Positions 1 through 23,011 of a stretch of DNA of 23,011 nucleotides are shown here, one piece after another. The stretch lies in the UHGV virus genome UHGV-0356582. One strand, given 5' to 3'. This DNA comes from a virus. The translations under genes and the position numbers were made by a program. Under the pieces are notes generated by a model. The model was given only the letters and a program-made list of their open reading frames with translations. It made no database searches and was not told where the DNA came from. Each line of letters begins with the position of its first letter. Within the stretch, counting starts at the first letter, position 1.

Positions 1-1
1 A

Positions 2-727
2 TATACATCCTATGAGAAATATCTGACCATCTCAGGAAAAAGAATTACTTCAAGTAAATCTGAGTGCCCACAGTGCCTTGAGGAGAAAATTCGTAAGAAA
101 GAGATTGAACGTGAGCAGGCAGAACAAAGAGCAAGACAATCAAAAATTGAATATTTGTTGAATTCTCTCAATATTCCAGAGAGGTTCAAAAATTGCACTC
201 TTCAGAATTATGAGCCTGTTAACGATGATGCAAAGCGAGTTCTTAAGGTATGCCAGGCATATGCCAGTAAGTGGCCTGAACGCCTTCAGAAAGGTGGCGG
301 ACTGGTCATGTGTGGTAAGCCTGGAACTGGAAAGAACCACCTTGCACTGGCTATCGCTAGGCACGCCATTATCGAGCATCAAAGCTCTGTGATATTTACC
401 ACTGCGTTGAAAATTGCCAGAGAGTACAAATCAACATGGTCTAAGGCCGCAACCAGAACTGAAGAAGAAGTCATTAGGCAATTTACGCATCCTGACTTGT
501 TAATAATCGATGAGGTTGGCGTGCAGTTCGGCAGTGATGCTGAAAAGCTAATCATGTTCGAAATTATCAACACCAGATATGAATACATGAAGCCAACAAT
601 CCTGATTAGTAATCAGAGCAAAGATGAACTTTCGGCATTCATTGGTGAGCGTGTTATTGACAGGATGAATGATGGCGGCGGATGCACCCTTGCGTTTACA
701 TGGGATAGTTACAGGAGCAGATCGTGA
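2..727 (+). CDS. DnaC-like replicative helicase loader (AAA+ ATPase), 5'-truncated by window edge
   Basis: Reading frame is open from position 2 with no upstream stop. Walker A-like motif CGKPGTGKNHLA and Walker B-like LLIIDEVG. N-terminal Cys pair (ECPQC) typical of phage DnaC-type loaders. Sits upstream of the nin region as in lambdoid replication modules. Confidence 0.8.
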   Translation, partial: YTSYEKYLTISGKRITSSKSECPQCLEEKIRKKEIEREQAEQRARQSKIEYLLNSLNIPERFKNCTLQNYEPVNDDAKRVLKVCQAYASKWPERLQKGGGLVMCGKPGTGKNHLALAIARHAIIEHQSSVIFTTALKIAREYKSTWSKAATRTEEEVIRQFTHPDLLIIDEVGVQFGSDAEKLIMFEIINTRYEYMKPTILISNQSKDELSAFIGERVIDRMNDGGGCTLAFTWDSYRSRS

Positions 728-1014
728 CTGGAAAAGAAATCATCCTGGAATATCTGAAAACTCATGAACAATTCTCCCCACATGAATTAGCTCTGATCAC
801 CGGAATACCAAATAACAGAATCGCTCAAGCAGCAAGGCATATGGTGAAACAAGGGCATTTGAGTGTTGTTGAGCGTAAGTGGAAGACGGTTATTTATGCG
901 AAACGCAAAGTGAAGAAGGAGCCAATTAAAAGAAATCCAGATGGTACGGGGTGGGGATGTGCAAATCCAATGACGGCGTTTATTAATAGGGCGCTTATGG
1001 AGGTAAGGCAATGA
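724..1014 (+). CDS. hypothetical protein, 96 aa, possible winged-helix DNA-binding fold; occupies the ren-equivalent position
   Basis: GTG start overlaps the dnaC-like stop (GTGA). AGGAG at 713-717. Basic C-terminal half. No confident family assignment. Confidence 0.5.
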   Translation: MTGKEIILEYLKTHEQFSPHELALITGIPNNRIAQAARHMVKQGHLSVVERKWKTVIYAKRKVKKEPIKRNPDGTGWGCANPMTAFINRALMEVRQ

Positions 1015-1280
1015 ATAAAAAACAATTAGCCATTCTCGAAAAGGCATGGGATGCACAAATATCATGCGCTTTGAAAGAACAGGCACTACCAATAATCCAG
1101 ACCAAATCGAAAATAGCCAGGCAGTTATGCGATGACGGATTCCTGAACGAAGTTGAGATTACGCGCCAGATGGTAACGTTCAAAGGGTATGAGATAAATC
1201 ATCATGGTATAGCGGCGTATTGCTCCCACCTTCCTGATGACGTTGACATTGATGAAATGGAAAGGGAGATGAAGCAATGA
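1011..1280 (+). CDS. hypothetical protein, 89 aa
   Basis: ATG overlaps the previous stop (ATGA), suggesting translational coupling. GGAGG at 998-1002. No recognisable motif. Confidence 0.5.
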   Translation: MNKKQLAILEKAWDAQISCALKEQALPIIQTKSKIARQLCDDGFLNEVEITRQMVTFKGYEINHHGIAAYCSHLPDDVDIDEMEREMKQ

Positions 1281-1305
1281 CCATCTACATCACTGAGCTA
1301 ATAAC

Positions 1306-1337
1306 AGGCCTGCTGGTAATCGCAGGCCTTTTTATTT
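1306..1337 (+). terminator. intrinsic terminator upstream of ninB (tR2-like position)
   Basis: Perfect 8-bp stem AGGCCTGC (1306-1313) / GCAGGCCT (1322-1329), 8-nt loop, followed by TTTTATTT. Confidence 0.6.
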
Positions 1338-1353
1338 GGGGGAGAGGGAAGTC

Positions 1354-1770
1354 ATGAAAAAACTAACCTTTGAAATTCGATCCCCAGAACATCAGCAAAA
1401 CGCTATTCACGCGGTACAGCAAATTCTTCCAGACCCAACCAAACCAATCGTAGTAACCATTCAGGAACGCAACCGCAGCATTCGGCAAAATGCACGCCTT
1501 CACGCGATGCTATCTGAAATAAGTAAGAAGGCTACATATCATGGAAAAGCAAGAAATATTGAGTTTTGGAAGGGGTTATTCGTTTCTGGTTGGCAGATTG
1601 CAACCAACCAGCACCCTGAGATTATATCAGGGTTAGAAGGTGAGCTAATAAACATCAGAGAGAGTACGGCGACTCTATCTGTAAAAAAAATATCCGAAAT
1701 AATGGACTACATAGAAGCATATTGTGCCATGAACTCAATTCATCTTAGCGAATGGAGGAATTATGATTGA
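1354..1770 (+). CDS. ninB: NinB-family recombination protein; N-terminal ~50 codons lambda-type, remainder divergent and AT-rich (chimeric)
   Basis: MKKLTFEIRSPEHQQNAIHAVQQILPDPTKPIVVTIQERNRS matches my recollection of lambda NinB almost exactly. GGGAGAGGGAAG RBS before the ATG at 1354. The ORF-track start at 1336 lies inside the terminator T-tract and is unlikely. Confidence 0.85.
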   Translation: MKKLTFEIRSPEHQQNAIHAVQQILPDPTKPIVVTIQERNRSIRQNARLHAMLSEISKKATYHGKARNIEFWKGLFVSGWQIATNQHPEIISGLEGELINIRESTATLSVKKISEIMDYIEAYCAMNSIHLSEWRNYD

Positions 1771-2365
1771 GGTTTGGGTAGATATCGAAGGAATTCCATT
1801 TTATCAGGTTAGCAATAAAGGAAATTTCAGGTCTATTACGAGGGAAATTACAGTAACATCAACCAGACAGAGGCCATATAAGAAAATAATTAATGGCACT
1901 AGCGTAAAACCATTCAAGTGCAAGTCGACAGGATATCTTCAAATAAAGGTATACGGTAAGAAATACAGCGCCCACAGGATAGTTGCGAAAGCATTCTGTA
2001 CAGGGTTCTGTGATGGCTTGGTAGTTAATCACAAAAATGGGCAAAGAGATGACAATAGGGCTGAAAACCTTGAATGGGTATCACATTCTGAAAACTCAAA
2101 GCACGGATATAAACAAAATGGAAGAATACCTATATCGCTAGGTAAATTTAGTGGTGATCATCCTGCCAGTAAAGCTGTTATTTCTACTGACATGAAAACT
2201 GGGGAGGAGGTTTATTATGAAGCAGCTATGGATGCTGTCAGAGAAGGATTTGATAGTTCGTCAATTAGTCGTTGCTGTAATGGCGAAAGCTCATATCACA
2301 AAGGAAGATTCTGGCGATTTGCAAATGAAACAATGAAAGCGCGATGGGGAGACAGGGCGGCATGA
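1763..2365 (+). CDS. HNH homing endonuclease (NUMOD4-like N-terminus plus HNH_3-like motif)
   Basis: [17 protein letters not shown] (NUMOD4-like) and [28 protein letters not shown] (His/Asn HNH motif). AT-rich coding sequence. Start overlaps the ninB stop and stop overlaps the ninE start. Confidence 0.85.
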
Positions 2366-2544
2366 GACGACAGCGACGAAGTATCACCGACATCATCTGC
2401 GAAAACTGCAAATACCTTCCAACGAAACGCTCCAGAAATAAACGCAAGCCAATCCCGAAAGAATCTGACGTAAAAACCTTCAACTACACGGCTCACCTGT
2501 GGGATATCCGGTGGCTTAGAGAACGTGCGAGGAAAACAAGGTGA
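2362..2544 (+). CDS. ninE: NinE-family protein, 60 aa
   Basis: [52 protein letters not shown]... matches my recollection of lambda NinE. True start is the ATG at 2362 (ATGA overlap), not the ORF-track start at 2344. Confidence 0.8.
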
Positions 2545-2711
2545 TTGACCCAAATCGAAGTTACGAACAACAAAGCGTAGAGCGGGCTTTAACGTGCGCT
2601 AACTGCGGTCAGAAGCTGCATGTGCTGGAAGTTCACGTGTGTGAGCACTGCTGCGCAGAACTGATGAGCGATCCGAATAGCTCAATGTACGAGGAAGAAG
2701 ACGATGAGTGA
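2541..2711 (+). CDS. ninF: NinF-family small Cys-rich protein, 56 aa, GTG start
   Basis: Not in the ORF track (under 60 aa). Translation [57 protein letters not shown] matches my recollection of lambda/P22 NinF. GTGA overlap with the ninE stop. Confidence 0.7.
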
Positions 2712-2973
2712 TTTCTCTGAGCTTATTTCCTTCAGAAAAGACAGAGAAGAAATGCGGACTGAATCTGTCTATTACGTTCAACACCGGAATAAACGCTCGG
2801 TGCTTGATCAGGAGTTGGTTATTACCGGAGACCTGGCATTCAGAACATATAAGGCCAGCATGGAAATGAAGGATTTCCCTAAATGTGGTTCTGAAAGAGA
2901 AGCAGCGTTAAAGCTGGCAGAGTGGATGCAGAGAATGGCTGCTGCAATTGAGAATTACTGGAGCGAACCATAA
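2704..2973 (+). CDS. hypothetical nin-region protein, 89 aa
   Basis: ATG overlaps the ninF 3' end and its TAA overlaps the ninG ATG (TAATG). I do not recognise the sequence; it sits between ninF and ninG, which are adjacent in lambda as I recall it. Confidence 0.55.
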
Positions 2974-3584
2974 TGGCTAAACCAGCGCGAAGACGATGTA
3001 AAAACGATGAATGTCGGGAATGGTTTCACCCTGCATTCGCTAATCAGTGGTGGTGCTCTCCAGAGTGTGGAACCAAGATAGCACTCGAACGACGAAGCAA
3101 AGAACGCGAAAAAGCGGAAAAAGCAGCAGAGAAGAAACGACGACGAGAGGAGCAGAAACAGAAAGATAAAATTAAGATTCGAAAACTCGCTTTAAAGCCC
3201 CGCAGTTACTGGATTAAACAAGCCCAACAAGCCGTAAACGCCTTCATCAGAGAAAGAGACCGCGACTTACCATGTATCTCGTGCGGAACGCTCACGTCTG
3301 CTCAGTGGGATGCCGGACATTACCGGACAACTGCTGCGGCGCCTCAACTCCGATTTGATGAACGCAATATTCACAAGCAATGCGTGGTGTGCAACCAGCA
3401 CAAAAGCGGAAATCTCGTTCCGTATCGCGTCGAACTGATTAGCCGCATCGGGCAGGAAGCAGTAGACGAAATCGAATCAAACCATAACCGCCATCGCTGG
3501 ACTATCGAAGAGTGCAAGGCGATCAAGGCAGAGTACCAACAGAAACTCAAAGACCTGCGAAATAGCAGAAGTGAGGCCGCATGA
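2973..3584 (+). CDS. ninG: NinG/Rap recombination-associated structure-specific endonuclease
   Basis: [41 protein letters not shown]... near-identical to lambda NinG as I recall it. Two Cys clusters, lysine/glutamate-rich linker. Confidence 0.95.
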
Positions 3585-3787
3585 CGTTCTCAGTAAAAAC
3601 CATTCCAGACATGCTTGTTGAAGCATACGGAAACCAGACAGAAGTGGCACGCAGACTGAAATGTAGTCGCGGCACGGTAAGAAAATACGTTGATGATAAA
3701 GACGGGAAAATGCACGCCATCGTCAACGACGTTCTCATGGTTCATCGCGGATGGAGTGAAAGAGATGCGCTATTACGAAAGAATTGA
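3581..3787 (+). CDS. ninH: NinH, small HTH (Fis-like) protein
   Basis: [37 protein letters not shown]... matches lambda NinH. ATGA overlap with ninG. Confidence 0.9.
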
Positions 3788-4436
3788 TGGCAGCAAATAC
3801 CGAAATATTTGGGTAGTTGGCGATCTGCACGGATGCTACACGAACCTGATGAAAAAACTGGAGACGATAGGATTCGACACCAAAAAAGACCTGCTTATCT
3901 CGGTGGGCGATTTGGTTGATCGCGGTACAGAGAACGTCGAATGCCTGGAATTAATCACATTCCCCTGGTTCAGAGCTGTACGTGGAAACCATGAGCAAAT
4001 GATGATTGATGGCTTATCAGAGCGCGGAAACGTCAATCACTGGATGCTTAATGGCGGTGGCTGGTTCTTTAATCTCGATTACGACAAAGAAATTCTGGCT
4101 AAAGCTCTTGCCCATAAAGCAGATGAACTTCCGTTAATCATCGAACTGGTGAGCAAAGATAAAAAATATGTCATCTGCCACGCCGATTATCCTTGTGACG
4201 AATACGAGTTTGGAAAGCCAGTTGATCATCAGCAGGTAATCTGGAACCGCGAACGAATCAGCAACTCACAAGACGGGATCGTAAAAGAAATCAAAGGAGC
4301 GGACACGTTCATCTTTGGTCATACGCCAGCAGTGAAACCACTCAAATTTGCCAACCAGATGTATATCGATACCGGCGCAGTGTTCTGCGGAAACCTCACA
4401 TTGATTCAGGTACAGGGAGAAGGCGCGTGGGCATAA
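3765..4436 (+). CDS. ninI: NinI serine/threonine protein phosphatase (lambda PPase family, calcineurin-like metallophosphatase)
   Basis: [24 protein letters not shown]...GDLVDRG...GNHE... metallophosphatase motifs, near-identical to lambda PPase. Start taken at ATG 3765 rather than the track's 3690, to match the known N-terminus. Confidence 0.9.
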
Positions 4437-4945
4437 GAGAACTAAACCTAACCAAAGAACAGCATGAGTGGCTGAATGGCTGGCTTGAACTGTGGGGCGC
4501 ATGGGTTTATTCAGGTCGTCTGGAAAAGCGCATGATCAGCGTAATAGCGAAGTTCATGGAGAGCGTAGAGCCGGGAAGAGTTATGACAAGGCCAATGTGT
4601 AATGATGATGATGGAATGTTGATTTCTCAGGTCGTCGATTCCGTCATGTACATTGACAAGAAAGCCTTTGGCATCCTCCTCAGCTACTACGCTCATGGTT
4701 CATCAAAGCGAGCAATTGCATCCTACTATCACGCGACTGCAAAGCCACGCAAGATGTGTGGACGTGGTGGCGAGGGATGGAGAAAACCTTCACTGGCAAC
4801 CTGTAGAAACGAAATTGACGACATCCTGAAATCGTCGTTATTTGTTTTGTACCAACCAATGCAAAATGCTTTCAAAATGCGTAAACGTGTTGAGAAAGTT
4901 AAGCATGTTGCTGTTAAAAGCCTTGACATGCAATTAGCCATTTAG
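4427..4945 (+). CDS. putative late-gene antiterminator Q (assigned mainly by position; not the lambda Q sequence type)
   Basis: GTG start with GGGAGAAGG RBS, overlapping the ninI stop. Lies between ninI and the lysis cassette where Q always sits. A candidate late promoter overlaps its 3' end. I cannot confirm the family by sequence recall. Confidence 0.5.
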
Positions 4946-4952
4946 CCATAAT
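4923..4952 (+). promoter_or_regulatory. candidate late promoter (PR'-like): -35 TTGACA, 18-nt spacer, -10 CATAAT
   Basis: TTGACA at 4923-4928 and CATAAT at 4947-4952. Located at the 3' end of the putative Q gene, as in phage 21/82-type late regulatory regions. Confidence 0.4.
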
Positions 4953-4962
4953 TAGAGGGTAA

Positions 4963-5004
4963 GCTGCCGTTAGTGACTCTTAAGTTGCAACGGTGGCTTT
5001 TTTT
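4963..5004 (+). terminator. candidate intrinsic terminator downstream of the late promoter (tR'-like)
   Basis: Imperfect 9-bp stem (4963-4971 pairing with 4989-4997, two G-U pairs) followed by T7 at 4998-5004. Confidence 0.4.
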
Positions 5005-5444
5005 GTTTGCACAACAGGTAAGAGCATTGAACCCGCAGACCTCGCGGAATTGGTGAAAGGTGCCGCGCAGTGCTCTTATCGTTGTGGTGAATGCACAGGC
5101 TGATGTGTAAGGGCAAGAATCTTTCGCTGGATTCGGTGTGGCCACGTAGCCCGCTGTAGGCAGTTGCAGCAAACCGGAGATCAGCACCGGTCGCCACAAT
5201 CCAAACTGAGCCGTAGCCACTGGCTATCCTGAATTCATCAGTGATAGTTACGCTGCGGCCTTCTACACATGACCTTCGTGAAAGCGGGTGGCAAGAGGCT
5301 GCGCTAACAACCTCATGCCGTTTTGCTCGTGCATATCGGTCACGAACAAATCTGATTACTAAACACAGTAGCCTGGATTTGTTCTATCAGTAATCGACCT
5401 TATTCCTAATTAAATAGAGCAAATCCCCTTATTGTGGGTAAGAC

Positions 5445-5768
5445 ATGAAGATGCCAGAAAAACATGACCTGTTAGCCGCCATTCTCGCGGCAAAGGAACA
5501 AGGCATCGGGGCAATCCTTGCGTTTGCAATGGCGTACCTTCGCGGCAGATATAATGGCGGTGCGTTTACAAAAACAGTAATCGACGCAACGATGTGCGCC
5601 ATTATCGCCTGGTTCATTCGTGACCTTCTCGACTTCGCCGGACTAAGTAGCAATCTCGCTTATATAACGAGCGTGTTTATCGGCTACATCGGTACTGACT
5701 CGATTGGTTCGCTTATCAAACGCTTCGCTGCTAAAAAAGCCGGAGTAGAAGATGGTGGAAATCAATAA
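5445..5768 (+). CDS. S: class I holin S (S107/S105 dual-start type)
   Basis: [41 protein letters not shown]... near-identical to lambda S, including the Met1-Lys2-Met3 dual-start motif. Confidence 0.95.
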
Positions 5769-6228
5769 TCAACGTAAGGCGTTCCTCGATATGCTGGCGT
5801 GGTCAGAGGGAACAGATAACGGACGTCAGAAAACCAGAAATCATGGTTATGACGTCATTGTAGGCGGAGAGCTATTCACTGATTACTCCGATCACCCTCG
5901 CAAACTTGTCACGCTAAACCCCAAACTCAAATCAACAGCAGCCGGACGTTACCAGCTTCTTTCACGTTGGTGGGATGCATACCGTAAGCAGCTTGGCCTG
6001 AAAGACTTCTCTCCGAAAAGCCAGGACGCTGTGGCATTGCAACAGATTAAAGAGCGTGGCGCTTTGCCGATGATTGATCGCGGTGATATCCGTCAGGCAA
6101 TCGACCGTTGCAGCAATATCTGGGCTTCGTTGCCCGGGGCTGGTTATGGCCAGTTCGAGCATAAGGCTGACAGCCTGATTACAAAATTCAAAGAAGCTGG
6201 CGGAACAGTCAGAGAGATTGAGGTATGA
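5752..6228 (+). CDS. R: endolysin R (lytic transglycosylase)
   Basis: [49 protein letters not shown]... matches lambda R, 158 aa. Start overlaps the S 3' end. Confidence 0.95.
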
Positions 6229-6662
6229 GCAGAGTAACCGCGATTATCTCCGCTCTGGTTATCTGCATCATCGTTTGCCTGTCATGGGCTGTTAATCACT
6301 ACCGTGATAACGCCATCGCCTACAAAGAGCAGCGCGATAAGGCCGCATCCACAATTGCTGACATGCAGAAGCGTCAACGTGATGTAGCAGAACTCGACGC
6401 CAGATACACAAAGGAGCTTGCTGATGCTAACGCGACTATCGAAAGCCTCCGTGCTGATGTTTCTGCTGGTCGTAAGCGCCTGCAAGTCGCCGCCACCTGT
6501 GCAAAGTCAACGACCGGAGCCAGCAGCATGGGCGATGGAGAAAGCCCAGGACTTACAGCAGATGCTGAACTCAATTATTACCGTCTCAGAAGTGGAATCG
6601 ACAGGATAACCGCGCAGGTTAACTACCTGCAGGAGTACATCAGGACGCAATGCCTGAAATAA
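6225..6662 (+). CDS. Rz: i-spanin Rz
   Basis: N-terminal transmembrane segment [31 protein letters not shown] matches lambda Rz; the C-terminal coiled-coil part is divergent. ATGA overlap with R. Confidence 0.9.
6418..6609 (+). CDS. Rz1: o-spanin Rz1 (lipoprotein), embedded in the +1 frame of Rz
   Basis: Signal peptide with lipobox LVVSAC followed by a proline-rich segment ([13 protein letters not shown]). Fully nested in Rz, as in lambda. Exact start (6418 or an internal Met) is uncertain. Confidence 0.75.
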
Positions 6663-6693
6663 TTTTTTTGCAAATCACAAAGTCCATTTAATG

Positions 6694-6719
6694 AGCCTCG
6701 CGATGCGGGGCTTTTTATT
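6694..6719 (+). terminator. intrinsic terminator after Rz
   Basis: 8-bp stem AGCCTCGC / GCGGGGCT (one G-U pair), 3-nt loop, then TTTTATT. Confidence 0.55.
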
Positions 6720-6740
6720 CCCAACTCTATAGGTAATTTT

Positions 6741-7268
6741 ATGACCCAGCATATTGGCGTAAAACTGATTAACGCCTTTCCGATGACGAGACAGGCATAT
6801 AACGATTTTCGTGGCTGGCAGCTTCCAGCCGGAGAAAACGGCGAGGACGAAGGCTATCTGGTTGAATATCTGGATGGCGGAAAACCTAACACCGATCGCT
6901 TTGATGGCTACGTTAGCTGGAGTCCAAAAGAAGTATTCGAAAAGGCTTATCGTCCGGTATCAGGGCTAAGTTTCGGCCTTGCCATTGAAGCGCTCAAGTT
7001 GGGGAATAAAGTTGCCCGTGCTGGCTGGAATGGTAAGGGTATGTGGCTGGCATACGTTAAACCGTACACTGAGGCTGTTCATACTGGCAGTACGCCTTGC
7101 TTTTGCAGTCGCGTCTTTGAGTTGCCTGAAGGTACGCATGGAGAACCGAAACGATCTCCGAAACAACTTCCGTATATCGCCATGAAAACAGCGGACGATA
7201 AATTAGTGCCGTGGCTGGCTAGTCAGACTGATGTTCTAGCAGAAGACTGGCAAATCATTACCATGTAG
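6741..7268 (+). CDS. hypothetical protein, 175 aa; C-terminal half resembles the DUF2829 (Tad2-like) small phage protein family
   Basis: Segments FGLAIEALKLGNKVARAGWNGKGMWLAY and PYIAMKTADDKLVPWLASQTDVLAEDWQII match the conserved pattern I associate with DUF2829. Gene is immediately downstream of a terminator. Family assignment is unverified. Confidence 0.5.
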   Translation: MTQHIGVKLINAFPMTRQAYNDFRGWQLPAGENGEDEGYLVEYLDGGKPNTDRFDGYVSWSPKEVFEKAYRPVSGLSFGLAIEALKLGNKVARAGWNGKGMWLAYVKPYTEAVHTGSTPCFCSRVFELPEGTHGEPKRSPKQLPYIAMKTADDKLVPWLASQTDVLAEDWQIITM

Positions 7269-7562
7269 GCATTACAAAGCCCATCTACGGGTGGGCTTGA
7301 TAATGAAACCGGAATTTATTCTAGGTAACCAGTTACGGCAGTACAGCGAAACAACCCAAGCCAGAAAGTGGGGAAATAACACTGGCAGCCACTGAAAGAT
7401 GAACCTCCAGCCTTATGGCAAAAAAGATTCTTTGTGGTGGCGGACTGATGGAAAGACATCGGTTATTGCAGAGACCATTCAATGAGTGGTCTCGACAATG
7501 GCTTATACCCTACACGGGATAACTTAACTGATATCCCTTTTAACGGATAAACGGAGCCAACA

Positions 7563-7805
7563 ATGGCAGAGATTATTCCCATGACTGAAGAACAGAAATT
7601 CCAGTTAGAGATTTACAAACTGGTCATGAACCAGAACGCAGCCGCAGAAGAAGCATTTCAGTTCATTGGCACTGACGAACTGAAGCTTGAGCTATTCAAA
7701 ATTCACTTCCAGTCAGGCGGCGCTAATTCAGATATCACGATCCGCACATTTGAAGCGGTGCGTAAATCGAAGGAAGCGTTAGACCTGTTCACTACCGGAG
7801 CATAA
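7563..7805 (+). CDS. hypothetical protein, 80 aa, upstream of the terminase genes
   Basis: GGAG at 7551-7554 before the ATG. Ends 2 nt before the small terminase start. No recognisable motif. Confidence 0.5.
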   Translation: MAEIIPMTEEQKFQLEIYKLVMNQNAAAEEAFQFIGTDELKLELFKIHFQSGGANSDITIRTFEAVRKSKEALDLFTTGA

Positions 7806-7807
7806 AC

Positions 7808-8248
7808 ATGGCGCGCCCAACAAAGTATCAAGAGGCGTACGCCGAACAGGCACGCAAACTGTGCTTGCTGGGCTACACCGATGCAGAGCTTGCTGATTTC
7901 TTCGAAGTCAGTGAGTCAACTATTAACAAGTGGAAGCTTGATTATCCTGAGTTTTCGGAGTCCATAAAAAAGGGTAAGGCCGTTGCTGATGCAGAAGTTA
8001 GTGACCGTCTTTATCAACGCGCTATGGGCTTCGTGGCTCCAGACATCGATATTCGTGTTATTGAAAACAGAATTGTCGAAACTCCGCTTGAGAAGTATTA
8101 CCCGCCTGATACAACCGCCGCCATCTTCTGGCTTAAGAACCGACAGAAGGATAAATGGCGCGACAAGGTTGATCACGAACTAACAGGCAAAGACGGCGGC
8201 GCAATTCAGATTGAAACATCACCGATGAGCACTCTATTCGGAAAATGA
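7808..8248 (+). CDS. terminase small subunit
   Basis: N-terminal HTH-like segment (YTDAELADFFEVSESTINKWK). Immediately precedes and overlaps (ATGA) the large terminase gene. Size and position fit Sf6-type TerS. Confidence 0.8.
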   Translation: MARPTKYQEAYAEQARKLCLLGYTDAELADFFEVSESTINKWKLDYPEFSESIKKGKAVADAEVSDRLYQRAMGFVAPDIDIRVIENRIVETPLEKYYPPDTTAAIFWLKNRQKDKWRDKVDHELTGKDGGAIQIETSPMSTLFGK

Positions 8249-9660
8249 CCTCGATTAATCCTATCTTTGAACCGTTCATTGAGGCGCATCGCTACAAAGT
8301 CGCCAAAGGCGGTCGAGGTAGCGGCAAATCATGGGCAATTGCGAGGCTGCTTGTTGAAGCGGCGCGTCGGCAGCCTGTGCGCATACTTTGCGCTCGTGAG
8401 CTGCAAAACAGTATCAGCGATTCGGTAATTCGGTTGCTTGAAGACACCATAGAGCGGGAAGGGTATTCGGCTGAGTTTGAAATTCAGCGTTCCATGATTC
8501 GTCATCTCGGAACGAATGCTGAATTCATGTTCTACGGCATCAAAAACAACCCGACGAAGATTAAATCGCTCGAAGGCATTGATATCTGCTGGGTGGAAGA
8601 AGCGGAAGCGGTAACGAAGGAATCGTGGGATATCCTGATTCCAACCATCCGTAAGCCGTTCTCTGAAATATGGGTAAGTTTCAACCCGAAAAACATCCTC
8701 GACGATACCTATCAGCGATTCGTCGTAAATCCTCCCGATGATATTTGCCTGCTGACGGTGAACTACACCGACAACCCGCATTTTCCTGAAGTCCTCCGTC
8801 TGGAGATGGAAGAGTGTAAACGCAGAAATCCGACACTGTATCGTCACATCTGGCTTGGTGAGCCAGTAAGCGCAAGTGATATGGCAATCATCAAACGTGA
8901 ATGGCTTGAAGCCGCAACCGATGCGCACAAGAAACTCGGATGGAAAGCGAAGGGCGCGGTTGTCTCTGCGCATGACCCATCAGATACAGGGCCAGATGCT
9001 AAAGGTTACGCATCGCGTCACGGTTCGGTAGTTAAGCGCATTGCCGAAGGTCTGCTGATGGACATCAACGAGGGTGCTGACTGGGCTACTTCGCTGGCGA
9101 TTGAAGACGGCGCTGACCATTACCTGTGGGATGGTGATGGCGTCGGTGCGGGGCTACGCAGACAGACAACGGAAGCGTTCTCCGGCAAGAAAATCACCGC
9201 CACGATGTTCAAGGGCAGTGAATCGCCATTCGATGAAGATGCACCATATCAGGCCGGAGCATGGGCTGATGAAGTCGTGCAGGGCGACAACGTTCGCACT
9301 ATTGGTGATGTGTTCCGCAATAAGCGAGCGCAATTCTATTACGCGCTGGCTGACAGGCTGTATCTGACATATCGGGCGGTTGTTTACGGTGAGTATGCAG
9401 ACCCCGACGACATGCTGAGTTTCGACAAAGAAGCGATAGGCGAGAAGATGCTGGAGAAGCTGTTTGCAGAACTGACGCAGATTCAGCGCAAATTCAATAA
9501 TAACGGGAAGCTGGAGCTTATGACTAAGGTCGAAATGAAGCAGAAGCTCGGTATTCCATCTCCTAACCTGGCTGATGCGCTGATGATGTGTATGCATTGC
9601 CCGGAGTCGGCTGCGCAACCCGACTATTCCAGTTACTCAATTCCTTGTGGTGTAGGTTGA
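8245..9660 (+). CDS. terminase large subunit (ATPase/nuclease)
   Basis: Walker A KGGRGSGKS and Walker B-like ICWVEEAE. 471 aa, consistent with P22/Sf6-group large terminases. Confidence 0.9.
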   Translation: MTSINPIFEPFIEAHRYKVAKGGRGSGKSWAIARLLVEAARRQPVRILCARELQNSISDSVIRLLEDTIEREGYSAEFEIQRSMIRHLGTNAEFMFYGIKNNPTKIKSLEGIDICWVEEAEAVTKESWDILIPTIRKPFSEIWVSFNPKNILDDTYQRFVVNPPDDICLLTVNYTDNPHFPEVLRLEMEECKRRNPTLYRHIWLGEPVSASDMAIIKREWLEAATDAHKKLGWKAKGAVVSAHDPSDTGPDAKGYASRHGSVVKRIAEGLLMDINEGADWATSLAIEDGADHYLWDGDGVGAGLRRQTTEAFSGKKITATMFKGSESPFDEDAPYQAGAWADEVVQGDNVRTIGDVFRNKRAQFYYALADRLYLTYRAVVYGEYADPDDMLSFDKEAIGEKMLEKLFAELTQIQRKFNNNGKLELMTKVEMKQKLGIPSPNLADALMMCMHCPESAAQPDYSSYSIPCGVG

Positions 9661-9661
9661 T

Positions 9662-11860
9662 ATGGCAGAAAAAAAGATGACTGACTGGCATCGCAAGGTG
9701 CTGTGCAACTTTGATAATGCCTGGTCAGCAACTCAGGATATGCGTGAGCAGATTATTGAGGCTCAACGTTTCGTCCGGGTGTCCGGCGCACAGTGGGAAG
9801 GCAGCACAAACGCTGGTTACTCATTTGATGAAGGCAGGTTTGAGCATTACCCGCGCTTTGAACTGAATAAGATTGCCCGTGAATGTGATCGCATCATTGG
9901 CGAGTATCGACAGAATCGCATCAGCGTTAAATTCAGGCCGAAGGATGACAAGGCATCGGAAGCGTTAGCCGAAAAAATGAACGGCAAATTCCGCGCTGAC
10001 TATCAGGAAACATCCGGTGGCGAAGCGTGTGATAACGCATTTGATGATGCCGTAACGGGCGGATTCGGTTGTTTCCGCATGTGTGCCGATTATGAAGATG
10101 AAATGGATCCGAGTAACGAGCAACGCCGTATAAGCCTTCTCCCTGTTTACGACCCAGCGACATGCGTCTTCTTTGATCAGGACAGCAAGCAATATGACCG
10201 CTCTGATGCTATGTGGGCTATGGAAATGTTCTCCATGACGCCTAAAGCGTTCGAGGCTGAATACCCTGATTCCACCGCGGCAAGCCTTTCTCGTGATGGC
10301 ACTGGCACTCAATATGACTGGTCAACGCCCGATGCCATCTATGTTGGACGCTACTACGAAGTTCGCATAGAGAAGGTGAAGCTCACGGCGTGGCGCAACC
10401 CTGTTAGCGGAGAAACGGCAATCTATGATGAAGAGCAAATCAAAGATATTGTTGACGAGCTGACCGATGGCGCATTCGAACTGATTGGCGAGCGGACAGT
10501 AAAGAAACGCCGCGTTTATTGTGGACTTCTGTCTGGCGCTGAATGGCTGGAAGAACCGAAGCGCATTCCGGGCGAACATATTCCTCTCATCCCGGTATAT
10601 GGGCGTCGTTCATTTGTTGATAATCAGGAGCGAATCGAAGGTCACGCAGCAAAAGCGATGGATGCACAGCGTCTTGAGAACCTGATGGTTTCCATGATTG
10701 CAGATAACGCTACTCAGGCTGGCGGTGATGGCATTCCTGTAGTTGATGTTGACATGATTCCTGGTCCTCTCGCCACTCATTGGGCGGAGCGCAACAAAAA
10801 GCGCCCGGCGTTCCTGCCGATGGTCAGTCTGAAAAACAAAAACGGAGATATTACTGCGCAGGCTCAGGTCAGCAGTTATACGCCTCCGACACAAATGCCT
10901 CCAGCTCTTGCCGGGCTATTGCAGTACACCGGAACGGCTATTCAGCAAATTACAGGTGCGTCGCAGCTTGAGAACATGCCGAGCAACGTCGCTACCGATA
11001 CCGTTGATAGCATCTTTAACCGGATGGACACGCAGTCCTATATCTACATGGACAACATGGCTAAATCCATGCGCCGTGCTGGCGTCGTGTGGCTTTCTAT
11101 GGCTCGTGAAGTCTATGGCAGTGATACGCCGATGCGTATCGTTAATGAGGACGGCAGCGATGACGTGGCGCTGATGACTGGTGAAGTGGTTGACCGTCAG
11201 ACAGGGCAGGTTATCGCGCTTAATGACCTTTCGCAGGGTAACTATGAAGTGACTGTCGATGTCGGTCAGTCGTTCGCTACTCGCCGTGACGCAACGGTTA
11301 AGTCGTTACTTTCCATGCTGGCACTTATCCCACCAGGAACGCCGAAGCACGACCTTGTATCGTCGATGATTCTCGACAATATGGACGGCGAAGGGATGGA
11401 CGACCTTAAAGAATACAACCGCAATCAGTTGCTTCTGTCTGGAGTTATCAAGCCGAGAACACCAGAAGAACAGCAGATGGTTGAGCAGGCGAAACAACAA
11501 CAGGCCAGTCAGCCAGATCCGGCTATGGTTGCAGCGCAAGGTCAGCTTCTTGCAGGTCAGGCTGAATTGCAGAAAGCGCAGAACGAGCAGGCTGCAATCC
11601 AGGTTAAAGCCTTCCAGGCACAGACTGATGCTCAGGTTGCAGCGGCAAATGTTGTGAAAATACTCGCATCTGCCGATAGTCAGCAGAAATCTGATATCCG
11701 CGAGGCTCTGAAACTGCTCGGACAGTTCCAGCAACAGCAAGGAGATAATGCCCGTGCTGATGCAGAGCTTGTCCTGAAAAGTCAGGCACAGGGCCATGCG
11801 CAGCGCATGGACATCAGCAGCATCCTGCAAAAATCAACTCAGCAACAACCACAGCAGTAA
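9662..11860 (+). CDS. portal protein (P22 gp1-like, with C-terminal Gln/Ala-rich barrel region)
   Basis: 732 aa. Segments such as GEHIPLIPVYG and RTPEEQQMVEQAKQQQASQPDPAMVAAQGQLLAGQAELQKAQNEQ resemble P22 portal as I recall it. Confidence 0.9.
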   Translation: MAEKKMTDWHRKVLCNFDNAWSATQDMREQIIEAQRFVRVSGAQWEGSTNAGYSFDEGRFEHYPRFELNKIARECDRIIGEYRQNRISVKFRPKDDKASEALAEKMNGKFRADYQETSGGEACDNAFDDAVTGGFGCFRMCADYEDEMDPSNEQRRISLLPVYDPATCVFFDQDSKQYDRSDAMWAMEMFSMTPKAFEAEYPDSTAASLSRDGTGTQYDWSTPDAIYVGRYYEVRIEKVKLTAWRNPVSGETAIYDEEQIKDIVDELTDGAFELIGERTVKKRRVYCGLLSGAEWLEEPKRIPGEHIPLIPVYGRRSFVDNQERIEGHAAKAMDAQRLENLMVSMIADNATQAGGDGIPVVDVDMIPGPLATHWAERNKKRPAFLPMVSLKNKNGDITAQAQVSSYTPPTQMPPALAGLLQYTGTAIQQITGASQLENMPSNVATDTVDSIFNRMDTQSYIYMDNMAKSMRRAGVVWLSMAREVYGSDTPMRIVNEDGSDDVALMTGEVVDRQTGQVIALNDLSQGNYEVTVDVGQSFATRRDATVKSLLSMLALIPPGTPKHDLVSSMILDNMDGEGMDDLKEYNRNQLLLSGVIKPRTPEEQQMVEQAKQQQASQPDPAMVAAQGQLLAGQAELQKAQNEQAAIQVKAFQAQTDAQVAAANVVKILASADSQQKSDIREALKLLGQFQQQQGDNARADAELVLKSQAQGHAQRMDISSILQKSTQQQPQQ

Positions 11861-11950
11861 TTAACCCATAACGTGCAATGGCTGTCTTTATGAGGCCTGG
11901 CACCCTATTGCCTTCCGATGGGCTGAACATCGAGTAAACAGGGGTAACAA

Positions 11951-12844
11951 ATGGACCAGATGGCAGAAAACACACCAGAAGTTGAAATCGAAACCGACGC
12001 GTCAGAGCAGATTCCTGATGATGTCGAACTGGCTGAAGAAGTCGAAACAGAAGATGGCAGTGAGTCCTCCGGCAATGATGCAGAGGAAGCTACTGAAACT
12101 GATGACGACGAATCAGAACAGGAATTCTACTTTGGTGACGAAAAGCTGGATTCGCCAACCAGCGAAGATGGCGCTGAGCATGGACTGGTAAAACACCTGC
12201 GCAAGACGATTAAAGAGAAAGACCGCGAGCTGAAAGAGCTGATGCGTCAGTCTCAGAAACCCGTCGAGCAGCAGCCGGTAATCACTCAACCACCGCGAAT
12301 GCCAAAACTGGATGATGAGGACATCGGTTTCGATGAAGAAATCTACCAGCAACGCATGGCTAAGTGGGCAGAGGATAACGGCAAGTACCAGCAACAGGAG
12401 ATGGCTCGCAAGCAGAAGGAGCAGGAACTTCATGCTGCCTATCAAGAGCGATTATCCAAATATCAGCAACGTGTTAAGGCTCTCAAAGTTCCTGGCTATC
12501 AGGAAGCTGAGCAGGCCGTACTCGAGGAAATCCCCATCGAGACACAAAACGCGATCCTGTTTGAGTCAGAGAAGCCGGAAATCGTTGTTCTGGCACTCGG
12601 TCGCAACGCTGAACTGCGCAAGCAACTGGCAGAAGCTACCAACCCCGTAGCAATTGGTCGTCTGCTGGAACGTATCGAATCGAAGGCCAGAATCATGCCA
12701 AAAGCAAAAACCACGGCAGCCACAACCCCGACAGTTAAGGGGAGCAACGGCGCAGTAATCAATAACCTCGACAAACTGAAAGCCAAGGCGCTGGAAACTG
12801 GTGACTGGACGCCGTATTTCGCCGCTAAAAAGGCAAAAAAATAA
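11951..12844 (+). CDS. scaffolding protein
   Basis: Highly acidic N-terminus, charged helical middle, basic C-terminal helix-turn-helix-like tail (…GDWTPYFAAKKAKK). Sits between portal and coat as in P22 (gp8). Confidence 0.8.
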   Translation: MDQMAENTPEVEIETDASEQIPDDVELAEEVETEDGSESSGNDAEEATETDDDESEQEFYFGDEKLDSPTSEDGAEHGLVKHLRKTIKEKDRELKELMRQSQKPVEQQPVITQPPRMPKLDDEDIGFDEEIYQQRMAKWAEDNGKYQQQEMARKQKEQELHAAYQERLSKYQQRVKALKVPGYQEAEQAVLEEIPIETQNAILFESEKPEIVVLALGRNAELRKQLAEATNPVAIGRLLERIESKARIMPKAKTTAATTPTVKGSNGAVINNLDKLKAKALETGDWTPYFAAKKAKK

Positions 12845-12862
12845 CCTATCGGAGCATTAAGC

Positions 12863-14116
12863 ATGGCTAACCAATTAGCAAAAGACCTTGAAATCATGTT
12901 CGAAAACTACGTTGAAGGCTTTGAGGCCGCCTGCGTAGTTTCCCGTAACGCTAAAAAATTCCGTCCCGGTGATACAGCAATGCAGCGAGCAGGTGATGTT
13001 CTGTATCGTCCGCAGCATTACCACATGAACATTGAGGAAGGCCTAGACCTCAGCGGCAAAACGCCAACAGCACTGGTTCAGCGCCTTGTTCCTTCTGTGT
13101 TCAAGGAGCCGAAAAACATTCTGTACACTCTGGATGCGCGTGAAATGCGTGACCCGGAACATAAAACTGAAGCTGGTCGCGCCGCAGGTATGCGCCTTGC
13201 TGCACAGATTGACTCTGACCTGATTTCCATGGTTACGCAGCGTGCTACTAACGTGATCACGATGGCTGACTCAACCACAGGTTCACAGGGCCGTGATTTG
13301 TGGAACTGTGCGGCAGGTATTGATGCCACCATGACGGCGATTGGTGTACCTCAGGGTATCAACCGTCGCTCTTTCTGGAACCCCTTCAACTACAAAGACC
13401 TTGCTGGCGAGCTTGGTCACCGTGCCTATGCTCAGGGCGCAACCCTGACAGCATACGAAAAAGCGCAAATCCCTCCTGTCGCGTCCTTCGATAGCTACAA
13501 GACCGATATTTCTGGTCGTGTCCCGAAGGGTACAGCAACTTCCCTGACGCTGGCGGCTGAACCTGCGCACAAGGTTGAAGCGAAAGATGACAATGATATG
13601 CCAGTGGATAACCGACAGGGGACTATTACGGTATCTGCATCTGGTTTGCAGGTTGGCGATGCGTTCACCATTGCTGGCGTGAATTCCGTACACCAGATCA
13701 CCAAAGACACCACCGGGCAACCGCAGGTATTCCGCGTTCTTGCAGTTAGCGGAACGACAGTAACTATCTCCCCGAAAATTCTGCCGCCTGACAACGCGGA
13801 TGTCGCCAGCCGTCCATATGCAAACGTTGATGCTAACGCGGCAAATGGTGCAGCAATTACCATTCTCAACAAAAATGCCGCACCGGCTAACCTGTTCTGG
13901 GCTGATGGTTCTGTTGAACTGATGTACGGCAAACTGGCGTTCCCGACTGGTCAGGGTCCACAGGTAATGACAGCAACCACCGAGCAGGGCGCTACGCTGA
14001 TCATGTCTTACGCCTTCGACCACATCAAAGGCGTAACCACTGCTCGTTTCACCACTCTGTACGGTTGCTCTGTACTTGTTCCTGAATATACGGGAATCGT
14101 TATTGCCGGGCAGTAA
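12863..14116 (+). CDS. major capsid (coat) protein, P22 gp5-like
   Basis: 417 aa. GGAG RBS at 12850-12853. C-terminal segment ...NLFWADGSVELMY... parallels P22 coat ...NVFWADDAIRIV.... Followed by a strong terminator. Confidence 0.9.
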   Translation: MANQLAKDLEIMFENYVEGFEAACVVSRNAKKFRPGDTAMQRAGDVLYRPQHYHMNIEEGLDLSGKTPTALVQRLVPSVFKEPKNILYTLDAREMRDPEHKTEAGRAAGMRLAAQIDSDLISMVTQRATNVITMADSTTGSQGRDLWNCAAGIDATMTAIGVPQGINRRSFWNPFNYKDLAGELGHRAYAQGATLTAYEKAQIPPVASFDSYKTDISGRVPKGTATSLTLAAEPAHKVEAKDDNDMPVDNRQGTITVSASGLQVGDAFTIAGVNSVHQITKDTTGQPQVFRVLAVSGTTVTISPKILPPDNADVASRPYANVDANAANGAAITILNKNAAPANLFWADGSVELMYGKLAFPTGQGPQVMTATTEQGATLIMSYAFDHIKGVTTARFTTLYGCSVLVPEYTGIVIAGQ

Positions 14117-14123
14117 TTTTGGT

Positions 14124-14146
14124 GGGGCTTCGGCCCCATTTTTATT
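14124..14146 (+). terminator. intrinsic terminator after the coat gene
   Basis: GGGGC-TTCG-GCCCC hairpin with tetraloop, followed by ATTTTTATT. Confidence 0.7.
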
Positions 14147-14157
14147 GGGAGAAGACA

Positions 14158-14346
14158 ATGGCACGAACAATGCTCTATAAGCCTGGCAACATGATCACCT
14201 GTGGTCAGTTTGCTGTCGATTACATCATTGTTGATGACGAAGAAGTTAAATCTCACCTGAAAAAAGGTTGGGTAAAAACTCCTGAAGAAACCGCAACGAA
14301 GCAAAAAGTAGCTAAGGCGGAAGAAGATGGCGAAAACGAAGGGTGA
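14158..14346 (+). CDS. hypothetical small protein, 62 aa, acidic C-terminus
   Basis: ATG at 14158 preceded by GGGAGAAG. The track start at 14119 lies inside the terminator hairpin. Overlaps the gp4-like gene by 20 nt. Confidence 0.45.
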   Translation: MARTMLYKPGNMITCGQFAVDYIIVDDEEVKSHLKKGWVKTPEETATKQKVAKAEEDGENEG

Positions 14347-14788
14347 TCTCGTTCTAAAGGCTTTACGAAAAGCCGGGCTGTATTCCAATGCCACGTTGAC
14401 AGATGCTGACCCTCAGGCAATTGAAGATGCCATTAATGACCTCGAAGACATGATGGCAGCATGGCAGGCGAAAGGCATCGAACTTGGATATCAGTTTGCT
14501 GATACAGAAAACGGCATCATGCCGTTACCTGATGATGATTCCGGTATCCCTGCATGGGCAAATGATGGCGTCGCTTTGAAACTCGCTGTGCAAGTGTGCA
14601 TGGATAACGTCATTCAGCCGTCAGACGCTCTCCTTACCGCTGCTGACAGTGCATATCAGACAATCTGCATCGCTTTAACCAAAATACCACCACTTGAGCG
14701 GCGAAATGACATGCCTCGCGGTAGTGGTAACAAAAGCGCGTTTACGTGGAATCGGTTTTACATCGAGAAAGATGATCCGAGTACGTGA
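14327..14788 (+). CDS. head completion / tail accessory factor, P22 gp4-like
   Basis: N-terminus KTKGDLVLKALRKAGLYSNATLTDADPQAIEDAINDLEDMMAAW resembles P22 gp4 as I recall it. Position in the module matches. Confidence 0.8.
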   Translation: MAKTKGDLVLKALRKAGLYSNATLTDADPQAIEDAINDLEDMMAAWQAKGIELGYQFADTENGIMPLPDDDSGIPAWANDGVALKLAVQVCMDNVIQPSDALLTAADSAYQTICIALTKIPPLERRNDMPRGSGNKSAFTWNRFYIEKDDPST

Positions 14789-14797
14789 GGTGAATAA

Positions 14798-16216
14798 ATG
14801 CCGATTCAGCAACTTCCACTCATGAAAGGCGTCGGCAAAGACTTTCGAAACGCCGACTATATCGACTATCTGCCAGTGAATATGCTGGCTACACCCAAAG
14901 AAATCCTGAACAGCAGCGGATATCTTCGCTCATTCCCGGGCATTGCAAAACGTTCTGATGTGAACGGTGTATCTCGCGGTGTCGAGTACAACATGGCGCA
15001 GAATGCTGTTTATCGCGTGTGTGGTGGCAAGTTGTATCAGGGCGAAAGTGAAGTCGGCGATGTTGCCGGAAGTGGTCGTGTATCATTGGCTCATGGTAGG
15101 ACATCACAGGCGGTTGGCGTTAACGGGCAACTGGTCGAGTATCGCTATGATGGCACGGTTAAAACCGTCTCAAACTGGCCTGCAGACAGCGGGTTTACGC
15201 AGTATGAGTTAGGTTCGGTTCGTGATATTACGCGCTTACGTGGGCGTTATGCGTGGTCAAAAGACGGTACTGATTCATGGTTTATCACTGACCTTGAAGA
15301 CGAATCGCACCCTGACCGCTACAGCGCACAATATCGCGCAGAATCGCAGCCTGACGGCATCATCGGCATCGGAACATGGCGAGACTTCATCGTCTGCTTT
15401 GGTTCATCAACGATTGAATATTTCTCCCTGACTGGTGCAACCACTGTTGGTGCCGCGTTGTATGTCGCACAGCCATCGCTGATGGTGCAGAAAGGCATTG
15501 CCGGAACTTACTGCAAAACGCCGTTTGCTGATTCCTATGCGTTTATCAGCAACCCGGCAACAGGTGCGCCGTCTGTATATATCATCGGCTCCGGTCAGGT
15601 ATCACCAATCGCCAGCGCGAGCATTGAGAAAATACTACGCTCCTACACTGCTGATGAACTGGCTGATGGCGTGATGGAGTCTCTGCGATTTGATGCGCAT
15701 GAGCTGCTGATTATCCACCTTCCTCGCCATGTTCTCGTGTACGACGCATCTTCAAGCGCCAATGGTCCGCAATGGTGCGTACTGAAAACAGGACTGTATG
15801 ACGATGTGTACCGCGCTATCGACTTCATTTACGAAGGCAATCAGATAACGTGCGGCGATAAGCTGGAATCCGTGACCGGGAAACTGCAATTCGATATCAG
15901 CAGCCAGTATGACAAGCAGCAGGAACACCTGCTGTTTACTCCACTCTTCAAAGCAGATAACGCCAGATGCTTTGATCTGGAGGTGGAATCATCGACGGGT
16001 GTTGCTCAGTACGCTGACCGCCTTTTTCTCTCTGCAACCACTGACGGCATAAATTACGGTCGTGAGCAGATGATTGAGCAGAATGAACCGTTCGTTTACG
16101 ACAAACGCGTTTTGTGGAAGCGAGTCGGGCGCATCAGGAAAAATGTCGGCTTCAAATTGCGCGTTATCACGAAGTCACCAGTCACTCTGTCTGGCGCTCA
16201 GATAAGGATTGAGTAA
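14798..16216 (+). CDS. head completion / tail accessory factor, P22 gp10-like
   Basis: 472 aa, the same length class as P22 gp10. Located between the gp4-like and needle genes. Confidence 0.8.
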
Positions 16217-17064
16217 TGGCGGATTCGAATCTCAATGTGCCGGTAATCATTCAGGCTACACGACTCGACACATCTGTCCTTCCACGCAATATCTTCTCGC
16301 AGTCGTATCTGCTTTACGTTATCGCACAGGGCACTGATGTTGGTAATGTGGCTAACAAGGCCAACGAGGCCGGACAGGGCGCTTATGACGCACAAGTCAG
16401 GAACGATGAGCAGGATGTGATTCTCGCTGACCATGAGCAGCGAATTTCTGCTGCGGAAGCAACGCTTGTTAATCATGAGGAGCGAATCAGCCAGGCAGAA
16501 TCAACTCTTCAGGAACATGAAACACGAATAGCTCAGAATGAAAGCGATATTGCGTCGCTTGATACCAGAGTTCAGTCGCTGGAATCGCAGGTTTCAGACC
16601 ATGAAACGCGCATCGATGCTCTGGAGTATGCCACTACTCGCAAGAAGTCAGAGGTTGTTTACTCTGGCGTATCTGTAACCATACCGACAGCGCCGACCAA
16701 CCTTGTTAGCCTGCTGAAAACGCTCACGCCGTCATCCGGCTCGTTGGCACCATTCTTCGACACAGTTAACAACAAGATGGTTGTGTTCAACGAGAACAAA
16801 ACCCTGCTCTTCAAGTTGTCGATTGTCGGCACGTGGCCCAGCGGAACCTCCAACAGGTCAATGCAGCTAACCTTTTCCGGCTCTGTTCCTGACACACTGG
16901 TCAGCAGTCGTAATGCGGCGACAACAACCGACAACATCCTGTTAGCTACGTTCTTCAGCGTGGATAAAGACGGCTTTCTTGCCACAAATGGCAGTACGTT
17001 AACTATTCAGTCAAATGGTGCGGCGTTTACTGCCACAACCATCAAGATAATCGCGGAGCAGTAA
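16216..17064 (+). CDS. tail needle (P22 gp26-like N-terminus and coiled coil, with a C-terminal globular extension)
   Basis: [43 protein letters not shown] closely matches the P22 gp26 N-terminus. Repeated DHExRI heptad-type segments. 282 aa, as in Sf6-type knobbed needles. Confidence 0.9.
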
Positions 17065-17519
17065 TGATTCAGTTCAAACCAACGCGAAACATCGACCTGA
17101 TCGAAGCAGTCGGAAATCACCCTGACATTATTGCCGGGAGCAACAACGGTGATGGATACGACTACAAACCTGATTGCCGTTACTTTGAGGTGAACGTGCA
17201 CGGGCAGTTCGGCGGCATTGTTTACTATCAGGAGATTCAGCCGCTGACATTCGATTGCCACGCCATGTACCTGCCAGAGATTCGCGGATTCAGCAAGGAA
17301 ATCGGGCTGGCGTTCTGGCGATACATTCTGACTAACACCACCGTTCAGTGCGTCACATCGTTCGCTGCACGCAAATTCCGCCACGGTCAGATGTATTGCG
17401 CGATGATTGGCCTTAAGCGTGTAGGAACCATCAAGAAATACTTCAAAGGCGTGGATGACGTGACTTTTTACAGCGCCACACGCGAAGAACTAATCGACTT
17501 CCTGAATCACGGGAGATAG
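17064..17519 (+). CDS. gp14-like protein (assigned by position in the ejection gene cluster)
   Basis: 151 aa ORF, ATGA-coupled to the needle gene, at the position of P22 gene 14. No motif recognised. Confidence 0.5.
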   Translation: MIQFKPTRNIDLIEAVGNHPDIIAGSNNGDGYDYKPDCRYFEVNVHGQFGGIVYYQEIQPLTFDCHAMYLPEIRGFSKEIGLAFWRYILTNTTVQCVTSFAARKFRHGQMYCAMIGLKRVGTIKKYFKGVDDVTFYSATREELIDFLNHGR

Positions 17520-17521
17520 CC

Positions 17522-18214
17522 ATGTTATATGCATTTAAGCTGGGCAGAAAACTGCGCGGCGAGGAACCTTATTGCCCTGAAAAAGGCGGGAAAGGTGGCA
17601 GTTCTGATAAAAGCGCAAAGTATGCCGCAGAAGCTCAGAAGTATGCAGCAGACCTGCAAAATCAGCAGTGGCAGACGATCATGAAAAACCTTGCTCCGTT
17701 CACGCCGCTTGCGGAGCAGTATGTTAACCAGCTTCAGAACCTTTCCAGTTTAGAAGGTCAGGGGCAGGCACTTAATCAGTATTACAACTCTCAGCAGTAT
17801 AAAGACCTTGCAGGGCAGGCGCGTTACCAGAGTCTTGCTGCTGCGGAGGCGACGGGTGGACTTGGTTCGACAGCCACAAGCAATCAACTGGCTACGATCG
17901 CGCCGACACTCGGTCAGTCTTGGTTATCAAATCAGATGAGCAATTACAACAATCTGGCAAACGTTGGGCTTGGTGCGCTGCAAGGTCAGGCAAACGCCGG
18001 GCAGACGTACGCCAACAACATGAGCAGCATTGCACAGCAAAGCGCAGCTCTTGCCGCTGCTAATGCCAATAAACCATCAAGTCTTCAGACTGCAATTAGC
18101 GGTGGCACGTCTGGTGCGATTGCCGGTGCAGGTCTTGCCAGCCTTTTGGGAACATCAACACCTTGGGGCGCTGGAATTGGTGCTGGTATCGGATTGCTTG
18201 GCTCGTTGTTTTAA
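17522..18214 (+). CDS. ejection (injection) protein, P22 gp7-like
   Basis: 230 aa. Gln/Asn/Ala-rich with a Gly-rich hydrophobic C-terminus (GAIAGAGLASLLG...GAGIGAGIGLLGSLF). Order and size match P22 gp7. Confidence 0.7.
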   Translation: MLYAFKLGRKLRGEEPYCPEKGGKGGSSDKSAKYAAEAQKYAADLQNQQWQTIMKNLAPFTPLAEQYVNQLQNLSSLEGQGQALNQYYNSQQYKDLAGQARYQSLAAAEATGGLGSTATSNQLATIAPTLGQSWLSNQMSNYNNLANVGLGALQGQANAGQTYANNMSSIAQQSAALAAANANKPSSLQTAISGGTSGAIAGAGLASLLGTSTPWGAGIGAGIGLLGSLF

Positions 18215-18223
18215 GGGGTAATC

Positions 18224-19612
18224 ATGGCTACTTGGCAAGGATCAAATGGTGGATTGTTAGCTGGTATCGGCGGCGTCAACTCAAACGCTCCGAGCGTAAA
18301 TGACATCGGCAATACGCTTCAGCTTATCAGGCAGAACAATGATATTGAGCGTTCAGGCGCTAACAATGTTGGGCTGACTGCTTTGCAAGGTCTTTCAGGT
18401 ATTGCAGGGGTGTTTCAGCAGGAAAAGCAGGCTCAGCGGCAGAAAGAATTTCAGCAGGCGTACGCTAATGCTTATGCGTCTGGTGATCGCGGTGCTTTGC
18501 GTCAGTTGGCTACTCAATATCCAGACCAGATTGAATCCGTTCGTAAAGGCATGGGATTCATTGATGAAGATCAGCGTAATTCTATCGGCACCTTAGCGGC
18601 TGGCGCACGCCTTGCGTCATCGTCTCCAGAAGCAATGCAATCATGGCTGCAAAACAACGCCAAGGAACTGACTCGCGTCGGTGTTGACCCTAACAGCGTT
18701 GCTCAGATGTATCAGCAGAATCCTTCAGGATTTGGTGAGTTTGTTGATCACCTTGGGATGGCTGCTCTTGGTCCGATTGATTACTTCAATGTTCAGGACA
18801 AGATGGCTGGTCGTGAAATTGACCGAGGCAGGCTGGCAGAGACAATCCGCAGCAATCAGGCTGGAGAGGCGCTAACAGCACGAGGTCAGAACATCACGAT
18901 GCGCGGTCAGGACTTATCTGCTTCTACTGCGCGACGCGGGCAGGATTTGGCAATGCAGCGAGCGTCAACAAGAGGAACCGCTGGGAATGATGAGCGTACA
19001 GTTCAGTTATCAGATGGCAGAACTGTAACGGTAGGAGGGAAACTTCACGGCGCTGGGGCTAATGCGTTCTACGAAGGCATCGACAACGAGGGGAATATGG
19101 TTCGCGTTCCTGCCAGTTCAATCGCTGCGCCGGCAACATCGTCTGCATCAGCACAAAACTATGCCATGAAGAAGGATATCGACGCGATCGCAAATGCAGA
19201 CGCTTCTGCTCTCGATTTCATGACAGGAATGACAGGCGGTGCAGGTAATCCAGCAATTGGTACTGATGTTCGCAGCCGATTAACGGGAAAAGAGCAGCGC
19301 CAGTTATATAACTCAGCACAACGTATTCAGGGCAGAATGCAGAATCAGGGTGTGGCGGCAGCAAGGGACATGGGTGCCAGTGGTATTAACACCGTTGCAG
19401 AAGCGAAGATGTATTTTCAGGGGATGCCGCAGGTTGACTATTCAAGCCCGGAGGCTATGCAGCAGTCGATTCGTGAGATTCAGGAATACACTAACAATTA
19501 CAACCAACAATATAACGTTAATGTTGGTAAATCTCAGCGGCAGCAATCTCAACCTGCACAGGTATCACAGCCAGCAGCCGGCAGTAACTTTTCTTCACTA
19601 TGGGGTGATTAA
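18224..19612 (+). CDS. ejection (injection) protein, P22 gp20-like
   Basis: 462 aa, low-complexity Gln/Ala-rich. Order and size match P22 gp20. Confidence 0.7.
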
Positions 19613-21609
19613 TGGCTAAAGCATGGAAAGATGTTATCGCCTCTCCACAGTATCAGGCGTTAGCACCAGAACAAAAAGCGCAGGCTCAGGAGCAATACTT
19701 CAATGAAGTCGTGGCCCCGCAAGCCGGAGAAAATGCAGAGCAGGCTAAGCAAGCTTTCTATGCTGCCTATCCATTGCCATCTGTGCAGCAAGTGGAGACA
19801 CAGCAACCAGTAGCACAGCAACAACCACAGCAAAGTGGATTTATGTCTGATCTTGGCGAAGCAGTAAAAGAGACTGGTCGCGGACTGGTGCAGGCTGGCG
19901 TTAACGTGGCAAACATACCTGCATCAGTTGCCGATGCTGTAACAAGCGCGGCGGCATGGGCTGGCGGTAAACTCGGTATTGGCGATGGTACATATCAACC
20001 AGCGCCACGAGTAACAACGCAGGGATTAGAGCAGGACTTTGGCCTTCAGCAAGGCGCGCTGACTCCACAAACGACAGAGGGAAGGGTATTTGCTGAAGCA
20101 TTGCCTTACCTCACTCCTGCTGGCGTTGAGAGGGCGGCGGCACAGGCACCAACACTTGCTAGTCGAATTGCTCAGGGGGCAACTCGCCTTCTCGCTGAAA
20201 ACGCAGTTGGATCACTTGCTGCAAATAGTGCGAAAGATGATGCGGAAGCACTCGCCACCGATTTAGGCGTTGGTGTACTGGCTGGCGGTGCTATTAACGC
20301 TGCCGGACGTGGATTAGGTGCTGCTTATCGTGGCGTTCGTGGTGCTATCGCGCCAGAAGCGCAGCAGGCTATCAGATTTGCAGAGCGTGTAGGAGTTCCT
20401 CTGCACACCACAGACCTGTTACAACCAACTTCCCGCGTCGGGAAAATGGCGCAGACTACAGCAGAAAATATCCCTCTGGCTGGCACAAGCGGAATGAGAG
20501 CAACGCAACAGGAAGCGAGAAGTCAGTTGGTGCAGAGATTTGCTGATAAATTCGGCGAGTACGATCCGGCAGTTGTTATTGACAGCCTTAAAGCGAAAAC
20601 ATCAGGAATTCGGCGTGCTGCAGGAAATCGACTGGAGCAGGTTCAGAATGCTATGGCGGGAATAAACATTCAGCCTGCAAGAGCAATTCAGCAGATTGAT
20701 ACAGAAATATCTAACCTGCAGAAGCTTGGTAAGGTTGCTGATAACGAGACTATTTCAAAACTTCAGTCCTATCGTGATGAGCTTGTTCGCAATGCTGGTC
20801 CTGATGGTCCGGTAAATCTGGATTTGAAGCAATTAAGCGATCTGCGCAGCCAGTTCAGAATGGACGTGAAGGGGGAGCGACCAGTGTTACCAAACCGTTC
20901 CGATGCTGCCATTCAGCGCGTTTACAAGGCAATGACCGACGATATCAATGGTGCCATTGGTCAGAATCTTGGCAACGATACTCTCCGTAAATATCAGCAG
21001 GCCAATGCCGTCTACGCTGACGAAGCGGCGAAACTAAAGAATACCAGGCTGAAGAATGTTCTCATGAAAGGCGACCTGACGCCGGAAGTTGTCAACAACA
21101 TGCTATTCAGCAAGAACAAATCGGAAATTAAGACGCTGTATAACTCAGTTGGTCGTGTTGGCAGGGCGCAAATGCGCAATGGCATCATTGGAAAGGCGAT
21201 GGAGAAATCTGGCGGATCCCCTGACCAGTTCCTTCGACAGCTTAACATCCTGCAAAACCAGACTGGCATCACATTTAAGGGGCAGGACGCTGCTTATCTG
21301 AAAGGATTAAAAAACTATCTGCAATCCACACAGCAGGCTGCAAAAGCGGCAGTAACAACACCCACAGGGCAGCAAACTATCCCGTTCATTATTGGGTATG
21401 GGACGGCAATGAACCCGGCGACAACTGGCGCAGCAGTAAGCTACGGACTTCTTACTCGCGCCTATGAGAGCGAGCCATTCAGAAATGCAATGCTCCGAAT
21501 GGCAAACACCCCACGCGGATCGACAGCGTTTGAGAAAGCCATGCAGCAAGCGCAAAAAGCGATTAATGCACTGACGCAGGGTGCGAAGTCTGATTCGTTG
21601 TCAGAATAG
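19612..21609 (+). CDS. ejection (injection) protein, P22 gp16-like
   Basis: 665 aa, Ala/Gly/Gln-rich. ATGA-coupled to the previous gene. Last gene of the rightward structural operon before the leftward genes. Confidence 0.7.
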   Translation: MAKAWKDVIASPQYQALAPEQKAQAQEQYFNEVVAPQAGENAEQAKQAFYAAYPLPSVQQVETQQPVAQQQPQQSGFMSDLGEAVKETGRGLVQAGVNVANIPASVADAVTSAAAWAGGKLGIGDGTYQPAPRVTTQGLEQDFGLQQGALTPQTTEGRVFAEALPYLTPAGVERAAAQAPTLASRIAQGATRLLAENAVGSLAANSAKDDAEALATDLGVGVLAGGAINAAGRGLGAAYRGVRGAIAPEAQQAIRFAERVGVPLHTTDLLQPTSRVGKMAQTTAENIPLAGTSGMRATQQEARSQLVQRFADKFGEYDPAVVIDSLKAKTSGIRRAAGNRLEQVQNAMAGINIQPARAIQQIDTEISNLQKLGKVADNETISKLQSYRDELVRNAGPDGPVNLDLKQLSDLRSQFRMDVKGERPVLPNRSDAAIQRVYKAMTDDINGAIGQNLGNDTLRKYQQANAVYADEAAKLKNTRLKNVLMKGDLTPEVVNNMLFSKNKSEIKTLYNSVGRVGRAQMRNGIIGKAMEKSGGSPDQFLRQLNILQNQTGITFKGQDAAYLKGLKNYLQSTQQAAKAAVTTPTGQQTIPFIIGYGTAMNPATTGAAVSYGLLTRAYESEPFRNAMLRMANTPRGSTAFEKAMQQAQKAINALTQGAKSDSLSE

Positions 21610-21699
21610 CCTTTCAAACACCAGGAACGTGCAAAAACCAAATATGTAGAACGCGATGTTTATCGTATCCCTCTGCATAGGCGATACCTTTGCTGATTG

Positions 21700-22188
21700 T
21701 TATCTGATGTTACTGCTACTGTTGCATGTTACCGTGTTTCCAAATCCTGAATTGCAGTTTGTATATGTGTCAACGCGTGTTGGGTAAGGTTGAGTTATAA
21801 CAGGCTGGCGCGCTTTTTGCTCGATAGCTTGCATTGTGTTTACAGCCTGATAATTCAATAAAGCCTGCTGGAATGCTTGGCTTTGTGCTATTTGTTGGGC
21901 TTGTTCTTGGCTTTGTAATTGAACATAAAGATTCTGAAGCTCAAGTCTTGCCTGTGCGTCACTTATCTTGCCTTCATCAACACCTTGCCCGAGCATCTTT
22001 GCAGCAAGGACATACAGCTTAGGTGTTGGTGCAGATGCCATGCGTGAGTCGTTCTTCACACTGGCATCAAGGCAATTAGCCATATCGCTAAGCTTTTGAT
22101 AGCGTTGTTCGCAACTTGCTTGATAGTCACTTACTTTTGCGCATCCAACCAGCAGAAGCGGGATAATTAACAGTGATTTTTTCATATG
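21700..22188 (-). CDS. predicted lipoprotein, about 162 aa, Gln-rich middle and Cys-containing C-terminus
   Basis: Start ATG at 22186-22188 on the minus strand, preceded by AGGAGAG. Signal peptide MKKSLLIIPLLLVGC with a lipobox. AT-rich. Opposite strand to the structural operon, at the P22 sieA/immI position. Confidence 0.7.
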   Translation of the reverse strand, partial: HMKKSLLIIPLLLVGCAKVSDYQASCEQRYQKLSDMANCLDASVKNDSRMASAPTPKLYVLAAKMLGQGVDEGKISDAQARLELQNLYVQLQSQEQAQQIAQSQAFQQALLNYQAVNTMQAIEQKARQPVITQPYPTRVDTYTNCNSGFGNTVTCNSSSNIR

Positions 22189-22255
22189 GTTAACTCTCCT
22201 TAGTTTTTCACAGGATATCATGAAGGCAATGCCATTTTAGCCGGAAACTAGATTT

Positions 22256-22522
22256 CTATGTTTCCTTTTTATTATTGCTATACATGGTCTTAAGCGTTTC
22301 AAAAACCATTTTCTTAACCATATCGGATTGTTGTTCTGCCATACGCTCTGCATCGTCAATGTAAACTGATGCAGAGCTTTGTTTATCCAATGATTCCTCA
22401 ATCGCTGCAATTATCTCTGAGTTCAGCGATCTGTTATTCATCTTCGCACGCTGTTTAATTTTCGCGTGGAGTTCATGCGGAAGTCTCAAGTGAAACTGCG
22501 CCTCGTCGTATTTGCTGTACAT
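22256..22522 (-). CDS. mnt: Mnt-like ribbon-helix-helix repressor (Arc/MetJ superfamily)
   Basis: FHLRLPHELHAKIKQRAKMNNRSLNSEII... and ...DDAERMAEQQSDMVKKMVFETLK... parallel P22 Mnt (NFRMPMEVREKLKFRAEANGRSMNSELL... / ...NDAERLADEQSELVKKMVFDTLK...). Start taken at the internal ATG (22522); the upstream in-frame ATG at 22555 lacks an RBS. Confidence 0.8.
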   Translation of the reverse strand: MYSKYDEAQFHLRLPHELHAKIKQRAKMNNRSLNSEIIAAIEESLDKQSSASVYIDDAERMAEQQSDMVKKMVFETLKTMYSNNKKET

Positions 22523-22595
22523 CCTTGATGCCTCACCAGGTGGGTGGAATGGCATCGTAACTTACTGGATAAATACTCAATAGTACCATTTCGGT

Positions 22596-22618
22596 ATGCA
22601 ATCACATCATGATTGCAT
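22596..22618. promoter_or_regulatory. 23-bp dyad-symmetric element (candidate operator) between mnt and the tailspike gene
   Basis: ATGCAATCA-CATCA-TGATTGCAT: perfect 9-bp inverted arms around a 5-bp centre, in the 120-bp divergent intergenic region. Confidence 0.4.
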
Positions 22619-22642
22619 CATATCATTCGTCTGGAGCAATGA

Positions 22643-23011
22643 AATGTCAGATATCACCGCAAATGTTGTGGTAAGCATGCCTTCGCAACTCTTCACTATG
22701 GCGCGTTCTTTTAAAGCCGTAGCCAATGGCAAAATTTATATCGGTAAAATTGACACTGACCCGGTAAATCCAGAAAACCAGATTCAGGTTTATGTAGAGA
22801 ATGAAGACGGCTCTCACGTTCCTGTTTCGCAGCCAATCATCATTAACGCTGCTGGATATCCGGTATATAACGGACAGATTGCCAAATTCGTTACTGTACA
22901 GGGCCATTCTATGGCTGTTTATGATGCGTATGGGGCGCAGCAGTTCTATTTTCCGAATGTGCTGAAGTATGATCCTGATCAATTTTCTGTATGGGCAAAA
23001 AATCATTTCAG
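22643..23011 (+). CDS. tailspike protein, N-terminal head-binding domain (P22 gp9-like), 3'-truncated by window edge
   Basis: [59 protein letters not shown]...VLKYDPDQF closely matches the P22 tailspike N-terminus. GGAG 7 nt upstream. ORF runs off the window. Confidence 0.9.

Follow-up and report, generated by a model that had tools for sequence, protein, structure and literature searches.

A Ren-like gene and a predicted acidic winged-helix gene joined at an ATGA overlap in the ren slot of a P22-like lambdoid phage

Two small genes, here called ORF1 and ORF2, share the ren slot, i.e. the interval that separates the final replication gene from the ninA/tR2 terminator, in a temperate coliphage or prophage of the lambdoid, P22-like kind (Lederbergvirus-type). 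As judged from its similarity to lambda Ren, ORF1 is a divergent member of the Ren family, and ORF2 belongs to a catalogued phage protein family and is predicted to be an acidic winged-helix protein. The two genes meet at a mosaic joint that coincides exactly with a 4-bp ATGA overlap. They are no functional pair, as an earlier note on this DNA might have led one to expect, and are instead independently assorting cassettes that are seldom found together. The best explanation of the locus as a whole, which is held to be moderately probable, is an early pR-operon slot in which ORF1 would serve as a Ren-type anti-Rex accessory and ORF2 as a protein-binding (or possibly DNA-binding) modulator.

Gene order, overlap chain, and terminator

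The DNA that was analysed is a stretch of 23,011 nucleotides from the virus genome UHGV-0356582 (referred to as the window), which represents the right arm of the phage. Its best matches over the whole window are vB_EcoP-720R6, CUS-3, and Kapi1 (94-96% identity over 53-67% of the window). The gene order starts with a DnaC/IstB-like loader that is cut at its 5′ end and continues with ORF1, ORF2, ninA, the nin region, the lysis genes, and P22-type morphogenesis genes. The nin region is composed of ninB, an HNH/NUMOD4 endonuclease gene, ninE, ninF, an uncharacterised 89-aa gene, ninG, ninH, a phosphatase gene, and Q. The loader gene matches the Pfam models IstB_IS21 (E 2.4e-18) and Bac_DnaA (E 6.8e-08), and it is annotated as “DnaC-like helicase loader” in phage CurroJimenez, in which the region is identical. 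The two small ORFs that had been reported between the helicase loader and ninB are present (Table 1), and the slot that they fill is indeed that of lambda ren, located between the last replication gene and ninA/tR2/ninB.

Table 1. Features of the ren slot and its flanks (positions in the window).
Feature	Position	Strand	Details and basis
DnaC-like helicase-loader gene, 3′ part	2..727	+	start upstream of the window; stop TGA 725-727
ORF1, Ren-family by similarity, phrog_1687 subfamily	724..1014	+	96 aa, GTG start in GTGA
ORF2, phrog_2239 protein	1011..1280	+	89 aa, ATG start in ATGA
Mosaic joint = ATGA overlap of ORF1 and ORF2	1011-1014	.	three-way alignment, megablast boundary
ninA (lambda Orf26) mini-ORF, 26 codons, MTIYITELITGLLVIAGLFIWGRGKS	1277..1357	+	translation of 81 nt
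tR2 intrinsic terminator, hairpin and T-tract	1306..1339	+	terminator scan, RNA fold, lambda identity
ninB, orf-family recombination mediator, first gene past tR2	1354..1770	+	Pfam NinB E 1.2e-40

The genes are chained by four consecutive stop/start overlaps that begin at positions 724, 1011, 1277, and 1354, each with a Shine-Dalgarno (SD) sequence 6-8 nt upstream. The loader stop overlaps the ORF1 start in GTGA 724-727, and the ORF1 stop overlaps the ORF2 start in the ATGA of the joint; the SD sites are AGGAG 713-717 for ORF1, GGAGG 999-1003 for ORF2, and GGGAG 1264-1268 for ninA. Written out, the chain reads DnaC-GTGA-ORF1-ATGA-ORF2-ATGA-ninA(tR2 inside)-ATGA-ninB, which compares with P-ATGA-ren-ATGA-Orf26/tR2-ATGA-ninB in lambda. 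An overlap chain of the nin-region type, with the SD sequences inside the upstream genes, is present at the locus, and its members would be translationally coupled. The GTGA/ATGA overlaps were correctly recognised in the earlier note, and the chaining is an old-known hallmark of the lambda nin region: passages in PMC4824070 (citing Kroger & Hobom 1982) and PMC8022706 treat ATGA chaining of the nin genes as long established. A promoter scan of the locus gave no excess over shuffled sequences, and an Rfam scan of the entire window gave no match.

The strong terminator that had been placed behind the two ORFs exists as a hairpin at 1306-1329 (8 bp, six of them G-C) followed by TTTTTATTT, as found by a terminator scan and RNA folding. 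It is, nearly base for base, a terminator already described, and it lies inside ninA. The stretch from ninA start to stop differs by one base from the lambda ren-ninB spacer and by one base from the orf30-ninB spacer of ST104, which identifies the terminator as lambda tR2. Phage Nil2 carries it under the label “tR2 terminator”, and in phage 21 it is listed as “terminator”. The 26-codon ORF around it corresponds to lambda Orf26, which is annotated as ninA in P22 and Nil2 and as “similar to lambda Orf26” in phage 21. The ninA mini-ORF had been overlooked in the first reading of this DNA; it is linked to the ORF2 stop through its ATG and to the ninB ATG through its TGA, each time by an overlap. 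The distance from the ORF2 stop to the tR2 hairpin is 25 nt and equals the spacing of the ren stop in lambda. In a study of tR2 by Li et al. (PMC4824070), a maximal termination efficiency of ~0.9 is used, and the NinA initiation site in the natural lambda sequence upstream of tR2 was found by experiment to be “not weak”. Translation of ninA reduces the efficiency of tR2 by only ~10%, and ribosomes less than ~27 nt from the hairpin repress the terminator (PMC4824070).

Family membership and predicted folds

ORF1 and ORF2 are real genes and not chance ORFs, which follows from their matches to phrog_1687 (E 6e-40) and phrog_2239 (E 3e-63), respectively, and for ORF2 also from 244 clusters of relatives and a model with a pLDDT of 91.7. 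Both had been described as unrecognised, which does not hold for ORF1. It is a homolog of lambda Ren that has already been annotated: among identical or 99%-identical proteins, those of CurroJimenez_Bas106 and mEpX1 bear the name “Ren-like exclusion protein” or, alternatively, “putative Ren protein”, and those of phages Louie and Dewey the name “MarR family transcription regulator”. ORF2 is catalogued as a member of phrog_2239, to which no function is assigned, and is matched by no Pfam or NCBIfam model.

The similarity of ORF1 to lambda Ren (translated from NC_001416) is significant in BLASTP (E 3e-15, 43% identity within residues 1-58), and the two proteins share a length of 96 aa and the N-terminal sequence MTGKE. 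Among the PHROGs, ORF1 matches phrog_1687 (“MarR family transcription regulator”) best and phrog_142 (“Ren-like exclusion protein”) with an E of 3.5e-13. A profile built from ORF1 and five phage Ren proteins retrieves 397 proteins, many of which are named “protein ren” in their source. The family alignment runs over the full length, and the homology reaches the C-terminal “DGT..C.N ... AM/F..R.L” region. In its C-terminal part, ORF1 carries a Lys-rich insertion and a 6-residue deletion, and at the C-terminal Ren motif TNxIFxECRxSxAMKRVLxVYG it aligns weakly as CANPM------TAFINRALM, a segment that is modelled at low confidence. The pI of ORF1 (10.1) lies close to the family median (10.0). The gene also resembles ren in its placement, with a length in the range of ~96-100 codons (here 96 aa), a start that overlaps the stop codon of the final replication gene, and a position ahead of ninA/tR2/ninB; the order of the slot is that of lambda, except that ORF2 is interposed after ORF1.

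The earlier proposal of a small winged-helix protein is borne out by the fold predicted for ORF1. In the AlphaFold model, residues 1-60 form a winged helix (pLDDT 85-91), residues 61-81 a Lys-rich disordered linker, and residues 82-94 a C-terminal helix of low confidence, with pLDDT values below 50 at 65-71 and 74-86. Members of the MarR family (Pfam PF12802/PF01047) are ~140 aa long and hold their winged helix between N- and C-terminal dimerisation helices. MarR membership of ORF1 was rejected on score, as MarR_2 gives 17.8 bits versus a cutoff of 27, and on architecture, as ORF1 with its 96 aa takes on a single winged helix of 60 aa that is free of the MarR dimerisation helices.

Z-alpha domains, which are characterised by the conserved contact residues Asn173, Tyr177, and Trp195, were likewise considered and rejected for ORF1. 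The resemblance of the Ren profile to Z-alpha recurs weakly by sequence (E 0.1-0.6), and in the ADAR1 alignment the Z-DNA-contacting Tyr177 is faced by a Leu in the consensus of the Ren profile. In the register as read by eye, Arg38 of ORF1 stands opposite ADAR1 Tyr177 and Ala34 opposite Asn173; the conserved wing Trp of ORF1 (W53) lies outside the printed ADAR1 alignment. Sequence searches of the PDB with both families returned no significant relative, the best being CheF-C (E 0.13) and PscE, PapI, and Z-alpha (E 0.06-0.6). Homology of either protein to housekeeping replication proteins, which the earlier note had named as an outcome that would speak against its proposal, was not found.

ORF2 matches phrog_2239 over profile positions 1-89 of 89 (E 3.2e-63), and 42 of 42 diverged relatives match only this family among the PHROGs. 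It occurs in 115 phage records (tblastn), with 95-100% identity in 114 of them; its carriers include many Stx1- and Stx2-converting phages as well as ST104 (orf30), BTP1, Emek, and mEpX2. A HMMER search of 1.84 billion representatives recovered the 244 clusters at E <= 1e-3, and the best 150 of these are all 52-192 aa long. The distant relatives are all anonymous metagenomic proteins, and the PHROG identifiers are not mentioned in the literature that was searched. Four residues (L9, G43, G66, and C71) are invariant across the 42 diverged members. In order, the AlphaFold model comprises a long first helix, a loop with the conserved QTKSK motif, a short recognition helix, a β-hairpin wing, and two more helices, the last of which forms the acidic tail. 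The core that would form the winged helix spans aa 1-73 and is followed by the acidic tail 74-89 (net charge ~-5), with an overall pI of 5.3; the predicted topology and the similarity to solved winged-helix domains both agree with this class of fold.

A diverged Ren paralogue was tried as an explanation of ORF2 and discarded: hhalign of the Ren and ORF2 profiles gives a probability of 2.7%, BLASTP between them is empty, and the proteins are of opposite charge. The 92-aa gene after ren/ninA in BP-4795 (ORF29) bears no similarity to ORF2. When the ORF2 model was compared by Foldseek with predicted structures of viral proteins (BFVD), no match reached E <= 1e-3, and the PADLOC defence models gave noise only (E ~0.02).

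Cassette behaviour of the ren slot

The slot is filled differently in different phages. ORF1 alone directly abuts ninA/tR2 in Louie, N7, and mEpX1, ORF2 alone directly follows the helicase gene in ST104, mEpX2, and Stx phages, and the slot is empty in P22 and Nil2. One or both genes occur in 277 of 5426 complete E. coli genomes, and in seven of these 277 the two are adjacent; the arrangement of ORF1 with ORF2 is found in two phage records. In an evenly spaced sample of the E. coli matches, ORF1 alone lies beside a DnaC-like “ATP-binding protein” gene in most rows, and ORF2 alone always lies beside a gene for a DnaB-like helicase or a toprim-domain protein. In the phage records, too, the annotated gene overlapped by the 5′ end of ORF2 is usually that of a DnaB-like helicase. 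In Klebsiella and Enterobacter phages, Ren-family genes are also found behind genes of DnaB-type helicases, so that the rule that ren goes with initiator/helicase-loader modules (bioRxiv 10.1101/2021.04.19.439022) is not strict.

The joint between the two cassettes can be located exactly. In a three-way alignment, the homology switches at the ATGA that is shared by ORF1 and ORF2: to the left of it the sequence follows Louie (ORF1 alone) and to the right ST104 (ORF2 alone). A megablast match boundary at query position 412, which equals window position 1011, agrees with this joint. The locus is otherwise a case of textbook lambdoid mosaicism at gene boundaries.

A pairing of the ORF1/ORF2 type recurs once in a diverged setting. 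In a prophage of Intestinirhabdus alba, a Ren-like gene behind a primase-helicase gene is followed, via an ATGA overlap, by an ORF2 homolog (57% identity), and the Ren-like protein is a tandem double-winged-helix protein of 151 aa with a C-terminal tail as in ORF1 (GNPLTAFINQALREV). An ORF2 homolog directly follows the primase-helicase gene in a Pantoea prophage and an uncharacterised 123-aa gene on a Pseudescherichia contig. A scan of genome contigs with a close alignment yielded only three loci.

For the distant relatives of ORF2, 27 distinct IMG/VR loci were examined from 30 returned. Replication genes are their commonest identifiable neighbours (three DnaB_C, two lambda_P, two IstB, one Toprim, and one DnaT), and the gene immediately upstream varies between Ant, DnaB, an HNH-like gene, a methylase neighbour, and unassigned genes. 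A universal adjacency of ORF2 to replication genes was rejected, as the distant relatives do not stand consistently beside them, and position is therefore a weak guide to the function of ORF2.

Possible functions and comparison with known systems

The phenotype of Ren has been known since 1980, but no mechanism has been assigned to it. According to the summary of Toothman & Herskowitz 1980 that is given in bioRxiv 10.1101/2021.04.19.439022, heteroimmune lambda ren- phages grow poorly on Rex+ lysogens, and suppressors map in O and P. Interactions of RexA with Ren and of RexB with Ren were detected by bacterial two-hybrid, and RexB-Ren also by yeast two-hybrid (bioRxiv 10.1101/2021.04.19.439022; PMC3224144). 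RexB stabilises O, and a replication-linked role of Ren is suspected by the authors (bioRxiv 10.1101/2021.04.19.439022). Ren is dispensable for P-lethality and replicative killing (PMC3640518) and counts as non-essential in a listing of lambda nin-region genes (PMC8022706). Ciprofloxacin raises the expression of ren genes in EHEC prophages 77- to 91-fold, along with that of the early operon, which places them among the strongest-induced phage genes (PMC11125564). A statement that a protein works like Ren carries over the phenotype and not the mechanism.

In the favoured explanation, ORF1 and ORF2 would close the early-right (pR) replication operon of a P22-like/lambdoid coliphage as its final two genes and would be expressed early, in translational coupling with the helicase-loader gene. 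By homology, the most likely role of ORF1 is that of lambda Ren, i.e. a non-essential accessory of the initiator/helicase-loader module that may let the phage replicate in cells defended by Rex-type abortive infection, to which end it would probably bind the Rex proteins and/or the replication-initiation complex. DNA, Rex proteins, and replication proteins are all conceivable ligands of the basic winged helix, and the divergent C-terminus may set the partner specificity. By homology with lambda Ren, an anti-exclusion role, as had been proposed for both ORFs, is a reasonable inference for ORF1; for ORF2 it would be just one possibility among several. Phage CurroJimenez contains an identical ORF1-ORF2 module and no annotated rexAB beside its repressor gene, which counts against an anti-Rex role. 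In Stx phages and phages like P22, ORF2 usually has the slot to itself, preceded by a gene for a DnaB-type helicase or a primase-helicase; here, recombination at the 4-bp ATGA junction would have placed it beside ORF1. Its product would most likely act in early infection as a small protein-binding (or possibly DNA-binding) modulator, with a partner from the host or the phage, and such a modulator, whether counter-defence or replication-linked, is favoured with low confidence over a classical repressor. A bolder proposal, which is regarded as doubtful, sees the ren slot as an exchange hotspot for winged-helix counter-defence proteins, in which ORF2 would inhibit or decoy a non-Rex exclusion system, e.g. 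a sensor of the replication complex. If true, the Ren-like gene and ORF2 would stack two anti-exclusion specificities by recombination at the ATGA junction.

Both proteins could instead be accessories of the replication module rather than counter-defence factors and tune helicase loading, the stability of the origin complex, membrane tethering, or the switch from theta to rolling-circle replication. The overlaps that chain ORF1 and ORF2 to the last replication gene agree with such a role, as do the O and P suppressors of ren- in the summary cited above, the effect of RexB on O, and the replication role proposed there. In enterobacteria, ORF2 usually overlaps the preceding gene at its 3′ end, and this gene encodes a DnaB-like helicase or a toprim primase-helicase; replication genes lead the identifiable neighbours of its distant relatives. 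Yet the gene just upstream of these relatives is often a non-replication gene, Ren counts among the non-essential genes, and P22 and Nil2 do without any gene in the slot. Moreover, ORF2 is found behind three types of replication module and here behind a Ren-like gene, which argues against a module-specific partner, and the accessory role is considered rather unlikely for the pair.

That one or both ORFs encode sequence-specific transcription factors of the MarR/PadR type, which would regulate phage or host promoters, is improbable: beyond the subthreshold MarR_2 score and the lone winged helix of ORF1, ORF2 is acidic with a short recognition helix, and neither family has a significant sequence match in the PDB. 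Least credible, and very improbable, is that ORF2 is an evolutionary passenger that is kept by linkage and ATGA-junction recombination and has no significant function here. ORF2 is parted from its usual helicase neighbour at this locus, and its arrangement with ORF1 is rare (seven of all complete E. coli genomes searched and the two phage records), both of which would agree with a passenger. But the gene is intact and has a good SD, its sequence is nearly constant among phage records, the diverged family has invariant core residues, and its fold is predicted at high confidence. The Ren-type accessory next to a small modulator is retained as the preferred reading.

ORF1, tR2, ninA, and the ATGA chain were all known already, and what is added for the catalogued ORF2 family is modest, namely the assignment to a predicted winged-helix fold and the cassette behaviour. 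If the preferred reading is right, one coupled slot has three natural alternatives, namely Ren of the lambda type, the subtype represented by ORF1, and ORF2 with its unrelated family. Phages that carry zero, one, or two slot genes occur in nature, and the variants form a clean comparative set by which evasion of Rex or other abortive infection can be set against replication control. The presence of ORF2 in many Stx-converting EHEC prophages would make a role in early infection or induction, if there is any, somewhat relevant to medicine.

Compared to the MarR, PadR, and ArsR repressors, ORF1 and ORF2 score below the family thresholds, both are much shorter than MarR proteins and are devoid of the MarR dimerisation helices, and ORF2 differs in its acidic charge. 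The Z-alpha proteins (ADAR1, ZBP1, and poxvirus E3L-like) give no statistically significant match, with all E values above 0.05. The terminator and ninA differ from those of lambda only in which gene's stop overlaps the ninA start, which is nothing material. With ORF30 of ST104 and BAA84311 of VT2-Sakai, both hypothetical proteins from phages of the Stx and P22-like types, ORF2 shares 96-100% identity; in such phages, the gene directly follows that of a DnaB-like helicase or primase-helicase, whereas here it follows a Ren-like gene. Lambda Ren (UniProt P03761; phrog_142; NCBI “protein ren”) is resembled by ORF1 in the N-terminal domain, the length, the basic charge, and the position. Unlike lambda Ren, ORF1 falls into a different PHROG, phrog_1687, and has the Lys-rich insertion and a shortened C-terminal motif, with ANPMTAFINRALMEV replacing TNLVFKECRQSAAMKRVLAVYG, and its gene follows a DnaC-type loader, whereas lambda ren follows the loader of the lambda-P type.

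Further features of the window

The 26-codon ninA mini-ORF, which corresponds to lambda Orf26, encloses the intrinsic terminator tR2 (Table). Compared with the window, P22 has three synonymous codon substitutions and a single Ile-to-Val replacement on the 5′ side of the tR2 hairpin. The mini-ORF gp56 of HK97 (32 aa) begins with the same MTIYITELITG as the ninA of the window and surrounds a hairpin and T-tract that differ from tR2. Together, the P22 and HK97 sequences suggest that the peptide reading frame and a terminator are jointly kept at this position.

Further downstream, the interval from ninB to ninE holds an HNH homing-endonuclease-like gene that overlaps the ninB stop; this gene probably entered the nin region as a mobile element. 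The 89-aa ORF between ninF and ninG had no match in a Pfam search and is one more uncharacterised member of the nin gene chain. At the distal end of the window, the Arc/Mnt-like gene is adjoined by a 172-aa ORF in the same minus-strand stretch that has no match in Pfam, and the region looks like a P22 immI-type region.

Table. Location of the features in the window and in the comparison loci
Feature	Location	Strand	Detail
ninA mini-ORF	window 1277-1357		
HNH homing-endonuclease-like gene	window 1763-2365		200 aa; NUMOD4 E 1.5e-13, HNH_3 E 8e-12
89-aa ORF	window 2704-2973		
Arc/Mnt-like ribbon-helix-helix gene	within window 21700-22555	minus	Arc E 1.2e-14, Repressor_Mnt E 3.8e-12
Tandem Ren-like gene	L008 3549-4004		Intestinirhabdus alba prophage, 151 aa
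Ren-family gene	L005 1201-1494		Klebsiella/Enterobacter phage loci
Ren-family gene	L006 1099-1500		Klebsiella/Enterobacter phage loci

Tandem Ren-like proteins and the ORF2 cysteines

The Intestinirhabdus alba protein carries two Ren-like winged helices in tandem and ends in the same C-terminal tail as ORF1, and an ORF2 homologue follows directly 3′ of its gene. This double arrangement explains why the phrog_1687 profile spans 162 positions and is matched by ORF1 in two stretches.

In ORF2 (window 1011-1280), Cys71 is invariant in the alignment of diverged relatives (42/42). Many distant relatives harbor a second cysteine (YCxxC, YCTSDRC), placed two to five residues C-terminal to Cys71 and absent in the enterobacterial proteins. 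These cysteines may serve as a metal or disulphide site in a dimer interface.

Genomic context and proposed target of the Ren-like gene

In both Klebsiella/Enterobacter phage loci, the gene directly 5′ of the Ren-family gene encodes a DnaB-type replicative helicase rather than a helicase loader, which contradicts the stated pairing of ren with initiator/helicase-loader modules. The phage CurroJimenez (PQ850599.1 20000-32700) contains an ORF1-ORF2 module identical to that of the window, and no annotated rexAB-like genes adjoin its repressor. The Ren-like gene would thus be directed at Rex systems encoded by resident prophages and not at a Rex of the phage itself.

Follow-up and report, generated by a model that had tools for sequence, protein, structure and literature searches.

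A putative homing endonuclease gene linked to a foreign ninB segment in the nin region of lambdoid prophages

How does a ninB gene that begins like that of phage lambda come to continue as a NinB of another clade, followed by a nuclease gene that ends on the last codons of lambda ninB? We examined this question in a window of 23,011 nucleotides (the whole stretch of DNA analysed, UHGV virus genome UHGV-0356582). The window comes from a P22-like E. coli prophage of the Lederbergvirus type and comprises its replication, nin and late region. The order in this region is an IstB/DnaC-like ATPase gene, two small ORFs, a tR2-like terminator (positions 1306-1339), ninB, an HNH ORF, ninE, ninF, ninG, ninH, a phosphatase gene and Q. 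On the plus strand, the chimeric ninB (1354-1770, 138 aa) is followed by the HNH endonuclease ORF (1763-2365, 200 aa) and by ninE (2362-2544, counted from the Met at 2362; Pfam NinE 4.5e-43). An earlier note, made from the sequence without database searches, had read the locus as a homing endonuclease gene that had arrived together with co-converted ninB sequence from a distant phage.

Alignment to lambda gave sharp edges at 1479/1480 and 2334/2335. The left arm (1277-1479, plus strand) covers the ninA/tR2 region and ninB codons 1-42; it is identical to lambda at 198 of 203 positions (98%) in BLASTN, and the match ends at ...AACCGCAGC. This arm provides the homology on which a left crossover could draw. 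Across 1480-2334 no BLASTN match to lambda was found anywhere, and identity returns at 2335-2365 (29/31, E=3e-09). The replacement block between these edges (1480-2334, plus strand) measures 855 bp, as against 284 bp at the corresponding place of a lambda-type ninB. The abrupt change that had been noticed near position 1500 is therefore real and lies about 20 nt further left, at 1479/1480. Likewise, the lambda-type part of NinB does end at IQERNRS, as had been stated, but this is codon 42 and not codon 50. At the right junction (2334/2335) no convincing microhomology was seen and no frame-consistent explanation was found.

A related prophage without the insert defines what the block replaces. 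The prophage of E. coli VG38-53E1 (L098) has the same order of small ORF, ninB, ninE and ninF, and is 97.4% identical to the window over 1011-1479 and 94.2% over 2335-2714. Between these matching flanks it carries the 284-bp lambda-type ninB interior instead of the 855-bp block. A second set of empty sites was found in eight genomes that join a ninB 5' allele of the Stx phage 86 type, the second common allele next to the block, to a lambda-type interior. With empty sites in two backgrounds, the block is a presence/absence polymorphism in at least two backgrounds. Phage vB_EcoP-720R6 was also considered as an empty site and was rejected, since it shares neither the NinB clade nor the nin region.

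The block also stands out in base composition. With a GC content of 0.388 it is the lowest of all stretches of 855 nt in the window, for which the mean is 0.489 and the sd 0.032, and the 284-bp lambda-type segment that it replaces has a GC content of 0.52-0.53. GC3 is 0.316 in the HNH ORF and 0.541 in ninE. The quantitative comparison thus confirms a discontinuity, although the fall is smaller than the drop from roughly 50% to 33% claimed before, because the left flank itself has a GC content of only 0.43. Predicted internal promoters in 1480-2334 did not rise above chance.

Despite the switch in sequence, the chimeric gene encodes a NinB-like product, as had been supposed. The Pfam NinB profile matches it as a full-length domain over positions 2-129 of 131 (138.8 bits, 1.2e-40), with codons 1-42 of lambda type and codons 43-138 from another NinB clade. 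Arg41, Gln45, Asn46 and Trp/His50 have been described as important channel residues in NinB/Orf (PMC4118853), and R41, Q45, N46 and H50 are all present in the chimera (PF05772). The foreign part, which includes its own stop codon (1480-1770, plus strand, assigned by clade membership), shares 37-40% protein identity with the lambda-type interior and gives no BLASTN alignment with it at the DNA level. Since the replaced lambda segment matches the foreign part only at the protein level, the foreign ninB segment is presumed to be resistant to the nuclease. A search of a large protein collection placed it in a clade with the motifs ...HAMLS...FWKGLFVSGWQIA...EIVPGLEGEFINIRESTA..., which is represented in Salmonella, Yersinia, Pantoea and Mixta as well as in metagenomes; members of full length have N-termini that are not lambda-like.

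The clade has a native C-terminus of the form ...R-x-Y-[DE] before the stop codon, also in relatives without an HNH gene. The ending ...SEWRNYD of the chimera is native as well, because HNH-free relatives end alike (FTDRRYD and KDWRKYDMYS, each followed by the stop). An origin of the ...RNYD ending by insertion of the nuclease gene inside ninB, between Trp137 and Lys138, was ruled out. Within the foreign part lies a frameshift-prone run of eight A residues (A8, 1683-1690, plus strand). Two IMG/VR contigs (L043 and L045) have A7 in its place, with a NinB truncated at ...SVKKYPK and an intact HNH ORF.

The HNH ORF starts inside the end of ninB in a separate reading frame, overlapping the ninB stop by 8 nt, with its ATG within TATGAxTGA. 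It has its own start signals: reading of the sequence identified a GGAGGA Shine-Dalgarno motif within the final ninB codons (1754-1759, plus strand), 3 nt ahead of the ATG at 1763. Rfam found no intron family in the window at E<=1, which together with these start signals agrees with the earlier description of a free-standing gene. A group I intron or other RNA was rejected as a candidate, the sole Rfam match being a sub-threshold Trp_leader on the tR2 terminator hairpin.

Pfam assigns two domains to the product, both above threshold as the earlier reading of the motifs would have it: NUMOD4 at aa 3-63 (51.2 bits, cut-off 23.4) and HNH_3 at aa 69-112 (45.0 bits, gathering cut-off 24.8). A match to the I-HmuI_NUMOD-like family stayed below its cut-off (19.3 bits against 27), and Pfam gave no DUF968 on this ORF. 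Residues 55-186 align with residues 36-170 of the 174 residues of I-HmuI (PDB 1U3E, E=4.7e-14), and an I-HmuI-like C-terminal region predicted to bind DNA spans aa 145-186. In this alignment His90 (codon at 2030-2032), Asn98 and Asn111 (codon at 2093-2095) correspond to His75, Asn83 and Asn96 of I-HmuI, so that the catalytic His and the metal-binding Asn are kept, whereas Asp74 is replaced by Asn89, a conservative change of one metal ligand. The residues of the catalytic motif are invariant in six HNH orthologues (54-78% identity), and pN for the HNH ORF is 0.13-0.30 with saturated pS. A single-sequence AlphaFold model of the product (pLDDT 34) was of too low confidence for use.

At its 3' end the HNH ORF runs into a remnant of ninB. 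The protein continues from ...FWRFANETM into KARWGDRAA, and these last nine codons are residues 138-146 of lambda NinB in their native frame (2335-2365 with the stop codon, plus strand); I-HmuI ends four residues past the aligned FRY motif. The DNA of this tail agrees with lambda at 29 of 31 positions and with the VG38-53E1 prophage at 30 of 31. The HNH stop TGA (2363-2365) overlaps the ninE ATG (2362) as ATGA, and the identical junction is annotated in the VG38-53E1 prophage. The earlier impression that the HNH C-terminus is a NinB tail, and that its stop meets ninE in the manner of a ninB stop, was thus correct. Derivation of the tail from lambda ninB is proven at the DNA level for the window, and the ATGA overlap of HNH stop and ninE start preserves translational coupling.

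The tail also carries traces of exchange. Both in alleles that have the block and in those that lack it, the tail SNPs at 2352-2353 and 2358 track the downstream gene. Since SNPs in the last 14 nt behave in this way, some right crossovers fell within the first 17 nt or so of the tail. Positions 2335-2365 are likely a right homology arm, and the tail may act as a short right-hand arm that does not depend on which gene lies downstream.

Endings that resemble a NinB tail were also seen in HNH ORFs at other loci, namely DWARRFGETKRAA in L006, EWASRFGDKQRAAA in L007, KQWIGYSGDKNRSAA in L011, VMRWAQQHNRSSAA in L013 and TFGDGRRVA in L228. An origin of these five endings from ninB is only suggestive, because lambda NinC and non-HNH ORFs end alike and the tail codons also encode a ribosome-binding site. 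The sequence GCNGCATGA with a terminal ...AA is a general nin gene junction, which occurs in lambda NinC and in a non-HNH ORF of L057 as well; with these in common, the ...AA ends of the HNH ORFs in phage SEN22, L008 and L010 were rejected as NinB remnants. The need for a ribosome-binding site and an ATGA overlap could produce the pattern G-[DE]-x-x-R-A-A by convergence. A tblastn search with the 24-aa tail peptide gave no match, and viral contigs searched with lambda NinB returned identical proteins only, with no diversity in the tail.

The same block recurs in other lambdoid phages and prophages. Among 5426 complete E. coli genomes, 77 carry it, at 80 places in all, and each copy is complete and 98.8-100% identical. 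The lambda-type interior, by comparison, occupies 1570 places in 1368 genomes, so that the block accounts for about 5% of the E. coli ninB loci that have either type. At 99% identity or more, the foreign NinB part is present in 63 phage records, among them those of Stx phages 86, P27 and Lahn2 and of the P22-like phage APC_JM3.2, and the HNH gene follows it wherever the phage record was annotated or the locus fetched. A scan of genome contigs gave two loci only. To the left, 16 flank haplotypes abut the block, and these fall into three ninB 5' allele classes: that of lambda, that of Stx86, which diverges about 62 nt from the junction, and that of L044, which diverges about 15-20 nt from it. 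To the right, the block meets at least five downstream contexts, among them ninE, dam and ninC-like genes. None of the copies found was partial, as would be expected, since the ninB interiors are too different in DNA to offer internal homology.

A diverged version of the block shows the same junction. Two records of Salmonella phage SEN22 have a foreign NinB part 85% identical to that of the window, and the next best match reaches just 44%. Judged from the alignment, the SEN22 block is about 20% diverged at the DNA level, with 85% protein identity for NinB and 78% for the HNH product, and it joins a lambda-type ninB 5' part, with few differences from the window, at the same position. Exchange has therefore affected the 5' part repeatedly, whereas the 3' part has remained joined to the nuclease gene.

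The linkage of NinB and nuclease extends beyond this block. Eight of the nine contigs looked up for the foreign clade have an overlapping HNH ORF directly 3' of ninB. In a linkage survey of 80 IMG/VR loci plus other fetched loci, an HNH ORF, intact or disrupted, was present at every locus with a NinB more than 60% identical to that of the window, and absent from two loci at 59-60% NinB identity (L049 and L050) and from more distant ones. Divergence of the two proteins is parallel, with HNH identities of 78/72/67/64/55% for NinB C-part identities of 85/78/71/67/60%. Across these pairs pS is saturated (0.74-0.97) and pN is 0.07-0.30; both ninB and the HNH gene are under purifying selection.

The nuclease lineage is also found next to other genes. 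HNH products 57-60% identical to that of the window follow Orf-family genes with C-parts at 28-44% (YbcN-like L210-L219, and L222), and for others, 62-68% identical, the ninB slot is occupied by a DUF1367 gene just ahead of the HNH gene (L205, L207 and L208), with ninE as the next gene in L207 and a similar small ORF in L208. HNH relatives below about 45% identity had no NinB neighbour. Conservation is thus higher in the HNH lineage than in the gene upstream of it, and the nuclease gene has therefore moved between genes of the ninB slot; the lineage is tied to a genomic slot, yet mobile between unrelated occupants. A different homing-type architecture, HNH_3 with AP2, takes the same position after the same NinB clade at three loci (L006, L007 and L046), and L044 has another HNH_3-AP2 gene upstream of ninB. 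Decayed copies occur as well: in L032 the HNH ORF is split by a 1196-bp IS5-family element with a 4-bp duplication, and in Mixta it is truncated by IS1.

Taken together, these results make it probable that the block represents a free-standing, I-HmuI-like homing endonuclease gene that has spread with the linked 3' two-thirds of ninB as a two-part unit. In favor of this reading are the sharp edges of the replacement, the existence of an insert-free allele between the same neighbours and of a second empty background, and the occurrence of one complete block, at least 98.8% identical, on three ninB 5' classes and in at least five downstream contexts. The combination of NUMOD4, HNH_3 and an I-HmuI-like C-terminus is the architecture of known homing endonucleases; both GC and GC3 lie below those of the flanks, and Rfam indicates no intron. 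The second, unrelated architecture at the same position, the movement of the lineage between genes of the slot and the decayed copies in L032 and Mixta point the same way. On the other hand, the block is a minority allele, which is unlike the outcome of strong drive, and I-HmuI Asp74 is an Asn here. The origin of the right junction at 2334/2335 is unexplained, and lambdoid phages swap modules at gene boundaries without any nuclease. The deep linkage of NinB and HNH, the overlaps on both sides and the purifying selection fit a partnership of the two proteins equally well.

Homing in this form keeps a part of what the earlier note proposed and changes the rest. The chimeric NinB, the foreign AT-rich segment, the I-HmuI-type HNH protein with its catalytic residues and the in-frame tail stand, as BLASTN, Pfam and the 1U3E alignment agree. 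An insertion event in this particular prophage is not what the data indicate, since the same block, at least 98.8% identical, is present in 77 E. coli genomes and in 63 phage records. Nor is the ninB flank an incidental product of co-conversion; it belongs to a natural NinB clade, and an HNH gene follows the ninB of nearly every close member.

The proposed course of events builds on the observed anatomy, breakpoints, presence/absence polymorphism, spread, motif conservation and purifying selection; cleavage, its target and biased inheritance are what we infer in addition. A phage or prophage carrying the unit would meet a lambda-type ninB, and the nuclease would nick or cut that allele, presumably within the 284 bp that are lost in the replacement or close to them. 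The break would then be repaired from the unit-carrying allele by gene conversion. Because the ninB interiors are alike only in protein, crossovers would be confined to positions up to 1479, where the 5' end of ninB is conserved, and to the 31-nt tail or downstream of it, and this would explain the transfer of the whole block with constant sharp ends. The linked foreign segment would supply a working NinB that lacks the target. With the HNH start inside the end of ninB and read-through to the ATGA, translation would be coupled from ninB through the nuclease gene to ninE, and we propose that this keeps the cost to the phage low.

The main rival to homing, which we consider unlikely, holds that NinB, an Orf-type ssDNA-binding recombination mediator, and the HNH protein form a co-adapted module, in which the nuclease makes nicks or ends and NinB loads the recombinase, and which spreads by ordinary lambdoid mosaic recombination. 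It would account well for the overlapping HNH gene at every locus with a NinB more than 60% identical, for the monotonic, parallel divergence of the HNH protein and the NinB C-part and for purifying selection on both. NinB/Orf-HNH fusions with DUF968 in Gram-positive phages have been read as collaboration (PMC2034487, PMC4118853), and related HNH genes adjoin the sak recombination gene in lactococcal phages. However, DUF968 is another HNH type, of which Pfam gave none in the window, and NinB does without an HNH gene both in the lambda type and in the same-clade relatives L049, L050 and L014. A fixed partnership also fits poorly with two unrelated HNH architectures at the site, with an HNH lineage that also follows DUF1367 genes and Orf genes just 28% identical, and with copies that have an intact HNH ORF and a frameshifted ninB, or the reverse. 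A bolder version, which we regard as rather more doubtful, would make NinB and HNH a co-adapted 'cut-and-load' starter of recombination with a functional captured tail. The nuclease would nick related phage DNA and NinB would load RecA or Red-beta at the lesion, the NinB tail on the nuclease making contact with DNA or a partner, or providing a homology arm of 31 nt. If this were true, the module would actively generate lambdoid mosaicism in the nin region, Stx phages included, instead of just travelling with it.

Plain mosaicism, in which the block is one more lambdoid module with a passenger or spent nuclease, exchanged at short conserved boundaries (the stretch coding for VVTIQERNRS and the GCNGCATGA gene junction), appears improbable. 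The low frequency of the block suits it, as do the general nature of the GCNGCATGA junction with ...AA, shared with lambda NinC and non-HNH ORFs, and the tail SNPs that follow the downstream gene with or without the block. A spent gene should decay, and the nuclease has not done so: the ORF is intact in nearly all copies, its motif is invariant and pN lies far below saturated pS. Exchange of this kind would also have to account for a block 98.8-100% identical on unrelated backbones and for two different nuclease families converging on one site. Even more remote, in our judgment very improbable, is a weapon in competition between phages, by which the nuclease damages co-infecting or resident lambda-type phages to the benefit of the carrier, with gene conversion as a by-product. 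Architecture and target logic would be as for homing, so that no sequence feature separates the two, and a phage intron endonuclease is reported to interfere with a competing phage (PMC11620839). Stx and P22-like prophages, in which the block occurs, often share hosts with other lambdoid prophages, and up to 10 matching places were found per genome.

If the nuclease is active, the locus would offer a clean natural case, from temperate lambdoid phages, of intronless homing in which co-conversion is all or none, and a nuclease gene would shape a mosaic boundary inside a recombination gene. Carriers of the block in E. coli and Salmonella include Stx-converting phages as well as P22-like prophages. 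Placement within the stop/start overlaps of the nin genes, with the end of a neighbour gene borrowed, illustrates a way in which a nuclease gene may lower its cost. The availability of insert-free and insert-carrying alleles makes the homing idea testable by lambda genetics. Many records already annotate the gene itself as 'HNH endonuclease' or 'NUMOD4 domain-containing protein', and full-text literature searches returned no description of a chimeric ninB, a captured tail or homing in the lambdoid nin region.

The kind of system is already known, and the present case would be a tidy but fairly ordinary selfish nuclease gene with a segment of its neighbour gene. Closest in protein sequence is I-HmuI, the HNH nicking homing endonuclease of Bacillus phage SPO1, to which the HNH_3 core and the C-terminal region align with His and Asn kept. 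The I-HmuI gene lies inside a group I intron, whereas the window gene is free-standing, and the window protein differs in its N-terminal NUMOD4, in the Asn for Asp74 and in the nine extra NinB-derived residues at its C-terminus. In organization the locus resembles the free-standing homing endonucleases SegF, SegG and MobE of phage T4, known for intronless homing with co-conversion or marker exclusion. As in T4, a free-standing gene adjoins a conserved phage gene, a divergent and presumably resistant segment of the neighbour travels along, the neighbour gene is chimeric and the arrangement is polymorphic for presence and absence. The host of the window gene is a temperate lambdoid phage or prophage and not a T-even phage; moreover, the T4 Seg proteins are GIY-YIG enzymes, unlike the putative enzyme of the window, and the window ORF runs in frame into what is left of its neighbour's 3' end. 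The Orf/NinB-HNH fusions with DUF968 likewise associate a NinB-family DNA-binding protein with an HNH nuclease. In them one polypeptide combines an Orf-like N-domain with a zinc-finger HNH C-domain, whereas in the window the two proteins are encoded separately, by ORFs that overlap by 8 nt in different frames, and the HNH is of the I-HmuI/HNH_3 type. Finally, Barth et al. (2023, PMC10448857) described, for ICP1 and other phages, nuclease genes that lie at the boundaries of exchanged regions. The window shares with them a homing-type nuclease gene at a recombination boundary beside a conserved gene. It differs from them in phage group and nuclease families, and in size, with one block of 855 bp as against islands that exceed 10 kb.

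Nuclease genes of more than one architecture were found beside ninB in the related loci. In L006 (3410-3958), L007 (3410-3961) and L046, a gene for a nuclease with HNH_3 and AP2 domains, without NUMOD4, occupies exactly the same position as the HNH ORF of the window, behind the same NinB clade. Its product extends about 20 residues past the AP2 domain at the C-terminus, and this stretch, ending in QAIDWARRFGETKRAA before the stop, resembles a NinB tail. A second homing-type gene, also encoding HNH_3 and AP2 domains, lies directly upstream of ninB in L044 (about 2700-2945), so that this locus has a nuclease gene on either side of ninB. The 5' end of the L044 ninB is of a third type, and the block that follows it is the same one as in the window.

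Relatives of the HNH protein are also encoded at loci with another gene in place of ninB. In L205, L207 and L208 (2044-3085), HNH proteins with 62-68% identity to that of the window are encoded behind a DUF1367 gene, and the HNH gene is followed by a NinE-like ORF in L207 and by a similar small ORF in L208. Because the DUF1367 product is 149 aa long, shorter than the 198-position Pfam profile, the 3' part of this gene may also have been replaced.

In some relatives, the HNH ORF is broken by insertion sequences. An IS5-family element of 1196 bp, with a DDE_Tnp_1 and DUF772 transposase, disrupts the ORF in L032 (3550-4745; L204 is the same contig), with a 4-bp duplication that corresponds in position to window ~1899-1902. 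The ORF is shortened to 123 aa in a Mixta prophage (L012/L015, about 3780-4512), where ~440 nt further downstream a gene encodes an IS1 transposase domain. Within ninB itself, two IMG/VR contigs (L043 and L045) have A7 instead of the A8 run in the foreign ninB part (window 1683-1690), which truncates NinB to an end in SVKKYPK and leaves the downstream HNH ORF intact. Either the gene has really decayed in these contigs or the homopolymer was misread in sequencing.

Other lambdoid phages, such as Shigella phage 75/02 (L256, 1697-1990) and SEN22 (L004, 3530-3811), have a small gene (93-97 aa) annotated as HNH endonuclease in their nin region, where it directly precedes rusA; this gene seems to have no relation to the I-HmuI-like one of the window. 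ARAGORN detected no tRNA gene in any part of the window, 4945-5300 included; in vB_EcoP-720R6, a related phage, tRNA-Asn and tRNA-Thr are located directly behind Q.

A tR2-like intrinsic terminator (1306-1339; AGGCCTGC...GCAGGCCT, then a T-run) closely precedes ninB in the window, as it does in lambda. The sole Rfam match in window 1000-3000 was a sub-threshold Trp_leader on this hairpin (23.6 bits vs a gathering score of 41), probably by chance. The AA-stop ending with GCNGCATGA overlapping the next start is common to many nin-gene junctions, also in L057, and is not restricted to ninB; recombination throughout the nin region could use this shared junction as a short boundary. In lambda itself, the C-terminus of NinC ends in REAA at such a junction (L003, 2440-2454).

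Follow-up and report, generated by a model that had tools for sequence, protein, structure and literature searches.

The stretch of DNA analysed here (the window) comprises 23,011 nucleotides of the virus genome UHGV-0356582, and the interval under study, 6663-7807, lies between its lysis and packaging genes, all of which are on the plus strand. Upstream, a lambda-type holin gene S (5445-5768; Pfam Phage_holin_3_1, E 2.4e-30; 99% identity to lambda S) and a lambda-type endolysin gene R (5752-6228; 98% identity to lambda R) are followed by the i-spanin gene Rz (6225-6662; Pfam Phage_lysis, E 1.8e-35), in which Rz1 is embedded in the +1 frame (~6424-6609, placed by the CUS-3 annotation and an ORF at 6418-6609). 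The Rz stop codon at 6662 lies directly 5' of an intrinsic-terminator-like plus-strand hairpin at 6693-6713 with a T-run to 6720, which bears out the terminator named in a preliminary description of this DNA. A terminator scan gives the hairpin 9 pairs (6 of them G-C) and a loop of 3, followed by TTTTTATT, and RNA folding shows it too. Homology up to 6716, hairpin included, is common to P22, phiKp_30, mEp234 and Dewey.

Behind the terminator lies the cargo gene (6741-7268, 175 aa), whose recognition as DUF2829-like in the preliminary description holds (Pfam PF11195). Its product consists of a conserved, beta-rich N-terminal domain (residues 1-73, 6741-6959) and a Tad2-like (DUF2829) domain (residues 76-173, 6966-7259) that aligns to HgmTad2. 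The gene occupies what we call slot 1. A structured plus-strand spacer (7265-7562, of which 294 bp, 7269-7562, follow the cargo gene) forms the right anchor of this slot. A second insertion point, slot 2, is marked within the spacer by a homology break at 7460/7462 and is empty here.

The spacer is followed by the DUF2560 gene (7563-7805, 80 aa; Pfam PF10834, E 2.6e-42), the small terminase gene terS (7808-8248; PHROG 309 terminase small subunit, E 2e-68) and the large terminase gene terL (8245-9660; Pfam Terminase_3, E 3e-41). An 80-aa ORF had indeed been listed at this place, but as an unknown, whereas it belongs to a known family and corresponds to HK620 hkbM, P22 orf80 and Sf6 gp67, a conserved gene with which the packaging module begins. 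Of its 36 variable sites, 30 are third codon positions. The family forms only 90 clusters, its named matches come from Enterobacterales only (Escherichia, Salmonella, Shimwellia and Serratia), and the protein is modelled as a four-helix bundle (pLDDT 78), for which searches of PDB sequences, PDB folds and NCBIfam gave no match and a literature search nothing relevant. No tRNA genes 3' of Q, as found in Sf6 and Kapi1, occur within the 23-kb window.

Homology breaks and a slot with conserved anchors

The nin and lysis proteins had been described as near-identical to those of lambda. This is so for S, R, NinG (99%), NinH (100%) and NinI (97%), but not for NinB (50%) or Rz, whose protein has only 58% identity to lambda Rz but 89% to P22 gp15. 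Q (172 aa) has no lambda match; at its 3' end and in the flank behind it, the DNA matches CUS-3. The P22/Sf6-like nature of the packaging, head and tail genes is confirmed by matches to CUS-3, Sf6, HK620 and P22, with 97-98% identity to CUS-3 from 7328 onward, through the terminase genes. At the nucleotide level, lambda homology stops inside Rz, at ~6433-6473, while P22 homology spans 6259-6716. Since lambda similarity already ends inside Rz and the DNA is P22/Sf6-like from there, the interval is not the meeting point of lambda-type and P22-type modules that it had been taken for.

A breakpoint map, in which the window was compared with 13 phages and prophages, places homology breaks at ~6433/6473, 6655, 6674-6716, 7265/7328, 7461, 7521/7549, 7803 and 8160/8186. 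This abundance of breakpoints, together with slot contents that differ widely among relatives, supports the earlier view that mosaic exchange and accessory cargo are concentrated here. Kapi1 is colinear over 6674-7803 with 96% nucleotide identity, encompassing cargo gene, spacer and DUF2560 gene; the cargo gene occupies this slot in IME10, Huey, Louie and HZ41 too; and a prophage of E. coli M172-1 covers 97% of 6200-8300 at 97% identity and carries 6694-9864 at 97%.

The range of contents emerges from a survey of 80 IMG/VR viral loci with an identical DUF2560. Slot 1 holds Rha at 27 of these loci, KilA-N at 15, a T5orf172/GIY-YIG-like gene at 9 and a Tad2-like gene at 4, and it is empty at about 10. 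Slot 2, which ranges in size from 2 to 1331 bp, holds Acb4 (PF13876; 10.1101/2024.12.30.630793) at 13 loci, DUF551 at 5 and various others, Pfam matches including a trypsin-like peptidase. An Acb4-family gene (Sf6 gp66) occupies slot 2 in Sf6, Huey and phiKp_30. In ST64T and L, slot 1 is empty and the spacer begins ~30 bp after Rz. The cargo gene may be a moron (an accessory gene expressed autonomously, with a promoter and terminator of its own), given that these two phages carry no gene at the slot. The spacer in turn behaves as a lambdoid module-boundary (linker) sequence, flanking unrelated cassettes in otherwise mosaic P22-like and HK97-like phages.

Judged by these comparisons, the interval appears to be a long-established hypervariable accessory-gene slot at the lysis-packaging border of lambdoid phages, bounded by conserved anchors. 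We consider it likely that the joint is such a slot, loaded in this phage with a Tad2-type sponge cassette. The left anchor would consist of the Rz 3' end and the terminator hairpin, the right anchor of the structured spacer and the DUF2560 gene, and the patterns of homology suggest that homologous recombination within the anchors swaps whole cassettes between phages.

It is improbable, by comparison, that the interval is a recent, lineage-specific joint that brought lambda-type early/lysis and P22/Sf6-type packaging arms together and trapped the cargo between them. Such a fusion would fit the pairing of lambda-identical S, R, NinG, NinH and NinI with P22/Sf6/CUS-3-like head genes, and it would fit the singularity of the whole 23-kb mosaic, which no record reproduces in full (the best coverage being 67% for a phage record and 82% for an E. 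coli prophage or any E. coli genome). The left joint is likewise rare: the Tad2-like gene stands immediately behind a P22-type terminator at only one of the 80 IMG/VR loci (L079), and an exact 31-mer across the terminator/cargo-gene joint has no match in 185,579 GTDB representative genomes. However, lambda homology stops in Rz, outside the interval, lambda-type S/R and P22-type packaging genes also occur together in HK620, Sf6, CUS-3, Huey and Kapi1, and the same flanks bracket many different cassettes. According to the preliminary description, a known phage with this exact colinear arrangement throughout would refute a recent joint, and this is largely what Kapi1, the M172-1 prophage and the other carriers present. 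They point to a slot that is long established and has been exchanged time and again, and the colinearity of Kapi1 and M172-1 has already largely refuted the recent-joint reading.

The spacer ahead of the packaging genes

The spacer is a conserved and strongly structured sequence, not junk. The description of about 290 bp of non-coding DNA is right insofar as its 294 bp hold no credible gene, but the sequence is not featureless, as it is conserved in 209 phage records (with at least 90% identity in 197 of them), among them HK97-like siphoviruses, where it stands ahead of HNH/packaging genes. Predicted hairpins lie at 7270-7305, 7443-7464, 7465-7499 (with a 10-bp core at 7471-7493) and 7516-7537. 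Short ORFs of 34, 28, 35 and 22 aa within the spacer were rejected as genes, their variable sites lacking third-position bias and an A-run indel shifting the frame in 3 of 43 sequences; minus-strand ORFs at 7316-7459 and 7333-7482 have no PHROG match.

Perhaps the spacer rather than the cassettes is the functional core of the interval, the cassettes being incidental. Its RNA would then act within the late transcript, for which a processing site, a stabiliser and an attenuator come into consideration, and would set how strongly the lysis genes are expressed relative to the head genes. The RNA of its plus strand folds far beyond shuffled controls (MFE -98.5 kcal/mol, z = -5.8, none of 100 shuffles as stable) and more so than the minus strand (z = -3.2), and the spacer core evolves more slowly than the synonymous sites of the adjoining DUF2560 gene (variable-site density 0.147 versus 0.37 at third codon positions, p = 2e-4). 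Its position ahead of the packaging module is kept in P22-like and HK97-like phages, and in the 10-bp hairpin at 7471-7493 six of seven variable pairs still pair, one of them showing an A-U, G-U, G-C series. Yet covariation across the spacer is not significant, as the observed value is attained by 246 of 500 shuffles, a comparison of low power because the sequences are at least 93% identical. A search of 4900-8000 against Rfam at E<=1 returned only a chance snoRNA match. Moreover, Acb4 and other cassettes enter at 7461, in a predicted stem, with no apparent harm, the spacer may partly be a gene remnant, since some of its sequence shows homology to the start of ST64T/L orf118 (5' end), and recent recombinational spread could explain its low divergence equally well. 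A regulatory RNA as the core of the interval is rather unlikely, and the accessory slot with conserved anchors, of which the spacer is one, remains the reading that we prefer.

The cargo protein and its N-terminal domain

On the strength of sequence and structure comparisons, the cargo protein is predicted to be a Tad2-type (Thoeris anti-defence) immune-signal sponge. Residues 77-173 match PF11195 (the DUF2829 family, since renamed Tad2-like) at E 2e-25, scoring 89.6 bits where the cut-off is 25, and among PDB sequences phmmer finds Tad2 of SPO1, Myroides odoratus, Hgm and Spt (E 1e-13 to 2.5e-16). An AlphaFold2 model (mean pLDDT 79.9) retrieves 24 Tad2 chains with Foldseek at probability 1.0 and target-normalised TM-scores of 0.59-0.83. 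The gcADPR pocket has been defined by W25, N26, W73 and D79 in SPO1 and by W21, N22, G23, W87, L88, S90, T92 and D93 in HgmTad2 (10.1101/2023.11.15.567273; 10.1101/2023.05.01.538930), and the combined HgmTad2 mutants W21A/N22A and S90A/T92A/D93A show markedly lower gcADPR binding (10.1101/2023.11.15.567273). With numbering taken from the HgmTad2 alignment and checked against the published residues, the pocket is conserved in the cargo protein as W96/N97/G98 and W158/L159/S161/T163/D164, and W96, N97, G98, W158, S161 and D164 are invariant across the 36 family members aligned. The residues with which HgmTad2 binds cyclic dinucleotides (S47, F70 and N85) are not conserved, and a hypervariable insertion of 44 residues with a CxC pair lies at about residues 104-147.

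Tad2 sponges are homotetramers with ligand pockets at the protomer interfaces. Homology and the conserved pocket residues suggest that the Tad2 domain of the cargo protein most likely forms an oligomer as well and sequesters ADP-ribose-derived signals of TIR-domain systems (Thoeris). Sequestration would keep the NADase effector off and allow the phage to escape abortive infection. The exact ligand cannot be read from sequence, since specificity varies even between Tad2 homologs that share the motif WLASQTD: Tad2_70 (97 aa) acts against Pycsar, whereas the targets of Tad2_71 (90 aa) are Thoeris types I, II and IV (10.1101/2025.08.24.671296).

The timing of expression counts against the sponge prediction, as sponges have to act early and are not usually expressed from a late operon. 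The cargo gene lies behind the terminator in the late operon, where Q-modified polymerase would read through, and a promoter scan found no sigma-70 consensus promoter on the plus strand at 6500-7900. Hairpins stand on both sides of the gene, with a T-run at 6693-6713 and without one at 7270-7305. Its near-identical ortholog Kapi1_043, proposed to be Tad2-like, gave the highest RNA-seq signal of all phage genes in lysogen cultures, but the Kapi1 capsid and scaffold genes were also high (PMC12922286), so spontaneous induction may contribute to this signal.

It is very improbable that the cargo protein is instead an AcrIIA7-like anti-CRISPR, as the label 'anti-CRISPR protein' of the Huey and Louie homologs has it. 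The PDB entries 8kbi, titled 'Inhibitor of Type II CRISPR-Cas system' (E 8.5e-15), and 9kzr, titled 'AcrIIA7', are indeed among the matches. To our knowledge, however, E. coli has type I-E/I-F CRISPR systems and not type II-A, which counts against this function. Furthermore, Li et al. demonstrated that HgmTad2/AcrIIA7 and its homologs act as sponges, whereas the reported inhibition of Cas9 was not reproducible in their hands (10.1101/2023.11.15.567273), and Yirmiya et al. came to the same conclusion.

The one lead that the interval leaves open is the N-terminal domain. It is modelled with a pLDDT above 90, and searches of Pfam, NCBIfam, PDB sequences and, with Foldseek, PDB folds gave no match. 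The domain occurs in 1587 representative clusters at 50% identity, either by itself or joined to one of five sponge families, each validated independently (Tad2, Sequestin, Acb4, Lockin and RyR-Tad); among its best 150 matches the fusion partner is Tad2 in 53, Sequestin in 38 and Acb4 in 20. It is homologous to its counterpart in RyR Tad gp68 (30% identity, E 9e-6), with the motif EGYLV.Y...Y.SWSP..VF conserved. Identification of the domain as TadIV-1 or as Lockin was considered and is not supported.

This company suggests that the domain probably serves in dimerisation or in some other accessory capacity that many sponges have in common. A bolder proposal, which we put forward tentatively, is that it is a widespread unnamed anti-defence module with a function of its own, either binding a further immune signal or being needed in vivo by many unrelated sponges (e.g. 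for oligomerisation, stability or delivery). The discovery of Sequestin rested on the same logic of fusion to a known sponge. The motif of the domain is not found in the supplement of the study of 18 tested Tad2 homologs (10.1101/2025.08.24.671296), which thus appear to be without it, and the literature yielded no assayed long homolog (N-terminal domain plus Tad2) among tested Tad2 sets. The long Tad2 form, with its uncharacterised domain common to four other sponge families, is therefore a concrete and cheap experimental target. These predictions, if true, would make the lysis-to-packaging slots of P22-like phages a hotspot for sponges, slot 1 being the place of Tad2-like genes and slot 2 that of Acb4 genes.

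Counterparts in other phages

The mosaic joint itself is nothing new, as variable genes between Rz and terminase are annotated in P22, HK620, Sf6 and CUS-3 and the Kapi1 gene has already been called Tad2-like. The joint is ordinary as a mosaic, and it is the cargo that is informative: a slot of common temperate phages of E. coli, Shigella and Salmonella repeatedly holds predicted sponges (Tad2-like, Acb4) and may be a practical place to seek anti-defence genes. A further useful point is the conserved structured spacer before the packaging module of P22-like and HK97-like phages. The slots of P22 (rha, orf25, orf80), HK620 (hkbK-hkbM) and Sf6 (genes 65-67) resemble that of this phage in position, in their anchors (Rz 3' end, spacer, DUF2560) and in having variable content, but they hold Rha, KilA-N or Acb4-family genes instead of a Tad2-like gene. 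'Boundary sequences' are annotated in the Sf6 and CUS-3 records, where bsq7 lies within Rz and not in the spacer.

The closest counterpart is Kapi1_043 of Escherichia phage vB_EcoP_Kapi1 (MT813197), which sits in the same slot, is followed by the same spacer and DUF2560 gene, and has an N-terminal domain 100% identical to that of the cargo protein. Unlike this phage, Kapi1 has another Rz 3' end, a small extra ORF between Rz and Kapi1_043, and an hkbN-like ORF and an HK620-type small terminase gene after DUF2560. The same architecture of N-terminal and Tad2 domains recurs in 'gp49' of coliphage N4 (160 aa, EF056009), whose N-terminal domain is 54% identical to that of the cargo protein. The adjoining N4 'gp48' belongs to the Acb4 family, and the same pair fills slots 1 and 2 of Huey. 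In N4, a lytic podovirus, however, these genes lie in a replication-region hotspot beside the gene for the virion RNA polymerase, whereas the cargo gene is part of a late operon in a temperate lambdoid phage.

RyR Tad (gp68 of Pectobacterium phage vB_PatP_CB1) has the N-terminal domain in common with the cargo protein, and in its crystal structure this domain is a domain-swapped dimerisation module. Its C-terminal ligand-binding domain, in contrast, is a ryanodine-receptor Repeat12-like helical domain and not Tad2. The solved Tad2 sponges (SPO1 gp34.65, 8SME-G; HgmTad2/AcrIIA7, 8KBI-M; Myroides odoratus, 9EIB; SptTad2, 8WJD) have the DUF2829 fold, the W-N-G loop and the W-L-x-S-x-T-D motif as in the cargo protein, but they are single-domain proteins of 88-104 aa, to which the cargo protein adds a 73-aa N-terminal domain and its own 44-residue insertion.

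A cassette site downstream of the lambda/P22 break

The 23-kb window corresponds to the right arm of a temperate phage of the P22/Sf6/CUS-3 kind (Lederbergvirus). It opens with a replication-loader fragment and the nin region; Q (4427-4945), then S, R and Rz, lead up to the interval in question (6663-7807), which is followed by TerS, TerL, portal, scaffold and coat genes and then by gp4, gp10, an Sf6-type needle, gp14, ejection proteins, a minus-strand Mnt-like gene and the beginning of the tailspike. The top phage matches to the window are vB_EcoP-720R6 (67% coverage), phiKp_30, CUS-3, phiv205-1 and Kapi1, and the top E. coli prophages cover 82% of it at 96% identity. The terminator, DUF2829-like gene, roughly 290 bp of non-coding DNA and 80-aa ORF listed in the preliminary description are all where it put them: a terminator-like hairpin (6693-6713) followed by TTTTTATT, a 175-aa cargo ORF (6741-7268) matching PF11195 (DUF2829, renamed 'Tad2-like'; E 2e-25), 294 bp without a credible gene (7269-7562), and an 80-aa ORF (7563-7805) matching PF10834 (DUF2560; E 2.6e-42), with TerS and TerL immediately 3' of it.

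The same description located the junction between lambda-type and P22-type genes within this interval and proposed an alignment against lambda, P22, Sf6, HK620 and CUS-3 to find the breakpoints. Pairwise BLAST of the window against these five and Kapi1, Huey, phiKp_30, ST64T, L, mEp234, Dewey and the E. coli M172-1 prophage shows lambda similarity ending at 6433-6473; the junction therefore lies inside Rz, not in the interval. Rz itself is 89% identical to P22 gp15 versus 58% to lambda. The claim of nin and lysis proteins near-identical to lambda is mostly correct: it holds for NinG, NinH, NinI, S and R (97-100%), but not for Rz, NinB (50%) or Q, which has no lambda match. On the left side, similarity to CUS-3, Sf6 and Huey stops at 6655, that to P22, phiKp_30, mEp234 and Dewey runs through the terminator to 6716, and similarity restarts at 6674 for Kapi1 and Huey and at 6694 for M172-1. 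On the right side, it restarts at 7265, where the final four bases of the cargo gene (stop codon included) begin, for ST64T, L, mEp234, Dewey and HK620, and at 7328-7335 for CUS-3, Sf6 and P22. Sf6, Huey and phiKp_30 carry an insertion at 7461, P22 a further one at 7521/7549, and the type of small terminase changes at 7803-8186. The interval itself serves as a cassette site between conserved anchors, and the suspicion that exchange and accessory cargo concentrate here was well founded, since cassettes vary between these anchors in a real hotspot.

Elsewhere in the window, a 200-aa HNH/NUMOD4 homing-endonuclease-like gene (1763-2365) lies in the nin region between ninB and ninE/ninF-like genes, a position where lambda, P22 and HK620 do not have it. 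The Q antiterminator (172 aa; region 4427-5440) is of the Phage_antitermQ plus DUF1133 type, CUS-3 matching the 3' end of its gene and the region downstream, and no tRNA genes occur between Q and S, where Sf6 and Kapi1 have them. The minus-strand region from the last ejection-protein gene to the tailspike (21700-22555) is an immI-like remnant encoding a 99-aa Arc/Mnt-like repressor and a 173-aa ORF unmatched in Pfam.

A Tad2-like cargo protein with a sponge-associated domain

Residues 74-173 of the cargo protein match solved Tad2 sponges, proteins that sequester immune signals (SPO1 gp34.65, the Myroides odoratus prophage ModTad2, HgmTad2 [deposited as AcrIIA7] and SptTad2; E 1e-13 to 2.5e-16), and its AlphaFold2 model (pLDDT 79.9) aligns with 24 Tad2 chains at probability 1.0, the target-normalised TM-score reaching 0.83. 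The residues reported to form the gcADPR pocket are W25, N26, W73 and D79 in SPO1 Tad2 and W21, N22, G23, W87, L88, S90, T92 and D93 in HgmTad2. This pocket is conserved: the aligned equivalents here are W96, N97, G98, W158, L159, S161, T163 and D164, six of these eight being invariant in a 36-member family alignment. Residues 104-147, the counterpart of the cyclic-dinucleotide-binding insertion in HgmTad2, are hypervariable and contain no equivalents of HgmTad2 S47, F70 and N85. The protein most likely acts by sequestering an ADP-ribose-derived TIR signal, but the WLASQTD motif does not fix which ligand, as Tad2 homologs sharing it differ in specificity (Thoeris I/II/IV and Pycsar). The 'anti-CRISPR' label of the Huey and Louie homologs derives from AcrIIA7, whose Cas9 inhibition proved irreproducible. 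The ortholog Kapi1_043 is the top-expressed phage gene in RNA-seq of a Kapi1 lysogen, in which capsid and scaffold transcripts are likewise high, and has been proposed to be Tad2-like (PMC12922286). No sigma-70 consensus was found upstream of the cargo gene on the + strand, and the Kapi1_043 signal may reflect either a dedicated promoter or a stable late transcript between the two hairpins.

Only the N-terminal domain and the structured spacer go beyond routine annotation here. Residues 1-73 (6741-6959) are modelled as a small beta-rich domain (pLDDT above 90), and the family alignment shows more invariant positions (G6, K8, A12, Y20, W26, P29, V41, E42, Y43, D45, G46, Y57, S61, P62, F66 and Y70) than a linker would. 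Searches of Pfam, NCBIfam, PDB sequences and PDB folds gave no match. A complete HMMER search across 1.84 billion representatives recovered the domain in 1587 clusters at 50% identity, alone (72-110 aa), N-terminal or internal. Among the 150 best of these, its partners are Tad2 (53), PF21825 (38) and PF13876 (20), triple fusions included. PF13876 (N4 Gp49 / Sf6 gene 66) corresponds to Acb4, a family of CBASS sponges (10.1101/2024.12.30.630793), and PF21825 is Sequestin, a 3'cADPR sponge found via its own fusions to Tad2 and Acb4 (10.1101/2025.07.12.664507); the text of the latter paper does not mention any N-terminal domain, but the domain's SWSP motif occurs at least 148 times in its Sequestin table and twice in its Lockin table. 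Overall, the domain is found alone or fused to members of five validated sponge families (Tad2, Sequestin, Acb4, Lockin and RyR-Tad), and also in coliphage N4 gp49 and crAss-like phages.

The domain is homologous (E 9e-6) to the N-terminal domain of RyR Tad, the gp68 protein from Pectobacterium phage CB1, which is reported to form a domain-swapped dimer, to be encoded often as a separate ORF and by itself to lack anti-Thoeris-I activity (10.64898/2026.06.04.730250). The conservative reading is that it serves as a shared dimerisation or accessory module; alternatively, it may have an anti-defence function of its own. The 160-aa 'gp49' of N4 has the same architecture of N-terminal domain plus Tad2 and adjoins an Acb4 gene. 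Such a pair of neighbours is seen both in the P22-like Huey (L005 1885-3000) and in the unrelated lytic N4 (L095 1109-1962), suggesting joint transfer or co-selection of the two sponges.

The spacer and the DUF2560 gene

The spacer (7265-7562) recurs in 209 phage records, and it occupies the position before the packaging module in P22-like and HK97-like phages alike, the HK97-like siphoviruses mEp234, HK140 and HK446 having it ahead of HNH/packaging genes. Its short ORFs are non-coding, and 7415-7514 shares homology with the 5' portion of ST64T/L orf118. The predicted RNA structure of the + strand is unusually stable, its minimum free energy being -98.5 kcal/mol versus -70.9 +/- 4.8 for shuffles (z = -5.8; minus strand, z = -3.2). 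In the sampled loci, variable sites are rarer in the spacer core (0.147) than at synonymous positions of the adjacent DUF2560 gene (0.37; Fisher p = 2e-4). Together, these observations suggest constraint. Pairing in a 10-bp hairpin (7471-7493) is mostly kept despite substitutions. A formal covariation control was negative, the sequences being too similar to one another (at least 93% identity), an Rfam search gave no match, and evidence for a functional structure is limited. We regard the spacer as a conserved anchor for the exchange of cassettes and modules that may also be a putative RNA element.

The DUF2560 gene is clearly under purifying selection, 30 of its 36 variable sites being third codon positions. 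It belongs to a narrow family (90 clusters; named matches only in Enterobacterales: Escherichia, Salmonella, Shimwellia and Serratia), and the modelled four-helix protein matches no known structure. The gene keeps a constant place just 5' of the small-terminase gene, which hints at a packaging-related or late function.

Occupants of the slot in related phages

Among 80 IMG/VR loci encoding an identical DUF2560 protein, the slot from Rz to 7328 holds Rha (27 loci), KilA-N (15), T5orf172/GIY-YIG-like (9) or Tad2-like (4) genes and is empty in about 10. Mosaicism extends to the Tad2-like gene, whose 5'-most 300 nt are 93-99% identical in four loci of this set and whose middle differs. The second slot, at 7461, is empty in most loci and otherwise holds a PF13876 gene (13), DUF551 (5) or a trypsin-like peptidase (1). 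The peptidase gene (246 aa), an unusual cargo, lies with small ORFs downstream of that phage's Tad2-like gene (IMG/VR contig 3300045988_069239, L079 2597-3337). A 47-52-aa hydrophobic ORF of the Sf6 gene 65 type overlaps the end of Rz in 41 of the 80 loci and in Sf6, Huey, Kapi1 and M172-1; it is absent here (6655-6694, compared with L003, L004, L005 and L006), where a P22-type terminator directly follows Rz.

These comparisons argue against a recent mosaic joint, as the preliminary description had it: its observation was correct, its interpretation half right. HK620, Sf6 and CUS-3 already join lambda-type S/R with P22-type packaging genes, the space from Rz to the DUF2560 gene being filled by Rha, KilA-N or others, whereas ST64T and L have no gene in the slot, their spacer beginning about 30 bp after Rz. 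The cargo gene occupies the same slot in IME10 (84.5%), Huey (81%), Louie and HZ41, Klebsiella phage ST512-KPC3phi13.3 has a homolog (88.6% identity), and 97% of 6200-8300 is matched by the M172-1 prophage (97% identity). The cargo protein adds a member to the known Tad2 family, its ortholog having been flagged previously in the literature. The interval, with the lambda/P22 break elsewhere, is an old slot that phages share and whose occupants are known, Kapi1 carrying the same run of cargo gene, spacer and DUF2560 at 96% identity.

Follow-up and report, generated by a model that had tools for sequence, protein, structure and literature searches.

An 'ant moron' variant carrying mnt and a predicted lipoprotein gene in a P22-like Escherichia coli prophage

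Introduction

The slot between gene 16 (ejection protein) and gene 9 (tailspike) is the one accessory site of P22-like (Lederbergvirus) prophages in which all cargo characterised so far serves immunity (mnt-arc-ant) or exclusion (sieA). The published cassettes of this site are termed 'ant morons' (immI/sieA slot), and Mnt-only versions have been described for ST64T, ST104 and phage L (PMC2629481, PMC8022706), with the prophage of E. coli B7A among the sources of Figure 3 in the former report (Villafane et al., 2008). According to the P22 annotation, the mnt-orf59a transcript is terminated and sieA possesses its own promoter. SieA, a polytopic inner-membrane protein with a mapped promoter and a demonstrated exclusion phenotype (Leavitt et al., 2024; PMC10883804), is encoded by only 22 of 66 P22-like phages (PMC10883804), leaving many without a known entry block.

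Apart from SieA, lipoproteins encoded by mobile elements offer further points of comparison. Cor (phi80/N15/HK022) and Llp of T5 are anchored as lipoproteins in the outer membrane, where they block the FhuA receptor from its periplasmic face, while Bor of lambda and TraT of the F plasmid, likewise located in the outer membrane, provide serum resistance or surface exclusion. The bor gene lies antisense within the late gene region and is expressed from the prophage.

Organisation of the cassette

The window (the whole stretch of 23,011 nt analysed here) belongs to a P22-like E. coli prophage in which mnt and a lipoprotein gene lie on the minus strand between gene 16 and the tailspike ATG (Table 1). 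The cassette is of a known accessory kind, being one version of the 'ant moron' already published for P22-like phages, with which it shares the slot between genes 16 and 9, a leftward mnt facing the tailspike gene and Pmnt/Omnt-like signals. The same mnt-lipoprotein arrangement is carried by the E. coli B7A prophage. As in L and ST64T, arc, ant and sieA are lost and one accompanying gene of unknown function is present; however, this gene is orf62 in phage L and encodes a 161-aa lipoprotein of a widespread family in the window. The window Mnt also differs from that of the described 'ant moron' phages in its recognition strand and operator half-site.

Table 1. Coordinates of the cassette and its flanks in the window
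Feature	Position	Strand	Description
Gene 16 homologue (ejection protein)	19612..21609	+	Last late gene before the cassette; 665-aa ORF after the gp20 homologue
Spacer between the convergent stops of gene 16 and the lipoprotein gene	21610..21699		90 nt
Lipoprotein gene	21700..22185	-	Predicted 161-aa precursor; PHROG 6067
RBS AAGGAGAG of the lipoprotein gene	22194..22201	-	8 nt upstream of ATG 22185; read from the sequence
mnt-lipoprotein spacer	22186..22255	-	70 nt; no terminator; holds TGATATCCT
mnt	22256..22522	-	88 aa (most likely start); Pfam Arc and Repressor_Mnt
Putative Pmnt	22554..22580	-	-35 TTGAGT (22575-22580), 15-nt spacer, -10 TACGAT (22554-22559)
Omnt-like operator AGTACCAT-T-TCGGTATG	22582..22598		Next to the -35 of putative Pmnt
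Second palindrome ATGCAATCA-CATCA-TGATTGCAT	22596..22618		Perfect 9-nt arms; 25 nt upstream of the tailspike ATG
Tailspike gene, 5' end (head-binding domain)	22644..23011	+	Runs off the window; RBS GGAG 22633-22636

A first-pass annotation, made from the sequence alone, had assigned the interval to the P22 sieA/immI slot, and comparison with the P22 annotation agrees, the P22 sieA gene having the same position and strand adjoining gene 16 as the lipoprotein gene. That annotation had recognised mnt and the lipoprotein gene, oriented against the late operon, as its sole contents and had noted the lack of arc and of an antirepressor. The ORFs lie where it placed them, and tblastn with P22 Arc, Ant and SieA returned no homologue in the window; the divergent arc/ant of a complete immI (mnt-arc-ant-sar) was thus not detected. 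Furthermore, Ant, KilA and Bro domains were not found in the ten scanned ORFs of 155-8248, the left arm of the prophage lying outside the window. Two of its figures required correction, namely the length of the lipoprotein (161 aa from the start at 22185, instead of 162 aa) and the mnt-lipoprotein gap (70 nt, instead of 67 nt). Its description of the lipoprotein gene as AT-rich holds in direction but only moderately in degree (43% and 40% GC in the cassette vs 51% in gene 16).

The gp20 homologue (18224-19612) matches Pfam Inj_translocase (E=8.7e-78), the gene 16 product is named injection protein, DNA transfer protein or P22-gp16 family in the annotation of relatives, and the tailspike translation resembles P22-like tailspikes, for which Pfam Head_binding is recorded in relatives. 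The spacer between gene 16 and the lipoprotein gene, which spans 9-36 nt in relatives as against 90 nt in the window, contains no predicted intrinsic terminator on either strand and folds no better than its shuffles.

The mnt gene, its promoter and its operator

The minus-strand ORF 22256-22555, called a Mnt-like ribbon-helix-helix (RHH) repressor in the first-pass annotation, is indeed a full-length Mnt homologue with both domains. Its N-terminal RHH DNA-binding domain matches Pfam Arc (PF03869, E=1.2e-14), its C-terminal coiled-coil tetramerisation domain matches the corresponding Mnt family (PF11423, E=3.9e-12), and the solved P22 Mnt structures are matched as well (1MNT, E=8.5e-19 over residues 6-78; 1QEY, E=1.2e-6). 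Among the fetched related loci, 42 of 42 full-length window-type mnt copies are intact, with a pN/pS of 0.135. The window mnt therefore encodes a full Mnt-type tetrameric RHH repressor, which is kept intact by selection despite the absence of arc and ant.

The true start of Mnt is most likely the ATG at 22522, the extension to 22555 probably being 5' leader. The sequence upstream of 22522 aligns with the -10 hexamer of Pmnt and the leader of the Gally and Serratia relatives, and the RefSeq mnt measures 267 nt in strains B7A and O26:H11 11368; both the alignment and the RefSeq calls disfavour a 99-aa product starting at ATG 22555. A compensated indel occurs within the mnt extension of one relative, which makes the rejection of the 99-aa start less than absolute.

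The putative Pmnt resembles the annotated P22 Pmnt (TTGAGA-17-TATCAT) in both place and sequence, with the counterparts TTGAGG-17-TAAGAT in Gally and TTGTTG-17-TATCAT in Serratia. The 15-nt spacer of the inferred window promoter is poor, and two related variants carry 2 extra nt at this point, which restores a 17-nt spacer. Adjoining the -35, the Omnt-like site occupies the position of P22 Omnt; its promoter-proximal half is perfect and its distal half degenerate (4 of 8 symmetric positions). The Serratia operator is a perfect palindrome, AGTACCAT-A-ATGGTACT, to which one half of the window site is identical, and AGTACCAT is found only once within the window. The recognition strand covaries with the half-site: HFNFRMP accompanies AGGTCCAC in P22, QFNLRLP accompanies AGACCAC in Gally, and QFHLRLP, common to the Mnt proteins of Serratia and the window, accompanies AGTACCAT. 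On these homologies, mnt would be transcribed from the Pmnt-like promoter, and the half-site by the -35 would fit the recognition strand of the window Mnt.

The second palindrome has counterparts in related loci (AATCA/TGGTT, AACCA/TGGTT and AATCA/TGATT) whose pairing is kept only in plus-strand RNA. As an Mnt operator it was rejected, since Mnt operators have an 8+1+8 layout, unlike its own 9+5+9 geometry, and some relatives with a window-type mnt lack it. A promoter scan also picked up an alternative leftward promoter, CTGACA-17-AATGAT (22622-22650), the use of which would place both palindromes within the mnt leader; the scan returned no more promoter-like sites in the region than in shuffled sequence. 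Repression of Pant by Mnt finds no counterpart in the window, which yielded neither ant nor arc and does not preserve the TTGACA -35 of P22 Pant. The best candidate for a functional Pant reading into the tailspike gene, TGGAAT-17-GATAAA, has 7 of 12 matches, falls below the scan threshold and was discarded.

The lipoprotein and its family

The lipoprotein gene is read from an internal start within the minus-strand ORF 21700-22221, and its precursor begins with MKKSLLIIPLLLVGC followed by AKV. A predicted signal peptide carries the lipobox LLVG/C-AK, with C15 as the putative lipid-bearing Cys and Ala at position +2 (outer-membrane sorting rule). In an alignment of 31 sequences, this Cys is invariant, and the preceding G and the following A-K-V are at least 90% conserved. 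Four more Cys residues (25, 38, 144 and 154), which count as two pairs in the family pattern, are conserved; all five Cys columns are retained in the 31 close homologues, and four stay invariant when distant homologues are added. The AlphaFold model comprises a confident helical domain (~18-98), a long Gln-rich helix reaching to residue 125 and a low-confidence C-terminal beta-hairpin. Sequence-based prediction thus describes a Sec/Lsp-processed lipoprotein sorted to the outer membrane, whose mature form would expose to the periplasm a compact disulfide-bonded helical domain, a Gln-rich helix of ~50 residues and a Cys-bridged C-terminal hairpin.

The protein matches PHROG 6067 (function unknown) over profile positions 1-161 of 161 (E=1.6e-110). 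No match was obtained in Pfam, NCBIfam or PADLOC, nor in fold and structure comparisons including PDB and BFVD, and ten distant relatives scanned with Pfam and NCBIfam yielded nothing meaningful. An identity as GspK was dismissed as noise (18.9 bits against a cut-off of 130, together with a 'GspK' name in one source). Searches of the literature by accession and by topic retrieved no paper on this lipoprotein.

The first-pass annotation had proposed looking for homologues and a conserved neighbourhood, and both were found: there are 89 homologues, mostly of 153-162 aa, and all Enterobacterales relatives with inspected flanks, from seven genera, have the gene next to gene 16 of a P22-like prophage. 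The lipoprotein gene occurs in 186 of 5426 complete E. coli genomes (~3%), including EHEC O26:H11 11368 and ETEC B7A, and the full mnt-lipoprotein arrangement occurs in 100 of the 5426 at a query coverage of at least 80%. Among phage records it is present in only 5 of 50,697, being absent from P22, Sf6, HK620, CUS-3 and most sequenced Lederbergvirus phages, and a scan of genome contigs gave only 2 loci. Allele diversity is low, with 97-100% identity in 80 IMG/VR loci (the best 80 of 126 matches). The wider family comprises about 250 representative clusters, including chromosomal copies in non-enteric Proteobacteria; its distant members are chromosomal lipoproteins of environmental Proteobacteria that adjoin housekeeping genes, which points to a more general envelope role.

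With a dN/dS of 0.04-0.05 for the lipoprotein, both cassette genes are under purifying selection. This constraint, the intact mnt copies, the conservation of the family in the slot across seven genera and the frequency of the arrangement in E. coli make it extremely unlikely that the cassette is a decaying immI remnant without current function, a possibility also weighed for phage L (PMC8022706) and one that would accommodate the loss of arc and ant, the degenerate distal operator half and the non-conserved Pant -35.

Transcription of the cassette

The first-pass annotation had suggested that mnt and the lipoprotein gene form a two-gene unit, which Mnt may autoregulate, and comparison with relatives lends real support to the unit itself. 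In the window, the 70-nt gap contains no predicted terminator (folding z-score +0.75) and no promoter that reaches the scan threshold. The lipoprotein gene is usually the last of an mnt-led operon, with spacings of 4-20 nt in Serratia, Proteus, Pectobacterium and some E. coli-type viral contigs, and ORF clustering of the slot places a Mnt/Arc-family ORF in 83 lipoprotein loci. The two genes are 17 nt apart in Serratia and also in Proteus phage Brookers, whose lipoprotein is only 55% identical; in the IMG/VR loci L028/L032 the lipoprotein gene follows a small membrane protein gene by 4 nt at the end of a tightly packed mnt-led operon, and in Pectobacterium it closes a four-gene mnt-led operon with gaps of 0-20 nt. 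Against a single unit, P22 separates the mnt and sieA transcripts. Some relatives have the lipoprotein gene on its own (Morganella, Yersinia, Cronobacter and one E. coli-type locus), and in the Gally-type and L049-type architectures a divergent gene begins 33-135 nt upstream of its ATG, so that expression without mnt is possible. Given the P22 precedent, in which transcription stops after mnt-orf59a and sieA is served by a promoter of its own, adjacency is no proof of co-transcription.

A serious possibility, albeit with chances well below even, is therefore that mnt and the lipoprotein gene are independent units, the latter with its own constitutive promoter like P22 sieA and the former kept for trans-immunity against antirepressor phages or to act on late read-through into the tailspike gene. 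Besides the arrangements in P22 and in the relatives just described, a conserved TGnTATCCT motif ~30 nt upstream of the lipoprotein ATG could constitute such a promoter. The window gap holds TGATATCCT, an extended -10-like motif, and the homology among different architectures ends ~40 nt upstream of this ATG, the block so delimited containing an RBS conserved in almost all architectures. Window-type mnt also occurs without the lipoprotein gene, in Sf101 and probably in IME10 (where the match spans only 688 bp), and among the E. coli genomes 263 carry window-type mnt as against 186 with the lipoprotein gene. Furthermore, tailspike-level control or 'another function' has been raised for orphan Mnt (PMC2629481, PMC8022706). 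Nevertheless, the gaps between mnt and the lipoprotein gene in four other lineages (4-20 nt) are too short to house a separate lipoprotein promoter there, and the window gap itself is devoid of a terminator and of a promoter at threshold.

In the explanation preferred here, the interval would be an 'ant moron' of P22-like prophages cut to two functional leftward genes, and transcription from Pmnt would, judging by synteny, run on across the gap and cover the lipoprotein gene as well. In P22 lysogens Pmnt is the active promoter, and the prophage would accordingly produce the lipoprotein. In the most likely model, the lipoprotein would be an exclusion or conversion factor facing the periplasm. 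The explanation as a whole, in which it would replace SieA as an exclusion factor, is given slightly less than an even chance.

Candidate functions of the cassette

A role of the lipoprotein in blocking other phages is plausible, in view of its position, its export signal and its mutual exclusivity with sieA. Like P22 SieA, it is encoded directly after gene 16, downstream of mnt, on the same strand, and is predicted to reside in the envelope. None of the loci and phage records examined contained both: among the phage records, 41 carry SieA and 5 the lipoprotein with no overlap, tblastn with P22 SieA as the only SieA type queried gave no match in the window or in any lipoprotein locus, and no SieA-like ORF appears among the slot ORFs of these loci. 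In contrast to SieA, with which it shares no sequence similarity, the lipoprotein is predicted to be sorted to the outer membrane, and a mapped promoter of its own and an exclusion phenotype belong to SieA only.

That the lipoprotein is a superinfection-exclusion factor replacing the inner-membrane SieA is put forward tentatively, its probability being appreciably below even. Exclusion would then proceed from the outer-membrane or periplasmic side, by interference with the ejection-protein conduit or with an outer-membrane protein that entry requires. More speculatively, the orphan Mnt may protect the lysogen in trans by silencing the ant promoters of incoming relatives that have the same operator. 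Cor and Llp provide the nearest analogy, being likewise small phage-encoded lipoproteins with an outer-membrane sorting signal and a gene near that of the receptor-binding protein. However, the match to phrog_1119 (Cor; E=0.035) covers only residues 2-32, i.e., the signal peptide; the window lipoprotein is twice the size, with its helical domain and long Gln-rich helix; and its host phages use O-antigen and ejection proteins instead of FhuA. Homology or fold matches to known exclusion proteins (Cor, Llp, SieA, Sim and the PADLOC models) were not found. Co-evolution with a presumed target is not indicated either, as lipoproteins 98-100% identical adjoin gp16 proteins of two C-terminal types with just 35% identity between them, and the lipoprotein was not tied to any one gp16 or tailspike type. 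The most far-reaching version is unlikely, namely that the lipoprotein is the founding member of a novel class of periplasmic exclusion proteins, anchored in the outer membrane, that would block the ejection conduit or docking partner of P22-like podoviruses, standing in for SieA and co-expressed with a defensive orphan Mnt, and that its family of ~250 clusters would be an unrecognised envelope defence module.

Rather unlikely, with a somewhat better chance than that broad version, is a function as a lysogenic-conversion factor for the host (serum or complement resistance, envelope robustness or adhesion, like lambda Bor and F TraT), for which the slot would merely be the sole insertion-tolerant site in the late operon. 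The breadth of the family, with its chromosomal copies beside housekeeping genes, speaks for it, and strong purifying selection combined with low allele diversity fits a host-directed function better than an arms race. The lack of a tie to gp16 or tailspike type is likewise in its favour, as is the observation that the P22-like morphogenetic cluster accepts morons at this single site (PMC2629481). The gene resembles bor in its antisense placement within the late gene region. Nevertheless, sequence or fold similarity to Bor or TraT, or homology to any curated family, was not detected, and a conversion factor leaves mutual exclusivity with sieA and the constant adjacency to the ejection-protein gene to be accounted for; moreover, other prophage lipoprotein genes near receptor-binding genes encode exclusion factors (Cor, Llp; PMC11990801).

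A service to the lytic cycle, as an Llp-like factor sparing progeny from cell debris or as a lysis or virion accessory, is very unlikely. The location of the gene inside the late gene cluster would suit such a role, and T5 Llp is an outer-membrane lipoprotein that performs it (bioRxiv 10.64898/2026.03.26.714494; PMC11990801), but the window gene runs against the late operon, is linked to the lysogeny-expressed mnt and is missing from most P22-like phages, a distribution that also led to rejection of a virion component. The Rz (i-spanin) lysis gene lies elsewhere (6225-6662, plus strand), and an identity of the lipoprotein as o-spanin (Rz1) was rejected, its gene being 15 kb away on the opposite strand.

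If the lipoprotein blocks entry, it would account for the protection of hosts by P22-like prophages that lack sieA and would provide a periplasmic handle on the poorly understood ejection-protein conduit, with a bearing on host range in phage therapy. If it is a host-fitness factor, it would represent a widespread unannotated conversion gene in pathogenic E. coli. Either way, a selected, intact Mnt without Ant bears on the question, posed by phage L, of whether orphan Mnt has a function of its own. The accompaniment of the lipoprotein gene varies among relatives: arc and ant are present next to the same gene in L028, L032, L084 and L004, with the mnt-led operon of L028/L032 adjoining a complete arc-ant module, and the slot in relatives also carries other small exported proteins.

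Gene content of the gene 16–tailspike interval

The window comprises the right half of a P22-like (Lederbergvirus) prophage of E. coli type, running from the nin region through Q and the lysis, terminase, portal, coat and ejection protein genes to the start of the tailspike gene. Two minus-strand ORFs occupy the interval (slot) between gene 16 and the tailspike gene. The first-pass annotation had described them as a Mnt-like RHH repressor and a lipoprotein gene lying antisense at this place, which the ORF positions and the Pfam and PHROG matches confirm; the mnt ORF also matches the solved N-terminal (1MNT, E=8.5e-19) and tetramerisation (1QEY, E=1.2e-6) domains of P22 Mnt. The cassette is AT-rich as reported (40–43% GC vs 51% in gene 16). 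The slot had been equated with the sieA and mnt-arc-ant interval of P22, and the P22 annotation agrees, placing sieA, orf59a, mnt, arc, sar and ant there. The claimed absence of arc and ant holds within the window, where P22 Arc, Ant, SieA and orf59a as tblastn queries gave no match; Ant, Bro and KilA domains were likewise absent from ten scanned ORFs of 155–8248. The left arm of the prophage, in which an antirepressor gene could lie, is outside the window.

Coordinates of features in the window and in related loci (L numbers)
Feature	Sequence	Position	Strand	Details
Gene 16	window	end 21609		
Lipoprotein ORF	window	21700–22221	−	internal ATG 22185, AAGGAGAG just 5'
mnt ORF	window	22256–22555	−	Pfam Arc E=1.2e-14; Mnt C-terminal domain E=3.9e-12
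Inferred Pmnt	window	−35 22575–22580; −10 22554–22559		TTGAGT; 15-nt spacer; TACGAT; from alignment with P22, Gally, Serratia
Omnt-like site	window	22582–22598		AGTACCAT-T-TCGGTATG; directly beside Pmnt −35, at the position of P22 Omnt
Perfect 9+5+9 palindrome	window	22596–22618		ATGCAATCA-CATCA-TGATTGCAT; 25 nt upstream of tailspike start
Tailspike gene	window	start 22644		RBS GGAG 22633–22636; N-terminal head-binding sequence typical of P22-like tailspikes
HNH homing-endonuclease gene	window	1763–2365	+	nin region; NUMOD4 and HNH_3 domains
Tad2-like gene	window	6741–7268	+	175 aa, directly 3' of Rz; Pfam E=2e-25
179-aa gene	L010	2969–3508		also in L023, L043
139-aa second lipoprotein gene	L001	3821–4240		phage Gally gp14
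121-aa HExxH protein gene	L049	5170–5535	−	
Distant lipoprotein relatives	L096; L097; L098/L099	6208–6633; 8001–8375; 8001–8387		environmental Proteobacteria

The arrangement itself is already known, because the region is the "ant moron" of Villafane et al. (2008; PMC2629481), reported as ten types in sixteen genomes, with mnt-only versions accompanied by one gene of no known function (ST64T, ST104 and Para1) and the E. coli B7A prophage among the figure sources, and because the mnt-only region of phage L has been discussed, with the functionality of mnt there left as a question (PMC8022706). In today's B7A assembly, the prophage has the window arrangement. What is added here is that the partner gene of mnt encodes a conserved lipoprotein family of predicted outer-membrane type, that it lies consistently at the sieA position and repeatedly closes operons led by mnt, that both genes are under purifying selection, and that an operator and promoter can be proposed for the window type of Mnt.

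The lipoprotein family

Of the initial description of a 162-aa lipoprotein encoded 67 nt from mnt, the gene and its strand stand, and the figures become 161 aa and 70 nt. Translation from the internal ATG yields a precursor (MKKSLLIIPLLLVGC/AKV) with a classical lipobox and Ala at +2. By the Lol sorting rule, Ala at +2 predicts the outer membrane as its location. PHROG 6067 (function not assigned in PHROG) matches the protein end to end (E=1.6e-110), and 89 homologues were found in Escherichia, Citrobacter, Serratia, Cronobacter, Klebsiella, Pectobacterium, Yersinia, Pantoea, Morganella and Tatumella. The lipid-bearing Cys is invariant in the alignments and four more are conserved (25/38 and 144/154), which suggests two periplasmic disulfides. 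AlphaFold gives a confident helical domain (residues ~18–98, pLDDT 83–92). After it come a long Gln-rich helix (to 125), a linker rich in Pro and a beta-hairpin that is bridged by Cys and modelled at low confidence.

Searching 1.8 billion representative proteins with a profile (E up to 0.001; clusters at 50% identity) extended the family to 253 clusters, many of them of 125–135 aa and retaining the N-terminal domain and a C-terminal TTxCxxxGNxxxC motif; distant relatives of 124–141 aa have the same Cys pattern. Where context was readable, some distant members belong to islands that also carry integrase, small terminase and toxin-antitoxin genes, while others are chromosomal and adjoin housekeeping genes (Zn peptidase, EarP). 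No annotation of these distant members, matching Pfam or NCBIfam model, or paper on the lipoprotein was found.

A decaying immI remnant is very unlikely, as window-type mnt is intact in all 42 full-length copies among the fetched related loci (pN/pS 0.135) and the lipoprotein gene has a dN/dS of 0.04–0.05 against close relatives; in comparisons with other genera, pN is 0.19–0.35 with synonymous sites saturated. Among 5426 complete E. coli genomes, window-type mnt is present in 263 and the lipoprotein gene in 186.

Probable start and proposed promoter and operator of mnt

The region upstream of mnt was aligned with that of Gally-type and Serratia relatives and of P22, in which Pmnt, Pant, Oarc and Omnt are annotated. 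Because 22523–22555 corresponds by homology to the −10 hexamer of Pmnt and the 5' leader in the relatives (GCCNNTCCACNCAC...GNGAGGCA), mnt most likely starts at ATG 22522 (88 aa), with which the RefSeq start is consistent. The same evidence speaks against the upstream ATG (99-aa Mnt). This longer start, which numerous database entries and members of PHROG 795 use, seems to be an annotation artefact, as does the PHROG 795 label "partition protein ATPase"; the extension overlaps the inferred −10 and leader.

Two extra nucleotides in two related variants restore a 17-nt Pmnt spacer. At the operator position, Serratia relatives have a perfect palindrome (AGTACCAT-A-ATGGTACT) and share with window Mnt the recognition strand QFHLRLP; Gally pairs QFNLRLP with AGACCAC-A-GTGGTCT, and P22 pairs HFNFRMP with AGGTCCAC-G-GTGGACCT. 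Such covariation of recognition strand and operator supports the putative assignment for window Mnt, only the promoter-proximal half-site being intact in the window. Since the strong P22 Pant (−35 TTGACA) is conserved in none of the three mnt-only types, there is little support for Mnt gating a promoter that fires into the tailspike gene.

The palindrome upstream of the tailspike gene varies in related loci (AATCA/TGGTT in most, AACCA/TGGTT, AATCA/TGATT); pairing survives among the variants, through a G-U intermediate, in plus-strand RNA but is lost in minus-strand RNA. Two possible roles are a hairpin formed by the late transcript in the 5' UTR of the tailspike gene and a protein-binding site.

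Transcriptional organisation

The proposal that mnt and the lipoprotein gene form a two-gene unit finds partial support. The 70-nt gap has no predicted terminator and folds no better than shuffled sequence; it shrinks to 17 nt in Serratia and in phage Brookers of Proteus, whose lipoprotein is 55% identical. In L028/L032 from IMG/VR, beside a complete arc-ant module, mnt is followed by a gene for an 81-aa two-TM protein and, after 4 nt, the lipoprotein gene, which also ends a four-gene mnt-led operon in Pectobacterium (gaps of 0–20 nt). Mnt is expressed in P22 lysogens; by analogy, mnt-led operons should be prophage-expressed.

Against an operon, however, the P22 annotation places termination after orf59a and a separate promoter before sieA. 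Upstream of the lipoprotein ATG, homology across different architectures extends for ~40 nt only, a block that includes a TGnTATCCT motif resembling an extended −10. A divergent gene lies upstream in Gally-type loci (the second lipoprotein) and L049-type loci (the HExxH protein); in Morganella, Yersinia, Cronobacter and one E. coli-type locus, the lipoprotein gene occurs by itself and faces the tailspike gene; and window-type mnt occurs without it in Sf101 and probably in IME10 (match only 688 bp). Co-transcription from Pmnt is somewhat favoured for the window, the lipoprotein gene nevertheless being a separable module.

The HExxH protein (MKKVNIGNVPKMLVPLFESG...HECAHMAF; 10 loci besides L049) is encoded from ~33 nt beyond the lipoprotein ATG on the opposite strand, and the promoters of the two genes would each have to overlap the neighbouring coding region.

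Slot context and distribution

In all enterobacterial relatives with flanks read, the lipoprotein gene is immediately beside and convergent with gene 16 of a P22-like prophage. Its surroundings vary: the gp16 C-terminus comes in two types sharing only 35% identity, the tailspikes are of many types, and the remainder of the slot has eight versions or more. SieA or a SieA-like polytopic ORF was found in none of the lipoprotein loci examined, and among phage records 41 carry SieA and five the lipoprotein, with no overlap. The whole arrangement occurs at ≥80% query coverage in 100 complete E. coli genomes, ETEC B7A included, and the gene order is the same in EHEC O26:H11 11368.

Exported proteins are over-represented in the slot, the others being the 139-aa lipoprotein of Gally, the 81-aa two-TM membrane protein and a 104-aa protein with a signal peptide. 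The 139-aa protein (MKRIIGVVAGAILLSGC...; L001 and 15 other loci) is unrelated to the first lipoprotein; its gene lies between the first lipoprotein gene, from which it diverges, and mnt. The 104-aa protein occurs in seven loci. Some relatives have a different gene, of 179 aa, inserted precisely between mnt and the tailspike gene, a place where RefSeq labels the gene of two E. coli genomes an HNH endonuclease. The neighbouring gp16 homologue in Serratia and Klebsiella aerogenes (L103, L090–L092) has 836–901 aa and an SLT lytic-transglycosylase domain; window gp16 has no SLT match in Pfam, and RefSeq names its close copies "lytic transglycosylase domain-containing".

Possible functions

SieA acts on ejection proteins and is present in only 22/66 P22-like phages (Leavitt et al., PMC10883804). 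The slot context fits an envelope-acting exclusion factor replacing SieA, a role that may tentatively be ascribed to the lipoprotein at somewhat under an even chance; it fits almost as well another host-directed, Bor/TraT-like conversion factor parked in the sole insertion-tolerant site, which we consider rather unlikely, and a role in the lytic cycle is highly improbable. One conceivable way for the lipoprotein to act is by inhibiting an ejected transglycosylase in the periplasm, in the manner of T4 Sp. Present in ~3% of complete E. coli genomes, the gene offers an easily testable candidate for exclusion or conversion.

Since it is selected for, the orphan Mnt does something, and three options are available: autoregulation of the mnt-lipoprotein transcript, trans-repression of the ant promoters of incoming relatives with the same operator, or an effect on the tailspike gene. 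Mnt takes part in the bipartite immunity of P22, a known role that trans-repression, if true, would extend. In the third option, suggested earlier (PMC2629481), Mnt would modulate late transcription that reads through into the tailspike gene.

Elsewhere in the window, the nin region contains an HNH homing-endonuclease gene, and the Tad2-like (Thoeris anti-defence 2) domain marks a candidate anti-defence gene of the late region.

Follow-up and report, generated by a model that had tools for sequence, protein, structure and literature searches.

Gene organization and the inverted repeat at the end of the window

The window analyzed here is a 23,011-nt stretch of the virus genome UHGV-0356582. 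It ends within a tailspike gene on the + strand (22644–23011), which runs past the window end and encodes the N-terminal head-binding domain (Pfam Head_binding PF09008, E 7e-69). The start of this gene shows 88–93% nucleotide identity to those of Sf6, HK620, and CUS-3. On the opposite strand, a mnt homologue of 88 aa (MYSKYDEAQFHLRLP...) occupies positions 22256–22522, as identified from the ORF list and from Pfam, PDB, and tblastn matches. The combination of a Mnt homologue and a P22-type head-binding domain indicates that the DNA belongs to a P22-like (Lederbergvirus) prophage and that the window reaches into its "ant moron", the variable stretch between gene 16 and the tailspike gene that was described by Villafane et al. 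(PMC2629481). The region is approximately 97% identical to the Lederbergvirus phages IME10 and Sf101, and the same allele was found in about 226 of 5426 complete E. coli genomes. The moron contains only a lipoprotein-like gene and the mnt homologue, arranged back to back with the tailspike gene, and it carries neither arc nor ant. Morons with mnt only are known from the phages ST64T and L; the literature gives them no known role (PMC2629481, PMC8022706). The lipoprotein-like gene (21700–22185, − strand; 161 aa, MKKSLLIIPLLLVGC...) encodes a protein that belongs to no Pfam family and whose sole match is PHROG 6067, of unknown function; judged by its position, it is a candidate for a prophage-expressed surface or exclusion function.

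The start codons of the mnt homologue (22522, − strand) and the tailspike gene (22644, + strand) are separated by a gap of 121 nt. The Shine–Dalgarno sequence of the tailspike gene, GGAG, is located at 22633–22636 (+ strand), 7 nt before the ATG, within the block TCTGGAGCAA, which is conserved in P22-like leaders. An out-of-frame ORF of 11 codons (ATGAAATGTCAG..., 22639–22674) starts 5 nt before the tailspike ATG; it is probably unused, since its own ATG lies only 2 nt from the GGAG.

A sequence-only reading of the window had pointed to a perfect 9-5-9 inverted repeat in this divergent mnt/tailspike region, and both the sequence and the place were reproduced exactly. The left arm (ATGCAATCA, 22596–22604) and the right arm (TGATTGCAT, 22610–22618) are 100% complementary, and they are separated by the 5-nt spacer CATCA (22605–22609). 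When read as + strand RNA, the repeat (22596–22618) corresponds to a stem-loop that ends 14 nt upstream of the GGAG. It is the sole perfect 9-bp inverted repeat with a loop of ≤ 10 nt in the 23-kb window, and no second copy of it occurs elsewhere there. Nevertheless, such repeats are not enriched window-wide, because dinucleotide shuffles of the whole window gave 0.94 of them on average. When the 122-nt intergenic stretch was shuffled, such a repeat arose in 144 of 20000 sequences (0.7%); this is a post-hoc test, and the statistical weight of the repeat is moderate. The literature searched contained no description of this dyad or repeat, and the Sf101 genome paper makes no mention of mnt, an operator, or the repeat. 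Inspection by eye gave no convincing match to Fur, CRP, LexA, MetJ, or LacI/PurR-type sites at the repeat. An Rfam 15 search of positions 22100–23011 with E values up to 10 returned only chance-level matches (E ≥ 4), none of them at the repeat.

The Mnt homologue and its candidate operator

The neighboring gene, called Mnt-like in the sequence-only reading, was verified to encode a true Mnt homologue. Its product matches the Pfam families Arc (PF03869, E 9e-15) and Repressor_Mnt (PF11423, E 4e-12) and the PDB entries 1MNT (E 8.5e-19) and 1QEY (E 1e-6), and it is 47% identical to P22 Mnt by tblastn and can be aligned with P22 Mnt along its entire length. Both the N-terminal ribbon-helix-helix of the Arc type and the C-terminal tetramerization helix are present. 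An in-frame ATG further upstream (22555, − strand) would extend the protein by 11 residues, and the start calls in RefSeq are inconsistent (MYSKYDE... versus MPFHP...). The shorter form starting at 22522 is more likely, because the upstream ATG overlaps the presumed −10 element (TACGATG). It was also found that RefSeq phage entries and PHROGs alike widely label Mnt homologues as "partition protein ATPase" (Sf101 gp14, PHROG 795); this label looks like a propagated misannotation, since the proteins are ribbon-helix-helix repressors of 83–99 aa.

Mnt and Arc are textbook models for ribbon-helix-helix recognition, and in Mnt the β-strand positions 6, 8, and 10 contact the bases. As compared with P22 Mnt, two of these three positions differ in the window protein (His6 to Gln and Asn8 to His), while Arg10 is kept. 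Thus, an altered operator specificity is likely, as the sequence-only reading had supposed. That reading had attached the altered specificity to the 9-5-9 repeat, and this part did not hold: the specificity appears to belong to a neighboring site.

This site was found by following the position of the P22 operator. In the curated P22 record (BK000583), Omnt is annotated at 14822–14844, within CTCAATAGGTCCACGGTGGACCT; it lies just after CTCAATAG and has the core AGGTCCAC-G-GTGGACCT. The window carries an identical CTCAATAG, which is followed by GTACC-ATTTC-GGTAT at 22583–22597, collinear with the annotated P22 Omnt. Its core, TACC-N5-GGTA (22584–22596), has the same 4-5-4 layout as TAGA-N5-TCTA within the P22 Arc operator. 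The core occurs once in the window, against an expectation of 0.06, with no second copy.

To compare such sites, every Mnt-like ORF was extracted together with its upstream DNA from the loci collected in this analysis. Three types of Mnt β-strand were found, each with its own dyad at a fixed position after C(T/A)CAATA. The type HFNFRM is accompanied by GGTCCAC-N-GTGGACC, which is the annotated P22 Omnt. The type QFNLRL, found in the phages L, ST160, and Gally, is accompanied by AGACCAC-N-GTGGTCT, and the type QFHLRL, to which the window protein belongs, by GTACC-(A/G)TTT(C/A)-GGTAT. In all three types, the arms of the dyad are mostly constant and the center is variable. GTACC-N5-GGTAT is kept together with QFHLRL Mnt across Escherichia, Salmonella, and Buttiauxella, in every leader context; a Buttiauxella prophage has the perfect form GTACC-ATTTT-GGTAC, and a Citrobacter locus has one base changed. 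In some prophages, the right half of TACC-N5-GGTA is mutated (TGTA, GATA, GTTA, or GGCA), and these may be decaying copies. Based on these sequence comparisons, the Mnt operator is most likely GTACC-N5-GGTAT at 22583–22597.

A possible mnt promoter on the − strand (22554–22580) consists of TTGAGT as the −35 element (22580–22575), a 15-nt spacer, and TACGAT as the −10 element (22559–22554). It is proposed, as a weak inference, from its positional homology to Pmnt of P22 (BK000583) and from reading of the sequence, and it lies below the threshold of the promoter scan. The candidate operator at 22583–22597 adjoins this presumed −35 element.

The three recognition strands and the three operator dyads at one genomic position would form a natural specificity series that is testable by EMSA. 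In the mnt-only morons, a repressor and its operator are situated directly upstream of the tailspike gene, and the function of this arrangement is called unknown (PMC8022706). If the operator is correctly located here, the role of these morons becomes testable. The candidate operator and the three-way series may thus be a more useful outcome than the 9-5-9 repeat itself.

The 9-5-9 repeat is probably not the Mnt operator

The sequence-only reading had regarded the 9-5-9 repeat as the obvious candidate for the operator of the Mnt tetramer, which would control mnt and/or the tailspike gene with a specificity unlike that of P22. The repeat does resemble P22 Omnt in being a two-fold symmetric site upstream of mnt, in a divergent region beside a true Mnt homologue whose recognition residues differ from those of P22. 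Furthermore, every copy of the repeat that was found adjoins this mnt module, which speaks for some link to Mnt; such adjacency is expected anyway, as the left arm is partly made of mnt-module sequence. The commonest allele of the repeat also creates ATGGT, which resembles one half of the neighboring 22583–22597 site.

However, the position, spacing, and inheritance of the repeat disagree with such a function. The repeat starts 13 nt beyond the start of the collinear site and overlaps it only by its first 2 bases, and it shares no sequence with P22 Omnt, to which the sequence-only reading had already seen no resemblance. No TACC/GGTA half-site occurs within it. Its arm centers are 14 bp apart (16 bp for the outer 7-mers kept in Escherichia sp. 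E1V33), in contrast to the 4-bp boxes placed 9 bp apart (4-5-4, total approximately 17–21 bp) in the Arc operator, P22 Omnt, and all three Mnt-type dyads. At least nine distinct loci with an intact QFHLRL Mnt lack the repeat, and all of them carry TACC-N5-GGTA. They include E. coli PM7, HS, and EC556, the Salmonella phage VSe13, Buttiauxella, and several IMG/VR prophages; these loci (PM7, HS, EC556, VSe13, and the IMG/VR prophages) have a P22-type tailspike leader instead. The co-inheritance therefore holds only in the converse direction, from the repeat to the mnt module. In E1V33, both arms are changed (G>T and C>A), yet the recognition strand of Mnt is still QFHLRL, and the commonest allele of the repeat is asymmetric. 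These comparisons suggest that the repeat is probably not the Mnt operator, and we regard the operator reading as scarcely probable.

Other DNA sites and transcription termination

The repeat might instead be bound as DNA by another factor, or it might be an operator for a further promoter directed leftward. The right arm adjoins TGaTATGAT (22625–22617, − strand), which is like an extended −10 element and could belong to a second mnt promoter, of which the repeat would cover approximately −8 to +15. The promoter scan also gave a − strand candidate with CTGACA, a 17-nt spacer, and AATGAT (9 of 12 matches). In E1V33, TATGAT is retained, as are the outer 7-mers apart from a symmetric double change, despite the weak RNA hairpin there, which also favors a DNA site. 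On the other hand, the promoter-like hits in the scanned region (21500–22800) are at chance level, two being found against 2.1 expected in shuffles; the extended TG is lost in E1V33 and in one variant; no candidate binding protein other than Mnt is encoded nearby; and the commonest allele is asymmetric. This explanation is thus improbable.

The terminator t_ant and other terminators that precede the tailspike gene likewise form + strand stem-loops downstream of the moron. The repeat shares this location and strand; it differs from them in having no U-tract and an A+T-rich stem and in being undetected as a terminator. A terminator scan of 21500–22800 gave no site. Only three of the nine stem pairs are G-C, and the 8-nt tail, CATATCAT, contains 3 T. 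Because the U-tract is missing, the repeat is not a terminator by the usual rule for Rho-independent termination. A weaker function can be supposed, in which the repeat is a weak attenuator where non-antiterminated RNA polymerase would stop or pause on its way to the tailspike gene, in place of the ant terminator of full immI regions. Terminators are indeed found before the tailspike gene in Pantoea, Erwinia, Pseudescherichia, HK620, Yersinia, Xenorhabdus, and Proteus, no other terminator was predicted in the moron of the window, and the dosage of the P22 tailspike has been linked to transcription through the moron (PMC2629481). Against this stand the same stem and tail, which fail the terminator rule, and the attenuator is considered very improbable.

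Variation of the repeat and the predicted RNA stem-loop

The + strand hairpin of the window is predicted to have a folding energy of −9.1 kcal/mol, and its pairing probability is 0.84–0.89 in contexts of 60–400 nt. Copies of the repeat were collected by scanning IMG/VR and metagenome contigs with anchors on the flanks, which gave 111 and 44 contigs, respectively. The commonest form among them is ATGCAATCA-CATCA-TGGTTGCAT, and only a minority have the perfect form seen in the window; IME10 has the perfect form, and Sf101 has the G form. The TGGTTGCAT allele produces a T·G mismatch in DNA, which corresponds to U·G in the + strand RNA and to A·C on the − strand. The same pair also occurs as U-A (the window) and as C-G. 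Other variants behave similarly: C4>T and C8>T, each in three backgrounds, and A9>G all yield G·U pairs on the + strand, while A9>T, G3>T, and T23>C break pairs.

Among the 20 distinct sequences of this type, 98.3% of the paired cells are kept on the + strand, as compared with 86.7% on the − strand, and the non-Watson–Crick cells comprise 22 G·U and 1 A·C. The alignment is shallow (98% identity), no two-sided change occurs within it, and its covariation does not exceed that of shuffles (n = 20). The strand bias, which amounts to about five pair-preserving transitions versus one pair-breaking transition (roughly p = 0.1), is suggestive of variation biased toward + strand pairing, and a C>T mutational bias could contribute to it.

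Only one divergent leader of the window type was found, in Escherichia sp. E1V33 (locus L327, approximately 947–969). It reads ATTCAAT-AATATCAAA-ATTGAAT and has the same length of 23 nt. The outer 7-mers are kept, and the pair 3–21 is changed on both sides from G-C to T-A. Two inner pairs are lost, and the RNA hairpin is marginal at −2.1 kcal/mol.

Leader hairpins of other P22-like phages

Hairpins of unrelated sequence were found at the corresponding position in other P22-like leaders. The P22-type leader (...ACCGTAGCCATGCTGCGGCGATTCCTTGTATCTGGAGCAAATTAAATG), which P22 shares with most of its relatives, contains the hairpin CCGTAGC-CAT-GCTGCGG, with a 7-bp stem and a 3-nt loop, located at 3161–3177 of the P22 locus (BK000583, L006) and at 1172–1188 of the HK620 locus (L325). 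Its stem ends 27 nt before the tailspike ATG, as compared with 25 nt in the window and 19 nt in Sf6. Among 55 distinct sequences, 96.6% of the cells are paired; one pair appears as C-G, U·G, and U-A, and the covariation score was reached by 2 of 500 shuffles, which is modest support. The non-Watson–Crick cells on the + strand are 65 G·U versus 3 A·C. This hairpin and the 9-5-9 repeat are thus alike in their position upstream of the shared TCTGGAGCAA, in strand, and in G·U-biased variation; they differ in that they have no sequence similarity and in that the P22-type stem is shorter and G+C-richer. The P22-type hairpin lies in the "boundary sequence", a conserved stretch that precedes the tailspike genes of P22-like phages and carries the annotation bsq1 in CUS-3. 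The literature searched gave no function for this hairpin, and the papers on epsilon34 and phage L describe the ant moron and its mnt-only versions with no leader hairpin.

Sf6 has no mnt/ant moron, and its leader (locus L324, 1164–1205) forms an unrelated 12-bp hairpin, GCAATgCCGGACA...TGTCCGGaATTGC, of −20.9 kcal/mol. Further versions of the leader hairpin were found in Citrobacter, Yersinia, Rahnella, Xenorhabdus, and Proteus prophages, among others. In Pantoea, Erwinia, and Pseudescherichia prophages, a true terminator stands directly before the ribosome-binding site of the tailspike gene, and in HK620 and in prophages of Yersinia, Xenorhabdus, and Proteus a second hairpin lies downstream of a terminator. 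The hairpin is absent in the Arsenophonus/APSE type and in a deletion variant of the Gally type.

In order to view these leaders together, 21 leader types were compared. The region from −62 to −15 folds better than its shuffles (mean z −1.7, p approximately 4e-4), with 13–15 of the 21 types below z −1 in two runs, while five control windows in the same loci gave mean z values of −0.9 to +0.3. The folding-energy strand test on these types gave about equal values for the + and − strands. The difference from the control windows indicates that a stem-loop preceding the ribosome-binding site is recurrent, though not universal. On the grouping proposed here, in which the stem ends approximately 19–27 nt before the ATG, the 9-5-9 repeat belongs to this class, and it may be the version carried by the IME10/Sf101-type allele.

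The repeat at a mosaic junction

The repeat is composed of two parts of different origin. Homology with PM7, HS, EC556, VSe13, and several IMG/VR prophages, which have the same mnt module, covers the first six bases of the left arm and breaks off at 22601. From about 22630, at TCTGGAGCAA, the window is again homologous to other P22-like tailspike leaders. Between these breaks lies a 28-nt leader segment (22602–22629, + strand) that is found in the IME10/Sf101 type only. The final 3 nt of the left arm come from this segment, as do the loop, the right arm, and CATATCATTCG. Thus, the first 6 nt of the repeat are part of the mnt/operator module, and the remainder is part of the IME10/Sf101-type leader segment.

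This structure raises the main rival to a functional hairpin, namely, that the repeat is a neutral palindrome without function, which arose as the mnt module and the IME10/Sf101-type leader came together, and which persists as the allele is young. Template switching, with an inverted copy made of the adjacent ATGCAATCA, would be one way to produce it. Template switching at quasi-palindromes can copy changes from arm to arm without selection. The straddling of the homology break (22601/22602) by the left arm fits such an origin. So does the roughly 98% identity of all copies, which leaves little time for decay. In addition, the stem is not poorer in substitutions than the flanks, and chance alone would give about one repeat of this kind in 23 kb. 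The rarity of such a repeat in shuffles of the intergenic stretch (only 0.7%), the bias of the variants toward + strand pairing, the presence of unrelated hairpins at this position in leaders of other types, and the excess of structure in this stretch over the controls count against it. A neutral junction palindrome is, on balance, unlikely, but it deserves to be taken seriously.

A putative role in the tailspike leader

From the above comparisons, the repeat is best read as a small RNA hairpin of the tailspike leader or as a functionless junction palindrome. The explanation that we tentatively place first, with a chance somewhat below even, is a joint one: Mnt would bind at 22583–22597, and the 9-5-9 repeat would act as a + strand RNA stem-loop with a punctuation or stabilizing role. 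The stem-loop would form in late-operon RNA produced by read-through of the moron toward the tailspike gene; a transcript from a vestigial Pant-like promoter, if any, would also carry it. There, the hairpin would serve as a local punctuation or stabilizing element for the tailspike cistron, shielding it from 5′-end-dependent decay of the roughly 1 kb of untranslated antisense-moron RNA upstream, and it might also slow RNA polymerase that lacks late antitermination. Such a role is favored because the tailspike gene closes the late operon, downstream of this untranslated antisense-moron RNA. If the repeat gates transcription of the tailspike gene, as the sequence-only reading had suggested, this is more likely to occur at the RNA level.

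The hairpin of the ompA 5′-UTR offers a possible analogy, being likewise a small stable hairpin upstream of a ribosome-binding site that it does not sequester. Known 5′ stabilizers, such as the ompA hairpin, act at or within a few nucleotides of the 5′ end. A function as an "insulator" that keeps the ribosome-binding site open was also considered and was rejected: in silico disruption of the right arm left the accessibility of the SD/AUG region unchanged (0.36–0.50 versus 0.41–0.47).

A broader idea is that a stem-loop approximately 20–27 nt upstream of the tailspike start is a structure-specific, sequence-independent control point of expression in P22-like phages, for which at least three unrelated sequences have been recruited independently, the 9-5-9 repeat being one re-invention, to which the edge of the Mnt operator module contributed part of the sequence. 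We consider this idea doubtful. If true, the control point would act on mRNA processing, mRNA stability, or the passage of RNA polymerase. The tailspike sets the host range in P22-like phages. The importance of the repeat is modest even so, since it would at best be one more leader hairpin that doses the tailspike; its kind is an ordinary one, a small leader hairpin or a junction palindrome, with a new sequence.

Rearranged leaders

Two leader regions with rearrangements were also observed. In a subgroup of the Gally type (IMG/VR loci L059, L066, L069, and L071), the leader hairpin is deleted, apparently by slippage between CTG[C/T]GGC repeats, and the operator dyad GACCACGGTGGTC is followed by a T-run, which gives it a terminator-like look. 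In P22 (locus L006), the start of the leader, AAAATTCACCGTAGCCA[C/T]GCT, is duplicated (3043–3063 and 3153–3175). The two copies flank an insert of approximately 110 bp that carries the terminator-like hairpin GACCTACAAAAAAATTGTAGGTC, and this looks like an insertion into the boundary sequence.
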